Source of the DNA: a virus
Length of the DNA: 64,000 nt
Reading direction: 5' to 3' (one strand)
Virus record (IMG/VR): IMGVR_UViG_3300034071_001657
The notes under the pieces were generated by a model. The model was not told where the DNA came from and did no database searches. It was given only the letters and a program-made list of their open reading frames with translations. Both the position numbers and the translations under genes were made by a program. Shown here in pieces: positions 1 to 64,000 of the stretch. Numbering within the stretch: position 1 is the stretch's first letter; each line of letters starts with the position of its first letter.

Positions 1-3000
1 CTACTTCGAACACAAATCCACCAGTCACGCTTTGATATGTTTCACTTTCTGTTGGATTTGTGTTCGAAGTAGTGTTCGCAGCAATAATTGGTCTAAAGTC
101 TAAACAATTTTTGAGATCAAAAGTTTCACCAGTTCTTGTGCTGGTGTAAGCAGGAACCTGTGTTGTTCTTATGGTTGTTGATGATGTAGTAGAATCGTTA
201 ATTGGATATGAATCAATTGAAAAATATCCAACGCCCTGAGTAGTGTCGTGAGTAAAATGATCAAAAACAACTTTCAATCTACCTTGAGGAACAACACCAA
301 GTTTAGGAACAATAGCCCCATGACGATATGAATTATCTCTTTGACCATTGTCTAAAGTATAGTTTGATGTTACGATATTGTACGTTGCTGAATTTGCCAA
401 ATCAGGATCATAATCAAATCCAATAAGTGAATCGACAAGAGTAAATGAATTTGCAGTTGCTCCAGGATGCGCCACTGTTAGAGTCATTAATGTATTGCTA
501 GTTATAGTATTGATAACTCTATCAATATCAAAAATTCTAACAGTTTCTCCAGGAGACAATTCTACCGAGAATAATGTTCCTGTTCCTTCTACCGTGGTAT
601 TTGATCCTGTAATAGTAACCGTTCCAGTTAGTGAAGTGAATGCATCACCCTCGGTTTCATATATTTCCTTTATCCGATAAATATCGCCATAACCTAAGGA
701 GTAAGGTCCTGATAGTCCTTGAGGATGTGTATTAGGATTAATACTAGTTTCAGTATTTGCAACTAGAATTTTTTTCTTTTCTCTAGCATTTGATCTGTCC
801 ATCGTGGCAATAACAATTGCCTGAAAATTAACTGCCTCGTTTAACTCAATTGATACTGTACTAGGAGAAGATATTGAAACGATTCTTGCAGCAGACTGCC
901 CATTTCCCGACAATGAGATTGGTTTACCTGCGGGGAATTCTTTATAGTATGCGGCACCAGTTGCTCCCGCAGAGTGTGATTCGGTCAATACCAGATGTGT
1001 ATTGTTGGAAATGGATGCAATTTGAATGCTTATATTATTTGCCTTAATTACATCACCGACATTCAATTGTGTAGTAAACGTTGTAGAAGTTCCGACAACA
1101 ACATTAGAAGACGCCGAAATTGTAACCGTGCCAGTTAAAGCTGTCGTATTGGCAGTTGTTTTTGGAATGACAATAAAATTATCATTTCTTTGTGCTGCAC
1201 TAAGTATTCCTGTGCCGACAAAAGTTTCGCTGGCATCAGTAGTAACAATCGATGCTGGAGTGCTTGCAGTAAATGAAATATTATCGAATTCTTTTTTAAA
1301 TCTAAATCCAGACTCTACGTTATTATTTTCATCACGAATTGTCTTAATACCATCGTATGGCAATTTAAAAATTAATTTGTCAAATGCGGTTTCTCTTAAT
1401 GTCGCGTCACCGAAAGCATCCAATACGATGTCAGCAAAAGTATTTGGTGTGTCTGAAAAATAAATTGAGCGAACGTCAGCAAAATTTTCGCCACTATTCA
1501 TTGTCACATCATACAAATACAAATTGTAAATAGCACTTGCGGTTCCTGAAGTTCCGCTGTAGTATTCTATAGTTTTAATTCTTGCTTCACCAATCTTACT
1601 TCCGGCCAATGATGTTGAACTGTAAGTGTTATTTGATATTGCAATCTGTGGAGTATCATACAAATCAACAATTTGATTATCATTAACGCTAAAAGCACCG
1701 ACGTATTCTTTAATTGGAATATAACCACCTAGAACTAGCTGAGTTTTTACTTGTTCAACTAATTGTGTATCTAAGCCTTTTCTTACTGAAACACCACTCT
1801 TAATAACTAATTCGTTTCTAAATCCTTTTACGTAAGATACAAATGGGTCGACATCGATCCAAAGCAAATCATTATTTCCGCCTTCAGCGGCAGAGTATCT
1901 TCCGTTATTTGAATTTTGATTTAGATGTTCTCTCACAACAACTTTTGGATCGGATAATGTGTAGTTTCCAGACTCTTCAAATGTTCGAACGGCAATTGCT
2001 TCTTCAAGTTTGCCTTCTAAACCTTCGAATTTTCTTTTCTTTACAATACCATTATCGACTTCTAATAAAGAAATGAAATCTGTTTCATCCGTTTCTACAC
2101 CAAGTTCAATCTTTGTTAACACCGTGTCAATTTTTAAACGGTCTGCGCCTGGTGCTTGAAAGTTTGGTGTTCCTTGTGCATTGTCAACAAGTGTTGTATC
2201 CTCAATCGAATCTATAAATGTTTTTGATGGAACAAAACCAACTTTATAAGATGGTAGATTTTTATACTTGTCGAGAACTAATGTTTGTTTGGTATTTTTT
2301 ACGAAATGATCTGCTACGTAGATGATACCATCACCAATTGTGATCTTAGAGCCTTTATCGTAAATAACTTCTGTTGCCAACCCTTCATTTTCAATGAATC
2401 GAGTTGCATTTGTTGCTAGTGTATTTGCAAAAGATTGATTTGTTGTTTCAAGAACATTGTTTGCAAATAGATTTTTTGTGATAAGAGTTTCTGCGTTTTC
2501 GAATATTGACGATGTTCTCTTATCAACAGAATTTGAAATTTGAATTCCAATTAAACTAGAATCAAGAGTTCTTACGGTTGCTGTGGTAACTTCAGAATTT
2601 GCCACATCCAATGATGGTGGCGATCCTTTTATACCAGAAACGTAAATTTTGTAAGTGTTATCGACACTTGTGTCTGTGTATGCTTGAACAATTCCAGTAT
2701 TGCCGCCGGCGAAAGTTACTTCTCCGCCGATGACAATTCTGTTTCCAACTGATCCAATCGAATTAGCAGTTAATATGACAGACCCTGATGAAACGTAGTT
2801 GATAAACAAAGTTTTAGGATCGTTTCCTTCGATATCACTGACGATACCGCAAAATGCAGTAATACCAGTATTAGCACCAAAGAATTGAACACCATTAAAA
2901 TCTTCAACATCAACTTCAGAACCCTTATAGGTAGACTCTATCTTAACATATGGCAAATTTAAGTCTAGAGTTTGTTCGCAACCGTCAAGGATAGAACCTT

Positions 3001-3181
3001 GTTTGAAAAAATAGTTTGCGAATCTCTCAACTTGTTTTTGCTGATATGTTTGAGCCTGCGAGAGTTCTCTCGCCTGAACTGCACGTCCAGGACGATAGAG
3101 AACCCTTACAAACTTCTTATCCTCATCATAATCATCAAAGTAAGGACTACTGTTTAGGTCTACGCCACCAGGATTTGACAT
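1..3181 (-). CDS. Large virion structural protein, DUF4815/VrlC-like (3' end runs off the window)
   Basis: N-terminus read manually from ATG at 3181: MSNPGGVDLNSSPYFDDYDEDKKFVRVLYRPGRAVQARELSQAQ; NFQAPGADRLKI motif further in; lies downstream of gp8. Absent from the ORF track, presumably because its stop is outside the window. Confidence 0.85.
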   Translation of the reverse strand, partial: MSNPGGVDLNSSPYFDDYDEDKKFVRVLYRPGRAVQARELSQAQTYQQKQVERFANYFFKQGSILDGCEQTLDLNLPYVKIESTYKGSEVDVEDFNGVQFFGANTGITAFCGIVSDIEGNDPKTLFINYVSSGSVILTANSIGSVGNRIVIGGEVTFAGGNTGIVQAYTDTSVDNTYKIYVSGIKGSPPSLDVANSEVTTATVRTLDSSLIGIQISNSVDKRTSSIFENAETLITKNLFANNVLETTNQSFANTLATNATRFIENEGLATEVIYDKGSKITIGDGIIYVADHFVKNTKQTLVLDKYKNLPSYKVGFVPSKTFIDSIEDTTLVDNAQGTPNFQAPGADRLKIDTVLTKIELGVETDETDFISLLEVDNGIVKKRKFEGLEGKLEEAIAVRTFEESGNYTLSDPKVVVREHLNQNSNNGRYSAAEGGNNDLLWIDVDPFVSYVKGFRNELVIKSGVSVRKGLDTQLVEQVKTQLVLGGYIPIKEYVGAFSVNDNQIVDLYDTPQIAISNNTYSSTSLAGSKIGEARIKTIEYYSGTSGTASAIYNLYLYDVTMNSGENFADVRSIYFSDTPNTFADIVLDAFGDATLRETAFDKLIFKLPYDGIKTIRDENNNVESGFRFKKEFDNISFTASTPASIVTTDASETFVGTGILSAAQRNDNFIVIPKTTANTTALTGTVTISASSNVVVGTSTTFTTQLNVGDVIKANNISIQIASISNNTHLVLTESHSAGATGAAYYKEFPAGKPISLSGNGQSAARIVSISSPSTVSIELNEAVNFQAIVIATMDRSNAREKKKILVANTETSINPNTHPQGLSGPYSLGYGDIYRIKEIYETEGDAFTSLTGTVTITGSNTTVEGTGTLFSVELSPGETVRIFDIDRVINTITSNTLMTLTVAHPGATANSFTLVDSLIGFDYDPDLANSATYNIVTSNYTLDNGQRDNSYRHGAIVPKLGVVPQGRLKVVFDHFTHDTTQGVGYFSIDSYPINDSTTSSTTIRTTQVPAYTSTRTGETFDLKNCLDFRPIIAANTTSNTNPTESETYQSVTGGFVFEV

Positions 3182-3196
3182 ATTTTTTTACTCTAC

Positions 3197-4471
3197 TTAG
3201 AATTCGATAATTAGCTTAACGTCTTCGATCTGATCTGCCGCTCTGGAGATTGGGCTTCTGTTTTCAACGTAAAGAACGTCACCGCTGTATGAATCAAGTC
3301 CAGGATTGTTAACAGCAGTAATTGTTCCAGTTGTTGCAGAAGTTGATCCAGTGATTGTCTCACCATTAGCAAAATCTTTTGGAAGAGGCTTGGATGTGTA
3401 TAGATATTTATTTGTGTTGTCCCACTCAACAACCTTAGCCGTGTTGCTTCCAACAGTTACTGTCTCGTCTAGTGTGAAGCTAGCATTAGCATCAGGCACG
3501 GTGTAACGATAAGTAAGTCTGTAGTTTGTTGCTAAAGCACGATCCGTTGTTCCATATGTATATGGGTCGCGGATTAGACCAATCTTTCTGAAATCGTTTC
3601 CAGTGCTGATTGTGTTTGACTCGCTGCCGTCCAAACGAACATTCAACATAACAAATTTTCCACCCAACTCTTCGATTGCGTTTGCGCCGTGACCATTTCT
3701 TGGGCTAATGACTGGACGCGCTGTCGCACCCGCTGAGCCACCAGCACCAGAAATTGATGCGGTTGCAAATGTATATCCAGTTCCGTTATTTGTAACTGTA
3801 ATTCCAGTGACTGCACCGCCAGAGACTGTTGCAGTTGCTGTTGCACCAGAACCATCGCCATTGATGGTGACTGTGGTATTTCCTGAGAAATATCCAGAAC
3901 CACCAGAAGTTACTTTAACTACGTGAATACCGCCTTCAACAGCCGCTGCGGCGACTGTTCCATCTGTTCTAACTGGAATATAATCATTCGTTAGAAACTT
4001 GAGGGCATCCGCAGTTGAGATGGTGTACATATACTTCCAAATATAACCATCGGCGGCAGTGAATGGTGTTGCTGATGTGCCAGTTGGCTTTACTGTTGAG
4101 TTTCCGCCATCGGCATTAAACAAGCACTTGTAAACTTGGTACTCGTCGGTGACAACATAGAAATCATCGTCGAGAATGTTTGTGTCTGTGTCATCGTACA
4201 TGTCATAGACTGTACCAGTTGTCCAATTGTAGCGATCAATAACATGAACCACATCTGAAGACTGAACACGTTTTGCGCCGATGCTGTCTCTCCATGGCTC
4301 AAATTCAATGTTTGCCGTTGAATTGGTTGGTGTTGGTGGGCTGAAATCGTCAACGAATGGACTTGTGCCGCCGACGTAAAGATACATGATTGTGTTTGAT
4401 GCCTCAGAGAATGCCTCGACAAATTGTTCGGCATTGTGTACTCTGAATTTACTTGTTGCAATAGCTGCCAT
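3197..4471 (-). CDS. gp8: Baseplate wedge subunit gp8-like
   Basis: FYVVTDEYQVYKCL, DGYIWKYMY and C-terminal YVENRSPISRAADQIEDVKLIIEF motifs. Confidence 0.9.
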   Translation of the reverse strand: MAAIATSKFRVHNAEQFVEAFSEASNTIMYLYVGGTSPFVDDFSPPTPTNSTANIEFEPWRDSIGAKRVQSSDVVHVIDRYNWTTGTVYDMYDDTDTNILDDDFYVVTDEYQVYKCLFNADGGNSTVKPTGTSATPFTAADGYIWKYMYTISTADALKFLTNDYIPVRTDGTVAAAAVEGGIHVVKVTSGGSGYFSGNTTVTINGDGSGATATATVSGGAVTGITVTNNGTGYTFATASISGAGGSAGATARPVISPRNGHGANAIEELGGKFVMLNVRLDGSESNTISTGNDFRKIGLIRDPYTYGTTDRALATNYRLTYRYTVPDANASFTLDETVTVGSNTAKVVEWDNTNKYLYTSKPLPKDFANGETITGSTSATTGTITAVNNPGLDSYSGDVLYVENRSPISRAADQIEDVKLIIEF

Positions 4472-4497
4472 CTTATTCTCCTTTTGTAATTACCATA

Positions 4498-4505
4498 TAT
4501 TTATA
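4498..4505 (-). promoter_or_regulatory. T4-type late promoter TATAAATA upstream of gp8
   Basis: tatttata on + strand, 27 nt upstream of the gp8 start. Confidence 0.7.
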
Positions 4506-7500
4506 TGGCCACTTCTTTGTATGCAGACGCGCCTGAGTATGTGCCTGCTGGGTTGACGTTAATTGTCATAAACTCTGTATTTGAAATACCTGTAATAATA
4601 AACTTTTCACTTCCTACTATCAGACTACTATTATTCGAATAGTCTGATGTAAAACTTGTTCCAGTTCCTATCACACTGTTACCAGAAATAGTGATGGTTC
4701 CAGAAATTTTTACATTCTTTGTTACTGACTTTTGACCAAACTCCGATTCGAATGTTTTATTTTGCTCGTCTTGAATCGGCCTATTAGCCAAAGTTGCAAT
4801 TGTTGTGTCTCCGTAAGTTATTGTATTATTTCTAAATGGATTAAAATCTTGTACCTTAGCTAAAGAAGCAATTTCAGATTCTACTTTATTTATTCCCACA
4901 AAATTTTGTTCTGAGAATAAATTTATATCCGTTGGTATTTTATTGACATATTCCGCGGATATAGAAGAACTTAGATTTTCAAAGAGAGGTATATTTAAAA
5001 TCAATTCTCTTGATTGATATGGATATAGTATAATATCATCTAATACAATTTCAACAACTGTTTCTAGAACTTTAACTTGACTTTCCCATGTTGTGGTAGC
5101 ATCAACATATATTTCTAATATATTTACTCGCTCAGTGATTGTTTGTATAATTTCTGAAACAGGAAGAAGTTCAAATCTTAAGATAGTTTCTCTGTGATAT
5201 TGCGTCGATTTAGCTGGTTCTGGTATAATATCAATTTCATATTTTATAAAATTATTTGTTTCTACATTAGTTTCTAACTGAAATTTGTTAACATATTCAG
5301 AATCGGTATTTAAGGTTTCTGCTAAAAATTCAGATGGAAATTCAATTCGAAGTTCTTTAAACTCATCTGATTGAAGATTGGTTTCAAGTTCAATTATAGC
5401 AACGGTTTCGTTGATTTCAATTTGCCCAGTTACATCCGAATAGAGATGCACTTTGTTGACGTATTCAGCATCTGTGGACAGAATTTGCGAACCGGCTTCT
5501 GAAAATACATTAAGTTTAAATTCAGAATATTCAACCGTGACAAGATTTGTCTGCAATTCAAGTTTATTTACTACTTCAGAAGTATCAAATTGTAAACCTA
5601 AATTAGATTGATTTTTTACCGAGACAATATATTCGGCGTCTAGAGATAATGATTCTGGTACAATCGCCGGAGCAATTTTAACTTGAAGTTCTTTGAAATC
5701 ATTAATTTGAAGATTTGTTCCATCTAGAATAACTTCAAGTTCAATCTTAGTGGCAGACTCAACGACTTGAATTTGACTATACCAAGCGGTAGTTAAATCC
5801 AAATATAGTTCTAGTCTATTTACATATTCGGCGTCTAGAGATAATGATTCTGGTACAATCGCCGGAGCAATTTTAACTTGAAGTTCTCTATTATTGGCAA
5901 TCTGAAGATTTGTTCCATCTAGAATAACTTCCAGTTCAATCTTAGTCGCAGACTCAACGACTTGAATTTGACTATACCAAGCAGTGGTCAGGTCAAAATA
6001 TAACTCTAATCTGTTTACATATTCGGCATCTAGGGATATTGAACCAGGTAATATCGACGGAGAAATTTCTATTTGAATTTCTCTATCATTAGACAACATT
6101 TCTACCGATATTGGTAAGTCAATTCCAACTTCAAGTTCAGTTACAGGATTAACCGAAACGTTTTCGTCTAAAATAACCTCTATTTTATAATTAGAAAAAT
6201 CATTTACGATGCTTAAATTTCGTTTCTGTAAGTTAATATCAACTTCAACAGTCTTTGGCACAAAGTTGGACGTTACTACGGCGGGACTAACGTAAATTTC
6301 TAGTTCGCTAAATCTTCTAACAATAGATTCGATATTTTGAACCGAGGCATCAACATATAACTCAAGTATATTGACAAAATTTGCAGCAGGTATAATTGTT
6401 AATGTGACCTGTAATTCTGTAGGTCGAGTTACAACCATTTCTGTAGATTTTTCTACTACAGAATTAGCTATGTAAATTGGTACAACATTACCTCTAAACT
6501 CTGCACCAACTGGATTGGCCGAGCTTCCCCAAATTCTGTATCGTTTATAAACACTTTGAATTGGTTCAGAGACTCCGATGGGCACAAGGGAAGAAATTGC
6601 AGACGGAAAGTCAATGATGGTAAATGCAGTTGGACTTAATCCGCCAATGATAGATTGAATAGAAATTTCACCGAAGAATTCTAATCCAGCAGGATGGACT
6701 AATTCCTTAACTAATGAATCATATCGATTTAATGTTAAAGCACTCTTAATTACGTATGAAAAATCTTGGTAAAATAATGAATCTTGAATAACTCGATAAT
6801 CAATTTTCCCATCGTCATTGATAAATCTTCCAGATGAAATACCTGTTCCAGAAATAACAGCAGTAAGATTTGCATTTCCATCGCCTGATATTGTTGCATC
6901 AATTGAAACACTGCTGTAGTCAATACCAAAATCAGAAATCTCTACGGCTCGAATAGAACCAATACCTACAGAATTATTTGCAACGTCTACCTCAACATTT
7001 GCAGAATTTCCTTGTATGTCTTCAACTGTAAATTGTGCATTGGTTCCAGTTCCAGAAGTTACTGAAATTGATACAGAAGATAAATTTGCAGTCGAGTAAC
7101 CAAATCCAAATCCTGATGCGACATTAGAAGAATCATACAATTCTATTCGTAAAATAGGGCCATTATTCGTCCAGTCTTCGCCCTTTAATGCACTCGATTT
7201 TCCATTAATCGTTGTTTCTTGAATGAGAACAAAAGAGTCTTCAAACAAAATATTATTTGCACCATATGGCTCAGTATTACCAACTGATGCTACGACACCA
7301 TTCGCAGAAGTTGTCGGAGAGCCTCCAGAAAATACTAACGAATCTCCAACAGAATAGTTGTTTCCAGAATCATCAATTGTAATTAAATTTTCATGAAGAC
7401 TTCCAAGATTTTTAACTGTACTGTCAATTAAAGTTACAGTAGGAACAGAAGAGTATCCCGATCCTCTGTTTAAAATAGATACTTTTGAAATTTCTCCGAC

Positions 7501-8622
7501 ATTATATTGATTAAAGCCACCGCCGCCTACTGGTTGAAGTATCGTATAAGTATTTGCAAGTTCCGTTACTTTAATGTAAAGTCCAGAACCTCCAGTACCC
7601 GCATTATTTACGGTCGCAAGTGTTCCTAATCTGTATCCATAACCAATGTTATTAACTTTGATTTTATTGATCGGACCATCGCTAACAGAAGAAACCGATG
7701 CCGAAGCCTCAAAGCCATCTCCAGAAATAGCTAATGAATCGCCAACATTATAACCCGAACCACCATCATTAATAATAACTGAAGTTAACATTCCATATGT
7801 CGTGGTGTTCGCAACTTCAGTATTGTTGACTGCAAAAATTGTTTCGTCTGCGGAAAATGTTCCCGAAACTAGACTGAGTGTAAATTCTGCGAATTGAATT
7901 CCACCAAGAAAAGTTAATTTAATATCAACAACATTACCTACCGCGCCACTTGTTGCTCCACGAATTGTTTCATTTAAAAATCCAAAAATATCATCATTTG
8001 CAACGACTCTGAGAACAATCGTCTTTTCAAATTTTCCATCAGAAACTCTTAGTAATTCTTCTCCAGGATATCTAAATTCAATATTTTCTCCGAATACTGT
8101 TCTGAATAAAAATCTGTAAGCCTCTTCGGTGCTTTTTGATTCGTATAAATTTCTAAGTTTTGCGACTAATTGCCGCCTATCGGTTTCAGTTTCTGTCGGA
8201 TATTGATTATTAAATTCCGATTTCAAATACTCTAGATATTTTCCAGACGCAAATTCTGGAATTTTATTTCGTAATAAATTTGCAGCATGTTTTAAAACAT
8301 TATCTTTTATGTCATTTAAAGATGCAGTCGCGCTTGATATTTGACCAGTTAAAGTTTCTTTTAAATCAAAAGTCTTTAATGAAGTTGCCTTTACAATGAT
8401 TGCGTCATCTTTGATAAGTCTTACTATACCTCTAGCGCCTGAGGTGGATCCGATTACAATTTCATCTTTCTGAAAAGTTCCAGAAACAGAAGATATGGAA
8501 AGTTCAGTGGTTTGTAACCATTCGTAATATAATTCTAGAAAAACTAGAAATGCTTCGTCATCTAAAACTGGAGAAATATTCTCCAGTAAAAAATTTGGAT
8601 TTAAATAAACTGCATTTGACAT
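4501..8622 (-). CDS. Baseplate wedge protein gp7-like with long repetitive C-terminal extension
   Basis: Lies between gp6 and gp8; FLELYYEWL, IQDSLFYQDFSYVIKS and LVHPAGLEFFGE motifs. Confidence 0.75.
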   Translation of the reverse strand: MSNAVYLNPNFLLENISPVLDDEAFLVFLELYYEWLQTTELSISSVSGTFQKDEIVIGSTSGARGIVRLIKDDAIIVKATSLKTFDLKETLTGQISSATASLNDIKDNVLKHAANLLRNKIPEFASGKYLEYLKSEFNNQYPTETETDRRQLVAKLRNLYESKSTEEAYRFLFRTVFGENIEFRYPGEELLRVSDGKFEKTIVLRVVANDDIFGFLNETIRGATSGAVGNVVDIKLTFLGGIQFAEFTLSLVSGTFSADETIFAVNNTEVANTTTYGMLTSVIINDGGSGYNVGDSLAISGDGFEASASVSSVSDGPINKIKVNNIGYGYRLGTLATVNNAGTGGSGLYIKVTELANTYTILQPVGGGGFNQYNVGEISKVSILNRGSGYSSVPTVTLIDSTVKNLGSLHENLITIDDSGNNYSVGDSLVFSGGSPTTSANGVVASVGNTEPYGANNILFEDSFVLIQETTINGKSSALKGEDWTNNGPILRIELYDSSNVASGFGFGYSTANLSSVSISVTSGTGTNAQFTVEDIQGNSANVEVDVANNSVGIGSIRAVEISDFGIDYSSVSIDATISGDGNANLTAVISGTGISSGRFINDDGKIDYRVIQDSLFYQDFSYVIKSALTLNRYDSLVKELVHPAGLEFFGEISIQSIIGGLSPTAFTIIDFPSAISSLVPIGVSEPIQSVYKRYRIWGSSANPVGAEFRGNVVPIYIANSVVEKSTEMVVTRPTELQVTLTIIPAANFVNILELYVDASVQNIESIVRRFSELEIYVSPAVVTSNFVPKTVEVDINLQKRNLSIVNDFSNYKIEVILDENVSVNPVTELEVGIDLPISVEMLSNDREIQIEISPSILPGSISLDAEYVNRLELYFDLTTAWYSQIQVVESATKIELEVILDGTNLQIANNRELQVKIAPAIVPESLSLDAEYVNRLELYLDLTTAWYSQIQVVESATKIELEVILDGTNLQINDFKELQVKIAPAIVPESLSLDAEYIVSVKNQSNLGLQFDTSEVVNKLELQTNLVTVEYSEFKLNVFSEAGSQILSTDAEYVNKVHLYSDVTGQIEINETVAIIELETNLQSDEFKELRIEFPSEFLAETLNTDSEYVNKFQLETNVETNNFIKYEIDIIPEPAKSTQYHRETILRFELLPVSEIIQTITERVNILEIYVDATTTWESQVKVLETVVEIVLDDIILYPYQSRELILNIPLFENLSSSISAEYVNKIPTDINLFSEQNFVGINKVESEIASLAKVQDFNPFRNNTITYGDTTIATLANRPIQDEQNKTFESEFGQKSVTKNVKISGTITISGNSVIGTGTSFTSDYSNNSSLIVGSEKFIITGISNTEFMTINVNPAGTYSGASAYKEVAI
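5628..6040 (-). repeat. Internal 195-nt (65-aa) tandem repeat in the gp7-like gene
   Basis: attcggc(g/a)tctag recurs at 5631, 5826 and 6021; peptide SLDAEYVNRLELY.DLTTAWYSQIQVVESATKIELEVILDGTNLQI is duplicated. Confidence 0.9.
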
Positions 8623-8623
8623 G

Positions 8624-10447
8624 TTATCTTCTGACTAAACTTATTTGTGTATCATCTTGTAAACTAATATCAATATCTGAATCTCGTATTGAAAGAATTT
8701 GACCTCTTAATGGTAATACATCTAAATTGGATGGATTTGCATTTATTTTTAACGTAACGCCACCATCAGCAAAGGCGGTTGGATTGAATGAATTTAAAAT
8801 AATTCTACCCGTCGAATAATTTATAGTACCGGTGTTCTGTGATACGCCAATGTTCGATGCACCAACTGCTCGATATATTCTTATAATTCCATTGTTATCT
8901 TCTAAAAAGCAATTTGAGAATCCGTTATATGTAAATGCGTTCGACGTTATCTGATTTCCAACACCATATGGATGCGAAGTTGGTCGACCAACAGTTCCAG
9001 AATTGATTGGATTTGAAAAGTTTAATACATAACGACTCGGAGAACCCAATTGAATATCGGTTTCTTTTCGTAAAACAACTCTCATTATAGTATTTAATAT
9101 TGATCTTTCGCAAGTGTCAACTAATCTAGAAAGTTTTGAATATCTGAAATAACGTGAGAATTGATTAATTTCATTGTCATTATAATTTTTAATTATATTG
9201 AAAATTTTTGATTCTAAACTGTCTTCATTTAAAATTGTTTGTGCTGGATCGTAGTTAACTGTCACGTTCAGCAATAGATAGATGAATTCTGGATCGACGA
9301 TTTCGGTAGAAACTGTTAAAACTTTTTTCGGTTTTAATATAGTATTAATAATGGATTGCTTTTCAGTTGCAGTCAGAGCAGTTCCTGTTGTTGGTTTGAT
9401 AGCGATATAAACTTTTCCGTATGCCGGAGGATCATTATCTTCCCCGCCCCAAACGGTAACCGATCCAACATTTGATTCTTTCAACAATATGGCAGTATAA
9501 TCTTCTGCCGTAACGGCTCTATTTTGTGCTGAAAAAGCTTTTGGTGCAGTAAACTTTATTCTATCAATAGAGTCTCTATCATCACCACCCGCCGATGGCG
9601 AGTTTGGTGTAAAATCAATCGTTGTTACATTTGTAATTGTAGATGCATATGTCAAACTACGAATGTTGTTTGCCGATTTTCCAGATGACACAAGATATTC
9701 AAGATAAATTACGTTTCCGTTTGTCGGAGCCAGGCCCAGTATGCCATCACCAAATTTTACTTGATATTTACCATCCTCAATTTCTTCTAAGAAATATACC
9801 AATGAAGTTGAGCTAAGTTCTACAAAATTATCAGCGAGAGTAAAAACTCTCGTTGTATCATCAGACGTTGAATTTAAAACTCGTACGGATAAAGTCGATG
9901 TGTCGGCTAATTCATTATTGATAATGAATCTCTGATCTTTATCGGAAGTATTTACAACATAACGTTCGCTTGCAAAGACGCCTTCAACTAACGTTATATC
10001 TTCTGCAATATATTCTGAATTTGCATTTGCAAAAATCGTCACACCAGTTTCAGTCAAAAACGTATATGATTGTCCATCCAATGATGCAGAAAATTTAGTG
10101 TATTTCGGAAGAGTGTATGATGCAGTATTTGCAGAAACTGTTAATTCTACGGTTCCAGTAATTCTGGATGACGTTGTTGATCTTGGAGTATAGTTTAAAG
10201 TTTTTGCCAAATTTACAACAGAATTTCTTTGCTGTGCTGTGGCTAAAGATGTCTCAGTAGACATCATGTTCAGATAAAAAGAATTGTAATATGTGTTATA
10301 TGCTAAAACGTCTAACAGAACCGCTAGACCAGAACCTTCAAAATTATAATCTTTAAACTGATCTTGATTAGATAAAAACTGTTTTAGATTATCTCTAATT
10401 TGTTCATATGCTAATCCATCTACTTTTAAATTTGTTGGTGTGGCCAT
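8624..10447 (-). CDS. gp6: Baseplate wedge subunit gp6
   Basis: FKDYNFEGSGLAVLLDVLAYNTYYN, AQNRAVTAEDY and WGGEDNDPPAYGKVYI motifs. Confidence 0.95.
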   Translation of the reverse strand: MATPTNLKVDGLAYEQIRDNLKQFLSNQDQFKDYNFEGSGLAVLLDVLAYNTYYNSFYLNMMSTETSLATAQQRNSVVNLAKTLNYTPRSTTSSRITGTVELTVSANTASYTLPKYTKFSASLDGQSYTFLTETGVTIFANANSEYIAEDITLVEGVFASERYVVNTSDKDQRFIINNELADTSTLSVRVLNSTSDDTTRVFTLADNFVELSSTSLVYFLEEIEDGKYQVKFGDGILGLAPTNGNVIYLEYLVSSGKSANNIRSLTYASTITNVTTIDFTPNSPSAGGDDRDSIDRIKFTAPKAFSAQNRAVTAEDYTAILLKESNVGSVTVWGGEDNDPPAYGKVYIAIKPTTGTALTATEKQSIINTILKPKKVLTVSTEIVDPEFIYLLLNVTVNYDPAQTILNEDSLESKIFNIIKNYNDNEINQFSRYFRYSKLSRLVDTCERSILNTIMRVVLRKETDIQLGSPSRYVLNFSNPINSGTVGRPTSHPYGVGNQITSNAFTYNGFSNCFLEDNNGIIRIYRAVGASNIGVSQNTGTINYSTGRIILNSFNPTAFADGGVTLKINANPSNLDVLPLRGQILSIRDSDIDISLQDDTQISLVRR

Positions 10448-10448
10448 G

Positions 10449-10838
10449 TTATCTCGTTCTTGAAATTACAGTTTCTAATGTTTGTGGCACTGGAGAGTTT
10501 TGCGCATAATATGCTATTTTTAAACTAATACCAACTCTATCTACAACGTCGCTTTCAATTGATATCAATGTTACTCTTGGTTCGTATTTCTGAATTGATC
10601 TTGCTAATTCTTCGTTGATTTCCACTTCTGTTGATGAATCAGCATGTTCAAAAAGATAATTATAGATTCGTGTGCCGTAATCTGGTCTAAAAGGCCTAGT
10701 TCCTACTGGAGTCTTAATTAAATTAAGAAGAGCCCTTTTTATTGCGTTTTCATTTTTTAGAACTGGTATATCAAGTGTAATCGGATTTGCAATAAAATTA
10801 AGAGGTAAATCAGAAAAGAAAACCGTGTTAGTTGCCAT
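10449..10838 (-). CDS. gp25: Baseplate wedge subunit gp25
   Basis: AIKRALLNLIKTPVGTRPFRPDYG...YEPRV motif. Confidence 0.92.
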   Translation of the reverse strand: MATNTVFFSDLPLNFIANPITLDIPVLKNENAIKRALLNLIKTPVGTRPFRPDYGTRIYNYLFEHADSSTEVEINEELARSIQKYEPRVTLISIESDVVDRVGISLKIAYYAQNSPVPQTLETVISRTR

Positions 10839-10842
10839 TTAT

Positions 10843-11028
10843 TTATCCCGTAGAAGCCTCTGTTTTGATTTCTTGAATTTCTTTTCTTCGCTCTTTCGAG
10901 AATTTAATAATTTCTGCAAGTGCTTTTCTAGCTCTAGTTCCGGCTGCTTTGTTACCTTTTGAAACAAACTTATCATTTTCAATTTGATAACTTTCAAATA
11001 ACGACATTAAACTTTCATGATGCGACAT
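10843..11028 (-). CDS. Small basic protein resembling the Hc1/histone H1-like N-terminal domain
   Basis: KFVSKGNKAAGTRARKALAEI...RKEIQ motif. Confidence 0.7.
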   Translation of the reverse strand: MSHHESLMSLFESYQIENDKFVSKGNKAAGTRARKALAEIIKFSKERRKEIQEIKTEASTG

Positions 11029-11094
11029 GGCAATTATCCTTATAATATTTGACTTTTACTTGACAAAGAGTTATTATAGCAGTGCCTTGTTTCA

Positions 11095-11102
11095 TATTTA
11101 TA
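11095..11102 (-). promoter_or_regulatory. T4-type late promoter TATAAATA
   Basis: tatttata upstream of the Hc1-like/gp25/gp6 block. Confidence 0.7.
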
Positions 11103-11103
11103 T

Positions 11104-11586
11104 TCAAACAAAAGCCACAAATTCTGCTTTAAATGTATCTAGGTAATAGTAATAATAGAAATATCTTGTATCAGTAGTATTTATTGTCCTACTTAAAATA
11201 AGTACCTGAAATATTGTTTGTGTAGTTTTTGGTATATCACAAATAATTCCGCCCTCTGGATTAAACATAACTCCTTGATACGACGTATTAAAATCTAGAG
11301 AATATATATCAGATAATCTATAATAACTTCGAATATTTCCGTTTTGTAAAAGATACCAATCTAAGATTCCGCGATAAGTATCCCCGAACCACCTTCCTCT
11401 ATTTCCTTTAAGCCAGGTCCACCAGAAATTTGCATTCGCAACAACTCTAACTCGAAGAGTTGCATCTATAGCATAATTAGTGACGGTAAGGGGATTGCTC
11501 AAAAAGTCTTGATTGATAACAGCGTTAGGCACTCTCGGCCAATTATAACTCGATAATTTTGTAGGATCTGATATGAGGCCTGACAT
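11104..11586 (-). CDS. Hypothetical protein, aromatic-rich, downstream of gp5
   Basis: ORF in operon orientation; no recognised motif. Confidence 0.6.
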   Translation of the reverse strand: MSGLISDPTKLSSYNWPRVPNAVINQDFLSNPLTVTNYAIDATLRVRVVANANFWWTWLKGNRGRWFGDTYRGILDWYLLQNGNIRSYYRLSDIYSLDFNTSYQGVMFNPEGGIICDIPKTTQTIFQVLILSRTINTTDTRYFYYYYYLDTFKAEFVAFV

Positions 11587-11625
11587 GTATAATCACCTAT
11601 AAAAAATTAGTAATTGCTGCTAGAA

Positions 11626-12429
11626 TTATCCTTCAGGAGGATATCTGGATTCGTTTCTGGTATTAAATTCTGCCTGGCCACCTCTAACAACAATACTCTG
11701 TCCCGCTGAAGTAAACTGGCCTAGCGTCATAAGACGAAAATTTTTCACTATTGGACTAGCATCAAATCTATTGTTAACAATTTCTATATTTAAAGCTTTA
11801 AGGGCGCCGTCAATTTGACTTAATTTGTTTGTTAGATCATATGTTCCAGAATTTCCTGTTACTTGAACATCATCTTTGTTCACTACAACTGCGGTTTTTC
11901 TATTATTATGCCTAAGGTCAATTCTATTTTCTTGACTGCCGGCATAGTCTAGAAATTCTAAAGAGTGTCCAGACGGAGAAAAAAATGATTTTCTTTGCGA
12001 TAATCTTTTACGATCTTCAGTAGGATTATTGAAAGAATTTGCTTGATTCGCTACTTCTGAGAAAGTTCTTTTAGTTGTTGGATATTTACCAAATGATTGT
12101 GCGGATGGCACTGCACCCTCTGCAAGTTGAGTCGGCATATATCCTAGAACGGCAGGCTCTTGCGCTTCTGGGCCGTCTAGAAAAAATCCAAACACCCATT
12201 CACCTAATTCTAGTCTAGAAAAATTTCCCGATGAGTTTGGAGAAAGTATAACCGTGGCCCAAGGCAAATCTGAAGACGGTATAGTGTTGTCTCTGTCGGC
12301 AGATTCTGTTGCAGTGTATGGTGGATGATATCCAAAGATTCTGACTTTAACTCTGTTCAACAGAAGAGGATCATCATTATCTTCTACTGTTCCAATCCAC
12401 CAATAAAATCCATCGCGGCCAATAAACAT
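11626..12429 (-). CDS. gp5: Baseplate central spike gp5-like (N-terminal OB-fold, no lysozyme domain)
   Basis: WWIGTVEDNDDPLLLNRVKVRIFGYH...LPWA...WVFGFFLDG..AQEP motif. Confidence 0.85.
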   Translation of the reverse strand: MFIGRDGFYWWIGTVEDNDDPLLLNRVKVRIFGYHPPYTATESADRDNTIPSSDLPWATVILSPNSSGNFSRLELGEWVFGFFLDGPEAQEPAVLGYMPTQLAEGAVPSAQSFGKYPTTKRTFSEVANQANSFNNPTEDRKRLSQRKSFFSPSGHSLEFLDYAGSQENRIDLRHNNRKTAVVVNKDDVQVTGNSGTYDLTNKLSQIDGALKALNIEIVNNRFDASPIVKNFRLMTLGQFTSAGQSIVVRGGQAEFNTRNESRYPPEG

Positions 12430-12432
12430 ATT

Positions 12433-13374
12433 TTATAAGTCCTGCATGTTAACTGTTTTTAACACTGAAGCCGGAACATTGTTAATGACCCATGCATATA
12501 ATTGTCGTTTAACTGCAAGATCATTTACAATAGGTTTTCCAGATTTCTTAAGAGTTAGATATAGGAAATTTTTAACTGTTGGTTTTCCAAATCTAGAGTT
12601 TTTAATTTCTTTTCCACTGCTGTCTGTAAAGTATGTAGTATTCTCTCTGTTGTTTAATATAACATAAAGCGAACCATCAACTTCGTTTGGCAAACCTTTT
12701 TTAACTAAATCGAGAACTGTTCTTGCTGCGCCTTCGTGAGTTTGCAAAAGAATGTCGGCAGGAACAACTCTTTCTCGATCTGCATTGTTTTTAATTGCGA
12801 TTTCGTAATTTGTTAGAACCCAAGTCAAATGAATATTTTTTGGATCATAACCAACTTCTATCAACTTTGGTAGATATGAGTTTAATTCGCTCATGTCTTT
12901 TAGCGTCATATCAAAAATTATATTTGGCAATGTTTTTTCTTTTGCGCCACTTAGAATTAAATCGAGAGTTTTTTCTTTTGCTCCGGTCGCCTTTACTAGC
13001 ATATGCAAAATGAACACATGTTCTGGAGTTCTTAAATCCAAATCTTTAAGAGAAACTTTATCATCGACTAAAATTTTTCTTACCAATGCAAAAACTTCTG
13101 GCGATAAATTTTTACTATACTTTTCCAATAAATCATCAGTGGTAAATTTTTTCAAATTATCTAATTTTTGAAATGATGTTTTCAGTTCATCAACGTCACG
13201 AATTTTAAACAGTTCATCGTGCATGAAGTTTTTGATTGCAAATCCTTTTCCTGAACCTGCGCCACCAGCTAAGAAAACGATTTGACCGTATCGTTTGTCG
13301 TTGTTGTAAATGATAAGTTTTTCATGAAGATTATATTCATATTCGTTGAAAAACTCTGAAAATGTTTTTAACAT
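12433..13374 (-). CDS. P-loop nucleotide kinase-like protein (zeta-toxin/AAA_33-like fold)
   Basis: Walker A FLAGGAGSGKG, IIFDMT and NADRERVVP lid motif. Confidence 0.7.
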   Translation of the reverse strand: MLKTFSEFFNEYEYNLHEKLIIYNNDKRYGQIVFLAGGAGSGKGFAIKNFMHDELFKIRDVDELKTSFQKLDNLKKFTTDDLLEKYSKNLSPEVFALVRKILVDDKVSLKDLDLRTPEHVFILHMLVKATGAKEKTLDLILSGAKEKTLPNIIFDMTLKDMSELNSYLPKLIEVGYDPKNIHLTWVLTNYEIAIKNNADRERVVPADILLQTHEGAARTVLDLVKKGLPNEVDGSLYVILNNRENTTYFTDSSGKEIKNSRFGKPTVKNFLYLTLKKSGKPIVNDLAVKRQLYAWVINNVPASVLKTVNMQDL

Positions 13375-13394
13375 TTATTAACTCTCTAAAGTTT

Positions 13395-14762
13395 TTATCC
13401 TAAAAGTTTATCGATATCATTTTGTAGTGACCCTCTGCTCAATTCTATTTTTTTTCTATATCGTTGTTTATCAATGATGTGTCTACATGCAGTAACCAAA
13501 TATTTACCGGAATGCATTTGGTCGTTTTGCACCTCAGAATTTTCTAATGCTAGTGATTTGGCAACCAAACTAGGTATATCTAATTCTACTGCGTATCCAC
13601 ACCTAATCTTGTTGCTTCCTCCTGGAATATCAATAAGAATTCTTATGCTGCTATTTAATATTGCACCATATGTATCATTTGCAATCCATTGTTTTTTATT
13701 TACAATAGAATCATTTGTCGGACTAACAACTAATCTTTCACCCTGAACTTGAGAAACATTATCATACGAAAAAAATATGTTGCCGCTCTCAATAAATTTG
13801 TTTTGATAAAAGTCCGAATTTAATGCTCTGTCTTTATACGAAATTTTAATGTCACCATATTTTCGTGTTGCTAAATTTATTTCTCTGACTCTAGAATTAT
13901 AAAATCCACCGTTCATGTAATCCAAGTGTTTGTAATTTTCTTGTATTTGAAATGCTGTTGCAACAACATTTGTTTCGGCACCTTCTTCTGTTACATAAAC
14001 AACGCCTGGAACATACAATATTTTTGGTATATTGGCGCCTGATGTTGTCCACCATTTTTTTATTTCAGACAGCCCCATAAAAAGATGTCTATAGTCGGTT
14101 GACTTGTTTGTATTAAATCTCTCAAAAAATACATAATAGTCTCCATCAACACTTGCTCTTTTTGCTAAATGTGTAATGGCTTCTATTGGATTATATCCTG
14201 GACTTACAAACGTGTTTTGTAATCCTGTTCCTATATTCGGTATATTAAGATAAGGATTAATTTCCATAGACGAATATAGTTTTTTAACTATGTCTGTTAT
14301 TGATCTATTGCCACCAAAACTTTTGTATAATCTTTTTTTCTGAGATTCTATAGCAGATTTAGAAGTAAATCGTAAATCATATGTCATAGTATTTTGATCT
14401 TCGACGGCAACTTTAGATATTTCATAGACAACTAAATCATCTCTAGAAACAATTATCTCAGACGTATTTGGTTTTAGTGCTCTAATGGTTATAACTTCTC
14501 CACCGGTGAATATGAATTTTTCTAATCCACCAACATAATCTCTTATGCGAATAAATCCTGAAATTGATGGACTAAAAATATCTTCATAAACTTCCATAAC
14601 AACAAAAACATCAGTGAGAGATACCCTAGTGCCATTTTTAATAACTATAGTTAATTCGTGTAGTGTATATGAGTCTACAAAATGTCTAGGCGTAGCTTCT
14701 TCAGTTGCACCAACTACCGCAGAAGTTGTACTATTAGAAAAATTTGGTAATTCTGTTGCCAT
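13395..14762 (-). CDS. Probable baseplate hub protein (gp27-like)
   Basis: Lies between gp53 and gp5; YEDIFSPSISG and SGKYLVTACRHII motifs. Confidence 0.65.
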   Translation of the reverse strand: MATELPNFSNSTTSAVVGATEEATPRHFVDSYTLHELTIVIKNGTRVSLTDVFVVMEVYEDIFSPSISGFIRIRDYVGGLEKFIFTGGEVITIRALKPNTSEIIVSRDDLVVYEISKVAVEDQNTMTYDLRFTSKSAIESQKKRLYKSFGGNRSITDIVKKLYSSMEINPYLNIPNIGTGLQNTFVSPGYNPIEAITHLAKRASVDGDYYVFFERFNTNKSTDYRHLFMGLSEIKKWWTTSGANIPKILYVPGVVYVTEEGAETNVVATAFQIQENYKHLDYMNGGFYNSRVREINLATRKYGDIKISYKDRALNSDFYQNKFIESGNIFFSYDNVSQVQGERLVVSPTNDSIVNKKQWIANDTYGAILNSSIRILIDIPGGSNKIRCGYAVELDIPSLVAKSLALENSEVQNDQMHSGKYLVTACRHIIDKQRYRKKIELSRGSLQNDIDKLLG

Positions 14763-14768
14763 AGTTAA

Positions 14769-15281
14769 TTATAATAATTCTCGAAGTCCAGTTTCAAACT
14801 GAATAATGTATGGAAAATCTAAAACTTTTATTCTAGCTTTTTTTATATTAAGTCTAGTTTCATATTCAAAAAAAGTTTCTCTATATTTTGACGATCCAGA
14901 AAGAGATTGCCAATATTCCTCACTTACAATTACACCTTCTGAGGTGTAGTGATATGCATAGTTTGACATTGCATATGATATTGATCCGTATTTTTCTTCT
15001 ATGTATTTGTTAAATGTTTCATAATCTTTTGGCCAATCATCGTATATGCTTACGATATTATTGACAAGAAGTAATAAGTATTCATACTTTGGAGAATCAT
15101 ATAATTTAAAAGACACAATATCAGGCCTTTCTCCATTCTGAACAACATATCTTCGTAAATAATTTGAGTCCGAAGATGATAATATAAGATTTTTTACTTT
15201 TGCAGATTTGGTAATATCAACGGCTTTGATTTTATCAAATTCATTTACTGAATATAATATCTTTGGATAATATTGATACAT
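14769..15281 (-). CDS. gp53: Baseplate wedge protein gp53
   Basis: LysM-like YVVQNGERPDIVSFKLY...NNIVSIYDDWP. Confidence 0.9.
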   Translation of the reverse strand: MYQYYPKILYSVNEFDKIKAVDITKSAKVKNLILSSSDSNYLRRYVVQNGERPDIVSFKLYDSPKYEYLLLLVNNIVSIYDDWPKDYETFNKYIEEKYGSISYAMSNYAYHYTSEGVIVSEEYWQSLSGSSKYRETFFEYETRLNIKKARIKVLDFPYIIQFETGLRELL

Positions 15282-15282
15282 T

Positions 15283-16314
15283 TTATCTTATGGTTCTGTA
15301 ATTAAGGTCTGACGATCTGGTTGGATCTGTTTCCACTTTTGTTGAAGTGTCCCCTATTTTAGCGTCTGTGAGGGAATCACCAAGAGTTCTTGGAACAATT
15401 TCAGTCAATTGAATAGTTAAATTCATTTCTGTGGGAACACCATCTTCGAAAAATGTCATTTTCTGTCCACCATAATCTACAGCAACAGAATCTATTACAC
15501 ACGGCTTACTTCTAAATATTTTTTTGATATTTCCATCAACTTTAAATTGAATATCAAATTGTGTCAAGTGCGGATATCCAAATAGAAATGATGTTCCGGA
15601 TCCGATTGTTTTTTCCCCTACTGAAATTCCTGTTGTGCTAGGAACAGATGGAGACGATGCTATTCTAAACACAGAAATTATGTCAAGTGCCGCGCGGGCG
15701 TCTTCTTTGTTTTTGGGTTTTATCGAAACAGGAATTTGATATTTTCTATACTGAGGACCTTTGTAAAGCAATTGTGTAAATGGATTCACCGCTGATCTAG
15801 CACTAAATTCGGCTTGACCAATGTTGTTCAGTCCAGCAGATTGAATAAATCCTTGCACATTAGTTAAGCCTTTTTGTGTTGCGTATTTCATGGCTTCTGC
15901 GGCAGTTAATCCAAAGTTTGCGGCATCAAATCCAGATTTGGTTTTATTTTCGTTAAACACCATATCTGAAAGCATACCAAAGTCTGTACTGGATCCAAAT
16001 ATTGCTTCTGTTCTACTGTATTCTGAAAAATCTGATATGTTAAATTGATTAGGCATTCTTATAAATACTATTGGTGTGTCGGATATTCTTTCAGCATAAC
16101 CATCTAGAAATACAAATTTAATCAATGGAACATTAAATGAATTAGTTTGGCTACCAGGATATGGATATTGAATGTTTTTACCGGCAAGGCCGGCCGTAGC
16201 ATATCTTCCTATGGCATTCGTGCGCCTGGGCTCTGCTACTCTATATCCATTGTCATCTGGATATGATGTGGTTTGATTGTCGGCCACTAATGCAAAAGTA
16301 GTTATCGTTGACAT
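15283..16314 (-). CDS. gp48: Baseplate tail-tube cap gp48-like
   Basis: AVNPFTQLLYKGPQYR and CVIDSVAVDY...FEDGVPTEMNLTIQLTEI motifs. Confidence 0.8.
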   Translation of the reverse strand: MSTITTFALVADNQTTSYPDDNGYRVAEPRRTNAIGRYATAGLAGKNIQYPYPGSQTNSFNVPLIKFVFLDGYAERISDTPIVFIRMPNQFNISDFSEYSRTEAIFGSSTDFGMLSDMVFNENKTKSGFDAANFGLTAAEAMKYATQKGLTNVQGFIQSAGLNNIGQAEFSARSAVNPFTQLLYKGPQYRKYQIPVSIKPKNKEDARAALDIISVFRIASSPSVPSTTGISVGEKTIGSGTSFLFGYPHLTQFDIQFKVDGNIKKIFRSKPCVIDSVAVDYGGQKMTFFEDGVPTEMNLTIQLTEIVPRTLGDSLTDAKIGDTSTKVETDPTRSSDLNYRTIR

Positions 16315-16332
16315 ATATTTCTCCTTTTAACT

Positions 16333-16340
16333 TATTTATA
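16333..16340 (-). promoter_or_regulatory. T4-type late promoter TATAAATA for the gp48 operon
   Basis: tatttata in the 31-nt divergent gap between gp48 and gp4. Confidence 0.75.
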
Positions 16341-16345
16341 ATACT

Positions 16346-16786
16346 ATGGCGTACAAAGGAAAATTTAAACCTAAAAACTATCAGAAATATGCTGGAGACC
16401 CGACCAACATAGTTTACCGAAGTTTATTGGAGCGAAGATTCATGGTTTATTGCGACAATAACCCATCGATACTAGAATGGTCATCGGAGGAAGTTGTCAT
16501 ACCATATTATTCTCCTATTGACAAGAAATGGCACAGATACTTTGTAGATTTTTACGTAAAATATCGAGATTTACACGGTAATATTAAGAAAAATTTAATT
16601 GAAATAAAGCCTTCTTCGCAAACAAAGCCACCCAACAAACCAGAAAGTAGTTCCAAGCCAACAAGACGATATCTAAACGAAGTTATGACATGGGGTGTGA
16701 ATCAAGCAAAATGGAAAGCAGCAATTGAATATTGCAAAGACAAAAATTTTGAATTTAAGATAATTACTGAAAAAGAATTGACATAA
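16346..16786 (+). CDS. gp4: Head completion nuclease gp4
   Basis: MAYKGKFKPKN..KY.GD..NIVYRS, HRYFVDF, IEIKP and NQAKWKAA motifs. Confidence 0.95.
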   Translation: MAYKGKFKPKNYQKYAGDPTNIVYRSLLERRFMVYCDNNPSILEWSSEEVVIPYYSPIDKKWHRYFVDFYVKYRDLHGNIKKNLIEIKPSSQTKPPNKPESSSKPTRRYLNEVMTWGVNQAKWKAAIEYCKDKNFEFKIITEKELT

Positions 16787-16814
16787 ATAGAATCAATGAA
16801 ACTCGGAATCTTAA

Positions 16815-17408
16815 ATGCTAATTTTTAAACAAATCATAGATAAAGGAGTCTCCGCCAATATTCTTCCTGGCAGAACTCTTTTTGCCAGAGATTGGTATCG
16901 TGACGCGGCAACTCAAATAGCTTCTAATAGAGTTTCACCAGGAAGAGTTCAACAATCTTTTGATCCAAAAAGAAAAGTTTCTAGATTAGAACTTGGAAAC
17001 ATGTACATGTTCGTATATGATCCAAAAACAAAAATGGATTTGCCATATTATGACACTTTTCCATTAATATTTCCAGTAGAAACTCATTCGGACGGGTTTT
17101 TAGGTATTAATTTTCACTATTTACCTTTAATTCTACGTGCTAATTTGATGAATGCAATATATTCAACTACAACCGACAGAAAATATGATGAAAATACAAA
17201 AGTGATTTTAACATATAGCATATTAAAACGTGCGTCTAAATATAAAGCATTTAAACCTACACTAAAAAAATATTTAAATTCGCATGTTCGATCACCATTT
17301 TTAGAAATAACTGCTAAAGAATGGGACATTGCACTGTTCTTACCAACAGAAAGATTTAGAAAGTCTTCAAAAGATACAATCTGGAAAGAAAGCAGAGAGA
17401 AAATCTAA
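16815..17408 (+). CDS. gp2: DNA end protector gp2
   Basis: YDPKTKMDLPYYDTFPLIF...FLGINFHYLP motif; CATAAATA upstream. Confidence 0.95.
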   Translation: MLIFKQIIDKGVSANILPGRTLFARDWYRDAATQIASNRVSPGRVQQSFDPKRKVSRLELGNMYMFVYDPKTKMDLPYYDTFPLIFPVETHSDGFLGINFHYLPLILRANLMNAIYSTTTDRKYDENTKVILTYSILKRASKYKAFKPTLKKYLNSHVRSPFLEITAKEWDIALFLPTERFRKSSKDTIWKESREKI

Positions 17409-17409
17409 T

Positions 17410-18174
17410 ATGTTTGCACTATCATCGTTTAAGAGTAAGTTAGATAACTTAACTAGACCAAATAATTTCTATGCAGAAATTGATGCACCAGAGTACATAA
17501 GAAATGCCATAATTAATAGATTGAAATCTGATATTTCTGGTAGTGCTGTTCAATCGGGAAAAACATGGTTCGATAGACTTGCATCAAGTTTTAGTGCAAC
17601 AAGAGGCATAAACGATTCTTTTATGTTTAGATGCGAATCTTCTGAACTTCCAGGAAAAACAATTGCTACATCAGAAGATGTTTCTTTTGGTCCGACAACC
17701 AAACACGCATATGATACTACATACAGTGATATAAATCTAACTATCATGGCAGGTGAAGATATGATAGAGAGAGCATTTTTTGAGGTATGGATGGAAAATA
17801 TTGTGAATAATACTAATTTGGCCGGCGGAGGTATGGGATCAAAGGCTGGATTGATTAAATACTATGATCAATATGCCACTGGTCAAGTTAGACTGTATCA
17901 CACTAATAATTCTGGAAGTGTTGTTGCGCGATATACTTTATACGAAGCTTATCCAATTCAACTAAGCACTATGAATTTAAATTGGGAAGAACAGAATACA
18001 TATCAGAGATTTTCTGCCACCATATCATATAGATATCATGTGGTTGAATTTGCACCAGCAGTTGTGCCTGCTGCTACTGTAAATCCGGCCGATGTTTTAA
18101 AATTAGCTCTTGCTGGACAATCAAGTCCATCTGACGTTCTTGCGGCCGCAAAAGCACGCGCAGGACGGGTATAA
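17410..18174 (+). CDS. Tail tube-like protein (gp54/gp19 fold)
   Basis: RPNNF, CESSELPG and EAYPIQLSTMNLNWE motifs; start moved to ATG 17410 just after the gp2 stop. Confidence 0.75.
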   Translation: MFALSSFKSKLDNLTRPNNFYAEIDAPEYIRNAIINRLKSDISGSAVQSGKTWFDRLASSFSATRGINDSFMFRCESSELPGKTIATSEDVSFGPTTKHAYDTTYSDINLTIMAGEDMIERAFFEVWMENIVNNTNLAGGGMGSKAGLIKYYDQYATGQVRLYHTNNSGSVVARYTLYEAYPIQLSTMNLNWEEQNTYQRFSATISYRYHVVEFAPAVVPAATVNPADVLKLALAGQSSPSDVLAAAKARAGRV

Positions 18175-18213
18175 TAATTTTTAGTTGTTATTTTATTGAA
18201 CGAGGAGTAGAAA

Positions 18214-18954
18214 ATGGCTTTACCAAAACTTAAATCACCAATATTTGAATTGAAAATTCCTTCAACTGGAAAATCTATCAAATACAGACCTTTCTTAGTG
18301 AAAGAACAAAAACTACTTTTGATGGCGCTAGAGAGCCAAGAAACGGAAGAAATGTTTCGAGCGATCAAGCAAATCATTAATAATTGCGCAGTCGATGAGA
18401 TTGACGTAGATGATTTGCCGATGTTTGATTTGGAATATTTTTTCTTACGGCTTCGTGCAAAATCAATTGGAGAAACGATTGAACTTAAACTAAAACATAA
18501 TGATGGGAAAAATTCAAAGGGTGTTGAGTGTTCTCACGTAACTTCACAAACTTTAAATCTGTTAGAAGTTGAAGTGCAGAAGGAAGAAGGGCACACCAAT
18601 AAAATTATTATCGATGACGAATCAAAAGTCGGTGTTGTCTTAAGATATCCTACTGTTGCACTTGCTAATCGGCTGCAACAACTCGGACCACAGAATCAAA
18701 TTGATTCAGTTGTTTCTGTTATCGTCGAGAGTATCGATTACATTTTTGATGCTGAAAATGTTTATCCCGCTTCAGAATCAACAAAAGAAGAATTGATGGC
18801 ATTCATAAACGACTTGTCGCAAGAGCAATTTGGAAAACTTGCACAGTTCTTTAACTCAATGCCAAAACTAAAACATGTAGTCAAATGGAAATGCGAAGGC
18901 TGTGGCGCTAGCGATAAAGTAGAAATGGAAGGAATGGCAAATTTTTTCGGCTAG
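18214..18954 (+). CDS. gp26: Baseplate hub assembly protein gp26
   Basis: MALPKL...KYRPFLVKEQKLLLMA, FDLEYFFLRLRAKSIGE and CEGC motifs. Confidence 0.92.
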   Translation: MALPKLKSPIFELKIPSTGKSIKYRPFLVKEQKLLLMALESQETEEMFRAIKQIINNCAVDEIDVDDLPMFDLEYFFLRLRAKSIGETIELKLKHNDGKNSKGVECSHVTSQTLNLLEVEVQKEEGHTNKIIIDDESKVGVVLRYPTVALANRLQQLGPQNQIDSVVSVIVESIDYIFDAENVYPASESTKEELMAFINDLSQEQFGKLAQFFNSMPKLKHVVKWKCEGCGASDKVEMEGMANFFG

Positions 18955-18956
18955 CG

Positions 18957-19157
18957 ATGTCTAGTGAGGACTTAGTTACGCACTACAAGACTAATTTTGC
19001 CCTCATGCAACATCATAAATACAGTTTAACTGAACTTGAAGAAATGATGCCCTTTGAAAGAGAAATCTATATTACTTTGTTAACTCAGTTTTTGAAAGAA
19101 GAAAACGAACGAATCAAGTCTCAAGAGGCTGAGGCAAAAAGCAAACGAAGAAGATAA
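18957..19157 (+). CDS. gp51: Baseplate hub assembly catalyst gp51-like
   Basis: YKTNFALMQHHKYSLTELEEMMPFEREIY motif. Confidence 0.9.
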   Translation: MSSEDLVTHYKTNFALMQHHKYSLTELEEMMPFEREIYITLLTQFLKEENERIKSQEAEAKSKRRR

Positions 19158-19160
19158 TAT

Positions 19161-22100
19161 ATGGCAAATCTATCAGAAGCACTAGCATCAAAAATAACAG
19201 GATCGATAAAAGGCGCCGCCGGCAATTTCTTAGGCGGGGTTAAGGGGTCATTTATTGGCGCCAACCCCGCCGTCTTTGGTCCCATGGTTGCAGGACTTCA
19301 AAAAGCTTTTGAATCTCAAACTAAAGAAATAAAAAAAGATAGAGAAGAACGTAAGAGAGAAAAAGCTTTTGATGAAGAAAAAAACAATGAACAGAAAAAA
19401 TTGTTCACTGACATTCTAGGTCAACTAAAAGAGATCAATGACACTCTTAAAAATTTATTGAAAGCTTTCACCAGCAAAGATAAAAATCCTTGGAAAGAAA
19501 TGCTTACTGCTTTGATAGCGATGTTTGGAAAATTTTTAGAAGACTTGGATAAAAAATTAGGAAAATTTATATCTTTTTTAGATGAGATGTTCAAAAGTCT
19601 AAAAAATACGTTAGAAAATATAGGTAAACTATTATCAAGTCTTTTTGAGAAGTTAAAGGGTCTGTTAGAAAGACTTCCGAATTTAGATGATATATTTAAA
19701 GGACTAAAATTTTCTTTTGATGACATCTTAAGAGGATTGAAACTATTCTTTGAAGACTTCAAAAACATTTTCAAAAATGTTTTCAAAGATTTAAAAACTC
19801 CTAAGTTTTTAGAAGATATATTTAAAGGATTAAAATCTTCCTTTGAAGATATTTTGCGCGGGTTCAAATCGTTTTTTGAAAATTTCAAAAATGTTTTCAA
19901 AAAAGGCATAGAAGATTTAGGTAAATTTTTAAGAATTGATGATCTAGCCGATGCATTCAGAAAATTTAAAAACAATTTTCTTGTGAATATGGCGGTGATT
20001 GGCGATCAACTCGATGAACTCGGAAAATCAGTTAAGGGAAAATTTTCAGCACTTACTGATATTTTCAAATCTAGATTAGATGATGTAATAAAAATAGTTT
20101 CAGAGTCTAAGATAGGTCGAACGGTAGCTAATTTATTTGAAGAAATTGCTAAAGCTATCTCTCAAATAGGAACGGTTAAGACTACGGTTCCAGAAATCAA
20201 GCTTCCTGAAATTAAAGTTGTCATGCCTGAAAAGGTGCCGACTATAGAATTTAATCTGAAGGATTTTTCAAAGTTAGAAGCTCCAATGATTACGTCATCA
20301 GAAATACGAATTGGTGAAATTGATGTAGCAAAGTTAGAGACTTCAAAAATGACAGCCGCCGAAGGTGGACGCGCGGCGCCAGCCGCCGCTGGTGTTGAAG
20401 ATGCCATAAAAGCCGCAACCGGCGCAGATGCAGTAAAAGGAACTGCTGTAGTAGGTGACATTGCAAAAACGGCCGGCCCTATGGCAAGAATTCTTGAAAT
20501 GTTTTCTTCAATTGGAAAATCAATAGGTTCTTCACTCAAATTTATAGCAGACATAAGCGACTTCGATGTTATTGTCAAAAAAGTTTTAGCAATAGCAAAA
20601 CCTCTCGGCGCAATTATTGGTGTTTTTGACGGCATGTCGAATGCACTCTTTAATGATAAAAATCTAAAATCTGTATTAGGTAAAACAGAGGGACAAGAAC
20701 TGACAATTGCAGACAGGCTAGCGGCGTTTGCTGGAGGATTTTTAGGAAGCGTTTTTGGTATAATTGATTTATTATTAGACTTAATGGACATCGATTTAGG
20801 TCAAGAAGTCGGTGAAGATATGATGGGTAATATGATGGGCGGTAAAAAGAGAACCGTTCAGGGAATGGTAACCGACTTTTTGACCAAGAATATATCAGTA
20901 GTGTTCAATGCATTAAAATCAATGCTAGTATTTTTTGGACAAGTATTAACTTCAGAACCTGCCATGGCACTTTATACTAAAGTCGGTGAAGTTGTTGATG
21001 CCGTTATGAAAGGTTTCGGTAAATTCATTGATTTCATGAAAGACTTTCTCTTCAGCGACACGATGATGAAGGTTTATGATGTTTTATTGGCTGGTCTGAA
21101 AACAACTGGACAAAACGCGGCTGCCGCGTTTATGGGAGTTCTTGATATTATTATAGGAATAATAACTTTCGACACTGCAAAAATGATGAAAAGTGTCGGC
21201 TCAGTACAAGATGCTGTTGTTGCACAGGTTAAAAATTTGGCGGGTGCTTTTGTTGACATCACCAAACTAATGTTTGGATTTATTGAGGACGGGGTTAATT
21301 GGCTCATAAATCAGTTACCTCCAGTGTTCCGTCCAAAAACGCCATTTGATTTAACTGGTAGATATAGAATGACTGCTCAAGATTATGAAGACTCTGATCT
21401 TGGCGCCGCGATGATGAGAAACGCGAGTAATGCTAGAAACACGGCTCGCGCTGTTTCCGCAGTGACAGGAACAAATCCTATCGTGGGCGACTTTGCCGCG
21501 ATAGATGCGGCATACAATACTCTTTATGGTAAGACCCGAAACAACCCCAACCTATATAAAGGAAATGCACCAGGTAAAGTCCTTTTTGAGCAGGAACTTG
21601 AAAAAGCTGTTAAAAATGGAACTTTCACATCACTAGAAGCGTTCAGTGAACAATTTAGATATATTTTTGCTCAAGGTGGAGCAGACGCTTTTCGTATAAA
21701 CAGATCACCTTCTCCCATGGAGTTATGGGGGCAAAATGCTCAATATAGTAAAGACCAATATTTCTTAAGTAGAGATTACTACAGAAACGATGAGTCTTAC
21801 AGACAGGAGAGGGCGCAGTTACAAGACCAGTTTAACAATAACATGATTCAGATGTATAGACAGGCCTTTTCAAAGATGGTTGGTCCGATGGGATTTGGTG
21901 GACAAACATCTAGGGCTGGATATAACATTGCTAATCAGCCTGGAATTGTCGAAGGATTTATTCGTGGGGGAACTAAAATATTTGGTGACCAAATGGGCGC
22001 ACCAATGGCGTACATATTTAATAATCTTGCAGGAAATTACTTAGATCAATTCATCAATAATACAATGGCTCCCGCATTAGGAATGAAGGCTGGACAATTG

Positions 22101-24905
22101 AATCGTTCGATCAATAATCTGATTGCGTCCAGACAATTCAGACCTCAGATGAAACAAGTTGAACGAGAATTGGCAAACTCAAGAAATGAACTAGTAAAGC
22201 TTGAAAAAGAAACTGGCTTCTCTATGGCAGAATTAATTAAGGCTGGCGCTGCTGGAGGATTTGATGCCAATCAGCAACAGAGATATGGTGCTCTTGTTTC
22301 TCTCCGTCAACAAATTTCTCAAAGAGAAACAATTTATAAGAGCCTAAAAGATCAAGAGAAAAAATATAAAGATATGGCTCTTGAAGATATTATCTTTGGC
22401 TTGAGTGGAGTGCCAACTGGAATCAGAAGTTTCTTAGGATATGAGCAGGGATTAAATCAACTTGCAATAAGTTTAGGTATGGCATCAGCATCACCGTTTG
22501 CACCAATATTCGGCACAACCGGCGCGGCTGGAATGGGTGGTATGTACGGAGGCATGCGAGGTTTCGGTGGCATCGGAGGCGGAACGATGATTGGCATGCC
22601 TGGTGGGGGTATGATGACCCCATCTACAATATATGGGTATCCGATGATGACATCAGGAGGATTTAATCCATATGCTCCTATGGGAGGCATGGGTGGTGTT
22701 CCTTACGGACCATATTATTCAGGCCCATCTCAAATGCCATTTATGGCAACATTTCCAGGAGAACAAGATATTCTTGCTCTCGAATCTGGTATGGCAGGAA
22801 CACCTTCTGCAATGTCTAGATTGAGTAGATCAATGCCTGCTATGGTTCCTCTTCTGTCGTATGCTCTAACCCGACAACTTGGTAACAAAATAGGCGTGAA
22901 AGGATTACTTGGTAATATGGCGATGATGAATGTTGCATCTCCTGTTATCAGCAGCCTTTTAGGTTCTCTGCAAATGTTTGGCGGTAAAGGTCTATCGAGT
23001 TTTAGTTTAACAGGATCATTAAGTAATGCGTTAGGTTTAAAGGGTATAACTGGCGCGTCAACTATGGGCGAAATTGGTATGGGTGTGGCAGGCTCTGTCA
23101 ATAATCTTCTTGGTGGGGGAATGATTCCTGGATTGGCTAAACTGCTAACGTCTGGCGGTTCATCATTAATGAGTTCAGCACTTGCACAAGGAGCATTTGG
23201 TCCGGCAGGGTTTACATCATTGGGAGGACAACTAGGTGCTGGCATGGCCAACTTCGGTGCTGGTATGTCTATGGGCACAGGAAGTCTTTCAGGATTTTCA
23301 GGTGCTATGTCTACTGGCGGCGCCACCGCCGGCGGCGCTTTGGCCGGATCTCTTTTAGGAGGTTTTTCTTCATATGGTCTTGCAGAGGGTCTTTCTGGTG
23401 GCTATTCGATAAACAAAAATTTCAATAAGTTAGTTGGCGCCGCTGCTATGATTCCTGGGTTGACACCATTCGCGCCTTTAATCGGTTTAGGTGGTGCAGT
23501 GTTGAACAGACTGTTTGGTATGAAGGCCAAAGAATACACAGATTATGGTATAAGAGGAACGCTTGGAGAAGATGCCACCAGCCTTGAGCAATATAAGAAT
23601 TGGTTTCAGAAAGGTGGACGATACAGAAGTGATCGAAGCGGAACTGAAGTTTCGGCAGTAGACCAAGCATCTTTAGATGCAATTGGCGGTGCTATTTCTA
23701 GTAGAAATGAACTTGTTAGATCATATGGCCAAATACTTGGCTACGGTGATGAGGCTGCACAAAAAACAAGAAACTTCACTCAGCAAATTAGTATGAGTTT
23801 AAAAGGCCTAGATGAAGCAGGAATGGCCAAAGCATTTGGTGATATGATCACATCATTTTCTAATAATATGATTCAAACGGTCTATGCTGGAGTTGAGAAG
23901 TTTAAATTTGCAAATGAAGAATTAATTCAAACAATGGCTAACTTAGCCAACAGCACCATAATTTTTGATGATGCAATGTTTAAGTTAGGATTCACGGCCG
24001 ATAAATTATCCGAAACTTTCAGATCAAAAACTTTAGCAGATTTGGCTGGGTTTAAGCAAAGTCTGATTGGAACGTTTGGTGGAGATACTTTAGATCAACA
24101 GCGTGAAAACTTTAGTCGTGTTGTTGGAACTTATTTTGATATCATGTATACTGAAACTGAAAAGAATATGTATATCATGGAATCAAATAGAAAGAGAATG
24201 GCACAAGAAACCGAAAAGATTGTATCAGGATTTCAAGGCACTGAACTTTTCAAGCAGGTGGAAGGTCTTCAAGAATTCTCTAAAGTTTTAACTGGCGAAG
24301 GGGTGATTGACGTTGAAGCAACCCTAAGAAAAAATTACGACACGTTTAGAGGAGTTGTTGAATCTCTGAATAAAAAAGATACCAGCATGGGATTCAAGCT
24401 TATGGATTTTGCCGATGAGTTCGATAATGCACTAAAAGCATTTATCAATCTAGAGGTAGAAAAACAGGAAAAGGCAAAAGAAACCGAACAAGTTGTTACT
24501 GACCTTGTTGCACCTTTTGCAAATTATGTTGGTGAAGTGTCTTCTTCTATCGGATATACTGGAGAATATGCTGTGGGTTCATTTGGTGGCTTAGCACAAA
24601 CATACGTTGACAGTCCCACATATACTCCTTATTTTTCTTCACAGCCATCCACTCAAGTGTCATCAGGAACTTCAGGTGCATCCGGTGAATTCTTAGTGAC
24701 TGGTGGTTATACTGGAACTACAAATCAAGGTGGCTCTGCCGCTGGCGGATCAACAAATCCTCTGTACATAGATAATTCTGTGAATGCATCGACATCATCA
24801 CCAACAGCAATCATTATGAACGATGATAAAGTTAGAGATTATCATCCTATTCTGAACAGTAATGATAGAAATCTGACTAACGGATTCTTTTTAGCTAGGG
24901 TATAA
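19161..24905 (+). CDS. Tape measure protein (gp29 position)
   Basis: 1914 aa, follows gp26/gp51; Phe-periodic amphipathic repeats and Gly/Ala/Met-rich hydrophobic segments. Confidence 0.8.
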   Translation: MANLSEALASKITGSIKGAAGNFLGGVKGSFIGANPAVFGPMVAGLQKAFESQTKEIKKDREERKREKAFDEEKNNEQKKLFTDILGQLKEINDTLKNLLKAFTSKDKNPWKEMLTALIAMFGKFLEDLDKKLGKFISFLDEMFKSLKNTLENIGKLLSSLFEKLKGLLERLPNLDDIFKGLKFSFDDILRGLKLFFEDFKNIFKNVFKDLKTPKFLEDIFKGLKSSFEDILRGFKSFFENFKNVFKKGIEDLGKFLRIDDLADAFRKFKNNFLVNMAVIGDQLDELGKSVKGKFSALTDIFKSRLDDVIKIVSESKIGRTVANLFEEIAKAISQIGTVKTTVPEIKLPEIKVVMPEKVPTIEFNLKDFSKLEAPMITSSEIRIGEIDVAKLETSKMTAAEGGRAAPAAAGVEDAIKAATGADAVKGTAVVGDIAKTAGPMARILEMFSSIGKSIGSSLKFIADISDFDVIVKKVLAIAKPLGAIIGVFDGMSNALFNDKNLKSVLGKTEGQELTIADRLAAFAGGFLGSVFGIIDLLLDLMDIDLGQEVGEDMMGNMMGGKKRTVQGMVTDFLTKNISVVFNALKSMLVFFGQVLTSEPAMALYTKVGEVVDAVMKGFGKFIDFMKDFLFSDTMMKVYDVLLAGLKTTGQNAAAAFMGVLDIIIGIITFDTAKMMKSVGSVQDAVVAQVKNLAGAFVDITKLMFGFIEDGVNWLINQLPPVFRPKTPFDLTGRYRMTAQDYEDSDLGAAMMRNASNARNTARAVSAVTGTNPIVGDFAAIDAAYNTLYGKTRNNPNLYKGNAPGKVLFEQELEKAVKNGTFTSLEAFSEQFRYIFAQGGADAFRINRSPSPMELWGQNAQYSKDQYFLSRDYYRNDESYRQERAQLQDQFNNNMIQMYRQAFSKMVGPMGFGGQTSRAGYNIANQPGIVEGFIRGGTKIFGDQMGAPMAYIFNNLAGNYLDQFINNTMAPALGMKAGQLNRSINNLIASRQFRPQMKQVERELANSRNELVKLEKETGFSMAELIKAGAAGGFDANQQQRYGALVSLRQQISQRETIYKSLKDQEKKYKDMALEDIIFGLSGVPTGIRSFLGYEQGLNQLAISLGMASASPFAPIFGTTGAAGMGGMYGGMRGFGGIGGGTMIGMPGGGMMTPSTIYGYPMMTSGGFNPYAPMGGMGGVPYGPYYSGPSQMPFMATFPGEQDILALESGMAGTPSAMSRLSRSMPAMVPLLSYALTRQLGNKIGVKGLLGNMAMMNVASPVISSLLGSLQMFGGKGLSSFSLTGSLSNALGLKGITGASTMGEIGMGVAGSVNNLLGGGMIPGLAKLLTSGGSSLMSSALAQGAFGPAGFTSLGGQLGAGMANFGAGMSMGTGSLSGFSGAMSTGGATAGGALAGSLLGGFSSYGLAEGLSGGYSINKNFNKLVGAAAMIPGLTPFAPLIGLGGAVLNRLFGMKAKEYTDYGIRGTLGEDATSLEQYKNWFQKGGRYRSDRSGTEVSAVDQASLDAIGGAISSRNELVRSYGQILGYGDEAAQKTRNFTQQISMSLKGLDEAGMAKAFGDMITSFSNNMIQTVYAGVEKFKFANEELIQTMANLANSTIIFDDAMFKLGFTADKLSETFRSKTLADLAGFKQSLIGTFGGDTLDQQRENFSRVVGTYFDIMYTETEKNMYIMESNRKRMAQETEKIVSGFQGTELFKQVEGLQEFSKVLTGEGVIDVEATLRKNYDTFRGVVESLNKKDTSMGFKLMDFADEFDNALKAFINLEVEKQEKAKETEQVVTDLVAPFANYVGEVSSSIGYTGEYAVGSFGGLAQTYVDSPTYTPYFSSQPSTQVSSGTSGASGEFLVTGGYTGTTNQGGSAAGGSTNPLYIDNSVNASTSSPTAIIMNDDKVRDYHPILNSNDRNLTNGFFLARV

Positions 24906-24933
24906 AAAAGCCCCTTTCGGGGCTTTCGTTTTT
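24904..24933. terminator. Bidirectional intrinsic terminator between convergent genes
   Basis: aaaaaagcccc-tttc-ggggctttcgttttt; GAAA loop followed by a U tract on the - strand. Confidence 0.9.
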
Positions 24934-25825
24934 AGTCTTGTGCTAGCTTTTCAAAATAACTCATTGCTTCATCATCGTCTTCGTCATCTTTCCAAGACTT
25001 AGAAGTTTCAGCAGTCTTGCTGACTTTAGATTCTTCCTTTGTCACAGTCTGCTTTTGTTCAACACGTTCTTCATTGTTTAGATTCAAAACTGTGTTGAGT
25101 TTAGCTTTGAGTACATCATACGATTTGAAATTCTTTTCATCCAAGAATTCTTTCAGACTATGCTCTGCCTTCCAGATACGTTCGAGTTCTTCATCGTCTT
25201 CACTGAGCGGAGACGGCGACTCAAACTCAGACTTATCGTAGTTTTGATAACCTTCGACTTTACGAATCTTAAGCTTGAAGTTAGCACCTTCCCACAGATC
25301 GAATGGGCTAACGGGGGTCTCATCTTCAAATTCAGGGTTCATTAGATCATTGAGTTTATCAAAGATTTTCTTGCCGAACTTGAAAAGAAAAACTTTACCT
25401 TCATTGTCTGGATTTGCAGAATCACGAACAACATAAACGTTCGAAATGTAATTCAGTTTACGCTTCTGCTTTCGTGCGATCTCTTTGTCTGATTCGATAC
25501 CGCTGTTCCAGAGTAGAGTATTGTACTCACTGACCGGATCTTTTTTGTTCAGTGTGGTCAAAGAGTTTTCGATGTACCACTGACCAGTTGGTCCTTGAAA
25601 TGAGTGTGAAAAGATTTGAATCCAGGGCATGTCTTCACCCTCGGGCGCGGGGAGAAAACGAATGGTTGCCATACCGTTACCTGCTTTGTCTACGGTGGGC
25701 TTCCAAAACCTAAGGTCTTCGTATGATTTCTTTTCTTCTTTTGAGTTGAGTTTGGAAACTTCGCTGGTTAGCTTTTCCAAATCTCGGGTGCGGGACTTTT
25801 TGAGTTCTGAGAATGATGTTGCCAT
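24932..25825 (-). CDS. gp32: Single-stranded DNA-binding protein gp32
   Basis: RFWKPTVDKAGNG..IRFLPAP, WYIENSLTT and acidic tail SYFEKLAQD. Confidence 0.97.
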   Translation of the reverse strand: MATSFSELKKSRTRDLEKLTSEVSKLNSKEEKKSYEDLRFWKPTVDKAGNGMATIRFLPAPEGEDMPWIQIFSHSFQGPTGQWYIENSLTTLNKKDPVSEYNTLLWNSGIESDKEIARKQKRKLNYISNVYVVRDSANPDNEGKVFLFKFGKKIFDKLNDLMNPEFEDETPVSPFDLWEGANFKLKIRKVEGYQNYDKSEFESPSPLSEDDEELERIWKAEHSLKEFLDEKNFKSYDVLKAKLNTVLNLNNEERVEQKQTVTKEESKVSKTAETSKSWKDDEDDDEAMSYFEKLAQD

Positions 25826-25950
25826 GTTGGTTACCTCGTATTAAAATGTATTTGCTGTTTGTAAGTCTTGTCCACTCTTCTCATAATGTACATCACTATG
25901 TATAATACTTGAAGACGGATTTTTAGAAAGTAAAAAACAAATTTTCTTTA

Positions 25951-26544
25951 TTACCCTAGATTCAATTTGCTTTTCACCACTAATTTCATCTTTGCTTGTT
26001 CGAACCTTAAGAAGGGCCGGTACTTTTTGCATAGATTGCTAACCTCTTTATATACTGGATCAGTAATAATCTTATCATACCTGTGAATGAAATTCAATAT
26101 CGAGTCTAGGATAATAACCGTCTCAATACTAATTTCGCCTTGAAGATACTTTAATATAATTTTAGGATGTTCGCCACTGTTCACCGAGAACAAATTTTCA
26201 AAATCTTCACTCGACAGAATCGAGAAAAAATCAATTTCATTTGTAAAGTTGTATGTCAATGATTCATGTTTTTTCTTCCAGTTTTTATATCGAGTTTCGC
26301 TAGTGTCAGATAGGAGTTCTCCGATCCAGATTTTAGGATCGTGTATGAAGTTTGATACTAGGAATTCTTCAAGATGATCACCTCTTCTATTGCCAAGTTT
26401 TGCAAAGAATATTTTATCTCGCCGTTTTAAAAAAGCGTCAAAGTTAGTTTTCGATTTTTTACCATATTTAAAATAGTCATAAGACTCTACTGTGAAATGG
26501 TTTTTTAAAGCGACATATATTTTGTACGCATCAAATGCATCCAT
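25951..26544 (-). CDS. gp59: Helicase loader gp59
   Basis: YKIYVALKNHFT..YDYFKYG...KRRDKIFFAKL motif; upstream of gp32. Confidence 0.92.
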   Translation of the reverse strand: MDAFDAYKIYVALKNHFTVESYDYFKYGKKSKTNFDAFLKRRDKIFFAKLGNRRGDHLEEFLVSNFIHDPKIWIGELLSDTSETRYKNWKKKHESLTYNFTNEIDFFSILSSEDFENLFSVNSGEHPKIILKYLQGEISIETVIILDSILNFIHRYDKIITDPVYKEVSNLCKKYRPFLRFEQAKMKLVVKSKLNLG

Positions 26545-26545
26545 G

Positions 26546-26785
26546 TTAGGAGATTGGTAGTTTAGCCTTTTTGCTTTTGATCATTTTATTTTTGATAGCT
26601 TCAGATTCGATTAGACCTTTCATTCTTGGTGTGACCAAAGACGCCGCGGTTTCAATTTCGATCTTATTTTTTTCACAGTACATGACAATTGCATCGATAA
26701 TTGAATTGAGTTTCTTTTCTCTTACAATTAACTTAATGCTCTCTTCAAATTCTTTTTGAGTCAAAATCTTTAAGTTTTCTACCAT
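26546..26785 (-). CDS. gp33: Late transcription coactivator gp33
   Basis: IDAIVMYCEKNKIEIETAASLV...KAKLPI; ATG at 26785 overlaps the upstream TAA. Confidence 0.88.
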   Translation of the reverse strand: MVENLKILTQKEFEESIKLIVREKKLNSIIDAIVMYCEKNKIEIETAASLVTPRMKGLIESEAIKNKMIKSKKAKLPIS

Positions 26786-27306
26786 TACTTTTTCCTGTAA
26801 AAAATGTGGTCTTCTATCTGAACAACTTTTGTCATACTTCTTCTCCATGGTGGATGAACTTTTGTCGTGTGAAAATGTGTTACACCTTCAAACAATAATA
26901 TCATAGCATCATTTTCGTCCAAACGCAATATGTACTCGGCAATTCTGAGACACTCTCTCCATATTTCAGAATCGTTTGGCATTTTTATTTTGGCAGTTTT
27001 AAGATAAGGATTGTACCATGAAAATTGTCTAGGCTCAGTTACCACGGCATGAATTGTTGGTTTGTTATCCTGTTTCTTTCGATTGAGCGTGACTAAGCCT
27101 ACGGCAATCTTACCAATTTGTGGTTGATTTCTTGCTTCGTAGTAGATATTGATTGCCATCCATAATATGTCATCATAGTCTATCGTTTTTACACGTGGTA
27201 TTATCTGAATATAATTAATTCCGTTTACTGGAATCGGTGCGCTTGCGTCATGAGATATTGTGAATGTGATGGCAAATATAAATGCAGCTTTCGTAAAAAA
27301 GCCCAT
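26785..27306 (-). CDS. SleB-like cell wall hydrolase (Hydrolase_2) with N-terminal signal/anchor
   Basis: AINIYYEARNQ..IGKIAVGLVTLNR, QFSW and HIFY motifs. Confidence 0.9.
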   Translation of the reverse strand: MGFFTKAAFIFAITFTISHDASAPIPVNGINYIQIIPRVKTIDYDDILWMAINIYYEARNQPQIGKIAVGLVTLNRKKQDNKPTIHAVVTEPRQFSWYNPYLKTAKIKMPNDSEIWRECLRIAEYILRLDENDAMILLFEGVTHFHTTKVHPPWRRSMTKVVQIEDHIFYRKK

Positions 27307-27332
27307 ACATATTTCCTTTTTCGATTTTTGTG

Positions 27333-28037
27333 CTACCTAGAAACGCCTTCTTCGGTATGATAGCAAGTTTTTTTTCTTACAAGTATACTTTTATACTCAG
27401 AAGATTTAATGGCCTTTGATATTCTTCGCCACATATCAATGTCAGCTTCTAAAACTTCTCCTGTCTCTTCAAAAACATCTCTATACCTTAGAGGTAGCAA
27501 CTTGTGATTAATACACACTGATGAGTGTGCAACATTTACTGGTTCTGGACATCTCTCTTCATATTTATCATCTAATTTTACGCCTGGAATATATTGATTT
27601 TTTAAGTATTGTGCGCAAGTGTACACCAGTGCCACATTGCTTACGGTGTTGATGATGTTGACGATTTCACTTAAATGATTTTCACTCCAGTAATCATCAT
27701 GGTCTAAATGACAAATCCAATCAAGACCATCATCTAAAGCTTTTTGCAGCCCATGATTATATGCATTTACGCCACCAGAAACCCACAGTTTTCTATCATC
27801 TATTGAATATTTGTCTCTTTCTTTTGCGATTGGTAGATTTTCAAGATAGTGCTCGATGCCAGTCAAAGATTCTGAGAATCTATTAAATTCTTCATCGTCT
27901 TCGTACTTATCTCCAATCAAAAAAAATTTAAAATTCTTGTATGTCTGTTTTTTCAAAGAGTCTATAGCGCGATTGAGATAAGTTGGCGTTTTACCATCTT
28001 TTCTTTGATACGTTGGTGTTACAATTGCAAGCTTCAT
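27333..28037 (-). CDS. Glycosyltransferase family 2
   Basis: IVTPTY, N-x-GL and HLDHDDYW (DxDD) motifs. Confidence 0.85.
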   Translation of the reverse strand: MKLAIVTPTYQRKDGKTPTYLNRAIDSLKKQTYKNFKFFLIGDKYEDDEEFNRFSESLTGIEHYLENLPIAKERDKYSIDDRKLWVSGGVNAYNHGLQKALDDGLDWICHLDHDDYWSENHLSEIVNIINTVSNVALVYTCAQYLKNQYIPGVKLDDKYEERCPEPVNVAHSSVCINHKLLPLRYRDVFEETGEVLEADIDMWRRISKAIKSSEYKSILVRKKTCYHTEEGVSR

Positions 28038-28654
28038 TTTTGTTTAATGATAAAGCAATTTCCGTCAAGAAAATTTGAATCAAACCCTCTTGCGTTCAAG
28101 GTGTTCTTTAGTGTTCCAATGATTTCAAATTCGGAAGAATGTTTATCGCATAAAAAATTGACTGCCGACTTCACTTCAGGAGAATGTACCCAATCGTTGT
28201 AGTCATCAAAGACAAGGTAGCCACCTTGCTTCAGATACTTTGAGTAGATTTCGAAATCTTTTAACACACCATCATATGAATGATCTCCATCGATGAAAAT
28301 TATGTCATACGTTGAATCTAGATTGTCATAAGTAGATTTTACTTGTGAGTTTCCTTCAATGTACTGATATAGATTGTTGTGCTTGTTTAGCTTGGCAACA
28401 TTTTCCATAACAGTCTTTTTGGGTATTGGATGACCTAAATCGATTGAAGTGACTGAGGTGTTTTCTCGCTGTAGCATCAGACAAGCGGACCCTCCAGCAT
28501 AACACCCAATCTCAAGATATTGCAGGGCATAATCTCTAGGAAAAGTTTTTGCAATATCATAGAGAACATGATAATGATGATGAAAAGTTTTTTCTTCGAT
28601 AGACTTGCTGATTGCCGTGAGCAAGTCTAAAGATTCTTGTGTCGAAACAATCAT
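28034..28654 (-). CDS. Class I SAM-dependent methyltransferase (Methyltransf_24-like)
   Basis: YLEIGCYAGGS, DIIFIDGDHSY and GGYLVFDDY motifs. Confidence 0.9.
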   Translation of the reverse strand: MIVSTQESLDLLTAISKSIEEKTFHHHYHVLYDIAKTFPRDYALQYLEIGCYAGGSACLMLQRENTSVTSIDLGHPIPKKTVMENVAKLNKHNNLYQYIEGNSQVKSTYDNLDSTYDIIFIDGDHSYDGVLKDFEIYSKYLKQGGYLVFDDYNDWVHSPEVKSAVNFLCDKHSSEFEIIGTLKNTLNARGFDSNFLDGNCFIIKQK

Positions 28655-29274
28655 GTTTTTGGGGCTTTGGGTGATGCTGGATTACCAATCAGTAAACAAG
28701 GTTCATCGATGCTTTTCCAAACAACTGCACCTGCACCTACTTTAGTGTTGTCAGGAAGATTCACTTTTGGAACAACATAAGAGCCAATACCAAAAACACA
28801 CGAATGTCCAATATTACAATCGCCGCAGACTTCGGTATTTGGAAAAAGAGTTGTATAATCACCGATAGTGGAATCATGGCCCACAGTTGCATTGCTATTC
28901 ATAAAAACATAATCACCAATTACACAATCTCCTGCCAACAAAACAAGCGGAGCAAAAACACCACCTTTGCCTAATTTAGCGAAAGGTGAAATTGTCGCAG
29001 AAGAATGAATAAAATTCGTCCAACGATCTTCGTTTTTTTCGACAATAATTTTCTTAACTTTAGGATCAGCAACTGCTAAGATAAATTTAGCTTCTGGAAA
29101 TTCCCCAGGAAGAAGTTCAGACCTAACGGGAAACATCTCATTGTATACTGGATTGTTAAATGGTTCGGTACTCACTACAGCACAGATTCCATGATTGAAT
29201 CCGTACATTTCGATCAAGTACCCGATAACTTCTTTAGCAAGCCCACCAGAACCAAATATTACATACTTATTCAT
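28651..29274 (-). CDS. Sugar N/O-acetyltransferase, PglD/NeuD-like
   Basis: IFGSGGLAKE Rossmann start, hexapeptide repeats, VGHD and GNPA motifs. Confidence 0.9.
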   Translation of the reverse strand: MNKYVIFGSGGLAKEVIGYLIEMYGFNHGICAVVSTEPFNNPVYNEMFPVRSELLPGEFPEAKFILAVADPKVKKIIVEKNEDRWTNFIHSSATISPFAKLGKGGVFAPLVLLAGDCVIGDYVFMNSNATVGHDSTIGDYTTLFPNTEVCGDCNIGHSCVFGIGSYVVPKVNLPDNTKVGAGAVVWKSIDEPCLLIGNPASPKAPKT

Positions 29275-29900
29275 GTGTTGTACACCTCAAATTTGCTTAG
29301 ATCAGGATATGGAAGTTCTAAATCTTCATTGTGTTTTTTTGTACCGTCTAAATTATAAAACTGATTCATCAAAAGCAATCCTCTTGTGGCTAATTCTGGC
29401 ATCATGTAAAAGTTCCATCCAAGCATATCAAAATAATCATCATGATAAGAGCACTCTCTGCGACCACTATATCGTGCTCTTTTAAACCATAGATATGCAT
29501 CATGGTTATCTGTGAGAATAGCACCACCCTTCGATAGCTTGAAATGCTTGTATGGTCCGGTGAATGAAATACACATATGAGAACCAGGAATGTACATGTC
29601 GGCAGTGAATCGTAATGCACTGTCCCACACATTTGATGGTGTGAGTTGATATGCACCTTTGATTGTTCTACCTTTTACATGATGAAACTTCACCTTTGCT
29701 CCTGCATGAATAATTTCACAGGGAACGCTAGGGTAAGTTCTGCATGGAATTGTAATCTCTTTGCCTGTCACTTTTTCATATGTCAGTGCCAGAAAGAGTG
29801 CATTGCTTTGATTGTCTACTGTCACAACATACGGTGCACCAGTGTAATCAGAGAGTGCCTTTTCAAAATCTTCTGTTACTTTATAAATTCCATTAGCCAA
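29271..29900 (-). CDS. DegT/DnrJ/EryC1/StrS sugar aminotransferase, short form
   Basis: SNALFLAL, SFTGPYKHF..SKGGAILTD and GWNFYM motifs; TTG start with AGGAGG SD. Confidence 0.85.
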   Translation of the reverse strand: MANGIYKVTEDFEKALSDYTGAPYVVTVDNQSNALFLALTYEKVTGKEITIPCRTYPSVPCEIIHAGAKVKFHHVKGRTIKGAYQLTPSNVWDSALRFTADMYIPGSHMCISFTGPYKHFKLSKGGAILTDNHDAYLWFKRARYSGRRECSYHDDYFDMLGWNFYMMPELATRGLLLMNQFYNLDGTKKHNEDLELPYPDLSKFEVYNT

Positions 29901-29924
29901 GTTTACCTCCTACATAAAATTAAA

Positions 29925-30274
29925 TTGTGGGTTATTCTGTTACGAGGAAACCCACCGAAACCCTAGGCTGTGTTTAAGCAGCCAATGCGAAACGTTCTTC
30001 GTTTGCGTTTACTTTGATTTACTTTTAACGACTCTCTGTGTCGGACCGTCCGTATCTCTATTACTTGCCCTGTCGAAACCAGGTCAGGCCCATCAGAAAA
30101 CTCTCTGCGATACTTGAAATCATGGTAGCCCTTCTTCCTAGCAGGTCCTTGCTTTGGTCGACTTTAGCAAGTTTTTCTGTTTATCTAGTGTAGCTACTCA
30201 AAGAGTTTTCTGGTGGACCTGGGCGGAATCGAACCGCCGTCCAGAACACCTTTCGATCAACATCATACGATCAT
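29925..30274 (-). ncRNA. ssrA: Two-piece (circularly permuted) tmRNA gene; tag ANEERFALAA
   Basis: Acceptor piece ~30274-30211 ends GGCGGTTCGATTCCGCCCAGGTCCACCA; intervening segment 30210-30092; coding piece starts GGGCCTGACCTGGTTTCGAC at 30091 (G3-U70 pair); tag ORF 30006-29974. The 3' end coordinate is approximate. Confidence 0.93.
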
Positions 30275-30280
30275 TTCATT

Positions 30281-30309
30281 AGTATACTATATATCAAAAC
30301 TTTTGTCTA
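30281..30309 (-). promoter_or_regulatory. Sigma70-type promoter for the tmRNA
   Basis: TAGACA-17-TATACT immediately upstream of the acceptor piece. Confidence 0.7.
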
Positions 30310-30603
30310 GATACTACGAGATGTTTGCCCAGATGATACTATGCAACTATAGTCCGCATTTTTTGGTGTTAGTATGACGGTAAAGCTTCCTGTGGCATCG
30401 TTCTTCCACAAGGAAATTGTATTCACGCCGCCTTCTTCCATACCAACAAAAACTAACTTTTCATCATACTCTTTGATTGCATCTAAAACTTTTTTAGCTT
30501 TGTCGCATACGATTCCCATAGGAACAATCACGTAAGTATCTTTTTCTTTTGAGAACGTGATTATAGGAAGCATCAATGCTAGTGAGAGAAAAAATTTTTT
30601 CAT
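30307..30603 (-). CDS. Hypothetical secreted protein
   Basis: MKKFFLSLALMLP signal peptide; two Cys. Confidence 0.7.
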   Translation of the reverse strand: MKKFFLSLALMLPIITFSKEKDTYVIVPMGIVCDKAKKVLDAIKEYDEKLVFVGMEEGGVNTISLWKNDATGSFTVILTPKNADYSCIVSSGQTSRSI

Positions 30604-30604
30604 T

Positions 30605-31270
30605 TTAATGCCCTTTAATAGTGTCGTACAGATTTCTGTATTCAATAAATTTATCGATGTAGGTATTCCGTTTCTTAACAAAGATTTGAGGCTGTGCTTC
30701 ATTCTCTACCGCGATAATTACGACTAATCTCGGTACCGGTATACCTGTTCTTTCTTCAATCATTACTGAATATGCTGAAGCTTGCATAAAATATCCTAAG
30801 ATGTGATCTTCAGATTTCAGTTTGCTTGAACTTTTGAAATCAATGACACTTGGCTTTCCATCAAACTCTGCAAAACAATCTATGCGGCCGGCGACTCTCA
30901 AGTGATCGGAGTACAATGCTGCCTCAATCGCATAGATTCGATTGATGTTTTCATCGATTACAGGTTTTATAGTTTTAAAAAGTTGAATTGTTGTTGGCAT
31001 CTCTCCATCTAAAGTATGATTATTCAAAAGATAATTTTCGCATACTCTGTGAAGATTGTTTCCTCTTCTTGCTGCTTGCGAAGAAATTTTGTTGGCTTGT
31101 TCCTCTCCAACTTTCTTTCTCCATTCTTGTATACTCTTTTCGCTATGCAATCCAACAACTGTGGTTACTGAAGGATACACGTTTCCCTGAGGTGTGACGT
31201 AGTGACGTTTTCCTCCAACAGACACCGTTTCAAGATTCTGAAAGGTGATATCAAGAACGTGTTCGAACAT
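30605..31270 (-). CDS. PD-(D/E)xK exonuclease
   Basis: YPSVTTV, RGNNLH, AGRIDC, IDFKSS and QASAY motifs. Confidence 0.9.
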   Translation of the reverse strand: MFEHVLDITFQNLETVSVGGKRHYVTPQGNVYPSVTTVVGLHSEKSIQEWRKKVGEEQANKISSQAARRGNNLHRVCENYLLNNHTLDGEMPTTIQLFKTIKPVIDENINRIYAIEAALYSDHLRVAGRIDCFAEFDGKPSVIDFKSSSKLKSEDHILGYFMQASAYSVMIEERTGIPVPRLVVIIAVENEAQPQIFVKKRNTYIDKFIEYRNLYDTIKGH

Positions 31271-32064
31271 TACACTCCCGAAATTATCTCTTCAAAATAT
31301 AAAGTTAGAAAAACTTTTCCTTTTCTATCTAGGCCTCCAGCAATGTGATTGATAGGCAAGTCTTTGTACTTTTTTAGAGAGTCTTTTAAATTGATTATAC
31401 TAAAAAATTTTTCGATGTCTGAGAAGTCAAACGAATGCATGAAGAAATTACTGTTCTCAAATTTTAGATCATATGAATTTCGCTTTGTACCATTCTCGAA
31501 CACGCGAAGAAAAAACGATGCATTGTTTTTGCAACTTATTTCATTAATAATTTCTCTAGGAACAAAGCCACAAAAATCAAACATCTTTTTTATTAAATCG
31601 TCTTTGTTTTTGTATCCTATGTCACAATAATTAGTGATCACTAAATCTTTTTCAGTGTCGGAATTTAAATCTTTGTTCCATTTATATGCAACAAAAAGAG
31701 GAACCAACTCTGGATTCTTGTCGTGAATTTTTTTCCACTCATCATATCGATATTTTTTCTCAAAGTAAATTCGATAATTTAGAACGGCACCAGTTTTTTC
31801 TAAACCAAATCCTATTTCGTGAGAATTGTAGTAGAGAGATTCTATACTATGAACGTGTGTGTCTGGAAAAGACATATCACGTAAGATTTCATATACTTTC
31901 TTGAGACCGATCAAATGAGTCTGAAATCCAAACACGACCCGATTGAAATTGATTTGGCCTTCAGATATTTTTACAGAATGCTGTACAACATTATTTTTTA
32001 TCGTGTTTAGTGATAAAAAATTTTTGAGTTCTTCATCATCTAAAGATATCTCAACATTTTTCAT
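31270..32064 (-). CDS. Hypothetical protein
   Basis: 264-aa AT-rich ORF inserted between phoH and the exonuclease. Confidence 0.65.
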   Translation of the reverse strand: MKNVEISLDDEELKNFLSLNTIKNNVVQHSVKISEGQINFNRVVFGFQTHLIGLKKVYEILRDMSFPDTHVHSIESLYYNSHEIGFGLEKTGAVLNYRIYFEKKYRYDEWKKIHDKNPELVPLFVAYKWNKDLNSDTEKDLVITNYCDIGYKNKDDLIKKMFDFCGFVPREIINEISCKNNASFFLRVFENGTKRNSYDLKFENSNFFMHSFDFSDIEKFFSIINLKDSLKKYKDLPINHIAGGLDRKGKVFLTLYFEEIISGV

Positions 32065-32818
32065 TTAAGTCCTCATGTTGCATCTTAGCCACAATGTAGT
32101 CTTTAACCAAAGATGACCTAACGATATCGTCAACGACAAATTCTATTCGAGTAAATGCTTTCATATGATATGCAATGTCAAAAAACTTTAGAATGCCTGA
32201 TTTGTCATTGTTCTTTCTCAAATCAGTTTGTCTATAGTCACCACACCAAATAATCTTCGAACGATGTCCTACGCGAGTCATCACGGTATCGATTTCTTCA
32301 AAATTCATGTTTTGCATTTCATCAACAATGATGATTGCATCATCGAAACTCATACCGCGAATAAATGACGTAGAAATAAATTGTACATGGCCTTGCTCTT
32401 CGAGTCTATCCCATGCATCTTTTCTACCAAACAAATTTTCACATATTTGTCTATAAGGCTGCTGATAGATTTCCATCTTCTCAGAAACGTCACCTGGAAG
32501 ATGTCCGATTTCTCTAGACTGCACTGCCGATCTTACAATGATGATTTTATTGAATGGGTTTGATTTGTCCAATACTTCTTCTAATGATTTATAGAGTGCT
32601 ATGAAGGTTTTGCCTGTACCTGCCACACCGTGCAATGCTATAAAGTAGTCGCCTCTTTTGTATGCGTCAAAAAATTTTTGTTGATTTTCTGTAAGAGAGG
32701 AGAATGTTTTTAGATGATTTAGCGTTATCTTGAGTGTATTGTTGGATTGCCTTTTTGTCTCCGATTCAATGTGTAATGAATTTGCGTTATCGATCAACTT
32801 CAGTGCTTTTCTACCCAT
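32051..32818 (-). CDS. phoH: PhoH-family ATPase
   Basis: GVAGTGKT, IGHLPG, FIRGMSF, IVDEMQN and GDYRQTDL motifs. Confidence 0.96.
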   Translation of the reverse strand: MGRKALKLIDNANSLHIESETKRQSNNTLKITLNHLKTFSSLTENQQKFFDAYKRGDYFIALHGVAGTGKTFIALYKSLEEVLDKSNPFNKIIIVRSAVQSREIGHLPGDVSEKMEIYQQPYRQICENLFGRKDAWDRLEEQGHVQFISTSFIRGMSFDDAIIIVDEMQNMNFEEIDTVMTRVGHRSKIIWCGDYRQTDLRKNNDKSGILKFFDIAYHMKAFTRIEFVVDDIVRSSLVKDYIVAKMQHEDLNEKC

Positions 32819-32855
32819 AGGTGAACCTCTATTGTTGATTTGAGTTCACCCCTAT

Positions 32856-33092
32856 TCAGAAGGTATTGATGTCTCCTTTCGGATGCGCGGCCTTAGCTTT
32901 TGCAAGAACTTCCCTGAATCCTTGGTCGGGCTTTTTGACTCCCAAACGAATAGGATCTCCTATAATAGGGGCACCAAGAATCACAGACTCATATTGAGGA
33001 TTCTGTTTAAAGAACTCCTCCATCTCACTAATCTTCATACTTTTTTCGAAGACCTCTCCGGTAGTCTTGTCTCTAAAATTGTAGGTGGGCAT
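32856..33092 (-). CDS. FmdB-like small protein, conserved in T4-like phages
   Basis: MPTYNFRDKTTGE...KPDQGFREVL motif. Confidence 0.7.
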   Translation of the reverse strand: MPTYNFRDKTTGEVFEKSMKISEMEEFFKQNPQYESVILGAPIIGDPIRLGVKKPDQGFREVLAKAKAAHPKGDINTF

Positions 33093-33108
33093 AAACGTCC
33101 TTTGTTAG

Positions 33109-33666
33109 TCACACATTACTATGTAGTAAACTTTGATACCATTCCGGAACACTTCGGCGCGTCCACTTGGCAAAAGTATTCTTTGCGCCGGCGTAATATT
33201 GATGATATGAGGTTATCGAATCATTTTTCACTTTGTAGATATCAGGCATTGCCGGCGTAGGTTCACTGAACACACTGTTCGGAATGTTTTTAGGATAAAG
33301 ATACAATGCATTAGCCATACGCTTTTCTACGGCATGAATCTTGCCGTATCGATAGGTGTACTCTTTGCACAAGTAAAACCACATTTGATGAAGCCAGATA
33401 TAATTCTGCTTGCTTTGGCGCACCCATACGGCAGATGGATGATTGATATGAGAAGCCTTCATCATAATGGTTTCGTTTTCTCCTTCTAGACGCCATCGTT
33501 TGATTGATCGTCCATTTGCAGTCTTATCGACATACGGCACACCATCAAGCAAACGGTGTGCCGTAGACATCAGTTGCGCATACTCGATAATCATTTTGAC
33601 CACATGTTTATCGAGGTGCATTTCTGCACACGCGCGAGGATTTTTGTCTAGATAGAAAATGTTCAT
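33109..33666 (-). CDS. Pyrimidine dimer DNA glycosylase/DenV-related protein
   Basis: MNIFYLD...HLDKHVVKMIIEYAQLMSTAH, HINHPSAVWVR and EYTYRYGKIH motifs. Confidence 0.8.
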   Translation of the reverse strand: MNIFYLDKNPRACAEMHLDKHVVKMIIEYAQLMSTAHRLLDGVPYVDKTANGRSIKRWRLEGENETIMMKASHINHPSAVWVRQSKQNYIWLHQMWFYLCKEYTYRYGKIHAVEKRMANALYLYPKNIPNSVFSEPTPAMPDIYKVKNDSITSYHQYYAGAKNTFAKWTRRSVPEWYQSLLHSNV

Positions 33667-33908
33667 TGCAGCATGAATTTCTTAAGATAGGCTTTCAATT
33701 CTAGAGAAACATCTGGATCATTTTGCATATCTTTCAACTGCGACTCTGCTTCGGTCAACAATTCAAACGCATATTCAATATCATCTTGCTCCATTTCAAA
33801 GTACCATTTTCGCAAAGTTTCTGGTGTTGAGGTAAGTAGGAATCGCAAATTTTCCAAGTCTTCCTCGGGCATATCAAGACTCTCGATAGTCAACATAAGC
33901 TTACTCAT
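33663..33908 (-). CDS. Hypothetical acidic protein
   Basis: Start taken at MSKLML; coupled to neighbours. Confidence 0.65.
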   Translation of the reverse strand: MSKLMLTIESLDMPEEDLENLRFLLTSTPETLRKWYFEMEQDDIEYAFELLTEAESQLKDMQNDPDVSLELKAYLKKFMLQ

Positions 33909-33909
33909 T

Positions 33910-34188
33910 TTATGGCCTTTCCAAATCAAAACGAATTTCACGAACAGAATCGATACGAAACGAACGCCATTCAGAAAGTTCAACGTCAAACACTGCTAGA
34001 ACATCTTCACTTGCTGTGCGAACAGTTTCCGTTTTTCGTTCGTATGGAGGAACATCTTTGAGTGTACATAGCATGGTCCTCATCGTACCATCTTTCTTTT
34101 CAAAGATGACAGTGACCTCGGTTTCACGAAGAAGGCCTTTGAGCCATTCTTTCAATTCGCCTCGATCAATTTCACTCAGATTGTTCAT
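33910..34188 (-). CDS. WYL_2 (Sm-like, DUF2693) protein
   Basis: VIFEKKDGTMRTMLCTL...VFDVELSEWRSFRIDSV motif. Confidence 0.8.
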   Translation of the reverse strand: MNNLSEIDRGELKEWLKGLLRETEVTVIFEKKDGTMRTMLCTLKDVPPYERKTETVRTASEDVLAVFDVELSEWRSFRIDSVREIRFDLERP

Positions 34189-34366
34189 TCGAATTTCCTT
34201 TTAACATAAATTTTTTCAAAACTTTTTTTGCTTCTGAGACATCAAGAACAATGAAATCTTCAACTACAACATCAAGCTTTTTTCCAATTTCAAGCGTAAC
34301 ATTAGGAAGATTCGTTATGGTCAACGTATACTGCCACGGGCCTTGATGAAAACTTGGGCGCGTCAT
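34172..34366 (-). CDS. Hypothetical protein
   Basis: Overlaps both neighbours; shares a KKFML tail with the 33663 ORF. Confidence 0.55.
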   Translation of the reverse strand: MTRPSFHQGPWQYTLTITNLPNVTLEIGKKLDVVVEDFIVLDVSEAKKVLKKFMLKGNSNEQSE

Positions 34367-34860
34367 TTGCTGAAAATCTCTTTGAGAATCGGAATTGTTT
34401 CTTTAATGTCTTGGTGAAGAATGCCTATACCACCATGTTCATTGAACCCGTCGATTACATCTGGTGTGTCATCGATGAGAATTGCATTGCCGGCAGCATA
34501 GTTTTTCTTGAGCCGGCGACCAGGAACAATGTTCACTTCCGAAAAACTCATGTTGCTTCGGCGCAGCCAATAGTTTTTCTGTCGCTTCACCTCATCATAA
34601 AATTGAGAGCCGCCACTTGAACTCAAGATTTGAATATCGAGAACACGATCCGACTGCTTGACAAAATCATAAAGTTCATGCGCTCCAGGAAAAAAGTCTA
34701 GAGTTTCGAACTGATTGCTTAGAATAAAATTTTCCCATTTAGAACTGAATCGTTTCACTTGACGAGTTTCGGCAGGAGACTCTCCATAGAGTTCAATCCA
34801 ACGCTTGTCAAAATAAGCGAGGACTCCATCCATATCAAAGTATACAACAAAGTGACTCAT
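34363..34860 (-). CDS. HAD-family 5'(3')-deoxyribonucleotidase-like protein
   Basis: YFDMDGVL, ILSS, K and ILIDD HAD motifs. Confidence 0.85.
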   Translation of the reverse strand: MSHFVVYFDMDGVLAYFDKRWIELYGESPAETRQVKRFSSKWENFILSNQFETLDFFPGAHELYDFVKQSDRVLDIQILSSSGGSQFYDEVKRQKNYWLRRSNMSFSEVNIVPGRRLKKNYAAGNAILIDDTPDVIDGFNEHGGIGILHQDIKETIPILKEIFSK

Positions 34861-35138
34861 TTTGTCAACACCGCAACAACAGGCAAACCTAGGTTGGCTA
34901 GTTGAATAAGAATAGCTTTATATTTCATCGTCATGATTTTAATTTTCTCCATGTCAATCTGCCATCGTAGAAGAAATGTATGCCAGGATACTACGAACAT
35001 CCGATTCAGCAACAGAGGTTTCACTCAGAACATAATGAACCAACGACTCACCCATTAGTCCTCGCCGCCAGCCGCTGAATATTAACTCACTCACTTCTAA
35101 GAAAACTTCTTCACTATATCCAGGCATTTTGAATTCCT

Positions 35139-35612
35139 TTACAAGAGGTTCACATACTCCCGCGCAAAGCTTTGATCTTCGAAAGCCTCAACGTCGGAAT
35201 CGATTTCATCAAGAACATCAACGATACCACTGGCAAGCATCTTTGGGGATGACTCGCTCACGGGATCATTCTCAATGGGATCATTCACAAGTTCAACCAC
35301 AATGGGAGCCACAGCAGCAGCGGCAGCAACTTTCGAGGTTTTTGCTTTCGGAGTTTTAGCAGGTTTCACAACAGGAGCAGCAGGTGAAGCACTAGCAACG
35401 GAACCAGAACCAACCAATTCGTAAGCCACAACAGTACGACCGTCACGAACGGACCTAACAGCAAAAGTAGTATTCTTTTTGATTTCCCAGAGATAGGTTG
35501 AAAGACGCGAAGGAACGATATCGGGAAGAGCCTTGACCGCTTCGACGGTCATAGGACCGCCGGCAGCACGAAGAGCCTCAAGAACTTTGAGATACTGAAG
35601 AGATTTAGCCAT
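35139..35612 (-). CDS. Putative winged-helix DNA-binding protein with Ala/Pro/Lys linker and acidic tail
   Basis: KVLEALRAAGGPMTVEAV...RLSTYLWEIKK...VRSVRDGRTVVAYEL resembles helix-helix-helix-wing. Confidence 0.55.
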   Translation of the reverse strand: MAKSLQYLKVLEALRAAGGPMTVEAVKALPDIVPSRLSTYLWEIKKNTTFAVRSVRDGRTVVAYELVGSGSVASASPAAPVVKPAKTPKAKTSKVAAAAAVAPIVVELVNDPIENDPVSESSPKMLASGIVDVLDEIDSDVEAFEDQSFAREYVNLL

Positions 35613-35656
35613 GATGAAATTTCCTTTCAAAGAATAAAATGAACTACCACAATATT

Positions 35657-35720
35657 ATAGTATCACAACAGGGAATTAATGTCAAATGTTTTTTGAACGA
35701 GTTGTTGCTTTTTTACAACA
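35657..35720 (-). promoter_or_regulatory. Sigma70 promoter with upstream TGTTG-N8-CAACA box
   Basis: TTGACA-17-(TG)TACTAT; box at 35703-35720. Confidence 0.7.
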
Positions 35721-35905
35721 GTAAAAGATGTCGGAATTATCGTATTTCCTTCGGTGTCCATCTCTAAAATCTTGCCGAGGGCAATCCAATCTTCAACGCC
35801 CAGATCATATCCAGTTTCGTTTGCGAGGTATTCGGCCGCGCCTAGAATGGTATCAAAGCTTTGTTGCCGCGAATGATTTAGTGCGAAAGGTCGTGCAATG
35901 TACAT
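35663..35905 (-). CDS. Hypothetical protein
   Basis: ORF with GGAG SD. Confidence 0.65.
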   Translation of the reverse strand: MYIARPFALNHSRQQSFDTILGAAEYLANETGYDLGVEDWIALGKILEMDTEGNTIIPTSFTVVKKQQLVQKTFDINSLL

Positions 35906-36247
35906 AATTAACTCCGCATGCTATTGACACCGGAGATGGCAAGGCCAAATCCAAGGGTTACAAAGACACCTTGCCAAAACAAGTACGAATAGGTTGGATC
36001 GGTAGGCATGTTATCCATACCACCAACAACACCAAACACAAGCAGAATACCAAGAATGAATCGAATCATTTTACTCTCCAATCAAATCATCAGCATCAGG
36101 ACCAAAGAAGCGAGGATTGGCTAGCAATATAACTTCAAGCCACTCCTCATCGATCATATCGCAATACTCATTCGCCCTGGTTTGCGCCGCATCGGCTGAA
36201 ATTAAAGAAAGCATGTAATTAATTAGGGTATCATTCATATCGGCTCC

Positions 36248-36529
36248 TTATTTGTCATCGTCCATTACGTAATTGGACAGAATCCACTTTGCACGATTGA
36301 GCATTTGGCGGACATCCTCGACAATCATCATATCGTAGGAGCCACCGTTATCTGAAGCAAGCATTTCCTGACAGTCACTCATCAGGCTCATGGCGTACAT
36401 GACGGGACCTGAGAATCGAAACGTCAAAGACTCCTCAACAGCAGCCCGCATCTGGGAAACGGTGCAGCCGTACATACGGACTTCCCGCTGAAGATTGGCG
36501 GGCATATCAGCAAATCGATGAGACATCAA
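36248..36529 (-). CDS. Hypothetical early protein
   Basis: Downstream of a strong promoter; AAGGAG SD. Confidence 0.7.
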   Translation of the reverse strand: MMSHRFADMPANLQREVRMYGCTVSQMRAAVEESLTFRFSGPVMYAMSLMSDCQEMLASDNGGSYDMMIVEDVRQMLNRAKWILSNYVMDDDK

Positions 36530-36561
36530 CTACTCCTTACAAAAATCTCAACACAGATATG

Positions 36562-36623
36562 ATTATACACGGTTCGGAAAAGAACGCAAGTTGTATTTTT
36601 GCAACAGTTGTTTTTTCACAACA
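36562..36623 (-). promoter_or_regulatory. Sigma70 promoter with two tandem TGTTG-N8-CAAC boxes
   Basis: TTGCGT-16-TATAAT; boxes at 36589-36606 and 36606-36623. Confidence 0.8.
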
Positions 36624-36867
36624 CACCTAGGCTTTTGCGAATTTCATTTCGCTGTTCCCTGGTGAGAGGGATTTTTCGGGTTTCATAGTCTTCGAAGATC
36701 GAATTCACCCAAGCATTGTATAGGGTCAAATGGTTTTCGGAAAGCTTAACCGCTTGGCGAATTTTTTCCTGAGAGGCTTCACCTCTCGACCAAACTCTGT
36801 GGTCATCACTGTAGGCATAGTACCAATCATGGCGAGCCAGAAGAGTGTCAAATTCCTGAAGATTCAT
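36616..36867 (-). CDS. Hypothetical phage protein (HDWYYAYSDDHRVW family)
   Basis: Motif recurrent in phage early proteins. Confidence 0.7.
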   Translation of the reverse strand: MNLQEFDTLLARHDWYYAYSDDHRVWSRGEASQEKIRQAVKLSENHLTLYNAWVNSIFEDYETRKIPLTREQRNEIRKSLGVL

Positions 36868-36877
36868 TTTCGTTTCC

Positions 36878-37192
36878 TTAAAACGTGTTTAGACTTGGCG
36901 CGAGTTCGGCAATCAATTCACGCTCTCGCGCGTGGGCAGGCTTGCGACCGCGAATCACTTCCAGGACCTGATAGGTCCATGAGCAATCCGCTAGGGCGCG
37001 CAATGCGCGGCAGAAGTTCCAATTTTTGTTTTCGCATTTGGCGCGACTCACGTGCTTTTGCCAGCGAACTTTTACGCTACGCACGTAGGCATGGCCTTGC
37101 GCAACAGTGATACCGATATATTCATCACCAGTGTCCACGCAGGTAACCTTGTAGACAACGTGATTTCGGTCGCAACGGCGTTTTTTCATCAT
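36878..37192 (-). CDS. Standalone GIY-YIG nuclease domain protein
   Basis: VVYKVTC..TGDEYIGIT, RWQKH and ERELI..L.PSLN motifs. Confidence 0.85.
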   Translation of the reverse strand: MMKKRRCDRNHVVYKVTCVDTGDEYIGITVAQGHAYVRSVKVRWQKHVSRAKCENKNWNFCRALRALADCSWTYQVLEVIRGRKPAHARERELIAELAPSLNTF

Positions 37193-37198
37193 GTAAAC

Positions 37199-37259
37199 AT
37201 GATACCATAGTCGGAAAAAATGTCAAGAACTTTTTTTGACTTGTTGTTTTCATGCAACA
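37199..37259 (-). promoter_or_regulatory. Sigma70 promoter with TGTTG-N8-CAACA box (leaderless transcript likely)
   Basis: TTGACA-16-TATCAT with ATG 7 nt downstream; box at 37242-37259. Confidence 0.75.
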
Positions 37260-37275
37260 AAGAAAAACGCGGTTT

Positions 37276-37333
37276 TGGGCGGCTTTTTTGGCGTGGTTAA
37301 TGCTAGCGTATCAGCCAACGCCCAAAGCCGCCC
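37276..37333. other. Long GC-rich imperfect hairpin in non-coding DNA
   Basis: GGGCGGCTTT...GGCGT-GGTTAATGC pairs with GTATCAGCC-AACGCC-C-AAAGCCGCCC. Confidence 0.7.
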
Positions 37334-37414
37334 TAATCGACGGATGGGAAGCTTATCGGCTATCGTCGCCCTGTACACTAGACAGATAAACGGTTTCAGA
37401 AGCATATTTTCGGC

Positions 37415-37440
37415 TATGTTAGTTAGTGCTTACTAACATA
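37415..37440. promoter_or_regulatory. Palindrome resembling a SlmA-binding sequence
   Basis: TAT-GTTA-GTTAGTGCTTAC-TAAC-ATA compared with the SBS core GTgAGtaCTcAC. Confidence 0.45.
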
Positions 37441-37732
37441 CGAATTTGCTGACCAGAAACCGCTTGGCTTCGAAAACGCTTCGGCATAGATTTTTTCTAT
37501 TGGTTCCAGAGTCTCGATAGACAATCTCAATTTTACTAGGGGAATGAACCAGAATCGTTCCGAACAAATCCTTGGATCGCCCGAAAGGTAGGCTGTAGCA
37601 ATCACCCTTTTCGGTCTTAAGTTTTCGATGACGGCCAGCGTCCTTGATACGATACAAGTCTCCGAAGAAAATTGTATCGTTTAGTTCGTGGACGATTGAC
37701 CTGCGCGGACCCATGCCCTCATGATAGAACAT
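37433..37732 (-). CDS. Hypothetical basic protein
   Basis: AAGGAG SD upstream. Confidence 0.65.
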   Translation of the reverse strand: MFYHEGMGPRRSIVHELNDTIFFGDLYRIKDAGRHRKLKTEKGDCYSLPFGRSKDLFGTILVHSPSKIEIVYRDSGTNRKNLCRSVFEAKRFLVSKFVC

Positions 37733-37844
37733 CAGTGCATCTCCTTGTGCGGATACTTCGGAGGCTTGCGCCGTTTGTCCGAGACTATTCGCATTTTGTA
37801 TTTGGGGGACCGAAGGTCCCGCGCAACAGGATTTCTTTTTGTCT

Positions 37845-38246
37845 TCACTTTACAAGTTTGTATGGTTTGTTCCACTTACCGATGTTGACATCGACATAGT
37901 AAGCGGTGTTAAAGTAATCGGTCTGTGCATCAGACTCATCGTACCAATCGGCACCCTTCAGGGCACGGAAAGCTTCCGTCAGAAAGTTCTTGGCAACACC
38001 GCTGAAGTGTTCATGGAACCAGTACGGGTTTACGTCAATCGAACCGTAACGGCGAACGAAGGATTCATCTTTGCACTTGCCATCGGCCAAATAGTTCTCG
38101 ATGAAATCGATTTTGCCAGACTTCACATTCAGCACGATAGTCGAATGATTGTGAACCGCAAGAGTGCCTTTGACGCCGTATTTAGCCAGGATCGGCTTGA
38201 GCAGGGAGGCAATCTTTGCTTTCTTTTCTTGGGACATGTAAGCCAT
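37845..38246 (-). CDS. Conserved hypothetical phage early protein
   Basis: MAYMSQEKKAKI...WYDESDAQTDYFNTAYYVDVNIGKWNKPY motif. Confidence 0.8.
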   Translation of the reverse strand: MAYMSQEKKAKIASLLKPILAKYGVKGTLAVHNHSTIVLNVKSGKIDFIENYLADGKCKDESFVRRYGSIDVNPYWFHEHFSGVAKNFLTEAFRALKGADWYDESDAQTDYFNTAYYVDVNIGKWNKPYKLVK

Positions 38247-38266
38247 GAGAATTCTCCGAATTCAGA

Positions 38267-38554
38267 TTAACGAAGGTAGAGATAACCGCCAGACCAGGTG
38301 ATATTGGTCGGGAAGTTTGTCAACAGATTGTATCGAACATGCTTGGCAGGAGCATTCCAGGACGCAGGCATGTAGATATCACCAGTCTTCATATCAACGA
38401 ACGAATGAACCGACCGCGAATCGCCGTGAGTCACATTGATTACTTTGGCGTATTTACGGCCGTATGCAACCTCAACATCAAAGGTTAGCGAACCTTTGTA
38501 AGAAGCTTTGATGTCGGCAACATAGTCATTCAGAAGATCGGACAGAGCATTCAT
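38267..38554 (-). CDS. Conserved hypothetical phage early protein
   Basis: GRKYAKV...SVHSFVDMKTGDIYMPASWNAPAKHVRYNL motif; start taken at MNALSD because the longer frame crosses a promoter. Confidence 0.8.
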   Translation of the reverse strand: MNALSDLLNDYVADIKASYKGSLTFDVEVAYGRKYAKVINVTHGDSRSVHSFVDMKTGDIYMPASWNAPAKHVRYNLLTNFPTNITWSGGYLYLR

Positions 38555-38585
38555 GTTTAGTTCCAAATCAATCACAACAGAATCG

Positions 38586-38634
38586 ATTATACGCTTTTCG
38601 GGAGACTTGTCAAGCGTGTTGTACAAAAACAACA
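38586..38634 (-). promoter_or_regulatory. Sigma70 promoter with TGTTG-N8-CAACA box
   Basis: TTGACA-16-TATAAT; box at 38617-38634. Confidence 0.85.
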
Positions 38635-38973
38635 TTACTTACCAGACCGAGCCTTTCGCATTCTTGCATAGAGCATTTTAATTGCAGCCTTGTGCCCATA
38701 CTTCATGATTTCCTCCCTATGGAGGCGACCCTCTTCCCTAAGTTTGGCGTGATATTCTTCGCTGGCTGCGGCTACTTCCTTAGCAAGTTCAGGACCGTAA
38801 GTCAGAACACCGACGGCCTCTTCAATCTCACGTTTTACTTTTGTTGCTGATACTCCGTAAATCTCCGCAACCATGCGGACCCGCGCATAATGTGGAGTAG
38901 TGCTCTCACCCATATAGCCAGCACTATGAGCAATTTCAGCCTCGCGGCGAATCGTTTCTTCGTAGGTTCTCAT
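38635..38973 (-). CDS. Hypothetical early protein
   Basis: AAGGAG SD; own promoter. Confidence 0.7.
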   Translation of the reverse strand: MRTYEETIRREAEIAHSAGYMGESTTPHYARVRMVAEIYGVSATKVKREIEEAVGVLTYGPELAKEVAAASEEYHAKLREEGRLHREEIMKYGHKAAIKMLYARMRKARSGK

Positions 38974-39002
38974 TTTTGACACTCCTTGTTTCGACAGAAT
39001 CT

Positions 39003-39061
39003 ATTATAGAGATTTCGGTAGATTTGTCAAGAAGTTTTTGGGGTGTTGTTTTTACGCAACA
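39003..39061 (-). promoter_or_regulatory. Sigma70 promoter with TGTTG-N8-CAACA box
   Basis: TTGACA-16-TATAAT; box at 39044-39061. Confidence 0.85.
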
Positions 39062-39420
39062 GTTTTGAGATATCCGAATGGAAGATTGAAACGGTACTCG
39101 ATATAGCCGTGGTCTTCACTGCCAAACCCACTGTCATGGGCAATCTGATTTATCGCGGTTTCGCGGTCAGATGCGCCCGCCTGAATGTATTCTCGGACGC
39201 GGGTTTCAAACTGCACAGTCGCGCAGGCCTGTGCTAGGCGCTCCTCTGCCATTTGCTCTTCGAGAGCAATGGAGAGTGCATTAATCTGGGCATTGAACCC
39301 CTCCAGCGTCCAATTGGAAGTGTCCACACCGCGTGGGCGAACACCGTGGACATCTTTATAAAGGTCCCACCACGTGGCGGAGGCTTGTTCGAGAGGAGAC
39401 ATTTCGTTCCAGGTTTTCAT
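39052..39420 (-). CDS. Conserved hypothetical T4-like phage early protein
   Basis: WDLYKDVHGVRPRG motif. Confidence 0.8.
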   Translation of the reverse strand: MKTWNEMSPLEQASATWWDLYKDVHGVRPRGVDTSNWTLEGFNAQINALSIALEEQMAEERLAQACATVQFETRVREYIQAGASDRETAINQIAHDSGFGSEDHGYIEYRFNLPFGYLKTVA

Positions 39421-39421
39421 G

Positions 39422-39670
39422 TTAGATCAAGTCCACTTGAACATCGACGGAAGTACGTTCCATGCGATCATTGTAGAAGGTACTGGTATAAGCAAACCCA
39501 GTGATTTTCTCGCGAGCAATATGCTCTAGAGCATTCCAAGCAGCAACCCGCTGTTCAGTAAAAGTCATTTGAGTCATACCCTCAACGGTAGTCACGAAAC
39601 CGACACCGTTAACGATCACACGGACGGGCTGAGAATTTTTCAATCCACGAATCACTGAGCGAGTACGCAT
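39422..39670 (-). CDS. Hypothetical early protein
   Basis: Start taken at MRTRSVIRG. Confidence 0.65.
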   Translation of the reverse strand: MRTRSVIRGLKNSQPVRVIVNGVGFVTTVEGMTQMTFTEQRVAAWNALEHIAREKITGFAYTSTFYNDRMERTSVDVQVDLI

Positions 39671-39772
39671 ATTAGAGCACCATCCCAAGAAGAAACACGA
39701 AAGAGACAAGACCAACAAACATCACACTGGGCAGAATCATTTTTTCCTCACTCGTCAATCACTACAGGATCA

Positions 39773-39831
39773 ATTATACTCTTTTCGGTAGACTTGTCAA
39801 GTGGTTTTTAAAGTGTTGTTTTTATACAACT
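39773..39831 (-). promoter_or_regulatory. Sigma70 promoter with GTTG-N8-CAACA box
   Basis: TTGACA-16-TATAAT; box at 39814-39831. Confidence 0.85.
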
Positions 39832-40024
39832 AGTGATAACTTCCCTCTGCATGACTTAGAATGTACTTTGCAACTTCTAATTTTCCTTCGTCGCTTGACT
39901 CCCAGACTTCGTTTGGTGTAGACATATTAAAATGATAGTTTTGACTGTCCCACCACCGATTGACTAGCGTAGTTGAACCTAGCATTGAATATAGGACATC
40001 ATTTAGTTTTTCTTTTGATTTCAT
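39830..40024 (-). CDS. Hypothetical protein
   Basis: ATGA-coupled to the upstream ORF. Confidence 0.65.
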   Translation of the reverse strand: MKSKEKLNDVLYSMLGSTTLVNRWWDSQNYHFNMSTPNEVWESSDEGKLEVAKYILSHAEGSYH

Positions 40025-40467
40025 CGATCTTCCTCTTTCGAGTGTTCATCGCAGGCGGTGTAAAACCAGTGTCTGCCGCGCATTCTTCCTAGATTGCCGC
40101 ATTGTTCACAGGTGATTGAACTCATCATTTCGGCCATGCGAACCATGCCATCGATTGTGTCATCGCCGCCATCATAGTAGAACCGAAGTGTACCATACTT
40201 CTCTTTTACTTGTGTTACGGTAACCTGAGGAATAAGGTCATATGGTTTTTGGTCGTAGTCGGGGTACTTTTTCCTATTTTCTTCGATTCGTTCGTTAGAC
40301 TCTTTACGAAAATCAATGTACGTCTGAATCTGATAGCAGAGTGCATCGAGAAGAGGGAACCAACCACTACCACATTCAATACCGAACATGGAAAATGGTT
40401 CAAGTTCACGCCCTTTGCGAACCTGAAAGATCAGAGGATATTTTTCGAACAATTCATTAACGGTCAT
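40021..40467 (-). CDS. Conserved hypothetical phage protein with C-terminal Zn site
   Basis: ECGSGW, QVKEKYGTLRFY and CEQCG...CDEH motifs. Confidence 0.8.
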   Translation of the reverse strand: MTVNELFEKYPLIFQVRKGRELEPFSMFGIECGSGWFPLLDALCYQIQTYIDFRKESNERIEENRKKYPDYDQKPYDLIPQVTVTQVKEKYGTLRFYYDGGDDTIDGMVRMAEMMSSITCEQCGNLGRMRGRHWFYTACDEHSKEEDR

Positions 40468-40468
40468 T

Positions 40469-40966
40469 TTAAATTACCTCATTCGGATATTCTTCAGAAG
40501 GCATAAATTTATATTGTGGCTTATCAGGTTTGATATATGGAAAGGTCACAGGTACACTTGATCCTTTTCCTGTAAAATAAGTCTTGCTCATCTTACCATC
40601 TTCATCTCTATACCATTCCCAGAATACGATACCATCAATATCATATGCTCCGTTCTTGTCTTTGAATACTGATCCGCATCGTTTGTTTTGATATGTAGGC
40701 CCATTCTCGGGACGGTCGTATACGTGCCCCCATTCCCAATCCTCACCAGTCAGTGGTGCAAGCGGCTTAAACATTGCTAACTTACTGAAAAGATTAATAG
40801 CATATGGTGCAGATGAACCAGAATGCCCTTCATCGTGAAACACATCGAGCAACTTCAATACGTGAGTGCAAATGGCTTCCTGCATCTCATCATTGAACTG
40901 ATTGTTCTCATCAACCCAACCTGCTGCGCGAAACTCGGTCCATGCGTGATTCTCATAATTACTCAT
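40469..40966 (-). CDS. Conserved hypothetical phage protein
   Basis: EGHSGSSA...PLAPLTGEDWEW...QNKRC motif. Confidence 0.8.
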   Translation of the reverse strand: MSNYENHAWTEFRAAGWVDENNQFNDEMQEAICTHVLKLLDVFHDEGHSGSSAPYAINLFSKLAMFKPLAPLTGEDWEWGHVYDRPENGPTYQNKRCGSVFKDKNGAYDIDGIVFWEWYRDEDGKMSKTYFTGKGSSVPVTFPYIKPDKPQYKFMPSEEYPNEVI

Positions 40967-41358
40967 ACCCTGTGACTCCCCATTGTATAAAATTTATCGA
41001 CAGCATCTTCACCTAGCCCATGAAATTTTGCAAACGCTTTGAGCAAATCTGCCTCATGTTCAGCATCATAAATTGCATTGTGAATATCTAGATAGCCTGC
41101 GCACTGAGCAGGCATGTATGCTTCTGGTCCAAAACCAAATACATTATATAGCACATAACGATAAGTGCCTTTCTGTTTAATTTCGCCATCAACGATTCGG
41201 CGAGACATTGCACAGAAGGCCATCAGTTGTTGCTCTTTGGTCAGAGAATTCCAATATTCTTCTTGCTCTTTCTTCATTGCATCAATTACTTTTTGAAATT
41301 GTTGACCTAGTTCAGACAATTCTTCCATAGCTTTATCAATGTCTTCTTGCGTTTTCAT
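40963..41358 (-). CDS. Hypothetical protein
   Basis: GTYRYVLYNVFGFGPEAY motif; coupled ORF. Confidence 0.7.
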   Translation of the reverse strand: MKTQEDIDKAMEELSELGQQFQKVIDAMKKEQEEYWNSLTKEQQLMAFCAMSRRIVDGEIKQKGTYRYVLYNVFGFGPEAYMPAQCAGYLDIHNAIYDAEHEADLLKAFAKFHGLGEDAVDKFYTMGSHRV

Positions 41359-41361
41359 TCT

Positions 41362-41574
41362 TTATTGTCCAAAATATTCGAGTACGGCATCAATGGCCGC
41401 AACCGTCTGTTTACTCATGACAACATCATCTGGATGTAACCATTGGCCGTTCTCGTATCCTTCAAGTTCTTTTGTAAGGTAATCTCGATGTTCTTTCAGA
41501 TTGAGAACCGTGATACCATCTGCAATTTCACCACTAATATCAATTTGCGTAGCCATATCGTCACCTTCAGTCAT
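41362..41574 (-). CDS. Hypothetical protein
   Basis: Coupled small ORF. Confidence 0.6.
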   Translation of the reverse strand: MTEGDDMATQIDISGEIADGITVLNLKEHRDYLTKELEGYENGQWLHPDDVVMSKQTVAAIDAVLEYFGQ

Positions 41575-41920
41575 AATTTGGTTCTTTAATTGCAGGCTTT
41601 CTTCGCAGAAATTCTGTAATTTTACTTTGCCAATTGGAATAACAATGCCTTACACCAACTGTAATTCTTAGATAGGGCAAGATAGCACCAACATAAAGTT
41701 CATTTGGGTCTAACCCAGCATCCACACCAAACGAAAAGTGTTCCATCGTCCAAACTTGGAAGATCAACCAGTGAACACTCCAATTGTTTGCGTTCCACTC
41801 ATCACCTTCTCGGTAATGCCATCGAGGCACCAATGGGCATACATCATTACACCACCATTTATGCAGTGGATAATGTTCCCACCATTCTTTATCTCTACAA
41901 GGTCTTTCTTCACTCATCAT
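41567..41920 (-). CDS. Hypothetical Trp-rich protein
   Basis: Coupled ORF. Confidence 0.65.
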   Translation of the reverse strand: MMSEERPCRDKEWWEHYPLHKWWCNDVCPLVPRWHYREGDEWNANNWSVHWLIFQVWTMEHFSFGVDAGLDPNELYVGAILPYLRITVGVRHCYSNWQSKITEFLRRKPAIKEPNYD

Positions 41921-42246
41921 GGTGCTCCATGTTGTTTCTTCAGTTTTTTAATTTCTGCTTTGAGATTACGATTCTCATACTTTGCCCAACCCAAATCATC
42001 CTGCATCTTTCGCATCTGTTCAGCAAAGTCACGGTCAGCAGGTGAGAGGTTTTCTTCTGGTGTGATAATGAACTTACCTGCGTCCCAGTCAAATCCCATA
42101 CCAATGTGTTTAATCTTAACTGTAGGATGAGCACCTACAGTAGAGTATGGAAGTTTAATTTGAATTACAACTTCTGGATCTTCACGCATCATACGTTCTT
42201 CATTGTGATGAGCATTCACCAATCGATGCAGTTCACTTAGTTTCAT
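41917..42246 (-). CDS. Hypothetical protein with C-terminal coiled coil
   Basis: GGAG SD; coupled ORF. Confidence 0.7.
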   Translation of the reverse strand: MKLSELHRLVNAHHNEERMMREDPEVVIQIKLPYSTVGAHPTVKIKHIGMGFDWDAGKFIITPEENLSPADRDFAEQMRKMQDDLGWAKYENRNLKAEIKKLKKQHGAP

Positions 42247-42490
42247 TATTTACTCCAAAATGTTTAGCAATTCTTGCAGCAGCAGTATCAGCACCATAAA
42301 TCATATCAGCATTTACACCACGCGAATCAGCCACACAATGAGCTTGCTCAATGCATTCTTGCACAATCAACATGGCAAACTTTTCATCACGAATGTCATG
42401 CCAATCAGGATGATATTCACCTTTCATTTGAAGTTTAGAATCAGCAAAAAGGTCTGCTTGTTCTGCAAATTTTTGAATCAGTTCGTTCAT
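42233..42490 (-). CDS. MNERI/FAELIV/HFGV paralogue 1
   Basis: MNELIQKFAEQA...KFAMLIVQEC...KHFGV. Confidence 0.75.
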   Translation of the reverse strand: MNELIQKFAEQADLFADSKLQMKGEYHPDWHDIRDEKFAMLIVQECIEQAHCVADSRGVNADMIYGADTAAARIAKHFGVNNETK

Positions 42491-42648
42491 GGACGATACT
42501 CTAGTTTAATACACTTCCATCCTTGACGCTTTGCCCACCATATATTATATACTGCTTTTAGTAGACTTTCACCAGTATAAATTTGCAGCCAATTATACGG
42601 TCCATTGACTGGACCGTCCCACACATTAACTTCATAGGTGTAGCCCAT
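42487..42648 (-). CDS. Small hypothetical protein (below the ORF-track cutoff)
   Basis: MGYTYEVNVWDG...KLEYRP; TAATG and ATGA overlaps with both neighbours. Confidence 0.6.
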   Translation of the reverse strand: MGYTYEVNVWDGPVNGPYNWLQIYTGESLLKAVYNIWWAKRQGWKCIKLEYRP

Positions 42649-42766
42649 TACTCCACTCCAAAATCTTTCTTAGCCTGCTCCCAGACTTTACGGGGATTCA
42701 TAACACACCAAGCACCAATGATAAACGGTGCTATCAAAATATACAACAGGTTTTTATACCAAGGCA

Positions 42767-43153
42767 TCATTCAATCCCAAACATCTTTTGCTCTAGAATT
42801 CTCAGATAGTCTCGTGCTTTCTGAAAATCACGATCATACAATGCACGTTCAGTCAACATCAGGTCTTGTCTAAACTCACCATAGATTGCTTCAATCACTT
42901 GGCGCTTGGTTCGATGAATTGCTTCTTCTAGTGCATCACCACCTTCTTGGAGAAGATCAAGATCACTTACGTGGACCTGAGAACCAATTGTGACACTGAT
43001 TCGATACTGTTTAGCAATACCTTCAGTTCCTTTTAGGTCTTGAGTATGTGACTTGATATTGAATACATCTTGGAACAGATTAGAGAAACTTTCTTTAATA
43101 AGTTTTCGGTCACCCGTATCGTGTGCTTCAATTGCTCTTACTACTTGGCTCAT
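42767..43153 (-). CDS. Hypothetical protein
   Basis: ATGA-coupled; ends MFGIE. Confidence 0.7.
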   Translation of the reverse strand: MSQVVRAIEAHDTGDRKLIKESFSNLFQDVFNIKSHTQDLKGTEGIAKQYRISVTIGSQVHVSDLDLLQEGGDALEEAIHRTKRQVIEAIYGEFRQDLMLTERALYDRDFQKARDYLRILEQKMFGIE

Positions 43154-43428
43154 TCTTTAACTCCAAAATGTTCTTTAATCATCACTTCATTATCCCAACA
43201 TTTCTCAGCACAGATTTCAAAATTACTGGCAAACAGTTCGTCTTTTTCTTCTGCTGATAGTTTATAGAGTCTTTCGGATTCTGCTCTCAATACACTAACA
43301 CATTCCTGAACAATCAACTCGGCGAATTTTGGCAAACTAGCATTATAATTTCCTGCCCAGCCGATACGTTCGTCGTCGATGTATTGAAATCCAGCCTGTT
43401 TTGCAAGTTCTCTCATTCGTTCGTTCAT
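43150..43428 (-). CDS. MNERI/FAELIV/HFGV paralogue 2
   Basis: MNERMRELAKQAG...KFAELIVQEC...IKEHFGVKE. Confidence 0.8.
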   Translation of the reverse strand: MNERMRELAKQAGFQYIDDERIGWAGNYNASLPKFAELIVQECVSVLRAESERLYKLSAEEKDELFASNFEICAEKCWDNEVMIKEHFGVKE

Positions 43429-43558
43429 CGCCGACCCCAAAGAAATCGCAGAGTTAGACCATCAACAAAATTACGCTTAAAGGTCGTATCGGGTGCCCAG
43501 ATAATGTAGCCAATGATAATACCTAGTGCATACCCAATGAGAAGGTAAAGTGTTTCAT

Positions 43559-43795
43559 TCATTCTTCAACTCCAAAATGTTCTTTGACTTTTTCAACACA
43601 GTCTCTACGGAAGGCATCTTCGATTTGGTTACGATAATCGGCGTATCCTGGGCTTATGTTTTCTACAATACCGATACATTCCCGAACAATCAACTCGGCA
43701 AATTCTTCAATGGCTGCACGTTGAACTGGACCCGTTTGAAAGAAATTTAGAATGCGTTCATTGCATTGTGCTAGTTCTTCAATTCGTTTATTCAT
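43559..43795 (-). CDS. MNERI/FAELIV/HFGV paralogue 3
   Basis: MNKRIEELA...EFAELIVREC...VKEHFGVEE. Confidence 0.8.
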   Translation of the reverse strand: MNKRIEELAQCNERILNFFQTGPVQRAAIEEFAELIVRECIGIVENISPGYADYRNQIEDAFRRDCVEKVKEHFGVEE

Positions 43796-44073
43796 GGTTG
43801 TTCTCTCAGTTGAATTAGCCCATCAATCAACATAGGAATTGTTCTAACATCGAAATTAAATTCTACAGGATCACCGAAGTAATCGTAATCATGAATTTGA
43901 ATATAGGCAAGCCGACTATCTTTTCTCAGAGTCAGATATGGTGTTCCGTTAGGTCTTGTTAGTTCAATTCGTTTGTTAGGTTGTTTTATCCCTAAAGGAC
44001 CGCAGATATGTGCATAGTCAAACGCAGGTTCTTCACGCCCACATTTATGGCACTTGATAAAGTTCACAACCAA
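43792..44073 (-). CDS. Hypothetical protein with N-terminal Zn-finger-like motif
   Basis: CHKC...HIC followed by an internal NKRIEL motif. Confidence 0.6.
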   Translation of the reverse strand: MVVNFIKCHKCGREEPAFDYAHICGPLGIKQPNKRIELTRPNGTPYLTLRKDSRLAYIQIHDYDYFGDPVEFNFDVRTIPMLIDGLIQLREQP

Positions 44074-44276
44074 CTTCCTTTTAGAACGTATGCTTTGCGC
44101 TTACCACGAACCCGTACATCAATTTGACGGTGTTGCCGTTTTAGTTTCTTAGCATAGTATCGTGCTTTACCAAGATATGGTGTAGCAATAAAGTTAGACC
44201 AACCACCGTCGGGAAAGGTCCTCGGTTTGTACAGTAAGACATAATAAAGTTTTTTTGGTCTAACAAAAAGCATCAC
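44064..44276 (-). CDS. Hypothetical basic protein
   Basis: Coupled ORF. Confidence 0.6.
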   Translation of the reverse strand: MMLFVRPKKLYYVLLYKPRTFPDGGWSNFIATPYLGKARYYAKKLKRQHRQIDVRVRGKRKAYVLKGSWL

Positions 44277-44473
44277 TTAACTCCGAAATGTTTCTTTAGG
44301 TCCTCGATGCATCGACGGACTTCCATGTCCTCGCGGTTCAGGTCGCCCATGTACCTCTTCTGAACTACGCCGATAGCCTCACTTACGATAAGGTCGGCGA
44401 ATTTTTCGGCATCGAACACCGTAGGAAAAGTCTTCCAACTCTCCATCATCAATTCTCGAATTCGTTCGTTCAT
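44273..44473 (-). CDS. MNERI/FAELIV/HFGV paralogue 4
   Basis: MNERIRELM...KFADLIVSEA...LKKHFGVK. Confidence 0.8.
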   Translation of the reverse strand: MNERIRELMMESWKTFPTVFDAEKFADLIVSEAIGVVQKRYMGDLNREDMEVRRCIEDLKKHFGVK

Positions 44474-44646
44474 TTTACAATCTCTTTGCAATGTTTAACA
44501 GCATCAGTATACAGCATGGTGCCATTCTTGTCAAGACAGTTGTTGTAAATACGCGACGTTTCCATTTTACCGCCAACAACAATTAGTAAAACAATAGCCG
44601 CAAGTGTTAAACCTGCTACGGGAAAGACCCACCAATTATCATTCAT
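44470..44646 (-). CDS. Small single-TM protein with two Cys
   Basis: WWVFPVAGLTLAAIVLLIVVGG hydrophobic segment. Confidence 0.6.
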   Translation of the reverse strand: MNDNWWVFPVAGLTLAAIVLLIVVGGKMETSRIYNNCLDKNGTMLYTDAVKHCKEIVK

Positions 44647-44968
44647 CTTCACACCTCGGTCCATGTTCAAGGTAATCTTTCATAAAAACATCACCATGTT
44701 CTAGGTAGAACCTATGATATTCCCAGCCTTTGCGAAAAGTCTCGAATCTGATTCCCGCAAGTCTCATACCTTCTTCTGTCATAGGTACTTGGTATGCTTC
44801 TGAATCACGCCATGCATTATAGATTAGTTGATCTTCATCACCAAGTTTATTCTCAGCCTGCTCGATGGCAGCGCGGAGGTTGTCCATCACCGCTCTGCGG
44901 TTACCCCAATGATTGCGCCCCAGTCCAGCAATAAACTCCAGCGCCTGTTTCATGACCGTGATGCTCAT
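44639..44968 (-). CDS. Hypothetical protein
   Basis: MSITVMKQALE...LRAAIEQAE N-terminus common in phage small ORFs. Confidence 0.7.
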   Translation of the reverse strand: MSITVMKQALEFIAGLGRNHWGNRRAVMDNLRAAIEQAENKLGDEDQLIYNAWRDSEAYQVPMTEEGMRLAGIRFETFRKGWEYHRFYLEHGDVFMKDYLEHGPRCEDE

Positions 44969-45354
44969 GAGAATTCCCGACTACAGAAAGCATATCCTTC
45001 TGGATCGTCCCAATCGTATTCGGGATTGAACCAAGTATATCCAAACTTGTCAGGTTTTCGCCCTTCATCATTATGTTGAAGATTCCTTCGTCCATCATTA
45101 CGAATAAATCCTGGAGATTTCTCGCTCTCAATATACTGAACAAACCAATCGTAGTCGATACGTTCTCCATATTCATCCATGATAACTTTATCTTTGAGAA
45201 ATTCTTTCCACGCCTGCCAGCTTACAAGCCGTTCAGGTCGATAACCATGAAAAGAAAATGCCCAACCGCCAGAAGATTTACCGATATGGTATTCTTCATC
45301 ATATCGGTTGCAGCATTCACAGAGATTTTTAGCAACGTAATAATTAGTTCCCAT
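44965..45354 (-). CDS. Conserved hypothetical phage protein
   Basis: MGTNYY...HIGKSSGGWAFSF...IMDEYG motif. Confidence 0.8.
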   Translation of the reverse strand: MGTNYYVAKNLCECCNRYDEEYHIGKSSGGWAFSFHGYRPERLVSWQAWKEFLKDKVIMDEYGERIDYDWFVQYIESEKSPGFIRNDGRRNLQHNDEGRKPDKFGYTWFNPEYDWDDPEGYAFCSREFS

Positions 45355-45384
45355 GATGTAGTTTCCTGAATTTCAGTATGGTCT

Positions 45385-45437
45385 ATTGTAATAGATGCCA
45401 GAAGCTTTGTCAAGATACGTGTTGTTATGACACGACA
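45385..45437 (-). promoter_or_regulatory. Sigma70 promoter with degenerate box
   Basis: TTGACA-17-TACAAT; TGTCG-N8-CAACA at 45420-45437. Confidence 0.65.
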
Positions 45438-45664
45438 TCAGTTTTTGTTTGCCATGGATCTTTGCCAAAGACCGGCTCATGATTTTCATTGATGGGTTCG
45501 CAAGCGCGACCCATATCATATTCATTTGGAAAATGCCTGAGTAGACTCGCGGCTTGCTGTCGAATTTGTTTTGGAATTCTTGGTGTTTCTTTTGGGTCTA
45601 ATAAACTTCGTAAAAATTGACGAGTTCTATTGACCGAATTAACTCTTTCGTAAGGTAGCGTCAT
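45425..45664 (-). CDS. BPSL0761-family-like small protein
   Basis: MTLPYER....TRQFL..L.DP..TPRIP..IR..A..LLRHFP pattern. Confidence 0.7.
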   Translation of the reverse strand: MTLPYERVNSVNRTRQFLRSLLDPKETPRIPKQIRQQAASLLRHFPNEYDMGRACEPINENHEPVFGKDPWQTKTDVVS

Positions 45665-45667
45665 GAT

Positions 45668-45895
45668 TTATTTTGATACGAAAAAATGATTGTGAATTTT
45701 TTCTAGGCACTCTAATTTATTGTCAGACTCTTTGACTAGATTCACACACTCTTGAATCAGAAGATAAGAATACTTTTCAAAGTCTTCATCATATTCATTC
45801 GCCCAATCGATGTGATTTTTTCCTGGACCCCAAGACTCATCCGACCAAAAAACAAATCCTGCTTTCTTCGCAAGTTTCTGTAAGTTTTTATTCAC
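45668..45895 (-). CDS. MNERI/FAELIV/HFGV paralogue 5 (divergent)
   Basis: GTG start; MNKNLQKLAKKAGF...KYSYLLIQEC...HNHFFV. Confidence 0.65.
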   Translation of the reverse strand: MNKNLQKLAKKAGFVFWSDESWGPGKNHIDWANEYDEDFEKYSYLLIQECVNLVKESDNKLECLEKIHNHFFVSK

Positions 45896-45897
45896 GA

Positions 45898-46206
45898 TTA
45901 TCTCCATGTCCTATGATTTTCAGCTACCCATTCATTGCCATCGTATTCTTGAATGTGCCATTCGATGCCGTCAGGAATTTCGATAATCTTAAGACTTGAG
46001 AATTTTGTGTCGGCACGTTCACCTAACGTTTCTACAACTTTCACTAGATTAGGATCAGATCGAAACACCGTCAATTCGCGCGAGCCTTGAAGCCTCCACA
46101 AGTCTGCGATAAATTGCATTGATTTACCTGACAATTCTGCATACAACTGTTTTGCTTCATCTGAGAGATCAAAACCACCGAAACACTTATTCAAAACAAC
46201 TTTCAT
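45898..46206 (-). CDS. Conserved hypothetical phage protein
   Basis: MKVVLNKCFGGFDLS...RSDPNLVKVVETLG...IQEYDGNEWVAE.HRTW. Confidence 0.8.
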   Translation of the reverse strand: MKVVLNKCFGGFDLSDEAKQLYAELSGKSMQFIADLWRLQGSRELTVFRSDPNLVKVVETLGERADTKFSSLKIIEIPDGIEWHIQEYDGNEWVAENHRTWR

Positions 46207-46223
46207 AATTAACTCCAAATATT

Positions 46224-46300
<77 letters not shown>

Positions 46301-46301
46301 G

Positions 46302-46392
46302 TGGCGGAGGAAGGGAGAGTCGAACTCCCAAGGCGCTATTAACACTCAACTGTTTTCAAGACAGGTACCGTCGCCAATCGGTTTGTTCCTCC
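46302..46392 (-). tRNA. tRNA-Ser(TGA)
   Basis: Loop CTTGAAA, long V-arm, GCCA end. Confidence 0.9.
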
Positions 46393-46393
46393 G

Positions 46394-46870
46394 TTATGCT
46401 GCTTTTGTGTGACATAAAATATGCTTGAACCTATCTGCTGCACCTGACGCCGCGAAAGCATTAGGCTTAACCATCGGAATAACATTACACATACCTTTGA
46501 TGTATCCAACTGCTTCATTTATAACACATGAACTTCCATGATCTTCATTTGGATTGATGTCTAGATGAACTTCAACTTCTCGATCATCTAGAACCTCAGC
46601 CAACTTAAGATATAATTCGGCAATCTTATAAACTTCATTCATTAGTCGCATTCTAGGTTTGTCTTTGCGTTGATCATAGTCCTTCTCACGAATGGTTTCT
46701 CCAAAGATTTTACATCCGTGCTTTCCTTCGATATGAATCACGACCACTAAAGTATAGTCGGCATACCAAACGCCTTTGATTTTAAATCTTTCTGAATCGC
46801 CACCGATATAGATTTTACTTGTGATCGGCTGTCCCTCGATGAAAGTTTTTACTTGATCAATGTTCATCAT
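46394..46870 (-). CDS. RNase H-fold protein, YkuK/DUF458-like
   Basis: KIYIGGDS, RMRLMNEV, EVHLDIN and KPNAFAASGAAD motifs; start taken at 46870. Confidence 0.85.
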   Translation of the reverse strand: MMNIDQVKTFIEGQPITSKIYIGGDSERFKIKGVWYADYTLVVVIHIEGKHGCKIFGETIREKDYDQRKDKPRMRLMNEVYKIAELYLKLAEVLDDREVEVHLDINPNEDHGSSCVINEAVGYIKGMCNVIPMVKPNAFAASGAADRFKHILCHTKAA

Positions 46871-46886
46871 CTCACCTATGTTAAAC

Positions 46887-46962
46887 TGGTCTCGGACACA
46901 GGACTCGAACCTGCACCTTCTACGTCCCAAACGTAGTGGACTACCTATTATCCCAATCCGAG
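46887..46962 (-). tRNA. tRNA-Pro(TGG)
   Basis: Loop TTTGGGA; ACCA end. Confidence 0.88.
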
Positions 46963-46966
46963 AAAT

Positions 46967-47041
46967 TGGTGCTGGATGAAGGATTCGAACCATCGACCTA
47001 TCGCTTACAAGGCGATTGCACTACCACTGTGCTAATCCAGC
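46967..47041 (-). tRNA. tRNA-Thr(TGT)
   Basis: Loop CTTGTAA; ACCA end. Confidence 0.92.
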
Positions 47042-47049
47042 ATTTAAAA

Positions 47050-47078
47050 ATTATACTAAATTTTATTTAGTCTGTCAA
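47050..47078 (-). promoter_or_regulatory. Internal sigma70 promoter in the tRNA array
   Basis: TTGACA-17-TATAAT just upstream of tRNA-Thr. Confidence 0.8.
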
Positions 47079-47082
47079 CTGA

Positions 47083-47157
47083 TGGCCTCGGTGTACGGAC
47101 TCGAACCGCAACTTTAGATTTTGGAGATCCACGTGCTGCCATTAACACTACACCGAG
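47083..47157 (-). tRNA. tRNA-Trp(CCA)
   Basis: Loop CTCCAAA; GCCA end. Confidence 0.9.
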
Positions 47158-47161
47158 ATTT

Positions 47162-47255
47162 TGGTGGTGAGAGTGGGATTCGAACCCACGGACCGCAAGT
47201 TAACACGATCTACGGTTTAGCAAACCGTTGATTTAAGCCTCTCATCCATCTCACC
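47162..47255 (-). tRNA. tRNA-Ser(GCT)
   Basis: Loop TTGCTAA; long V-arm. Confidence 0.9.
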
Positions 47256-47258
47256 AAT

Positions 47259-47333
47259 TGGTGGACCGCTGGAGGATCGAACTCCAACCTCCGCCGTGCA
47301 AAGGCGGCGTGCTCCCATTATCACTAGCAGCCC
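47259..47333 (-). tRNA. tRNA-Ala(TGC)
   Basis: Loop TTTGCAC; G3-U70 pair. Confidence 0.92.
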
Positions 47334-47343
47334 AAATTCATTT

Positions 47344-47417
47344 TGGAGCAGGATATCGGAATCGAACCGATAACATCAGCTTGGAAGGCTGTAGTTTTAC
47401 CATTAAACTAATCCTGC
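47344..47417 (-). tRNA. tRNA-Gly(TCC)
   Basis: Loop CTTCCAA; TCCA end. Confidence 0.92.
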
Positions 47418-47527
47418 AAATCTTTCATAAGGGGCACAATAGGACTGTCATCTCGACGTTCATTGCTGTCATTTAAAAATAGGCGTGTTGTCTATATAAT
47501 GCGCCACTTCCCCACTAACTATATATT

Positions 47528-47602
47528 TGGCTCCAGTGGCTGGGATCGAACCAACGACCAATTGATTAACAGTCAACTGCTCTACCTCTGAGCTACACTG
47601 GA
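47528..47602 (-). tRNA. tRNA-Asn(GTT)
   Basis: Loop CTGTTAA; GCCA end. Confidence 0.92.
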
Positions 47603-47609
47603 ATAAAAC

Positions 47610-47684
47610 TGGTACCGGATACTGGGATTGAACCAGTGACCAATGCGTTATCAACACACTGCTCTACCACTGAGCTAATCCGGT
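47610..47684 (-). tRNA. tRNA-Ile(GAT)
   Basis: Loop TTGATAA; ACCA end. Confidence 0.9.
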
Positions 47685-47685
47685 A

Positions 47686-47761
47686 TGGTACCGCCTCTTG
47701 GAATCGAACCAAGTTCCACGGCTCTTCAGACCGTTGCTATGACCACATCAGCTAAAGCGGC
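47686..47761 (-). tRNA. tRNA-Phe(GAA)
   Basis: Loop CTGAAGA; ACCA end. Confidence 0.88.
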
Positions 47762-47765
47762 AAAC

Positions 47766-47839
47766 TGGTGCTTCGTGACAGAATCGAACTGCCGTGACCG
47801 TCTTGTAAGGGCGGTGTTCTACCATTAAACTAACGAAGC
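47766..47839 (-). tRNA. tRNA-Val(TAC)
   Basis: Loop CTTACAA; ACCA end. Confidence 0.9.
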
Positions 47840-47840
47840 C

Positions 47841-47915
47841 TGGGGTGTCTAATGAGTTTCGATCTCATCCTCACTCTTTCACAGAGAGTGGTGCTCCCAT
47901 TACACTATAGACACC
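47841..47915 (-). tRNA. tRNA-His(GTG)
   Basis: Loop CTGTGAA; G-1/C73; atypical T-loop ATCGAAA. Confidence 0.88.
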
Positions 47916-47920
47916 GTTGT

Positions 47921-47996
47921 TGGTACACCGTAGGGGAATCGAACCCCTCTTCCTACCGTGAAAGGGTAGTGTCCTAAACCGATAGACGAACGGTGC
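47921..47996 (-). tRNA. tRNA-Glu(TTC)
   Basis: Loop CTTTCAC. Confidence 0.92.
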
Positions 47997-48001
47997 GTAT
48001 T

Positions 48002-48075
48002 TGGCAGGCCTACTAGGATTCGAACCTAGAATGACGGAATCAAAATCCGTAGTGTTACCATTACACCATAGACCA
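48002..48075 (-). tRNA. tRNA-Gln(TTG)
   Basis: Loop TTTTGAT; U1-A72; GCCA end. Confidence 0.92.
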
Positions 48076-48082
48076 ACAAATT

Positions 48083-48158
48083 TGGTAGGGGCAGGGGGAC
48101 TTGAACCCTCCAACCTCGACGTTAAAAGCATCTTGCTCTACCATTGAGCTATACCCCC
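48083..48158 (-). tRNA. tRNA-Lys(TTT)
   Basis: Loop CTTTTAA. Confidence 0.88.
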
Positions 48159-48162
48159 AAAC

Positions 48163-48237
48163 TGGCGGTCCCATCGGGATTCGAACCCGATCCTGCGCCG
48201 TGACAGGGCGCTATACTCGCCGATATACTATGGAACC
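48163..48237 (-). tRNA. tRNA-Asp(GTC)
   Basis: Loop CTGTCAC; GCCA end. Confidence 0.92.
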
Positions 48238-48243
48238 ATTTAT

Positions 48244-48317
48244 TGGTTGCGGATGATGGAATCGAACCATCAACTTCAGCTTATGAGACTGATGAGATAC
48301 CTTTTCTCTAATCCGCA
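48244..48317 (-). tRNA. tRNA-Met(CAT), initiator-like acceptor stem
   Basis: TGCGGAT...ATCCGCAACCA; loop CTCATAA. Confidence 0.85.
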
Positions 48318-48323
48318 GAATCT

Positions 48324-48413
48324 TGGTGAGTAGAGAGGGATTCGAACCCCCAACGGTTCCTAAGTAACGGATTTACAGTCCGCCGCGACACTCGCCATCT
48401 TCGCCGTCTACTC
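48324..48413 (-). tRNA. tRNA-Tyr(GTA)
   Basis: Loop CTGTAAA; long V-arm. Confidence 0.9.
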
Positions 48414-48417
48414 ATTT

Positions 48418-48742
48418 CCATATTGAAACACACTCAACATTACACCCTTGATTCGCTGCTGCTACTAGGGGCGGGTTCTAATGTGTTTCAATATGGTCCG
48501 AGACTCGAACTCGGCATGTAAGCGGCTTCGCAATCGGGTAGCGCAATTTCCCTAGCACTGACTAACACAGGTTAATTAAGCCCGCTCTCATCAGTGAAGC
48601 CTACACAGCTTCCTGCACCATATTGAAACACACTTGAGGTAACCGTGACAAGCGGGGGCTTTTTACACCTCTCTACCTGCGTGCTCACCAGACAGTCACT
48701 TCTGTTCTAAGGACGCTTTCGATTTAGTGTGCTTCAGTATGG
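48418..48742 (-). ncRNA. Unclassified structured RNA block with four copies of a 15-16 nt stem and an orphan T-arm-ACCA
   Basis: CCATATTGAAACACA or its complement at 48418, 48482, 48618 and 48727; CCGAG-TTCGAGT-CTCGG-ACCA at 48514-48494. Confidence 0.7.
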
Positions 48743-48816
48743 TGCCTCAGGTGGGACTCGAACCCACAAAATTTGGCTTCTAAGACCAACACGTATACCA
48801 ATTCCGTCACCGAGGC
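48740..48816 (-). tRNA. tRNA-Leu(TAG) lacking the long variable arm
   Basis: Loop CTTAGAA; 77 nt; variable region only ATTTT. Confidence 0.88.
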
Positions 48817-48817
48817 A

Positions 48818-48910
48818 TGGTGCCCGAGGCCGGACTCGAACCGGCACGCTCTCTTTCGAGGTGGCGGCGGATTTTAAGTCCGCTGTGTCTACCGATTTCA
48901 CCACTCGGGC
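48818..48910 (-). tRNA. tRNA-Leu(TAA)
   Basis: Loop CTTAAAA; long V-arm. Confidence 0.92.
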
Positions 48911-48911
48911 T

Positions 48912-48988
48912 TGGCCTGACCGGAGGGATTCGAACCCCCGACCAACGGATTAGAAATCCGTTGCTCTATCCTACTGAGCTACGGTCAG
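48912..48988 (-). tRNA. tRNA-Arg(TCT)
   Basis: Loop TTTCTAA; GCCA end. Confidence 0.92.
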
Positions 48989-49003
48989 ATATAAGATTAC
49001 CGA

Positions 49004-49017
49004 ATTTTTAAAGAACA
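49004..49017 (-). promoter_or_regulatory. rrn-type boxA antitermination element
   Basis: TGTTCTTTAAAAAT between the promoter and the first tRNA. Confidence 0.65.
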
Positions 49018-49038
49018 ATCAATCACTCAACAGAATAC

Positions 49039-49098
49039 ATTCTACAGACTTTTCTATGGAATGTCAAGAACAAATTCTACTGTTGTTTTTTTACAACT
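49039..49098 (-). promoter_or_regulatory. Main tRNA-array promoter with GTTG-N8-CAACA box
   Basis: TTGACA-17-TAGAAT; box at 49081-49098. Confidence 0.8.
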
Positions 49099-49175
49099 GG
49101 AGCACAGGGTCGGATTTGAACCGACGGCTTTAGAGTTTTGCAGACTCTTGCATTGGGCCGCTCTGCCACCTGTGC
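49098..49175 (-). tRNA. tRNA-Cys(GCA)
   Basis: Loop CTGCAAA; TCCA end. Confidence 0.9.
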
Positions 49176-49925
49176 TTAGATACTATTCAACAAAAACTTA
49201 ATTTCTGCTAGGTTCTTATATATAAGGACTTTATCGGACATTGAATTAATGCTATCTAAAATTAAGGATTTATTTTCATCCCAGACATCTCTTAGAGGTG
49301 TCACCTCAACATTTACGAAGAAAAGACTTGTTTGTCCACCACTTAATGGTAATGTGGTTTGCCGCTCCACTCTAAAAAATAAATTTTCAAAGATCAAAGG
49401 TGTGTCATCATACATTTTCTTTACATCAGGATGATTGCTCAATTCTGGAACTCGATTGATGGTCCACACAAATCGTTCAAAACTTCCCATTGTTGGATCA
49501 GACATCACTGATGCAAGCTTACCACTCACTTTTCGCAACTGTTCTCCATCAGCAACAGGTTCATGAATTTCATACAATGATTTGCCAAGTGCTGAGTTCG
49601 GCACCCATGAACTAGGAAAACAAAAGCAAATCGCAGCCAAACAACCACGATGCATTATAGCAACATCTTCTTCAAATGACAATGCAAACTCGACAATATC
49701 TCCAGTCACTGCTTTGCCAGTAAATGATTCGACTCTTCGAATTAGTTGGTTTGTTACGCAATCGATTGTGAATCCATAAAGATCACTGCCAAACGACTCA
49801 AGCTGTTTTACTTTTTCGTTTAGATATTTCACTCTTGGATTTGAATTGAATACTGGGCCTGTGTTTCTACTCATTCGAGGTTGAGTATTGTAAGGCGCTC
49901 TAACGATGTGTTCTAAATTATTCAT
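49176..49925 (-). CDS. DUF3445 / heme-dependent oxidative N-demethylase alpha-subunit-like protein
   Basis: EEDVAIM...LAAICFCFPSSW.P..ALGKSL.EIHEPV, RFVWTI and FRVERQT motifs. Confidence 0.8.
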   Translation of the reverse strand: MNNLEHIVRAPYNTQPRMSRNTGPVFNSNPRVKYLNEKVKQLESFGSDLYGFTIDCVTNQLIRRVESFTGKAVTGDIVEFALSFEEDVAIMHRGCLAAICFCFPSSWVPNSALGKSLYEIHEPVADGEQLRKVSGKLASVMSDPTMGSFERFVWTINRVPELSNHPDVKKMYDDTPLIFENLFFRVERQTTLPLSGGQTSLFFVNVEVTPLRDVWDENKSLILDSINSMSDKVLIYKNLAEIKFLLNSI

Positions 49926-49931
49926 AATGTA

Positions 49932-50026
49932 TGGTAGTAGGTAAGGGTTACGATCCCTTCCGTTTCAGCCCATCTGACCGATCTCCAGGGTTTATAAGAC
50001 CCCGCCGCACACCAGTGCTACCTACC
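49932..50026 (-). tRNA. Atypical tRNA with TAT (Ile) anticodon, long V-arm and mini D-arm
   Basis: Acceptor GGTAGGT/ACCTACT-ACCA; loop CTTATAA; T-arm AAGGG-ATCGTAA-CCCTT. Confidence 0.8.
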
Positions 50027-50031
50027 AAATT

Positions 50032-50208
50032 TTATCGATTCGTTGTGTTTCTCTGTTGAAGCATACCACCAAGAACTAGTGCGGCCAACCATTCTGCTAC
50101 ACCGTAGTTGATACCTAGTGAGAAAAGCGTGTTCAATGACCAGATAATAATCAACGGCCCCAGAATAATCAGGGTAATGATGACTGCTATTAGCAAAATT
50201 TTATTCAT
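50032..50208 (-). CDS. Small two-TM membrane protein
   Basis: MNKILLIAVII...IWSLNTLF...WLAALVLG. Confidence 0.7.
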   Translation of the reverse strand: MNKILLIAVIITLIILGPLIIIWSLNTLFSLGINYGVAEWLAALVLGGMLQQRNTTNR

Positions 50209-50383
50209 ATAAATCGTCCAAATCGTCTTCAGCAAAGTTATTAGGGTCAAAATTTTTAAGTCTCTGTTTTACTTTAAGTCTATCTTTCTTGTACTCTTTA
50301 ATCTGCTTCTTTCGATTCGGGCGTTCATCTTCATCATCATAGAATTCCCGAAAGTTTTTAATTTTCTTATCTTGATTTGACAT
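50201..50383 (-). CDS. Small charged hypothetical protein
   Basis: Start taken at MSNQDKK. Confidence 0.6.
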   Translation of the reverse strand: MSNQDKKIKNFREFYDDEDERPNRKKQIKEYKKDRLKVKQRLKNFDPNNFAEDDLDDLYE

Positions 50384-50837
50384 TTGAATTTTCTTTTTCC
50401 CCAACTAGAAGTTCAGGCATCGACTCTTCAATAAGTTTCCTAGTAATGCCTTTGTAAGTAATTTTTTTGTTTTTGATCATTAGAAATAACTGTGCCTCTT
50501 CTGGAGACACACTCTCTAACATATCAATAAACATTTTCTCTTTTTGATACTTAGTCAAATTGTTTTGTGTGCCTCGAAGAAAATATCCAACCTTTCTCAA
50601 CTCCTTAGGCATCCTATTATACCCCCAATTGTCTGGAACGTCAAGAGGTTTGTATGGAGGATCACCTTCTGGCAAATCAAACACCAAATCTTTATGATAG
50701 GTTAATTGCAAAACTTTTTTCAAATCAGGCTTTAGATTCGAGATAGCCTTTATCGCACTGCCTCTATCCTTCGCAGGAAGATCAGCGACATGCTTCAGCA
50801 TCTCTGGCAATGTCATTCTAGAAATATCAATTGGCAC
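50367..50837 (-). CDS. Conserved T4-like phage protein downstream of rnh
   Basis: FDLPEGDPPYKP...EKMFIDMLESVSPEEA..L...K..ITYKGIT motif. Confidence 0.8.
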   Translation of the reverse strand: MPIDISRMTLPEMLKHVADLPAKDRGSAIKAISNLKPDLKKVLQLTYHKDLVFDLPEGDPPYKPLDVPDNWGYNRMPKELRKVGYFLRGTQNNLTKYQKEKMFIDMLESVSPEEAQLFLMIKNKKITYKGITRKLIEESMPELLVGEKENSNVKSR

Positions 50838-50838
50838 T

Positions 50839-51699
50839 TTAAAACTCCTGTATGTGTTCCATTAAATTACGCATTCTGTTCTTAATGAAAAAGTTAAAAA
50901 TCTTATCCTTACCGTTTTCTTTAACATTCTCAAACGCATCAAGAATTTTATCCTGATACTCTTGAGGAATCTTTGATAGATCAATCAGACTTTCATTTCT
51001 TTTGTAATTCCTCAACATCATAGAATCACAAAAGTCTTCTGGTTCTTGATTGATCCAAATATTTAGTTTTTTCTCTTGAACTGGACGCTGGCGTTCTTCA
51101 TTTACAAATGTAGAATCCGCAGACAGGATGTTTGGAATGCCGTCACCACGATCACCTCGAATGATATGCTCTTTCAGCATGGCGTTGGCATTTGATGTTC
51201 GCAAAAATTTCTTTGCCATTGGACTGTATTGATCAACGTTTGAGAACTTTTGCAATTGCATGAAATCTTTATCACTTGACAGGATCAAAATTCTTTCAGT
51301 TGATTCATTGTTCAGATACTTACCATAAGCGTGGCAAATAGTTCCGATGACATCATCAGCCTCGGTTTTGTCTACTTGAATCACTTTATAGGGAAAGTTT
51401 TCTTTGATTTCTTCTCGAATTTTGTTTAGAGTTTCGAAGATCAAATTCCAATCGTATGGTGATGCCGCGCGATCTTTCTTTCGGCTTGCCTTGTAGTATG
51501 GAAAAATATCTCTGCGCCAATACCCCTTGTCATCAGCGCATATGATAATCTTACCATATGTTTCATGAAACTTGACATTGTACATTCGAATACTATTCAA
51601 GACCATGTGACGAATTAGATTTTCGTCAATCTTTTTCACCAGATCAGGCTGCATCATCAAATTAGAAATCATCACCTGATTCAAGTCAATTAAAATCAT
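50839..51699 (-). CDS. rnh: T4-type RNase H (5'-3' exonuclease, FEN family)
   Basis: MILIDLNQ, YWRRDIFPYYKASR, EADDVI, SSDKDFMQL and GDRGDGIPN motifs. Confidence 0.96.
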   Translation of the reverse strand: MILIDLNQVMISNLMMQPDLVKKIDENLIRHMVLNSIRMYNVKFHETYGKIIICADDKGYWRRDIFPYYKASRKKDRAASPYDWNLIFETLNKIREEIKENFPYKVIQVDKTEADDVIGTICHAYGKYLNNESTERILILSSDKDFMQLQKFSNVDQYSPMAKKFLRTSNANAMLKEHIIRGDRGDGIPNILSADSTFVNEERQRPVQEKKLNIWINQEPEDFCDSMMLRNYKRNESLIDLSKIPQEYQDKILDAFENVKENGKDKIFNFFIKNRMRNLMEHIQEF

Positions 51700-51711
51700 T
51701 TTAAATCCATG

Positions 51712-52809
51712 TTAAGCAATACGAACAATAATTGTATCAGAATTAATTCTGCCTGTCAATGCAGATTCTTTTGTTGATAGATTTGACAGAAGTTGGCGAA
51801 GCTTAACTTTGCCAGCAGCCAAAAGATCGTCTAACGTTTCTTTTGGTTTACGTAAACGTTTGCCGATAGAAATGTCTTCTTTGAAGTTTTGTATTGTGCT
51901 GCCTTTCACTGTGAGTCCTCGGGCATCTTCAGCATGATAGACACCAAGAACTTTTGTCTTTACGTTATATACCCAAATCTGATTTGCGCCGATGATTTTA
52001 TCAACTGGCACACCTTTCAGGCCAAGGGATTTTTCTTCTGAAAGAAACTTCATCTTCGAAACAAGCTGTGATGCAGGCTTCTCTTTCTTCTTCCTAATCT
52101 TACGAATAGGCTTGTTGTCAATCGAAGTTTTATTTGTGATAGAAACAATTGTGTTTAAAAATTCTTTAAGCTTTTTCAAATCAGCCTTACTGAAATTTGA
52201 ATAGCCCTCTTTAATCTGCGGATCCTTTGACTCAATCACAGAATCAATCTCGGCAGACTTTTGAATGTACCAATCACAAATTTTGTTTAGAACAACCGAA
52301 CTGAGATTTTTAGACTTAAGGTAGACCTGCATATCAGGAGTATTCTTGAATCGATTGGCAATGCAATCATCAATCACTCCTTCAATGTCACCGATTTCAT
52401 CTCGGGCCTTGTCACGAATTCGTTCTTGAATGTTTACGGGCTGAACAGTAACTGTCTGAACGACAGGTTTTTGTTTAACCTGAACGGTTTGAATTGTTTT
52501 GTATCGTTTGATGAAATAGTCTTTAGTCTTTGCTGATGGTACAAATCCTGCGGTCATCATCCTAGCAATCCAACCAAACTGAACTTCAAAGTTTGATTCG
52601 GACACTCCTCGAACAGTCGCAATTTCATCTTTGTCTCGCCCTACATTTTTCATGTAGTCGAGAACAAATTCTTTAGCGTCCTTTTTATCGCAACAATGAT
52701 TGTACCAATTGAATGCTTTGATGAGAAATTCTTTCTCGCCATTCTTCTCATGATCTTTCCATAATGGTTCAGGTCCGAGCATGGGGTCAGCACCAGTAAT
52801 TTTTTTCAT
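51712..52809 (-). CDS. Conserved hypothetical T4-like phage protein
   Basis: AFNWYN, IQERIR, KEGYS, LTVKGSTI, LRKPKE and GRINSDTII motifs. Confidence 0.8.
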   Translation of the reverse strand: MKKITGADPMLGPEPLWKDHEKNGEKEFLIKAFNWYNHCCDKKDAKEFVLDYMKNVGRDKDEIATVRGVSESNFEVQFGWIARMMTAGFVPSAKTKDYFIKRYKTIQTVQVKQKPVVQTVTVQPVNIQERIRDKARDEIGDIEGVIDDCIANRFKNTPDMQVYLKSKNLSSVVLNKICDWYIQKSAEIDSVIESKDPQIKEGYSNFSKADLKKLKEFLNTIVSITNKTSIDNKPIRKIRKKKEKPASQLVSKMKFLSEEKSLGLKGVPVDKIIGANQIWVYNVKTKVLGVYHAEDARGLTVKGSTIQNFKEDISIGKRLRKPKETLDDLLAAGKVKLRQLLSNLSTKESALTGRINSDTIIVRIA

Positions 52810-52893
52810 GCTAAACAACTTCTCCAAGAATTCTTTTCAATATTCCAAATCAAAACACTTGATCCGCCAGGGCTTCTTAGTGTGACTTCAATC

Positions 52894-53193
52894 CTATTTG
52901 TCTTCCACATCGATATCAAAAAATCTTTCAGCCATTGAAAGTCTGTAAGGGTCCCCGTCAATGAGACTTTTATTTGTATATAGGTATTCATATAAATCTC
53001 TAATACCTCCAATGTGTTTCGTGTTGTAAAATACTTGAGGTACCGTATCCTCACCAGGAAGTAATCTGTTGAATTGCTTCAGTGTAAAGTCTCGGCCCAA
53101 AACATAAAAACGATATTCATACCCTAGAGTATACAATAAAAATTCTGCTTTGTCACATGCTTTACTGTCAAGTCTTCCGTAGATGAAAAACAT
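52894..53193 (-). CDS. Glutaredoxin-like protein (SxxC variant)
   Basis: IYG...SKACDKA, TVPQVF and HIGG motifs. Confidence 0.8.
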   Translation of the reverse strand: MFFIYGRLDSKACDKAEFLLYTLGYEYRFYVLGRDFTLKQFNRLLPGEDTVPQVFYNTKHIGGIRDLYEYLYTNKSLIDGDPYRLSMAERFFDIDVEDK

Positions 53194-53194
53194 G

Positions 53195-53743
53195 TTATCG
53201 AAACTGCGGAACAACTGGAACAGCGAGAGTGTTTCCAGGGTGATATGGTAAGATTACGGTGTTCCTGTGGCCATTAATTTCATAATGAACAATAAATCGG
53301 CGTTCGACAGATTGCACCGGAACTTGAACGTTTTCGCATACAGGATAGTTTTGATATCCGACTATTTGCGGAGCATAGCCTACCACGTGAGGCTGATGAT
53401 ATCCGTAAGGCATCGAAGTTCCATGAGCAACTGCACCACCAATCAACGCGCCGGCGACTCGGGCATCACCAGAGCCACCGATATGCGCGCCGATAAGAAC
53501 ACCAGCAAGGGTTCGAAGCCACGGTTGTTCCCTTACATGATGAGGATGATACCCATGACCATACACAGGAACATTCGAGTAAATCGGTTGACTCTGATTT
53601 CTGCAAACCGTCTGAATGTTGTGTCCAACAGTCTGAACGTGTTGAGTTTCACTTACGTGAATAACGTTCGCGTAAGTTACGTGTTGCGCAGCAGCAGAGC
53701 CAGAAGCAAGAAGTAGTGCCAAAGCTAAAGTTTTGAGTCGCAT
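53195..53743 (-). CDS. Secreted glycine-zipper protein, YcfJ-like
   Basis: Signal peptide; AGVLIGAHIGGSGDARVAGALIGGAV; two Cys; PYHPG tail. Confidence 0.75.
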   Translation of the reverse strand: MRLKTLALALLLASGSAAAQHVTYANVIHVSETQHVQTVGHNIQTVCRNQSQPIYSNVPVYGHGYHPHHVREQPWLRTLAGVLIGAHIGGSGDARVAGALIGGAVAHGTSMPYGYHQPHVVGYAPQIVGYQNYPVCENVQVPVQSVERRFIVHYEINGHRNTVILPYHPGNTLAVPVVPQFR

Positions 53744-53763
53744 TTTTATCTCCAACACCCCCT

Positions 53764-53824
53764 ATTTTACTCCTAAATTGCTACCGTGTCAAGCACCTTT
53801 TTTAACTGTTGTTTTTTTGACACT
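53764..53824 (-). promoter_or_regulatory. Sigma70 promoter with half-degenerate box
   Basis: TTGACA-17-TAAAAT; A7-CAACA half site at 53807. Confidence 0.6.
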
Positions 53825-54127
53825 ATTGGGCTTCGTCGATTTCTTTGACTTTCCCTTAGATTCAGGCTTTTTGACCTTGGCAACGGGCTGAGAAACGGGA
53901 GCCTCAACTTTCGCCGCAGGTTCTTCTGGATTTCTTTTCCATTCTTTCCAAGTAGGTTCTGGTGCCTGAGGCGCAATCGGATCCTCAATCTTGTGTAAAA
54001 CTGGTGGCTGAAGCACCGTCACAGGCTCCAACTTTACTGGCTCAGTTTTGACTGGTTCAGGCTCAGGTTTAGGATCAGGCTTTTTACCAAAGAAATAAAC
54101 AAACAAGGATTTAAGTTTTTCTTTCAT
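53789..54127 (-). CDS. Pro/Lys-rich low-complexity protein
   Basis: PEPVK repeats and a basic tail; TATAAATA at 54154-54161 upstream. Confidence 0.65.
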   Translation of the reverse strand: MKEKLKSLFVYFFGKKPDPKPEPEPVKTEPVKLEPVTVLQPPVLHKIEDPIAPQAPEPTWKEWKRNPEEPAAKVEAPVSQPVAKVKKPESKGKSKKSTKPNSVKKTTVKKGA

Positions 54128-54156
54128 GATTTTCTCCCACAAAATTCTAAAAGTAT

Positions 54157-54948
54157 TTATAAAGTTATAAATTTAGGGTAATACGGATCGTCCTCTTGGC
54201 TAGCTCTTTCGTAATTGACATAGCCTCTAGGATTGCATACTACGCGAGTCTCGCCAATTATATAGTCAAACTCGTTGTGTGTATGGCCATGAACCCACAA
54301 TTTAATTCTAGGATGATTTACGATGAATTCATCTAGATTTGAACTGTATGCACCATTTATATGAAAATCGTGTTCATACTGCGGCTTAACACTTAGCTTT
54401 GATGGTGCATGATGTCCAACTACAACAATTGGCTTATCGAATTGATTGTAGACTTCATCAATTTTTTCCAAAGAAGTTTTGTGATGATATAACGTGTCTA
54501 AAGCAATTAACCTTCGTCCCTTTTCAGAGTTTCGAATAACCCGATAATCATTCATCATGCCTTCACAGGTTCGCATGCTCAAAGAATTTTCTTTGTTGAA
54601 ATCGGTCCACAAAGTTTGTCCAATGAAAACATGGTCTTTGATTTCGCAATATTCTTTTTCGAAGACATGAATATTCTTATGAATTTTCAGTTCTTCTTTT
54701 AGAATAGAATATGTTGTGCTGAAATCGCCTCTGTAATGTTCATGATTGCCCATGATGTAAATTACATCACCAAACTCCAGAGAACAATGTTTAAAAAATT
54801 CATAATATGAATTTCGAGTTAAATCATCTGAGAAGCCGTGAGCAGTGCAGATATCTCCTGCCAAAAGGAGAACGTCTGCATTTTCAGTATTTTCAATGGG
54901 CAGATGACCAAACTCTAAATGAATGTCTGAACATAGAGCAATTTTCAT
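54157..54948 (-). CDS. Calcineurin-like metallophosphoesterase
   Basis: SDIHLE, AGDI, GNHE, HHAP and HGHTH motifs. Confidence 0.93.
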   Translation of the reverse strand: MKIALCSDIHLEFGHLPIENTENADVLLLAGDICTAHGFSDDLTRNSYYEFFKHCSLEFGDVIYIMGNHEHYRGDFSTTYSILKEELKIHKNIHVFEKEYCEIKDHVFIGQTLWTDFNKENSLSMRTCEGMMNDYRVIRNSEKGRRLIALDTLYHHKTSLEKIDEVYNQFDKPIVVVGHHAPSKLSVKPQYEHDFHINGAYSSNLDEFIVNHPRIKLWVHGHTHNEFDYIIGETRVVCNPRGYVNYERASQEDDPYYPKFITL

Positions 54949-54951
54949 GAT

Positions 54952-55599
54952 TTAATCCCACAGTGCTTGATAGTATTTTCCAAAGAGCCTAAATGCGTTT
55001 TGCTTACGATCTTGAAAAGCTTTTAGGCCAGCATCATCTACTTTTACTCTAGTAAATTGTTCGCCAAGGTCTGCTCTTCTATCAACTTCAGAATGATCAA
55101 AAAATTGATCTTCGGCATTGTCATCATTGTGAATTTCAAATGCCCAAATCATTTCTTCCATCACCCAATCCCAACGCTTGAAATGATTTTCGTCGGTGTC
55201 CCACTCATTCTCTTTTGGTGGTGCATTGGTGCTACGCAGATGTTCTGGTACATCTTCATCGTCTACGAAAGGCGCGCCATGCTTAGTTTCTTGCAACTGC
55301 TTGAGCATTGGTGCAATGATGTATGCTAGAGTATGATCCATAGACCAAGTATCGTAATGATCAATTCTCACTTTGATGCGGCGCTTTCTTTTAGTTTCTA
55401 GCCAATTGCAAAACTTGGTTAGCGCAGAATCGTCTCCGCGCTTATTCATTGCGAGCCAGTCGCCAAACTTCTCATGAAGTTTGTAGTCCCACCGTTCAGC
55501 CAAAGCATCTTCTGGATATTTTTCGTGCCAAAAGAAAATCTTATCGGCAATCTGATACGGACCGATCCAACTTTTGTAACCACCAATTTTTACTTTCAT
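54952..55599 (-). CDS. Conserved hypothetical phage protein
   Basis: DTWSMDHTLAYIIAPML..L...KHGAP...FGKYYQALWD motif. Confidence 0.8.
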   Translation of the reverse strand: MKVKIGGYKSWIGPYQIADKIFFWHEKYPEDALAERWDYKLHEKFGDWLAMNKRGDDSALTKFCNWLETKRKRRIKVRIDHYDTWSMDHTLAYIIAPMLKQLQETKHGAPFVDDEDVPEHLRSTNAPPKENEWDTDENHFKRWDWVMEEMIWAFEIHNDDNAEDQFFDHSEVDRRADLGEQFTRVKVDDAGLKAFQDRKQNAFRLFGKYYQALWD

Positions 55600-55986
55600 C
55601 TATAAACTCAATTCGTTTGCGTCAAAATCTGAAGAAAATGTACTGTAGTCTATAAAGACTTCATCGCCAATATTGATATCTTTGATTGCCTTGGTTATCA
55701 TTCCCTCGGCTTCAACATTTGGATTAAAACTATGATTAATAAAACTTGTCAAATCACAAGACATATAATAAAAATCTTTTTCGGCATTTTCAATCCAACC
55801 ATACTTTTCGAAATGCTCTCTTTGTACAGGGTGCAATTGATTAATTTTTTCCAGTGGGATTTTCAGATCGACACCATCAACGAACTCCCAAACTATGCTG
55901 CCTTTTGGAATAAATTCTTTTGCAAATAGTCCCATACCCATACCTGGATTTGTGGCAACTTTAACTTCTACTCTATACAAAAACAT
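55600..55986 (-). CDS. SET-domain protein (putative lysine methyltransferase)
   Basis: GMGLFA...I.KG, FINHSFNPN and AIKDINIGDEVFIDY SET motifs. Confidence 0.9.
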   Translation of the reverse strand: MFLYRVEVKVATNPGMGMGLFAKEFIPKGSIVWEFVDGVDLKIPLEKINQLHPVQREHFEKYGWIENAEKDFYYMSCDLTSFINHSFNPNVEAEGMITKAIKDINIGDEVFIDYSTFSSDFDANELSL

Positions 55987-56082
55987 TATGGCAACAACTT
56001 ATATATTAAGAAAATAGAAAACCCTATGATTATTATATATTCCATGATTGTGAAATCATAGGGAGGACACGTGAAAAAATTT

Positions 56083-56520
56083 CTAATCTTCAACTTTAGT
56101 GAAGAAAGTTTCAATTTTCTTTTCTTCTGGCCAGGTTGAGACATATCCATTATCCTCGTCACACAATTTTATTGCATCTTCTTGGGTAATGACCCTATGG
56201 CTGACGATAGTTTCCCCTAGATGTTTCTGAGAAAACTCTGCCGCTTCTTCCATTGACACGGTATCGAGTGCCCATTCTTCTTTGCCAGCAGGCACTTGAA
56301 CCACATATCGCTGCCGAAAAGTAGAAACGCATTCCACCAACACCCATTCAAGTTCTTTTTTCTTCATAGTCCAACTTCCATCTTTGTTGTCAATCCATTC
56401 GATAGTGTCGCCAACTTTCAAATTGGCACCTTCTAAAATCTCATCATTCAAAGGAAGAATGAGTTCTCCTGTTTCAGGATCAGTTTCGAGAGTAACAATC
56501 CACGATTTATCTTTCATCAT
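56083..56520 (-). CDS. Hypothetical protein with AbrB-like N-terminal domain
   Basis: GELILPLNDEILE..NLKVGDTIEW motif; TTGACA-17-TATAGT upstream. Confidence 0.65.
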   Translation of the reverse strand: MMKDKSWIVTLETDPETGELILPLNDEILEGANLKVGDTIEWIDNKDGSWTMKKKELEWVLVECVSTFRQRYVVQVPAGKEEWALDTVSMEEAAEFSQKHLGETIVSHRVITQEDAIKLCDEDNGYVSTWPEEKKIETFFTKVED

Positions 56521-56570
56521 ATAACTCCTTAAATAGGATGCTCACACTATATCAGACTTTTTCTGAATTG

Positions 56571-57392
56571 TCAACCATCAATGTGCATGAGGTTTGGTGC
56601 AGACTGTACAACGGCAGTCCTGTACAATTGCCACTTTTCAAAAGACTCATTATTGCCAGCCTGCGCTTCGTTTTTCAGAGTATTTACATAACCAAGTTTA
56701 TCTGCCGTTTCTAAGTCGATGTCATAGAGTGTATAGTCATATGGCATATGATACACATTAAAGTTATTCATTACAAGATATGTACTGAGCATTCGTTCAA
56801 TGATGAACGGAAACAAATTCAACGATCCGTCACGCACATAGTTTGCGCTACTTTCATACAATTCTTTTTCTTTTGGTGGCAAATTACTTAGTGCGTCTTT
56901 AATTTTAATCAGAAATAGTAAATATTCTTTCCAGAAATGATTTGATGCTACAATGTAATGGCTATAGACTGTTTCTTTGTCTGCCATAATTTCATTCACA
57001 TAGTTTTCTTGATATCCACAAATAAATAAAGCTTTCTTTGCGACCTGTGTGATACCTTTGTGATGAAATTCACCTTGTTCCCAAACATTTTTAGTCAACG
57101 ATCCTTGAACTCTGCAATGATTGAATAGGTATACATCGTGCCCTGGATTGTTTTCGATCTGAGAAATAATTTCAGAAGCATTCACTCGAATTTTTCTGCG
57201 CCATCTTGAACCAAACGCGCCCCAAAGGTCTACATCTTTTGTATGACCCTCATAGAAAATTCTCATGAGATTGTGATATTCTCTAAGTTCTGGTCTTTCG
57301 TTTTTTGTATTATCAAATGGCGTGAATAAATGATGAACTGTTCTTAGTTGTTCTTCATCAAAGCACACTTGAAAAATTTTAAATTTGTTCAA
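56571..57392 (-). CDS. Hypothetical protein, possibly GT-A-like
   Basis: DNTKNERPELREY, NVWEQGE.HH.G and FIIERM motifs. Confidence 0.6.
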   Translation of the reverse strand: MNKFKIFQVCFDEEQLRTVHHLFTPFDNTKNERPELREYHNLMRIFYEGHTKDVDLWGAFGSRWRRKIRVNASEIISQIENNPGHDVYLFNHCRVQGSLTKNVWEQGEFHHKGITQVAKKALFICGYQENYVNEIMADKETVYSHYIVASNHFWKEYLLFLIKIKDALSNLPPKEKELYESSANYVRDGSLNLFPFIIERMLSTYLVMNNFNVYHMPYDYTLYDIDLETADKLGYVNTLKNEAQAGNNESFEKWQLYRTAVVQSAPNLMHIDG

Positions 57393-58090
57393 TCTGAAAC
57401 TCCCACACCATTAGGTGCAATATTACCTTCAACGCCAATAGGGTCTGCTTCAACAATGATATTTGTATCAAGAACTGCATATAGGCAGTGCTCAATGTCA
57501 ATGTATCCTGTTTTCTGCCGCTCAAGCATCAATTCTAATATTTTCGAATATGCATCTCTTATGTAAGGTAACATAATCGAATCAAAACTCCACAATCTGG
57601 ACATGTATTGTGCTTCGACCCCGCCAGTAATATCTGACGGAAATTGACTTTTGAATGGACCACGAATTACAATTTTTTCTATTGCAGACTTATGGATGTC
57701 TAAGTTGAATTTAGAATTTAAACGATATCGACCACTAATCTTAAAAACTCTATCACAGTTAAATTGTTCGACCGATTCAAAATATGTTTTATACATTAAG
57801 ACTTCAATAACATTTTTTACAACATCATGATTATGAATTTGTTGAATTCTTTTTACATTTTCATCTTTAGCGTAAGAGATAACATCTTTGACGCCAAGTT
57901 CGTTATGAAATTGTTCTAGATGAATTTGACTTATTTCTCTCACACCTCCGTCTAGAATAATCATTTCGGCGCCAGGGCAATATGTTTGTATTGATTTGCA
58001 TGTTGCTGCGGTTTGAGCAAACCTCTCGCGCGGCGTGTATATTCCGTGTTTCGCATTGATTGCGGAACTAATCAAAAACAAATTTTTCAT
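57389..58090 (-). CDS. Hypothetical protein, possibly GT-A-like
   Basis: ERFAQT..T..SI, FKISGRY.L and DIEH motifs. Confidence 0.6.
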   Translation of the reverse strand: MKNLFLISSAINAKHGIYTPRERFAQTAATCKSIQTYCPGAEMIILDGGVREISQIHLEQFHNELGVKDVISYAKDENVKRIQQIHNHDVVKNVIEVLMYKTYFESVEQFNCDRVFKISGRYRLNSKFNLDIHKSAIEKIVIRGPFKSQFPSDITGGVEAQYMSRLWSFDSIMLPYIRDAYSKILELMLERQKTGYIDIEHCLYAVLDTNIIVEADPIGVEGNIAPNGVGVSD

Positions 58091-58096
58091 GATATA

Positions 58097-58756
58097 TTAA
58101 GCCCGCTTTTTGGTTGTTGCCCTAGTTGATTTTGTTTGTCTTGGTTTTTTCTGTGCCACAGGCTTAGAAGATTTTTCGCTTTCTTCTTTTTCCGCTTCTA
58201 TTTTAGATTTCAATCGATTCATGACCTCTTCGCCTTCCATCCAAAGGTCTTTGTTATTGAGGACAGATTCAATTTCCTCTTCTGTCAAGAATTTTTCGTA
58301 AATTTTTTGTACAATTTTTTCCGACCATTTTCTTTCGTTGATGAGTTGATCATACATCTCACCACCTTTACCAAAAGAGAATCCAGAATAATTGTGAATC
58401 ATGAATAGGCAGTGATCAGAGATTTCAAAGTTTTGTGCTGAGAGAAAAATCATCGTTGCCGCAGACATGCAGCAACCCTCTGCCGATGCAATCGTTGTTG
58501 CTTGAGTTTCAGATAAGGCGCGCAAAAATTGAATCGTGGTGAACAAATCGCCACCAGGAGAATTGATGTTAATTCTAACAACATCATTTTCATTTGCATT
58601 TCGTATGATATCGAAGCAGTCCAAATAGTTCTCTGCGGATCCAATTTCTCCGACAAGATAAATTGTGATCAAATTGCCGAGAGGCTTGACATCATAAATT
58701 TTGTTTGAATTTATAATCTCATCCAATTTCTTCAAGTCCGAATTTGTTTTATTCAT
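58097..58756 (-). CDS. ClpP-like serine protease
   Basis: ININSPGG, CMSAATMIF, FMIH and DLW motifs (Ser-His-Asp). Confidence 0.88.
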   Translation of the reverse strand: MNKTNSDLKKLDEIINSNKIYDVKPLGNLITIYLVGEIGSAENYLDCFDIIRNANENDVVRININSPGGDLFTTIQFLRALSETQATTIASAEGCCMSAATMIFLSAQNFEISDHCLFMIHNYSGFSFGKGGEMYDQLINERKWSEKIVQKIYEKFLTEEEIESVLNNKDLWMEGEEVMNRLKSKIEAEKEESEKSSKPVAQKKPRQTKSTRATTKKRA

Positions 58757-58763
58757 ATATCAC

Positions 58764-59318
58764 CTATGATTTATTTATTACTTGTTGATATCCAAACTTA
58801 CATATCCAATATGCATCAATGATATCTGAGGATGGATTCCACTGCTTCTCTGTCATACTTAGTCTACTTTTTAGATCAATTTGAGTTTCTTCTATAAAAA
58901 ACTCCTGCATTTTTTCCTTGTTAGCGTTACCTTTGCCAGTGGCAAACTTTTTGATCACCGTGGGAGGAACAGTTTCGTATTCCAATCCAAAGTTCCACAT
59001 TCTATACTTTAGAATACCTGTGTTCTCTGCTATGTTGAATACTCGACCTTTAGATCCGAGGGAATAGTTTTCTAGGAAGACTTTTGAAACTTCACGCTCT
59101 AGCATTCTATCAAGAAAAAAAGAAGAAATCAAGTCGAATCTTTGAATTTCCGTAGGGTATTCGAAATAACTTCCTACGATATTATCAACTATTACATCAT
59201 ATTTTTTTGTTTCCGTCAAAAAGAAAAAGGAGCAATTGTCATATTTCCATTCTTTTTCAGTATCAAATATGCATATTGCTGGTGATGTCATCGAGTAGTC
59301 AATGCCAGCAATAATCAT
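58764..59318 (-). CDS. RuvC-like nuclease
   Basis: AGIDYS, FLENYS, IKKFATGKGNANKE and DIIDAY motifs. Confidence 0.85.
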   Translation of the reverse strand: MIIAGIDYSMTSPAICIFDTEKEWKYDNCSFFFLTETKKYDVIVDNIVGSYFEYPTEIQRFDLISSFFLDRMLEREVSKVFLENYSLGSKGRVFNIAENTGILKYRMWNFGLEYETVPPTVIKKFATGKGNANKEKMQEFFIEETQIDLKSRLSMTEKQWNPSSDIIDAYWICKFGYQQVINKS

Positions 59319-59533
59319 CTCCAGTCATCTCGCCAATCTTCAGTAAAAAGATCGTCATCGGATTCATTCCAATCATCTTTTATTTTATCTGATTCCTCTT
59401 CCGCAATTGATGATGGGTCGATTTCCGCCCCACAGCATGTACAAAATTTGGGTTGTCTTTTTTGGCCATCGAAAAATATATCTAATGAATAGTCGGCACC
59501 ACAAGATTCACAAAAAATATGAAAAATTGACAT
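59315..59533 (-). CDS. Zinc-ribbon protein with acidic tail
   Basis: CESC...CTCCG. Confidence 0.75.
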   Translation of the reverse strand: MSIFHIFCESCGADYSLDIFFDGQKRQPKFCTCCGAEIDPSSIAEEESDKIKDDWNESDDDLFTEDWRDDWR

Positions 59534-59697
59534 ATAACTCTCCCATAAATGAAAATGTCAATGTTATATATCCGATTAGGAAATCATTGCTTTAATTGCA
59601 CCCACTAAACCGTATATCATGAGCATAAAGAATTCAATTACAATTACGGTAAGAGCACCCAATAATGCTCCAACGATAAAATCATCATTTATTTTTT

Positions 59698-60216
59698 TCA
59701 CCATTTACCTGCCTCACGTCCGAAATCAAAAATCCAAGCAAAGAATTTTATCGCTACAGTAAGAGTTATAATTAACATTGTTCCCCAAAAAACATTTTCT
59801 ATAAATCGCTTTCTTCTTCTCGCTTGATCACGAATCATTCTCTCTCTACGCTCACGTATTTCTCGGCGCAGTTGAATGAACTGACTGTATCCTTCGGCAC
59901 CCAAATGCTGCAATTCTCCATAGTAAAACATATTATATATTTCTGCATCCATTTCTCTAAGCTTTTGTTGTGCTATGATAATATCAAAGGCTTCGGCTGT
60001 TTCGCTTTTTCCAAATCCAATTTTCTCAAAAATGCCATGCTTTTGTTCGCCAGTATCACTTTTTCTATCATTAATTAACTGTTGTAGTTGTCCAGCAGCA
60101 TCGGCCCACTTAGAAAGCTGTTTATAAACACCTTCCACTTCCTGCCCAACCTTAACCGCAGCCTTAAGACCATTAAAGGCTGCGGTAACAGTCCCCATTA
60201 GTGTTATTGGATCCAT
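59698..60216 (-). CDS. Helical protein with C-terminal TM segment
   Basis: MDPITL amphipathic N-terminus, Arg-rich coil, TM segment. Confidence 0.8.
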   Translation of the reverse strand: MDPITLMGTVTAAFNGLKAAVKVGQEVEGVYKQLSKWADAAGQLQQLINDRKSDTGEQKHGIFEKIGFGKSETAEAFDIIIAQQKLREMDAEIYNMFYYGELQHLGAEGYSQFIQLRREIRERRERMIRDQARRRKRFIENVFWGTMLIITLTVAIKFFAWIFDFGREAGKW

Positions 60217-60848
60217 TAATTCGCCAAAGGATTGTCTAACGCTTTCTTAATTTTATCATCCACTTCACGGCGAATAGTTCTAAGTTCAGCATTTGTTTCA
60301 CGCTCAATACGATTGACACGCTCATTAACATTCTGCACGGTAGAATCTACTTGTTTCTGCATTTCTCTCACTTGTGAATCAGCACTGCGGCGAATCTCTT
60401 TTATTTCACTATCAATTTGTCTACGGATATCATTAATGTCTTTTTCGACTTCACGTTGAGCAACTTTTGAACCACGTTCAACGCCTTCTAAAACTTGTTC
60501 GGTTCGACGAATATCGCCTTTGAGATTCGTGTTCACATCACGGGTGTATCCCAACATCTTTTCGTTATCTGCTTCCAATTTTATAATTCTTGCTTCATAC
60601 TCACTGAAATCTGGTGCAACATAATTTGCAATTTTCTTCTTCATGCCCTCATAATCTTTATACGCCTCGAAGACACCATACATGCCTCCAATCACAGAAG
60701 AAACAATACCAAATGCGATCATCAATTTAGCGGGTGTAAAGCTGTATCCGCCGATGCTGATGACAGTATCTTTACTTGCATACTTCTTCATTGCATCTTG
60801 AAGTTCATCGACTTTTTTATCTACATTCTTATCTTCTGTACTGCTCAT
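60216..60848 (-). CDS. Membrane-anchored coiled-coil protein
   Basis: One TM segment, 11-aa periodic repeats, KKALDNPLAN tail. Confidence 0.8.
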   Translation of the reverse strand: MSSTEDKNVDKKVDELQDAMKKYASKDTVISIGGYSFTPAKLMIAFGIVSSVIGGMYGVFEAYKDYEGMKKKIANYVAPDFSEYEARIIKLEADNEKMLGYTRDVNTNLKGDIRRTEQVLEGVERGSKVAQREVEKDINDIRRQIDSEIKEIRRSADSQVREMQKQVDSTVQNVNERVNRIERETNAELRTIRREVDDKIKKALDNPLAN

Positions 60849-62652
60849 CTACCATCTCCTTATGGATTCTATCCGATCTTTGATTTAATTGTCTCAATGC
60901 CCTCGCATTGTCTACAATAGTTACTCTCTTATAAATATCTTCTGCTTTGTAAAAAGGCATGTCAGGTAATTTTGCCTGTTCATAAGCACTAAAACCAGGA
61001 ACAGTCGATAATGAAGCCATCACATCATCTTGCGGGTCCTTTTGAGCGTTTCTTTGGGAAGCTTGTTGACTTCTTTGTTGAGCGGCCGCGCGCCTTTGTT
61101 GTTGTTGCGTTTGTGTTGTTTGTGGTTGGAGGGATTGTGGCGAAGCATTACGACTTGTTATACCAGTTCCTAGTTGCTGCGATTGTTGATTAGAACTGAG
61201 GGCCTGATTTACAATAGGATCACTTGTCACTTGCGGTGTAGTTAATAACTTAGCAGCATCTTCATTACCCACCGAAGGCACAGGAAGTGATGTTGTTGTA
61301 GTTACTGTGGTAATTTGCTGTGCAGTGGTATAACCTGGGCACTGTGGATTGCTTTGTGGGTTAGCAGAACATGCATCAGCAATTTGTTTCTTTCTAAAAG
61401 CGTCTGCATAACCTGGGCAACCAGAATTGTATAAAGGGTTTGCCATGCATTGCTGATTGAAAAATGCCTGTTGGTACAGTGGGCAAGATGTAGAAAAAAG
61501 GGGATTAGAAGTACACTGTTGGTTTAAATATGCTGATTCATAAAGTGGACATGATGTACTCGAAAGCGGATTTTCATTGCAGGTCTTATCAAACAAAGCC
61601 TTAGCATATCCTGGGCATTGTGAAGAAAATAACTGATTCAAATTACACTGTTGTGTTTGATAGGCAGAAGCATATCCTGGGCATTGTGGAGAAAATAGTT
61701 GATTCAAATTACACTGTTGTGTTTGATAGGCAGAAGCATATCCTGGGCAACTCGAATTGTATAGAGGATTGATTGTGCATTGCTGATTGAAATACGCCTG
61801 TTGATATTGTGGGCATTGTGGAGAAAATAACTGATTCAAACTACATTGTTGTGCTTGATAAGCAGCAGCATAGCCTGGGCAATTCGATCCAAATAGGGGA
61901 TTTGTTGAACATTGTTGATTGAACCATGCTTGTTGCCATCCTGGGCAAGACTGACTGTATAATGGGCTAATTGCACATTGTTGCTGTAGAAATGCTTGTT
62001 GATAACCTTCGCATGTGGGTGATGCAAGGGGATTAGCACCGCAAGGATCAACAGAATATCTTAAACGAACATCTATATCTCTTATTTCTGGGCCGTAATA
62101 GCCCCTCCATTGTCCATCATCTCGACTTGAAATATCTATTGAGACATTTCCTACAGATGCCAAACTATACTTATTAGTAAAATCTTCAGTTCCTGTAAAT
62201 CGCGTCCAATCGTTGATACGCCTACCATAATCAAAAGTTTTATTTTCTATGATATTGATATTCGTACTATCATAAAGAGATACACGAATACTTAACGGAT
62301 CAAAAGATGGGTTTTGATTTGATCCTGCATTTGCATTTTTAATAGTCCAGCCGTATTGATAACCACGAATCTGAATACCTGTTCCCGATAGTGCTTGATT
62401 GACTGCTACGTTTTGATATAAAATTGAGCCACCATAGCTAAAAAGTATGGCTCCGTCTGCGGACCTTTGAACTGGGCAAGGTCCTCCTGTTGTACCACCC
62501 CAAATCATTCCGTTATGCTGAGTTAAACATCCCTGCCAACCTGTTTGGTTGATTATGTTTGAGGATGTTTGTATATCCTGAGCGTTACAGAAGAAGGAGA
62601 AGAACAGCCAAGACGCCAAGCCCAGCAGAAACTTTTTGCCAGAAACTTGCAT
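60829..62652 (-). CDS. Secreted protein with 11 Cys-pair repeats (CxxNPLxxxxCPGY) and a Gln/Thr-rich linker
   Basis: Signal peptide, beta-rich N-domain, 22-aa repeats. Confidence 0.85.
   Translation of the reverse strand: MQVSGKKFLLGLASWLFFSFFCNAQDIQTSSNIINQTGWQGCLTQHNGMIWGGTTGGPCPVQRSADGAILFSYGGSILYQNVAVNQALSGTGIQIRGYQYGWTIKNANAGSNQNPSFDPLSIRVSLYDSTNINIIENKTFDYGRRINDWTRFTGTEDFTNKYSLASVGNVSIDISSRDDGQWRGYYGPEIRDIDVRLRYSVDPCGANPLASPTCEGYQQAFLQQQCAISPLYSQSCPGWQQAWFNQQCSTNPLFGSNCPGYAAAYQAQQCSLNQLFSPQCPQYQQAYFNQQCTINPLYNSSCPGYASAYQTQQCNLNQLFSPQCPGYASAYQTQQCNLNQLFSSQCPGYAKALFDKTCNENPLSSTSCPLYESAYLNQQCTSNPLFSTSCPLYQQAFFNQQCMANPLYNSGCPGYADAFRKKQIADACSANPQSNPQCPGYTTAQQITTVTTTTSLPVPSVGNEDAAKLLTTPQVTSDPIVNQALSSNQQSQQLGTGITSRNASPQSLQPQTTQTQQQQRRAAAQQRSQQASQRNAQKDPQDDVMASLSTVPGFSAYEQAKLPDMPFYKAEDIYKRVTIVDNARALRQLNQRSDRIHKEMVDEQYRR
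61330..62045 (-). repeat. 66-nt/22-aa tandem coding repeats
   Basis: Near-identical 66-nt units at about 61604-61750 (gcatatcctgggca at 61604, 61670, 61736). Confidence 0.9.
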
Positions 62653-63133
62653 TCGAATTCTCGCTTATAGGTTTAGGTTTACGATCTGGAGATGAATCCC
62701 AAATTCTCTTAGCATCCTCACCTATTCTACCATCGACTGGGCATGGGGTTCCAGCGTTCATCATGGCATCAAAAACTCGATCATCTTGACATAAAGTAGC
62801 CACGGCGGCCACTTTCATACCCATATCATATAGATTCTTTGCGAGTTTCAATCTTTCGCAATTCAAATCACGAACCATTGTACCGCCAGAGATACCTAGG
62901 ATTTGAGTTTGTACTGCCCCACCCACTCCTACAGTGCATAAGTCATTATTCAAAACATTAAAAGACGGAGAGATTGCCGAAGCAGGAGGCGATCTCACCG
63001 TCGTGTCATTTACGCTATTGGAATTTGTTGTTACTGTGCTAGTGCTTTTAGAATCCGTGACTATCACATCAGATTGTGCTACTGCTAACGAAGACATAAC
63101 AAAAAGTAGCACAAATGCTAGCTTTTTTGTCAT
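62585..63133 (-). CDS. Secreted/membrane-anchored Cys-containing protein
   Basis: Signal peptide; DLNCERLKLAK.LYDMGMKVAAV..LCQD..V..AM..AGTPCP; C-terminal TM segment. Confidence 0.85.
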   Translation of the reverse strand: MTKKLAFVLLFVMSSLAVAQSDVIVTDSKSTSTVTTNSNSVNDTTVRSPPASAISPSFNVLNNDLCTVGVGGAVQTQILGISGGTMVRDLNCERLKLAKNLYDMGMKVAAVATLCQDDRVFDAMMNAGTPCPVDGRIGEDAKRIWDSSPDRKPKPISENSNASFWQKVSAGLGVLAVLLLLL

Positions 63134-63166
63134 GTTTTTTCCTTTTTCTACGACATACGTACTTAT

Positions 63167-63361
63167 TTATCCTCGTTTACTGACGATCCAATCATCTTCA
63201 CCGAGAAATTTTGGGCAAGAATTGAGTTGTTTCTCAGTTTCCCATAAAATTTTGTACAATTCTTGCTTTGCTGAATATTGAGTAAAGGAATCCATGTTAG
63301 GATCCCTTATATACATACCATAATCTTGAATTTTTTCAATCATACTTTCACTCGCTTTCAT
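63167..63361 (-). CDS. Hypothetical protein
   Basis: Coupled small ORF. Confidence 0.65.
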   Translation of the reverse strand: MKASESMIEKIQDYGMYIRDPNMDSFTQYSAKQELYKILWETEKQLNSCPKFLGEDDWIVSKRG

Positions 63362-63758
63362 CTCCCCTCCATTCTTTTCCAGTTTCGTCTGTTAGTTTAA
63401 GGGGTCCAGAATAGTATGTATCCATGTAATGAAGTGTCCATCCATTTTCTTCAAGTTCTGAATGATCCATATATTGAATCTGCTCTTTTTCTTCTTCGGT
63501 CAATTCATCGCAAAAGTTATTAAACGACCAGCAGCCGTCATCGGCATTCATATCAGGATATTCTAAGTCTTCTGTGACATTAAAACCATGTTCATTTTTC
63601 AAATCGATATCGGGAAATTCCTCAGACTCGAATGATGCAGAACCCCAGCGCCAACCGTATTCTCGTTCAAACCAAAGTTTTCTCTCACCATCTTCTTTAA
63701 ACCAATTCTCAATATCAGTAACGGATTTTTTCCAAATAGGTTCTAACGTATATCTCAT
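63348..63758 (-). CDS. Acidic Trp-rich hypothetical protein
   Basis: ATGA overlap with the nrdB stop. Confidence 0.7.
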   Translation of the reverse strand: MRYTLEPIWKKSVTDIENWFKEDGERKLWFEREYGWRWGSASFESEEFPDIDLKNEHGFNVTEDLEYPDMNADDGCWSFNNFCDELTEEEKEQIQYMDHSELEENGWTLHYMDTYYSGPLKLTDETGKEWRGDESE

Positions 63759-64000
63759 GCTGCTTTCCCCCAAACATCTTCCCACCTCCCACTCAATGCA
63801 CCTTTTGCATAATCGGTGGCTCGATTTTCAAAAAAGTTAGTGTGTGTTGGCGCATTAATCATTTCCTCAACCCAAGGCAAAGGATTCTTCTTTACTTTCA
63901 TTATACCCTTGAGACCAAGACTAATAAGACGGCGATCAGTAATATAACGAATGTAACGCTTAACGTCATCAGCAGATAAATTATGCATATCGCCCATGCC
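63755..64000 (-). CDS. nrdB: Ribonucleotide reductase class Ia beta subunit, C-terminal part (5' end outside window)
   Basis: YIRYITDRRLISLG...NPLPW...HTNFFENRATDY motif. Confidence 0.93.
   Translation of the reverse strand, partial: GMGDMHNLSADDVKRYIRYITDRRLISLGLKGIMKVKKNPLPWVEEMINAPTHTNFFENRATDYAKGALSGRWEDVWGKAA

Follow-up and report, generated by a model that had tools for sequence, protein, structure and literature searches.

An uncultured T4-like myovirus of lake water carries a circularly permuted ssrA gene that is probably a working one, made and used as the proposed two-piece tmRNA. The gene lies on the minus strand of a 64,000-nt stretch of viral DNA (IMG/VR record IMGVR_UViG_3300034071_001657), here called the window, to which all coordinates refer. 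We established its identity, the selection acting on its structure and tag throughout its family, its conserved synteny and the absence of smpB. A preliminary description made from the sequence alone had proposed a phage-borne, circularly permuted tmRNA with a betaproteobacterial-type tag. A permuted gene, of the beta_tmRNA type, was borne out by ARAGORN, by two Rfam models and by signs of selection across the family.

The ARAGORN and Rfam covariance-model searches suggested in that description were carried out, and both were positive, with Rfam scores above the cut-offs. ARAGORN reported a permuted tmRNA (tmRNA*) at 29883-30303 with the tag ANEERFALAA. Rfam model RF01850 (beta_tmRNA) matched over its full length with 140.3 bits (E 8e-43, cut-off 84), and RF04321 (tmRNA_permuted) matched over its full length (1-213) with 127.4 bits (E 1.5e-24, cut-off 47). 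The agreement between these methods is far beyond chance. Bacterial members of beta_tmRNA score 169-299 bits, compared to 140.3 bits for the phage gene. The terminal terminator hairpin of the beta_tmRNA model (positions about 307-328) was wholly deleted in the phage gene, and in the Rfam alignment the distal inter-piece helix lacked two model pairs and contained some non-canonical pairs. The 4-bp PK1 hairpin modelled by Rfam was present and covarying; the second stem of this pseudoknot could not be identified.

Minus-strand positions 30330-29900 were inspected for tmRNA elements, and the promoter, acceptor half, intervening segment, 5′ half and tag that had been described were all found where they had been placed. 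The order is swapped relative to a one-piece gene, with the T-arm, the acceptor 3′ strand and CCA (to 30211) located upstream of G1 (30091) on the same strand. The acceptor piece (30211-30272, about 62 nt, with a predicted 5′ end) was delimited from the Rfam alignment and ARAGORN. It contains the 5′ strand of the inter-piece helix (GAUCG, 30272-30268), a helix-2a strand (UGUUCUG, 30248-30242), the T-arm (GGCGG-UUCGAUU-CCGCC, 30238-30222), the acceptor 3′ strand (CAGGUCC, 30221-30215), and A73 followed by an encoded CCA (ACCA, 30214-30211). A spacer of exactly 119 nt (30210-30092) follows, which is proposed to be removed when the two pieces mature. The coding piece (29927-30091, with a predicted 3′ end) starts at G1 with the acceptor 5′ strand GGGCCUG (30091-30085), which is followed by ACCUGGUUUCGAC. 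A D-loop analogue (ACCUGGUUUCGA, 30084-30073) precedes the other helix-2a strand (CAGGGCA, 30072-30066), and CGGUC (30048-30044) is the partner of GAUCG in the inter-piece helix. Next come the PK1 hairpin (CGAC/GUCG, 30043-30040 with 30032-30029) and the tag frame (29974-30006), which has the resume codon GCA at 30006-30004, encodes ANEERFALAA and ends at a UAA stop codon (29976-29974). This stop codon is situated in the loop of helix 5 (GGCUG 29983-29979 with CAGCC 29970-29966), and the piece ends with a 3′ hairpin (GUGGGUU/AACCCAC, 29955-29949 with 29933-29927). The acceptor stem consists of 7 bp with G3·U70 and A73, so that all of the alanine identity elements are present. The gene has every sequence feature needed for alanine charging and tagging.

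A sigma-70-like promoter (30281-30309) consists of TAGACA (30309-30304), a 17-nt spacer and TATACT (30286-30281), matches the consensus at 10 of 12 positions, and ends 8 nt ahead of the first base of the acceptor piece. As three such sites were found in the tmRNA region and 2.2 were expected, the promoter match alone is not significant and is no better than chance. A site with at least 10 of 12 matches was present at the same distance in 12 of 59 distinct relatives, several of which have a perfect TTGACA-17-TATAAT. In the remaining relatives an ORF reaches up to the tmRNA gene, which is probably co-transcribed with it. Downstream of the 3′ hairpin there is an A/U-rich tail (29912-29926) that is a weak terminator at best, and a terminator scan of the tmRNA region found none. 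The next gene begins with a GGAGG ribosome-binding site (29909-29905) and a TTG start codon (29900).

Contigs from one river metatranscriptome (X24) covered only 29922-30242 of the 2001 bases around the gene and nothing on the flanking genes; the uncovered parts prove nothing by themselves. A 186-nt RNA contig with two mismatches spans the spacer and corresponds to the unprocessed precursor form, and a contig from a relative extends 248 nt past the A/U-rich tail. These contigs are no more than a hint of precursor transcription, since contigs do not reveal where RNAs end and DNA may be present in an RNA library.

The structure was compared among 60-66 distinct low-GC viral copies. Pairs G1-C72, G2-C71 and G3·U70 were invariant in all 66 copies, and two-sided (compensatory) changes were observed at acceptor pairs 4-5, T-stem pairs 2-3 and helix-2a pairs 1-2. 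Free folding with RNAalifold of 60 joined acceptor and coding sequences recovered helix 2a, the T-arm, the acceptor stem and the PK1 hairpin. In this set 97.8% of the cells were able to pair, compared to 48-53% when the 3′ partners were slid by 1-3 columns. The PK1 hairpin and the 3′ hairpin each had 4-5 pair types per position (65 copies), and the stop codon was unpaired within a hairpin in 36 of 58 relatives. Among 40 distinct ten-codon tags, synonymous codons were found for Ala1 (three), Asn2 (two), Leu8 (five), Ala9 (three) and Ala10 (three), while Asp3 varied as well. The conserved residues vary mainly at synonymous sites, a pattern that implies translation of the tag frame.

The window encodes T4-type baseplate wedge proteins, gp32, gp59, gp33, PhoH and a PD-(D/E)XK nuclease, together with 24 tRNA genes. 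By protein comparison, the nearest cultured phages were Pelagibacter phage HTVC008M (gp6 39.7% identical), Mosig and Methylophilales phage Melnitz. The relationship to HTVC008M and Melnitz is distant; for Melnitz the identity is 37% for gp6 and 58% for gp32. A megablast search with 12 kb found no close deposited phage at the DNA level, and blastn of the tmRNA gene against deposited phages yielded only a 78-nt match in Xanthomonas phage BUDD. One further IMG/VR contig (L014) is about 99% identical and represents the same phage. The 2-kb region with the tmRNA gene at its centre was found in 23 DNA runs labelled lake water or freshwater metagenome, which identifies the source as a lake phage.

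An exact scan of IMG/VR with a 24-nt motif of the 5′ half returned 109 loci. ARAGORN called 98 permuted tmRNA genes in these loci, 90 of them on contigs below 50% GC, so that there are at least 90 low-GC carriers. The neighbours found in the window were kept in 75 of the 90 low-GC loci, all on one strand and in the common order DNA-binding protein, PhoH, PD-(D/E)XK nuclease, tmRNA, endolysin-like gene, gp59 and gp32. In the window a small gp33 gene separates the endolysin-like gene from gp59, and gp33 was also identified in Melnitz; the count for the relatives covers the other genes. The arrangement is old, because the neighbouring proteins are only 30-60% identical among the relatives. A large group of lake T4-like phages carries the beta-type two-piece ssrA as a standard component in conserved synteny.

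The corresponding order in Melnitz is PhoH, PDDEXK nuclease, two small genes, SsrA, late-transcription coactivator, helicase loader, thyX and ssDNA-binding protein. As this neighbour order matches, a published phage ssrA is found in the position that the gene has in the window. In HTVC008M, whose record opens with the helicase loader gp59, the permuted tmRNA is about 1.9 kb ahead of that gene and probably in the same slot. We also considered whether the slot is common to cyanophages. This idea was rejected; the permuted tmRNA genes of S-CRM01 and S-SSM7 are located elsewhere and S-CREM1 has none.

A cassette of four genes for sugar modification was observed between the tmRNA gene and the endolysin-like gene (27333-29900, minus strand). 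It consists of a DegT-type aminotransferase fragment, a hexapeptide transferase, a methyltransferase and a family-2 glycosyltransferase, and among the 90 related loci it was present only in L014, which is the same phage.

The preliminary remark that annotation often misses the permuted form agrees with several deposited genomes. In S-SSM7 (NC_015287.1) a tmRNA_permuted match of 78.5 bits at 21008-21227 coincides with a CDS labelled as a hypothetical protein (SSSM7_025). S-CRM01 (NC_015569.1) has an unannotated match of 82.5 bits at 88361-88533, beside tRNA-Leu and tRNA-Met. Xanthomonas phage BUDD (ON758385.1) has an unannotated permuted tmRNA locus at 2275-2732 that is overlapped by a 'hypothetical protein' CDS. 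The BUDD copy scores 77.5 bits with RF04321 and 55 bits with beta_tmRNA, which is under the cut-off; its tag is VAANDADYSVARYA, its spacer is 127 nt long and its host is a Xanthomonas. A permuted tmRNA of this type is likewise found in phage X1 (OQ427096.1). Pipelines still label such genes as hypothetical proteins.

Beta-type genes are also carried by bacteria. Among the genome matches listed, the bacterial holders were Azonexus/Dechloromonas, Thauera, Accumulibacter, Georgfuchsia and Rhodocyclaceae MAGs, all with DNA of 53-70% GC. When 151 genomes were sampled evenly from the order to which Accumulibacter belongs, 4 passed the beta_tmRNA cut-off; one of the remaining genomes, G031, had no beta_tmRNA match above the cut-off. 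Three small genomes (G070, G185 and G186; 1.7-2.3 Mb, 36-44% local GC) have permuted tmRNA genes scoring 160-169 bits, with an encoded CCA and clamp-closed spacers of 30-33 nt. They belong to one large family of this order, in which the other 38 genomes sampled were without a permuted tmRNA. One of the three is among the 4 of 151 and the two others are further members of its family. Cupriavidus sp. amp6 has two beta_tmRNA genes above the cut-off (C126:81-440 and C45:48775-49106; 281 and 251 bits). One of these two copies is situated on a 7.8-kb contig; it shares 82% identity with the core of the window's gene and has the phage-style GGGCCUG stem, ACCA and clamp. This copy may be on a mobile element.

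A maximum-likelihood tree of 103 distinct cores placed the window's gene in an all-viral clade of 36 rows (94/95 support). In the same unrooted tree the bacterial genes fell into two or three groups among other viral rows. Viral copies shared 80-93% identity with the core of the window's gene; the value was 82% for the Cupriavidus contig, 71-76% for bacterial genes and 62-63% for Melnitz and HTVC008M. The window's gene is thus not nested within the ssrA genes of one bacterial lineage, as its clade is all-viral and its nearest sequences are viral. As an AU test did not reject a single bacterial clan (p 0.39) and the tree is unrooted, the data are compatible with transfer in either direction.

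The permuted tmRNA had initially been taken as a clue to the host, and ANDERFALAA-like tags had been described as betaproteobacterial. Tags of the AND(E)xxALAA type are not confined to that class, as ARAGORN matched tags of the relatives to Photobacterium and other genera. The host argument did not hold in other respects either. The nearest relatives are all viral, at higher core identity than any bacterium, and the gene is an old, syntenic part of the phage lineage. The Melnitz copy in the same slot is of the alpha type despite an OM43 host (PMC9004378), Xanthomonas phage BUDD carries a beta-like copy that mismatches its host, and only 4 of the 151 genomes sampled from Accumulibacter's order have the form. 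From these data we conclude that tmRNA type is a poor host clue, and caution that it is not a safe guide to the host of a phage.

A broader possibility is that the beta-type two-piece tmRNA is at root a phage family. The slot would have been kept by the HTVC008M/Melnitz group since before the split between marine and freshwater phages, the alpha and beta forms would have drifted or been exchanged, and scattered bacteria would have received their genes from phages. The recipients would be the Rhodocyclales, a few low-GC Burkholderiales with small genomes and one Cupriavidus genome with its extra copies, and they would have replaced or supplemented a standard ssrA. We consider this history unlikely. 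If true, it would call into question independent permutations inside bacteria as the source of the bacterial two-piece lineages.

Adjoining the acceptor stem is a helix, here called the clamp, that is built from the two spacer ends plus C75 and A76. In the window the clamp is 14 bp long (30212-30199 with 30094-30107), leaving AU (30093-30092) unpaired before G1, with a folding energy of −46.4 kcal/mol (z −4.5) for the whole unit. Among 66 copies, 12 successive clamp pairs were 91-100% canonical, with 4-6 pair types at positions 6-12, and GAU directly preceded G1 in 58. This clamp and the UGAU leader recur in Melnitz, HTVC008M and Xanthomonas phage BUDD. The acceptor piece ends in ACCA in 84 of the 90 low-GC viral copies.

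The interior of the spacer behaved differently. Low-GC viral spacers were mostly 59-186 nt long with a median of about 70 nt (119 nt here), compared to 3-43 nt for the bacterial beta-type genes in our sample, and 82 spacers fell into 46 unrelated clusters. The inner spacer was no more structured than shuffled sequence, with a z of −0.49 in the window and a median z of −0.14 among 55 spacers (5% below −2). Phage spacers inside the clamp look mostly unconstrained. The window and a relative with the same spacer (L018) differ by a few compensatory changes in inner stems, and local structure in this particular spacer is possible. No second copy of the window's spacer was found in the window, where the comparison took in the small-RNA cassettes at 48418-48742, or in the other loci. 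A 20-codon ORF (MISSIAESFLMGLTWFRQGK, 30123-30061, minus strand) with an SD-like AGGAAGAAGGG upstream crosses G1 into the tRNA-like domain, and its AUG start codon is GUG in L018. This ORF probably occurs by chance, because its conservation follows the RNA elements of the clamp and the tRNA-like domain. Two candidate roles of the spacer were rejected: that of a structured small RNA, as the inner parts fold like shuffled sequence, and that of a protein gene, as the junction-crossing ORF is the only one present.

These results bear on a dual-use precursor, in which tmRNA maturation would set free the clamp-closed spacer as a product in its own right (a small RNA or a mini-ORF). The retention of long spacers (up to 186 nt) in phages, their replacement by unrelated sequences as in a swappable slot, the compensatory changes between the window and L018, and the ORF with its SD-like AGGAAGAAGGG are all consistent with such a product. 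However, the folding of inner spacers like shuffled sequence, the lack of any match to the window's spacer in the window or the loci, and the conservation of the ORF only where RNA elements are conserved, with its start changed from AUG to GUG, make this explanation distinctly unlikely.

Contigs in lake DNA runs X8 and X17 lead from 30095 or 30098 to 30211, thereby skipping 112-115 nt, and have other sequence in between. Depth on the conserved tmRNA parts increased about 30-fold in X8 and less than 2-fold in X17. Related phages with differing spacers appear to co-occur in the same lake samples.

We searched for smpB with tblastn using two bacterial SmpB proteins and found none in the window; none was found in five relatives rated 96-100% complete by CheckV. 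Because smpB is absent from the window and from these five complete relatives, host SmpB would be needed.

The preferred reading, a working two-piece tmRNA, suggests the following course of events. Transcription of a single precursor would start at an early-type promoter of the phage itself or result from read-through of the upstream nuclease gene. The 3′ end of the acceptor piece and the 5′ end of the coding piece would fold into an alanine-type tRNA-like domain, while the 12-14 bp clamp would close the 119-nt spacer, stack on the acceptor stem and keep C75-A76 paired. Host tRNA-processing enzymes may then excise the spacer, with RNase P acting at G1, an endonuclease cutting within the spacer and 3′ exonucleases trimming back to CCA. 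The product would be two RNAs joined by base pairing, charged by host AlaRS and delivered by host SmpB. Stalled ribosomes would accept this tmRNA, resume translation on GCA and add the ANEERFALAA degradation tag. Processing at these sites by these enzymes, charging and tagging are our interpretation of the gene, as is ribosome rescue during infection. The likely benefit is that ribosomes would be kept free while host transcription is shut off and mRNAs are being cut, which fits the 24 tRNA genes of this phage. A tmRNA gene together with these tRNA genes would mean that the phage invests in keeping host ribosomes running. A clamp that hides the CCA end also provides a concrete, testable model for the maturation of a permuted stable-RNA precursor.

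A different function can be envisaged for the same RNA. The tRNA-like domain could mainly soak up host SmpB or AlaRS as a decoy and thereby shut down host trans-translation; in a phage family without smpB the RNA would compete for the host protein. There is a precedent of sorts, as a tmRNA consisting of the domain only has been reported in mycobacteriophage DS6A, and strong inhibition of tmRNA by a similar molecule, which may act by titrating SmpB, has been described (PMC4131195, PMC11915505). However, a decoy needs neither the resume codon nor the PK1 hairpin nor the helix with the stop codon in its loop, all of which are kept here, and the tag frame is intact, with 40 distinct tags that vary mostly at synonymous sites. 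We consider a decoy highly unlikely. The reading that the gene is a passenger or an artefact with no role in the phage (a recent host capture, an integration-site leftover or an assembly chimera) is close to refuted: although tmRNA genes are common integration sites with fragments found in prophages (PMC9004378) and a few high-GC IMG/VR contigs in the set look like Rhodocyclales DNA, this gene is complete, matches the phage in GC content, holds a fixed slot in 75 of 90 diverged relatives with neighbour proteins of such low identity, lies inside the all-viral clade of 36, has the same contig joins in many independent lake runs, and is flanked by genes that serve replication and recombination, with no integrase-family match among the flanking ORFs scanned.

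Phage tmRNAs have been listed since work on mycobacteriophages (PMC4131195). Buchholz et al. 2022 described the two-piece ssrA of Melnitz and, of 402 phage tmRNA genes, counted 53 that were called as permuted, 50 of these from aquatic phages (PMC9004378). The 2025 tmRNA database, which introduced RF04321, includes 79 phage sequences (PMC11915505); the supplement of that paper contains no family-level table. Permuted phage tmRNA genes are thus already published, and the gene in the window is a well-supported addition to them. In the literature searched we did not find the size and synteny of the freshwater beta-type group, the slot shared with marine alpha-type genes, or the covarying, CCA-containing clamp with long, free-running spacers.

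The closest published counterparts are in Melnitz, HTVC008M and Mosig (PMC9004378), T4-like myoviruses of the same wider group with gp6 proteins 37-40% identical and gp32 58% identical to those of the window. In Melnitz the permuted gene is in the same slot, after PhoH and the PD-(D/E)XK nuclease and before gp33, gp59 and gp32, and both Melnitz and HTVC008M share the long spacer, the clamp that contains CCA and UGAU before G1. However, the genes of all three phages fit alpha_tmRNA (106.7 bits for Melnitz) and have an odd T-loop and longer tags, whereas the gene in the window fits beta_tmRNA (140 bits), and the Melnitz and HTVC008M cores are only 62-63% identical to that of the window. These three phages are marine, whereas the window phage is from lakes. 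Melnitz also differs in having a glutamine riboswitch just after its ssrA; none was found in the window at Rfam cut-offs.

The bacterial beta-type two-piece tmRNA (RF01850; Sharkady and Williams 2004, as cited in PMC9004378) shares with the phage gene its gene order, tRNA-like domain, helix 2a and PK1 hairpin. An ANDE-type tag, a stop codon in helix 5, a conserved 3′ hairpin loop and a hairpin spacer are further likenesses. The bacterial genes in our sample differ in having spacers of 3-43 nt, a strong terminator and a CCA whose final A is often not encoded, whereas in the phage gene, which is 71-76% identical to them, the spacer is 119 nt long, CCA is encoded and the terminator hairpin is missing.

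Other phages that carry ssrA are, like this one, large, lytic and often rich in tRNA genes. Their tmRNAs are of the one-piece form in mycobacteriophages (Bxz1 group) and Bacillus phage G, and permuted in Caulobacter phiCbK-like phages and cyanophages (PMC4131195; Table S1 of PMC9004378). They differ from the gene in the window in form or type and in genome position, as in S-CRM01, where the gene is beside tRNA genes, and S-SSM7, where it is in another region. A 215-kb record classed as viral (IMGVR_UViG_2903405734_000002), which may be bacterial DNA or a large phage with both tmRNA and SmpB, was also observed to contain a standard one-piece tmRNA with the tag ANDESFAVAA and an SmpB gene 2.3 kb away (5807-6174 and 8488-8916).

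What the first reader, a model, noticed from the sequence alone, without database searches (positions are those of the whole stretch)
48418..48742. Unknown structured-RNA cassette system inside the tRNA array
Seen on the - strand after tRNA-Leu(TAG), in order. Unit A: CCATACTGAAGCACAC, ~95 nt, GTGTGTTTCAATATGG. Then a ~120-nt RNA with helices (GAAGC/GCTTC, AGCGG-G-CTT/AAGCCGCT, crossing CACTGA/TCAGTG) ending in a perfect T-arm plus ACCA but with no anticodon arm. Unit B: CCATATTGAAACACA, ~50 nt, TGTGTTTCAATATGG. The same stem closes different interiors, and the inner copies can alternatively pair as an extended acceptor stem on the T-arm. Inference: a conserved processing or protein-binding handle carrying variable RNA cargo, plus a tRNA mimic. 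Possible roles are a decoy for anticodon nucleases or toxins, or a Y-RNA/YrlA-like species. This is my best candidate for an undescribed system.
Basis: partly seen in the sequence, partly recalled or inferred. Interest (0 to 1): 0.8.

Follow-up and report, generated by a model that had tools for sequence, protein, structure and literature searches.

The report
Constant-stem RNA cassettes in phage tRNA operon
Between two tRNA genes of an uncultured T4-like phage lie two folded small RNAs closed by the same 17-base-pair stem, with a tRNA-like RNA between them; they belong to a large, phage-only, uncatalogued family of swappable RNA cassettes that the host's RNA-cutting enzymes probably release, and whose job is unknown.

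Summary
On the - strand, tRNA-Leu(TAG) is followed by hairpin A (48742-48618), a 121-nt T-arm RNA (48617-48497) and hairpin B (48496-48418), then tRNA-Tyr. Rfam has no match.

The same stem occurs in at least 120 IMG/VR contigs. A looser search gave 241 distinct hairpins in 92 loci, with about 170 unrelated interiors, almost all inside phage tRNA arrays and on the tRNA strand. The stem is 97.5% paired, shows compensatory changes at 15 of 17 positions, and starts on the CCA of the RNA upstream.

A phage 98% identical to this one carries a different interior in hairpin B, and the break points lie in the constant arms. Cargo is therefore exchanged as cassettes.

Five complete carrier genomes encode no Ro60, RtcB, RNase III or integrase. 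Real bacterial chromosomes do not carry the element.

The inner end of the stem has the UA/UG "distal box" of E. coli RNase III. This would place a cut 3 nt after the CCA. My best reading (about 0.5) is a host-processed stem that frees neighbouring RNA ends and releases stem-clamped small RNAs of unknown function. The Y-RNA reading is not supported.

This scan has already found the same family on other phage DNA. I found no paper or catalogue entry describing it.

The parts
48740..48816 (-). tRNA-Leu(TAG); its 3' CCA (48742-48740) is also the first three bases of hairpin A
   Evidence: ARAGORN; Rfam tRNA model, 62 bits
48618..48742 (-). Cassette A: 17-nt arms (48742-48726 and 48634-48618) closing a 91-nt structured interior
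   Evidence: Fold z = -4.6. The interior is conserved in 7 loci, with 4 compensatory interior pairs.
48497..48617 (-). 121-nt non-tRNA RNA between the cassettes. T-arm at 48514-48498, then A. The CCA that follows opens cassette B.
   Evidence: Sequence. Only two variants are known; T-arm, CACUGA/UCAGUG and a 9-bp long-range helix covary. Not called as a tRNA.
48418..48496 (-). Cassette B: 17-nt arms (48496-48480 and 48434-48418) closing a 45-nt interior
   Evidence: Fold z = -5.1. The interior is conserved in L123, L128, L041 and L002, with compensatory changes in the stem. It is replaced by a 119-nt interior in L099 and four other contigs.
48324..48413 (-). tRNA-Tyr(GTA), 4 nt after cassette B. 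The true 5' end is at 48413 (acceptor GAGUAGA/UCUACUC).
   Evidence: ARAGORN and Rfam both start it too late and show mismatches in the acceptor stem.
49039..49067 (-). Sigma-70-like promoter (TTGACA-17-TAGAAT) that should drive Arg-Leu-Leu-A-middle-B-Tyr as one transcript
   Evidence: No terminator-like site lies between it and the next promoter at 47078-47050.
30092..30210 (-). Comparison piece, not part of the cassette system. This is the intervening segment of the phage's permuted tmRNA: a hairpin with a 14-bp stem that starts inside the acceptor piece's CCA and ends 2 nt before the 5' G of the coding piece.
   Evidence: Rfam beta_tmRNA and tmRNA_permuted; fold z = -2.9

Best explanation
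The region holds two members of a large, phage-only family of RNA hairpin cassettes, with a tRNA-like stable RNA between them. All three are made as part of the tRNA operon transcript.

Each cassette is a nearly constant 17-18 bp helix (5' arm CCAUAUUGAARCACAUU, 3' arm AGUGUGUUUCAAUAUGG). The helix opens on the CCA end of the RNA upstream and encloses one of many different folded interiors.

Most likely mechanism (inferred):
- The helix is a processing and stability module read by host enzymes.
- Its inner end carries the UA then U.G pairs that form the distal box of E. coli RNase III.
- A cut 11 bp out would fall between stem positions 6 and 7, which is 3 nt after the CCA. The matching cut on the 3' arm would fall between positions -5 and -4.
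- The upstream RNA would keep a 3-nt tail, which exonucleases trim back to CCA.
- The downstream RNA would keep a 2-6 nt leader, which RNase P removes when that RNA is a tRNA.
- The interior would be released as a small RNA clamped by an 11-bp stem with a 2-nt 3' overhang.

Because the arms are the same everywhere, recombination between them swaps interiors and whole units between phages. What the released RNAs do is not known.
For: Shown:
- The exact 15-mer occurs in at least 120 IMG/VR contigs, mostly as inverted pairs.
- 109 of 134 loci hold tRNA arrays.
- The RNA sense inferred from G-U pairs agrees with the tRNA strand 137:13.
- Across 241 distinct hairpins, 97.5% of stem cells are paired. 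There are 213 compensatory cells at 15 of 17 positions, against 36.5 +/- 5 in 1000 partner shuffles.
- 92 of 241 hairpins start exactly on a tRNA's CCA, and 24 end with the GG that begins the next tRNA.
- Interiors fall into about 170 clusters. All are in sense orientation, and they are conserved between phages with compensatory pairs.
- L099 and four other contigs are about 98% identical to the window. They carry a different interior in cassette B, with break points at the arm edges.
- In complete genomes the hairpins are confined to the tRNA array.
- One promoter lies upstream and no terminator lies within.
- U17-A is present in 228 of 241 hairpins and U16.G in 186 of 241. This equals the UA/UG distal box, which lies 11 bp from the scissile bond (PMC1540722).
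- The carriers encode no RNase III of their own, so a host enzyme is implied.
- The phage's own permuted tmRNA has an excised hairpin with the same CCA-to-5'-G layout.
Against: - No RNA ends have been mapped, so every cleavage step is inferred.
- The proximal box matches the E. coli consensus at only 2 of 4 positions. One of the two mismatches is a G-C pair at pb position 3, where substitutions weaken binding in E. coli.
- The host is probably a betaproteobacterium, and its RNase III rules are unknown.
- The outer 10 bp are nearly invariant even where G-U changes would keep pairing. Simple RNase III recognition does not require this, so it hints at a sequence-specific partner or a second role.
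- The looser hairpin set was selected for at least 15 of 17 pairs, which inflates the paired fraction.
- The function of the cargo is unknown.
Confidence: 0.5

Rival explanations
1. The constant helix is a binding handle for a specific, still unidentified phage or host protein. Each cassette would then be a ribonucleoprotein that presents a different RNA module, as Y RNAs do on Ro60. Cargo could include tRNA mimics that titrate tRNA-acting enzymes or host defence nucleases.
For: - The outer 10 bp are nearly invariant beyond what pairing needs.
- 28 of 241 interiors carry a sense T-loop, often stacked on the constant stem.
- The middle RNA and many inter-hairpin units end in T-arm/hairpin-N-CCA.
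- An RNase H-like PF04308 ORF is the commonest neighbour, in 38 loci.
Against: - Five complete carrier genomes have no Ro60/TROVE or RtcB.
- PF04308 is missing from 2 of 5 carrier genomes and is present in phages without the hairpins, such as DLP_6 and KVP40.
- No Y-RNA model hits.
- The stem has no bulge or internal loop of the kind most RNA-binding proteins read.
Confidence: 0.2
2. The hairpins act mainly at the DNA level. They would be recombination modules or mobile elements (MITE-like, integron attC-like or PeSL-like) that shuffle tRNA-array cassettes, and the RNA hairpin would be a by-product.
For: - Cargo swaps have break points in the arms.
- The same tRNA-Leu(TAG) junction carries many different cassettes, or none, in different phages.
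- PeSL repeats give a precedent for modular shuffling in T4-type phages (PMC2839356).
Against: - G-U asymmetry and compensatory pairs follow the transcribed strand.
- The ends coincide to the nucleotide with mature tRNA ends.
- Interiors differ within one genome and carry their own covarying RNA folds, unlike MITE copies.
- No tyrosine recombinase is present in 5 complete genomes.
- There are no extrahelical bases, no inverted cargo (0 against 125), no copies outside the tRNA arrays, and no promoter or terminator in the element.
Confidence: 0.12
3. The hairpins are structural spacers or insulators only. They would keep neighbouring tRNAs and tRNA-like RNAs from misfolding and would be removed by RNase P, RNase E and exonucleases. 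The interiors would have no function of their own.
For: - The 3' arm ends in AUAU before GG, matching the general leader consensus of these arrays (U at -1 in 67%, A at -2 in 59%).
- In the window, the cassettes flank the only non-tRNA unit of the array.
Against: - Interiors are conserved across distant phages with compensatory changes and pseudoknot-like pairings.
- A spacer does not need 35-150 nt of folded RNA.
- A stable 17-bp stem would block 3' exonucleases rather than help them.
Confidence: 0.1

Closest known systems
RNase III processing stems (phage T7 R1.1-type sites; leader-trailer stems of rRNA operons)
   Same: A regular dsRNA helix inside a polycistronic stable-RNA transcript. UA then U.G pairs lie at the end next to the enclosed RNA, like the E. 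coli distal box. The geometry would release the enclosed RNA and trim its neighbours.
   Different: One stem sequence is reused hundreds of times around about 170 unrelated interiors. It is anchored on a CCA end. The proximal box matches only partly. Cleavage has not been shown.
Intervening segment of two-piece (permuted) tmRNA genes
   Same: A hairpin that begins in the CCA of one RNA and ends just before the 5' G of the next, and that must be excised. This window has one at 30092-30210.
   Different: In tmRNA the two flanks pair with each other as an acceptor stem, and the segment is thought to be discarded. Here the flanks are independent RNAs, the stem sequence is different, and the interiors are conserved.
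Phage T4 species 1 and 2 RNAs (rnaC, rnaD)
   Same: Small stable non-tRNA RNAs of unknown function that directly follow a tRNA in a T4-type tRNA cluster. Like the window's middle RNA, rnaC has a T-arm near its 3' end.
   Different: No sequence similarity and no constant stem in T4. T4 has two such RNAs, not a modular family.
Bacterial and phage Y RNAs (YrlA) with Ro60/Rsr
   Same: A long terminal stem plus a variable module that in some members mimics tRNA (PMC4201824).
   Different: The carriers have no Ro60, no model hit and no bulged Ro-binding helix. Most cargo is not tRNA-like.
PeSL cassettes of T4-type phages
   Same: A short conserved repeat that mediates modular shuffling between related phages (PMC2839356; swap seen).
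   Different: PeSLs are a promoter plus a terminator flanking ORFs. These hairpins have neither, lie inside a tRNA transcript, and enclose RNA rather than genes.

Membership tests
RNase III substrate (E. coli rules, PMC1540722) | Regular double helix of at least 11 bp between the distal box and the cut | tested here: met
   17-18 bp stem, 97.5% of cells paired across 241 hairpins
RNase III substrate (E. coli rules, PMC1540722) | Distal box: a UA pair then a UG pair at the helix end away from the cut | tested here: met
   U17-A in 228 of 241 and U16.G in 186 of 241, at the inner end (rule)
RNase III substrate (E. coli rules, PMC1540722) | Proximal box: GC, AU/UA, AU, AU/UA next to the scissile bond | tested here: inconclusive
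   With the cut 11 bp from the distal box, the box reads A-U, A-U, G-C, U-A. That matches 2 of 4 positions. The host is not E. coli.
RNase III substrate (E. coli rules, PMC1540722) | Cleavage on both strands with a 2-nt 3' overhang | not testable with these tools
   Needs an enzyme assay or RNA end mapping
Y RNA / YrlA | Encoded beside a Ro60/Rsr (TROVE) gene | tested here: not met
   PF05731 is absent from 5 complete carrier genomes. The control genomes gave hits.
Y RNA / YrlA | Matches a curated covariance model | tested here: not met
   No Rfam hit at E up to 10 in the region, or at E up to 1 over 8 cassettes in L133
tRNA (for the middle RNA) | Cloverleaf with anticodon arm and a 7-bp acceptor stem | tested here: not met
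   ARAGORN and Rfam RF00005 do not call 48497-48617. The T-arm is followed directly by ACCA.
Integron attC site | Partner tyrosine recombinase; extrahelical bases; unconserved centre | tested here: not met
   PF00589 is absent from 5 carrier genomes. The stem is perfect and the interiors are conserved.
MITE / transposon ends | Copies share their interior, are dispersed in the genome, and have target duplications | tested here: not met
   About 170 interior clusters. Copies lie only in tRNA arrays. Flanks are tRNA ends, not duplications.
Intrinsic terminator / PeSL | Stem followed by a U run; associated promoter | tested here: not met
   No promoter-like or terminator-like site at 48405-48745. 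No U run follows either hairpin.
T4 rnaC-type stable RNA (for the middle RNA) | Non-tRNA RNA in a phage tRNA cluster with a T-arm near its 3' end | tested here: met
   There is no sequence homology, so this is an analogy only.

The most novel reading that the evidence does not exclude
These phages carry an "RNA cassette library". One helical handle, read by a dedicated or borrowed enzyme, would launch more than a hundred different small structured RNAs from the tRNA operon early in infection. Some of these RNAs mimic tRNA. They would act as decoys, inhibitors or sponges against host tRNA-targeting or RNA-sensing defences, or would reprogram host RNA metabolism. Phages would trade the cassettes by recombination in the handle, giving an integron-like arms-race toolkit made of RNA genes.
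Probability: 0.25. Interest if true: 0.9.

Novelty: new variant of a known kind. Interest (0 to 1): 0.72.

Why it matters
Phage tRNA arrays are usually read as codon-supply or anti-defence tRNA sets. Here a sizeable part of the array in hundreds of uncultured freshwater phages is something else. It is a modular system that expresses many different structured small RNAs behind one shared stem, and none of them is in Rfam or in the papers I could search.

If the RNase III prediction holds, the stem is a natural, portable device for making stem-clamped RNAs from a tRNA transcript. The cargo families would then be a large pool of uncharacterised phage RNAs, including tRNA mimics.

The unexplained T4 species 1 and 2 RNAs would also gain many possible functional analogues that can be compared.

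Tried and rejected
- **Rfam.** Gathering and E-value modes found only tRNA, tmRNA, one group I intron and chance miRNA-like hits on the long stem.
- **BLAST against 50,697 phage records.** The region has no match. The window has only tRNA-sized matches.
- **Cultured relatives.** Melnitz, HTVC008M and DLP_6 lack the stem.
- **Bacterial genomes.** The gapped hairpin pattern gave 0 hits. The 18-mer gave 10 hits, about the chance level. Three of these are short, tRNA-packed freshwater MAG contigs that carry the hairpins and look like mis-binned phage.
- **Partner proteins.** Ro60, RtcB, RNase III and tyrosine recombinase are absent from 5 complete carrier genomes. PF04308 is only loosely linked. 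Other frequent neighbours are ordinary T4-type genes.
- **DNA inversion.** No inverted cargo was found.
- **Alternative arm 2:arm 3 pairing (extended acceptor).** Covariation does not favour it.
It is not present in this window or in 5 other tmRNAs. Only the layout is shared.
- **Homologues of the middle RNA.** Only one divergent variant was found.
- **Similarity to T4 rnaC and rnaD.** None.
- **Other spacers in the array.** These are unstructured promoters.
- **Literature.** Searches by sequence and by keywords found no description.

Full report
**What is in the window**

The window is part of an uncultured T4-type myovirus.
- Its baseplate wedge protein is closest to Pelagibacter phage HTVC008M and Methylophilales phage Melnitz, at 37-40% identity.
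- No close relative exists among 50,697 phage records.
- It carries 24 tRNA genes on the - strand and a permuted beta-type tmRNA.

A sigma-70-like promoter at 49067-49039 precedes tRNA-Arg. No terminator-like site follows until the next promoter at 47078-47050. The finding's region is therefore transcribed with the tRNAs.

Reading the - strand, the order is:
1. tRNA-Leu(TAG), ending in A-CCA.
2. Hairpin A (48742-48618). Its first three bases are that CCA. It has 17-nt arms and a 91-nt interior.
3. A 121-nt RNA (48617-48497) that ends in a 5-bp T-arm followed by A.
4. Hairpin B (48496-48418). It opens on the next CCA and has a 45-nt interior.
5. Four bases, then tRNA-Tyr, which really starts at 48413.

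Both hairpins are the minimum-energy folds, with z = -4.6 and -5.1. Three exact 15-mer arms within 325 nt cannot be chance. The other long spacers in the array are unstructured promoter regions.

**A large family**

In 103 of 133 loci it forms +/- inverted pairs 50-150 nt apart, often several per locus. Of 134 loci, 109 hold tRNAs, 1515 in total.

A looser search required each arm to lie within 5 mismatches of the consensus and at least 15 of 17 pairs. It gave 241 distinct hairpins in 92 loci, 57-183 nt long with a median of 90.

The consensus is (A)CCAUAUUGAARCACAUU - interior - AGUGUGUUUCAAUAUGG(U).

*Evidence that the stem is selected as RNA*
- The strand on which mismatches become G-U pairs is the tRNA strand in 137 of 150 informative cases, with 330 G-U pairs on that strand against 60 on the other.
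- 97.5% of stem cells are paired.
- 213 cells changed on both sides yet remain paired. These lie at 15 of 17 positions and involve 29 alternative pair types. In 1000 shuffles of the partner arms the count is 36.5 +/- 5.1, with a maximum of 53.
- Caveat: the pairing filter inflates the paired percentage. The first set was chosen without any pairing filter and shows the same picture.
- The outer 10 bp are almost invariant. Positions 11-16 vary, mostly through transitions that keep pairing.

**Exact placement**

92 of 241 hairpins begin on the CCA of an ARAGORN-called tRNA (gap -3). Only 12 begin 0-60 nt after a tRNA. The rest follow non-tRNA units, which also end in N-CCA; the base before the CCA is A in 61% and G in 24%.

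24 hairpins end with the GG that starts the next tRNA.

In two complete genomes (168 and 214 kb) searched whole, the good copies sit in one short stretch each, within loci that hold tRNA arrays.

**Phage only**

- Melnitz, HTVC008M and Stenotrophomonas phage DLP_6 lack the stem.
- 185,579 bacterial and archaeal genomes gave no gapped-pattern hit.
- The 18-mer hit 10 contigs, about the chance level. Three of them carry the hairpins. These are short freshwater MAG contigs packed with tRNAs, assigned to three different phyla, and so are most likely mis-binned phage DNA.

**Cargo**

Interiors fall into about 170 clusters. They are not filler.
- The window's A interior recurs in 7 loci, with compensatory changes in four interior pairs and a conserved loop-to-tail pairing.
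- The B interior recurs in five distinct forms, including copies whose constant stem carries compensated changes.
- Cargo always has the same orientation, with 125 same-sense matches and 0 inverted. T-loop motifs occur only in sense, 28 against 0.
- About one interior in eight holds a T-arm, often stacked directly on the 3' arm.
- The units between hairpins (48-186 nt) are also diverse folded RNAs, and many are tRNA-like.

**Cassette exchange**

L099, L138, L139, L140 and L142 carry the same tRNA-Leu, A cassette, middle RNA and tRNA-Tyr as the window.
- L099 aligns with the window at about 98% identity. The other four share the middle RNA, which is identical or differs at one base.
- In all five, the 45-nt B interior is replaced by a 119-nt interior that occurs elsewhere in other phages.
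- In L099 the homology breaks at the last base of the 5' arm (48480) and resumes 4 nt before the 3' arm.
- L025 has a single hairpin with yet another interior between the same two tRNAs.
- Across loci, the tRNA-Leu(TAG) junction carries many different cassettes, or none.

**The middle RNA**

Only two variants exist in the collections: the window type and the L038/L141 type. Comparing them supports three elements:
- the T-arm (4 compensatory pairs)
- CACUGA/UCAGUG (2 compensatory pairs)
- a 9-bp long-range helix whose 3' strand abuts the T-arm (3 compensatory pairs)

On its own the RNA does not fold better than shuffles (z = -0.6).

The inner arms could pair to put a 7-bp acceptor-like helix on the T-arm. 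At informative positions this alternative pairing is kept in only 60% of cases, against 90% for the native hairpins.

The closest analogue is T4 species 1 RNA (rnaC). It is a stable RNA of unknown function next to tRNA-Arg, and it also has a T-arm near its 3' end. There is no sequence similarity.

**How it most likely works**

No partner protein emerged.
- Five complete carrier genomes (162-400 kb) encode no Ro60/TROVE, RtcB, RNase III or tyrosine recombinase, and the control genomes gave hits in each search.
- The commonest neighbour is an RNase H-like PF04308 ORF inside the array (window 46394-46870, found in 38 loci). It is missing from 2 of 5 carriers and is present in phages without hairpins.

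Host enzymes are therefore the default.

Pertzev and Nicholson defined the E. coli RNase III target as an 11-bp helix (PMC1540722).
- At the end away from the cut lies a distal box: a UA pair then a UG pair. The U.G is strictly required.
- Next to the scissile bond lies a proximal box: GC, W, AU, W.

The constant stem has U17-A in 228 of 241 hairpins and U16.G in 186 of 241, at the end next to the interior. A conserved wobble pair in an otherwise Watson-Crick stem is unusual.

Counting 11 bp outward gives these predictions:
- The 5'-strand cut falls between positions 6 and 7, three bases after the CCA.
- The staggered 3'-strand cut falls between -5 and -4.
- Upstream RNAs keep a 3-nt tail, which RNase T or RNase PH could trim to CCA.
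- Downstream RNAs keep a short leader ending in AU. This fits the array-wide RNase P leader consensus (U at -1 in 67%, A at -2 in 59%).
- The cargo is released with an 11-bp clamp.

This also explains why the stem is about 17 bp long and why it is anchored on the CCA.

Weak points:
- The proximal box matches at only 2 of 4 positions.
- The host is probably a betaproteobacterium, judging from the tmRNA type.
- No ends have been mapped.

The phage's own permuted tmRNA shows that this layout is processed in this host. Its 119-nt intervening segment folds into a hairpin with a 14-bp stem that starts inside the CCA and ends 2 nt before the 5' G of the coding piece. Its stem sequence is different.

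**Rivals**

- **Protein handle (Y-RNA-like), 0.2.** This fits the invariant outer stem and the tRNA-like cargo. No partner protein has been found.
- **DNA-level mobile or recombination element, 0.12.** This fits the swaps. It is contradicted by strand-specific G-U pairing, ends that match tRNA ends to the nucleotide, diverse conserved interiors, the absence of a recombinase and the confinement to tRNA arrays.
- **Pure spacer, 0.1.** This does not explain the conserved folded interiors.

Recombination at the arms, as with PeSL repeats in T4-type phages (PMC2839356), is best seen as a consequence of the shared stem and is compatible with the main reading.

**Novelty**

Rfam 15 has no family for the stem, the A or B cargo, the middle RNA or the units in related arrays. 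Full-text searches by sequence and by keywords found nothing.

The scan's own index shows that several earlier windows from other phages led to the same family and to similar readings. This is therefore a repeat sighting within the scan. As far as I can tell, it has not been published.

I file it as a new variant of a known kind: processing stems and stable RNAs in phage tRNA operons. There remains a real chance that it is a new kind of modular RNA system.

Noticed in passing
window 46394-46870 (-): A 158-aa RNase H-like protein (PF04308/DUF458, YkuK family, uncharacterised) is encoded inside the tRNA array between tRNA-Pro and tRNA-Ser. Homologues lie in 38 related loci. One also lies inside the tRNA array of Stenotrophomonas phage DLP_6, and others occur in KVP40-like vibriophages. 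It may be a tRNA-array-linked nuclease.
   Followed up: partly
window 48324-48413 (-): ARAGORN and Rfam both place the 5' end of tRNA-Tyr(GTA) at 48404. The real 5' end is at 48413, which gives a perfect 7-bp acceptor stem and a long variable arm.
   Followed up: yes
window 29921-30323 (-): The phage encodes a permuted (two-piece) beta-type tmRNA with tag ANEERFALAA. Related contigs (L009, L005, L104, L110, L118, L054) also carry permuted tmRNAs. This points to a betaproteobacterial host.
   Followed up: partly
L017, L041, L079, L002, L042, L053 (units just after a hairpin): A conserved family of 150-190 nt RNAs. It has two 5' hairpins whose loops hold the palindromes UAAUUA and UCAUGA (possible kissing-loop dimerisation), followed by a tRNA-like part with D-like and T arms but no normal anticodon arm. 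The window's middle RNA has a UUAAUUAA loop but is otherwise different.
   Followed up: no
window 49176-49925 (-): A 249-aa HODM_asu-like (PF11927) ORF lies between tRNA-Ile(TAT) and tRNA-Cys. It is conserved at 50-100% identity in 13 viral contigs, next to the arrays.
   Followed up: partly
L144, L145, L148 (GenBank MAG contigs): Short contigs binned as Planktophila, Crocinitomicaceae and Planctomycetia MAGs hold 9-21 tRNAs and several of these hairpins. They look like phage tRNA-array fragments mis-binned into bacterial MAGs.
   Followed up: partly
stem position 8 across 241 hairpins: 33 hairpins have an A.C mismatch in place of the G-C pair at stem position 8. This is the one recurrent non-standard pair in the stem and is unexplained.
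   Followed up: no
window 47050-47078 and 49039-49067 (-): Two near-consensus sigma-70 promoters lie inside or ahead of the tRNA array, so the array is made as at least two transcripts.
   Followed up: partly
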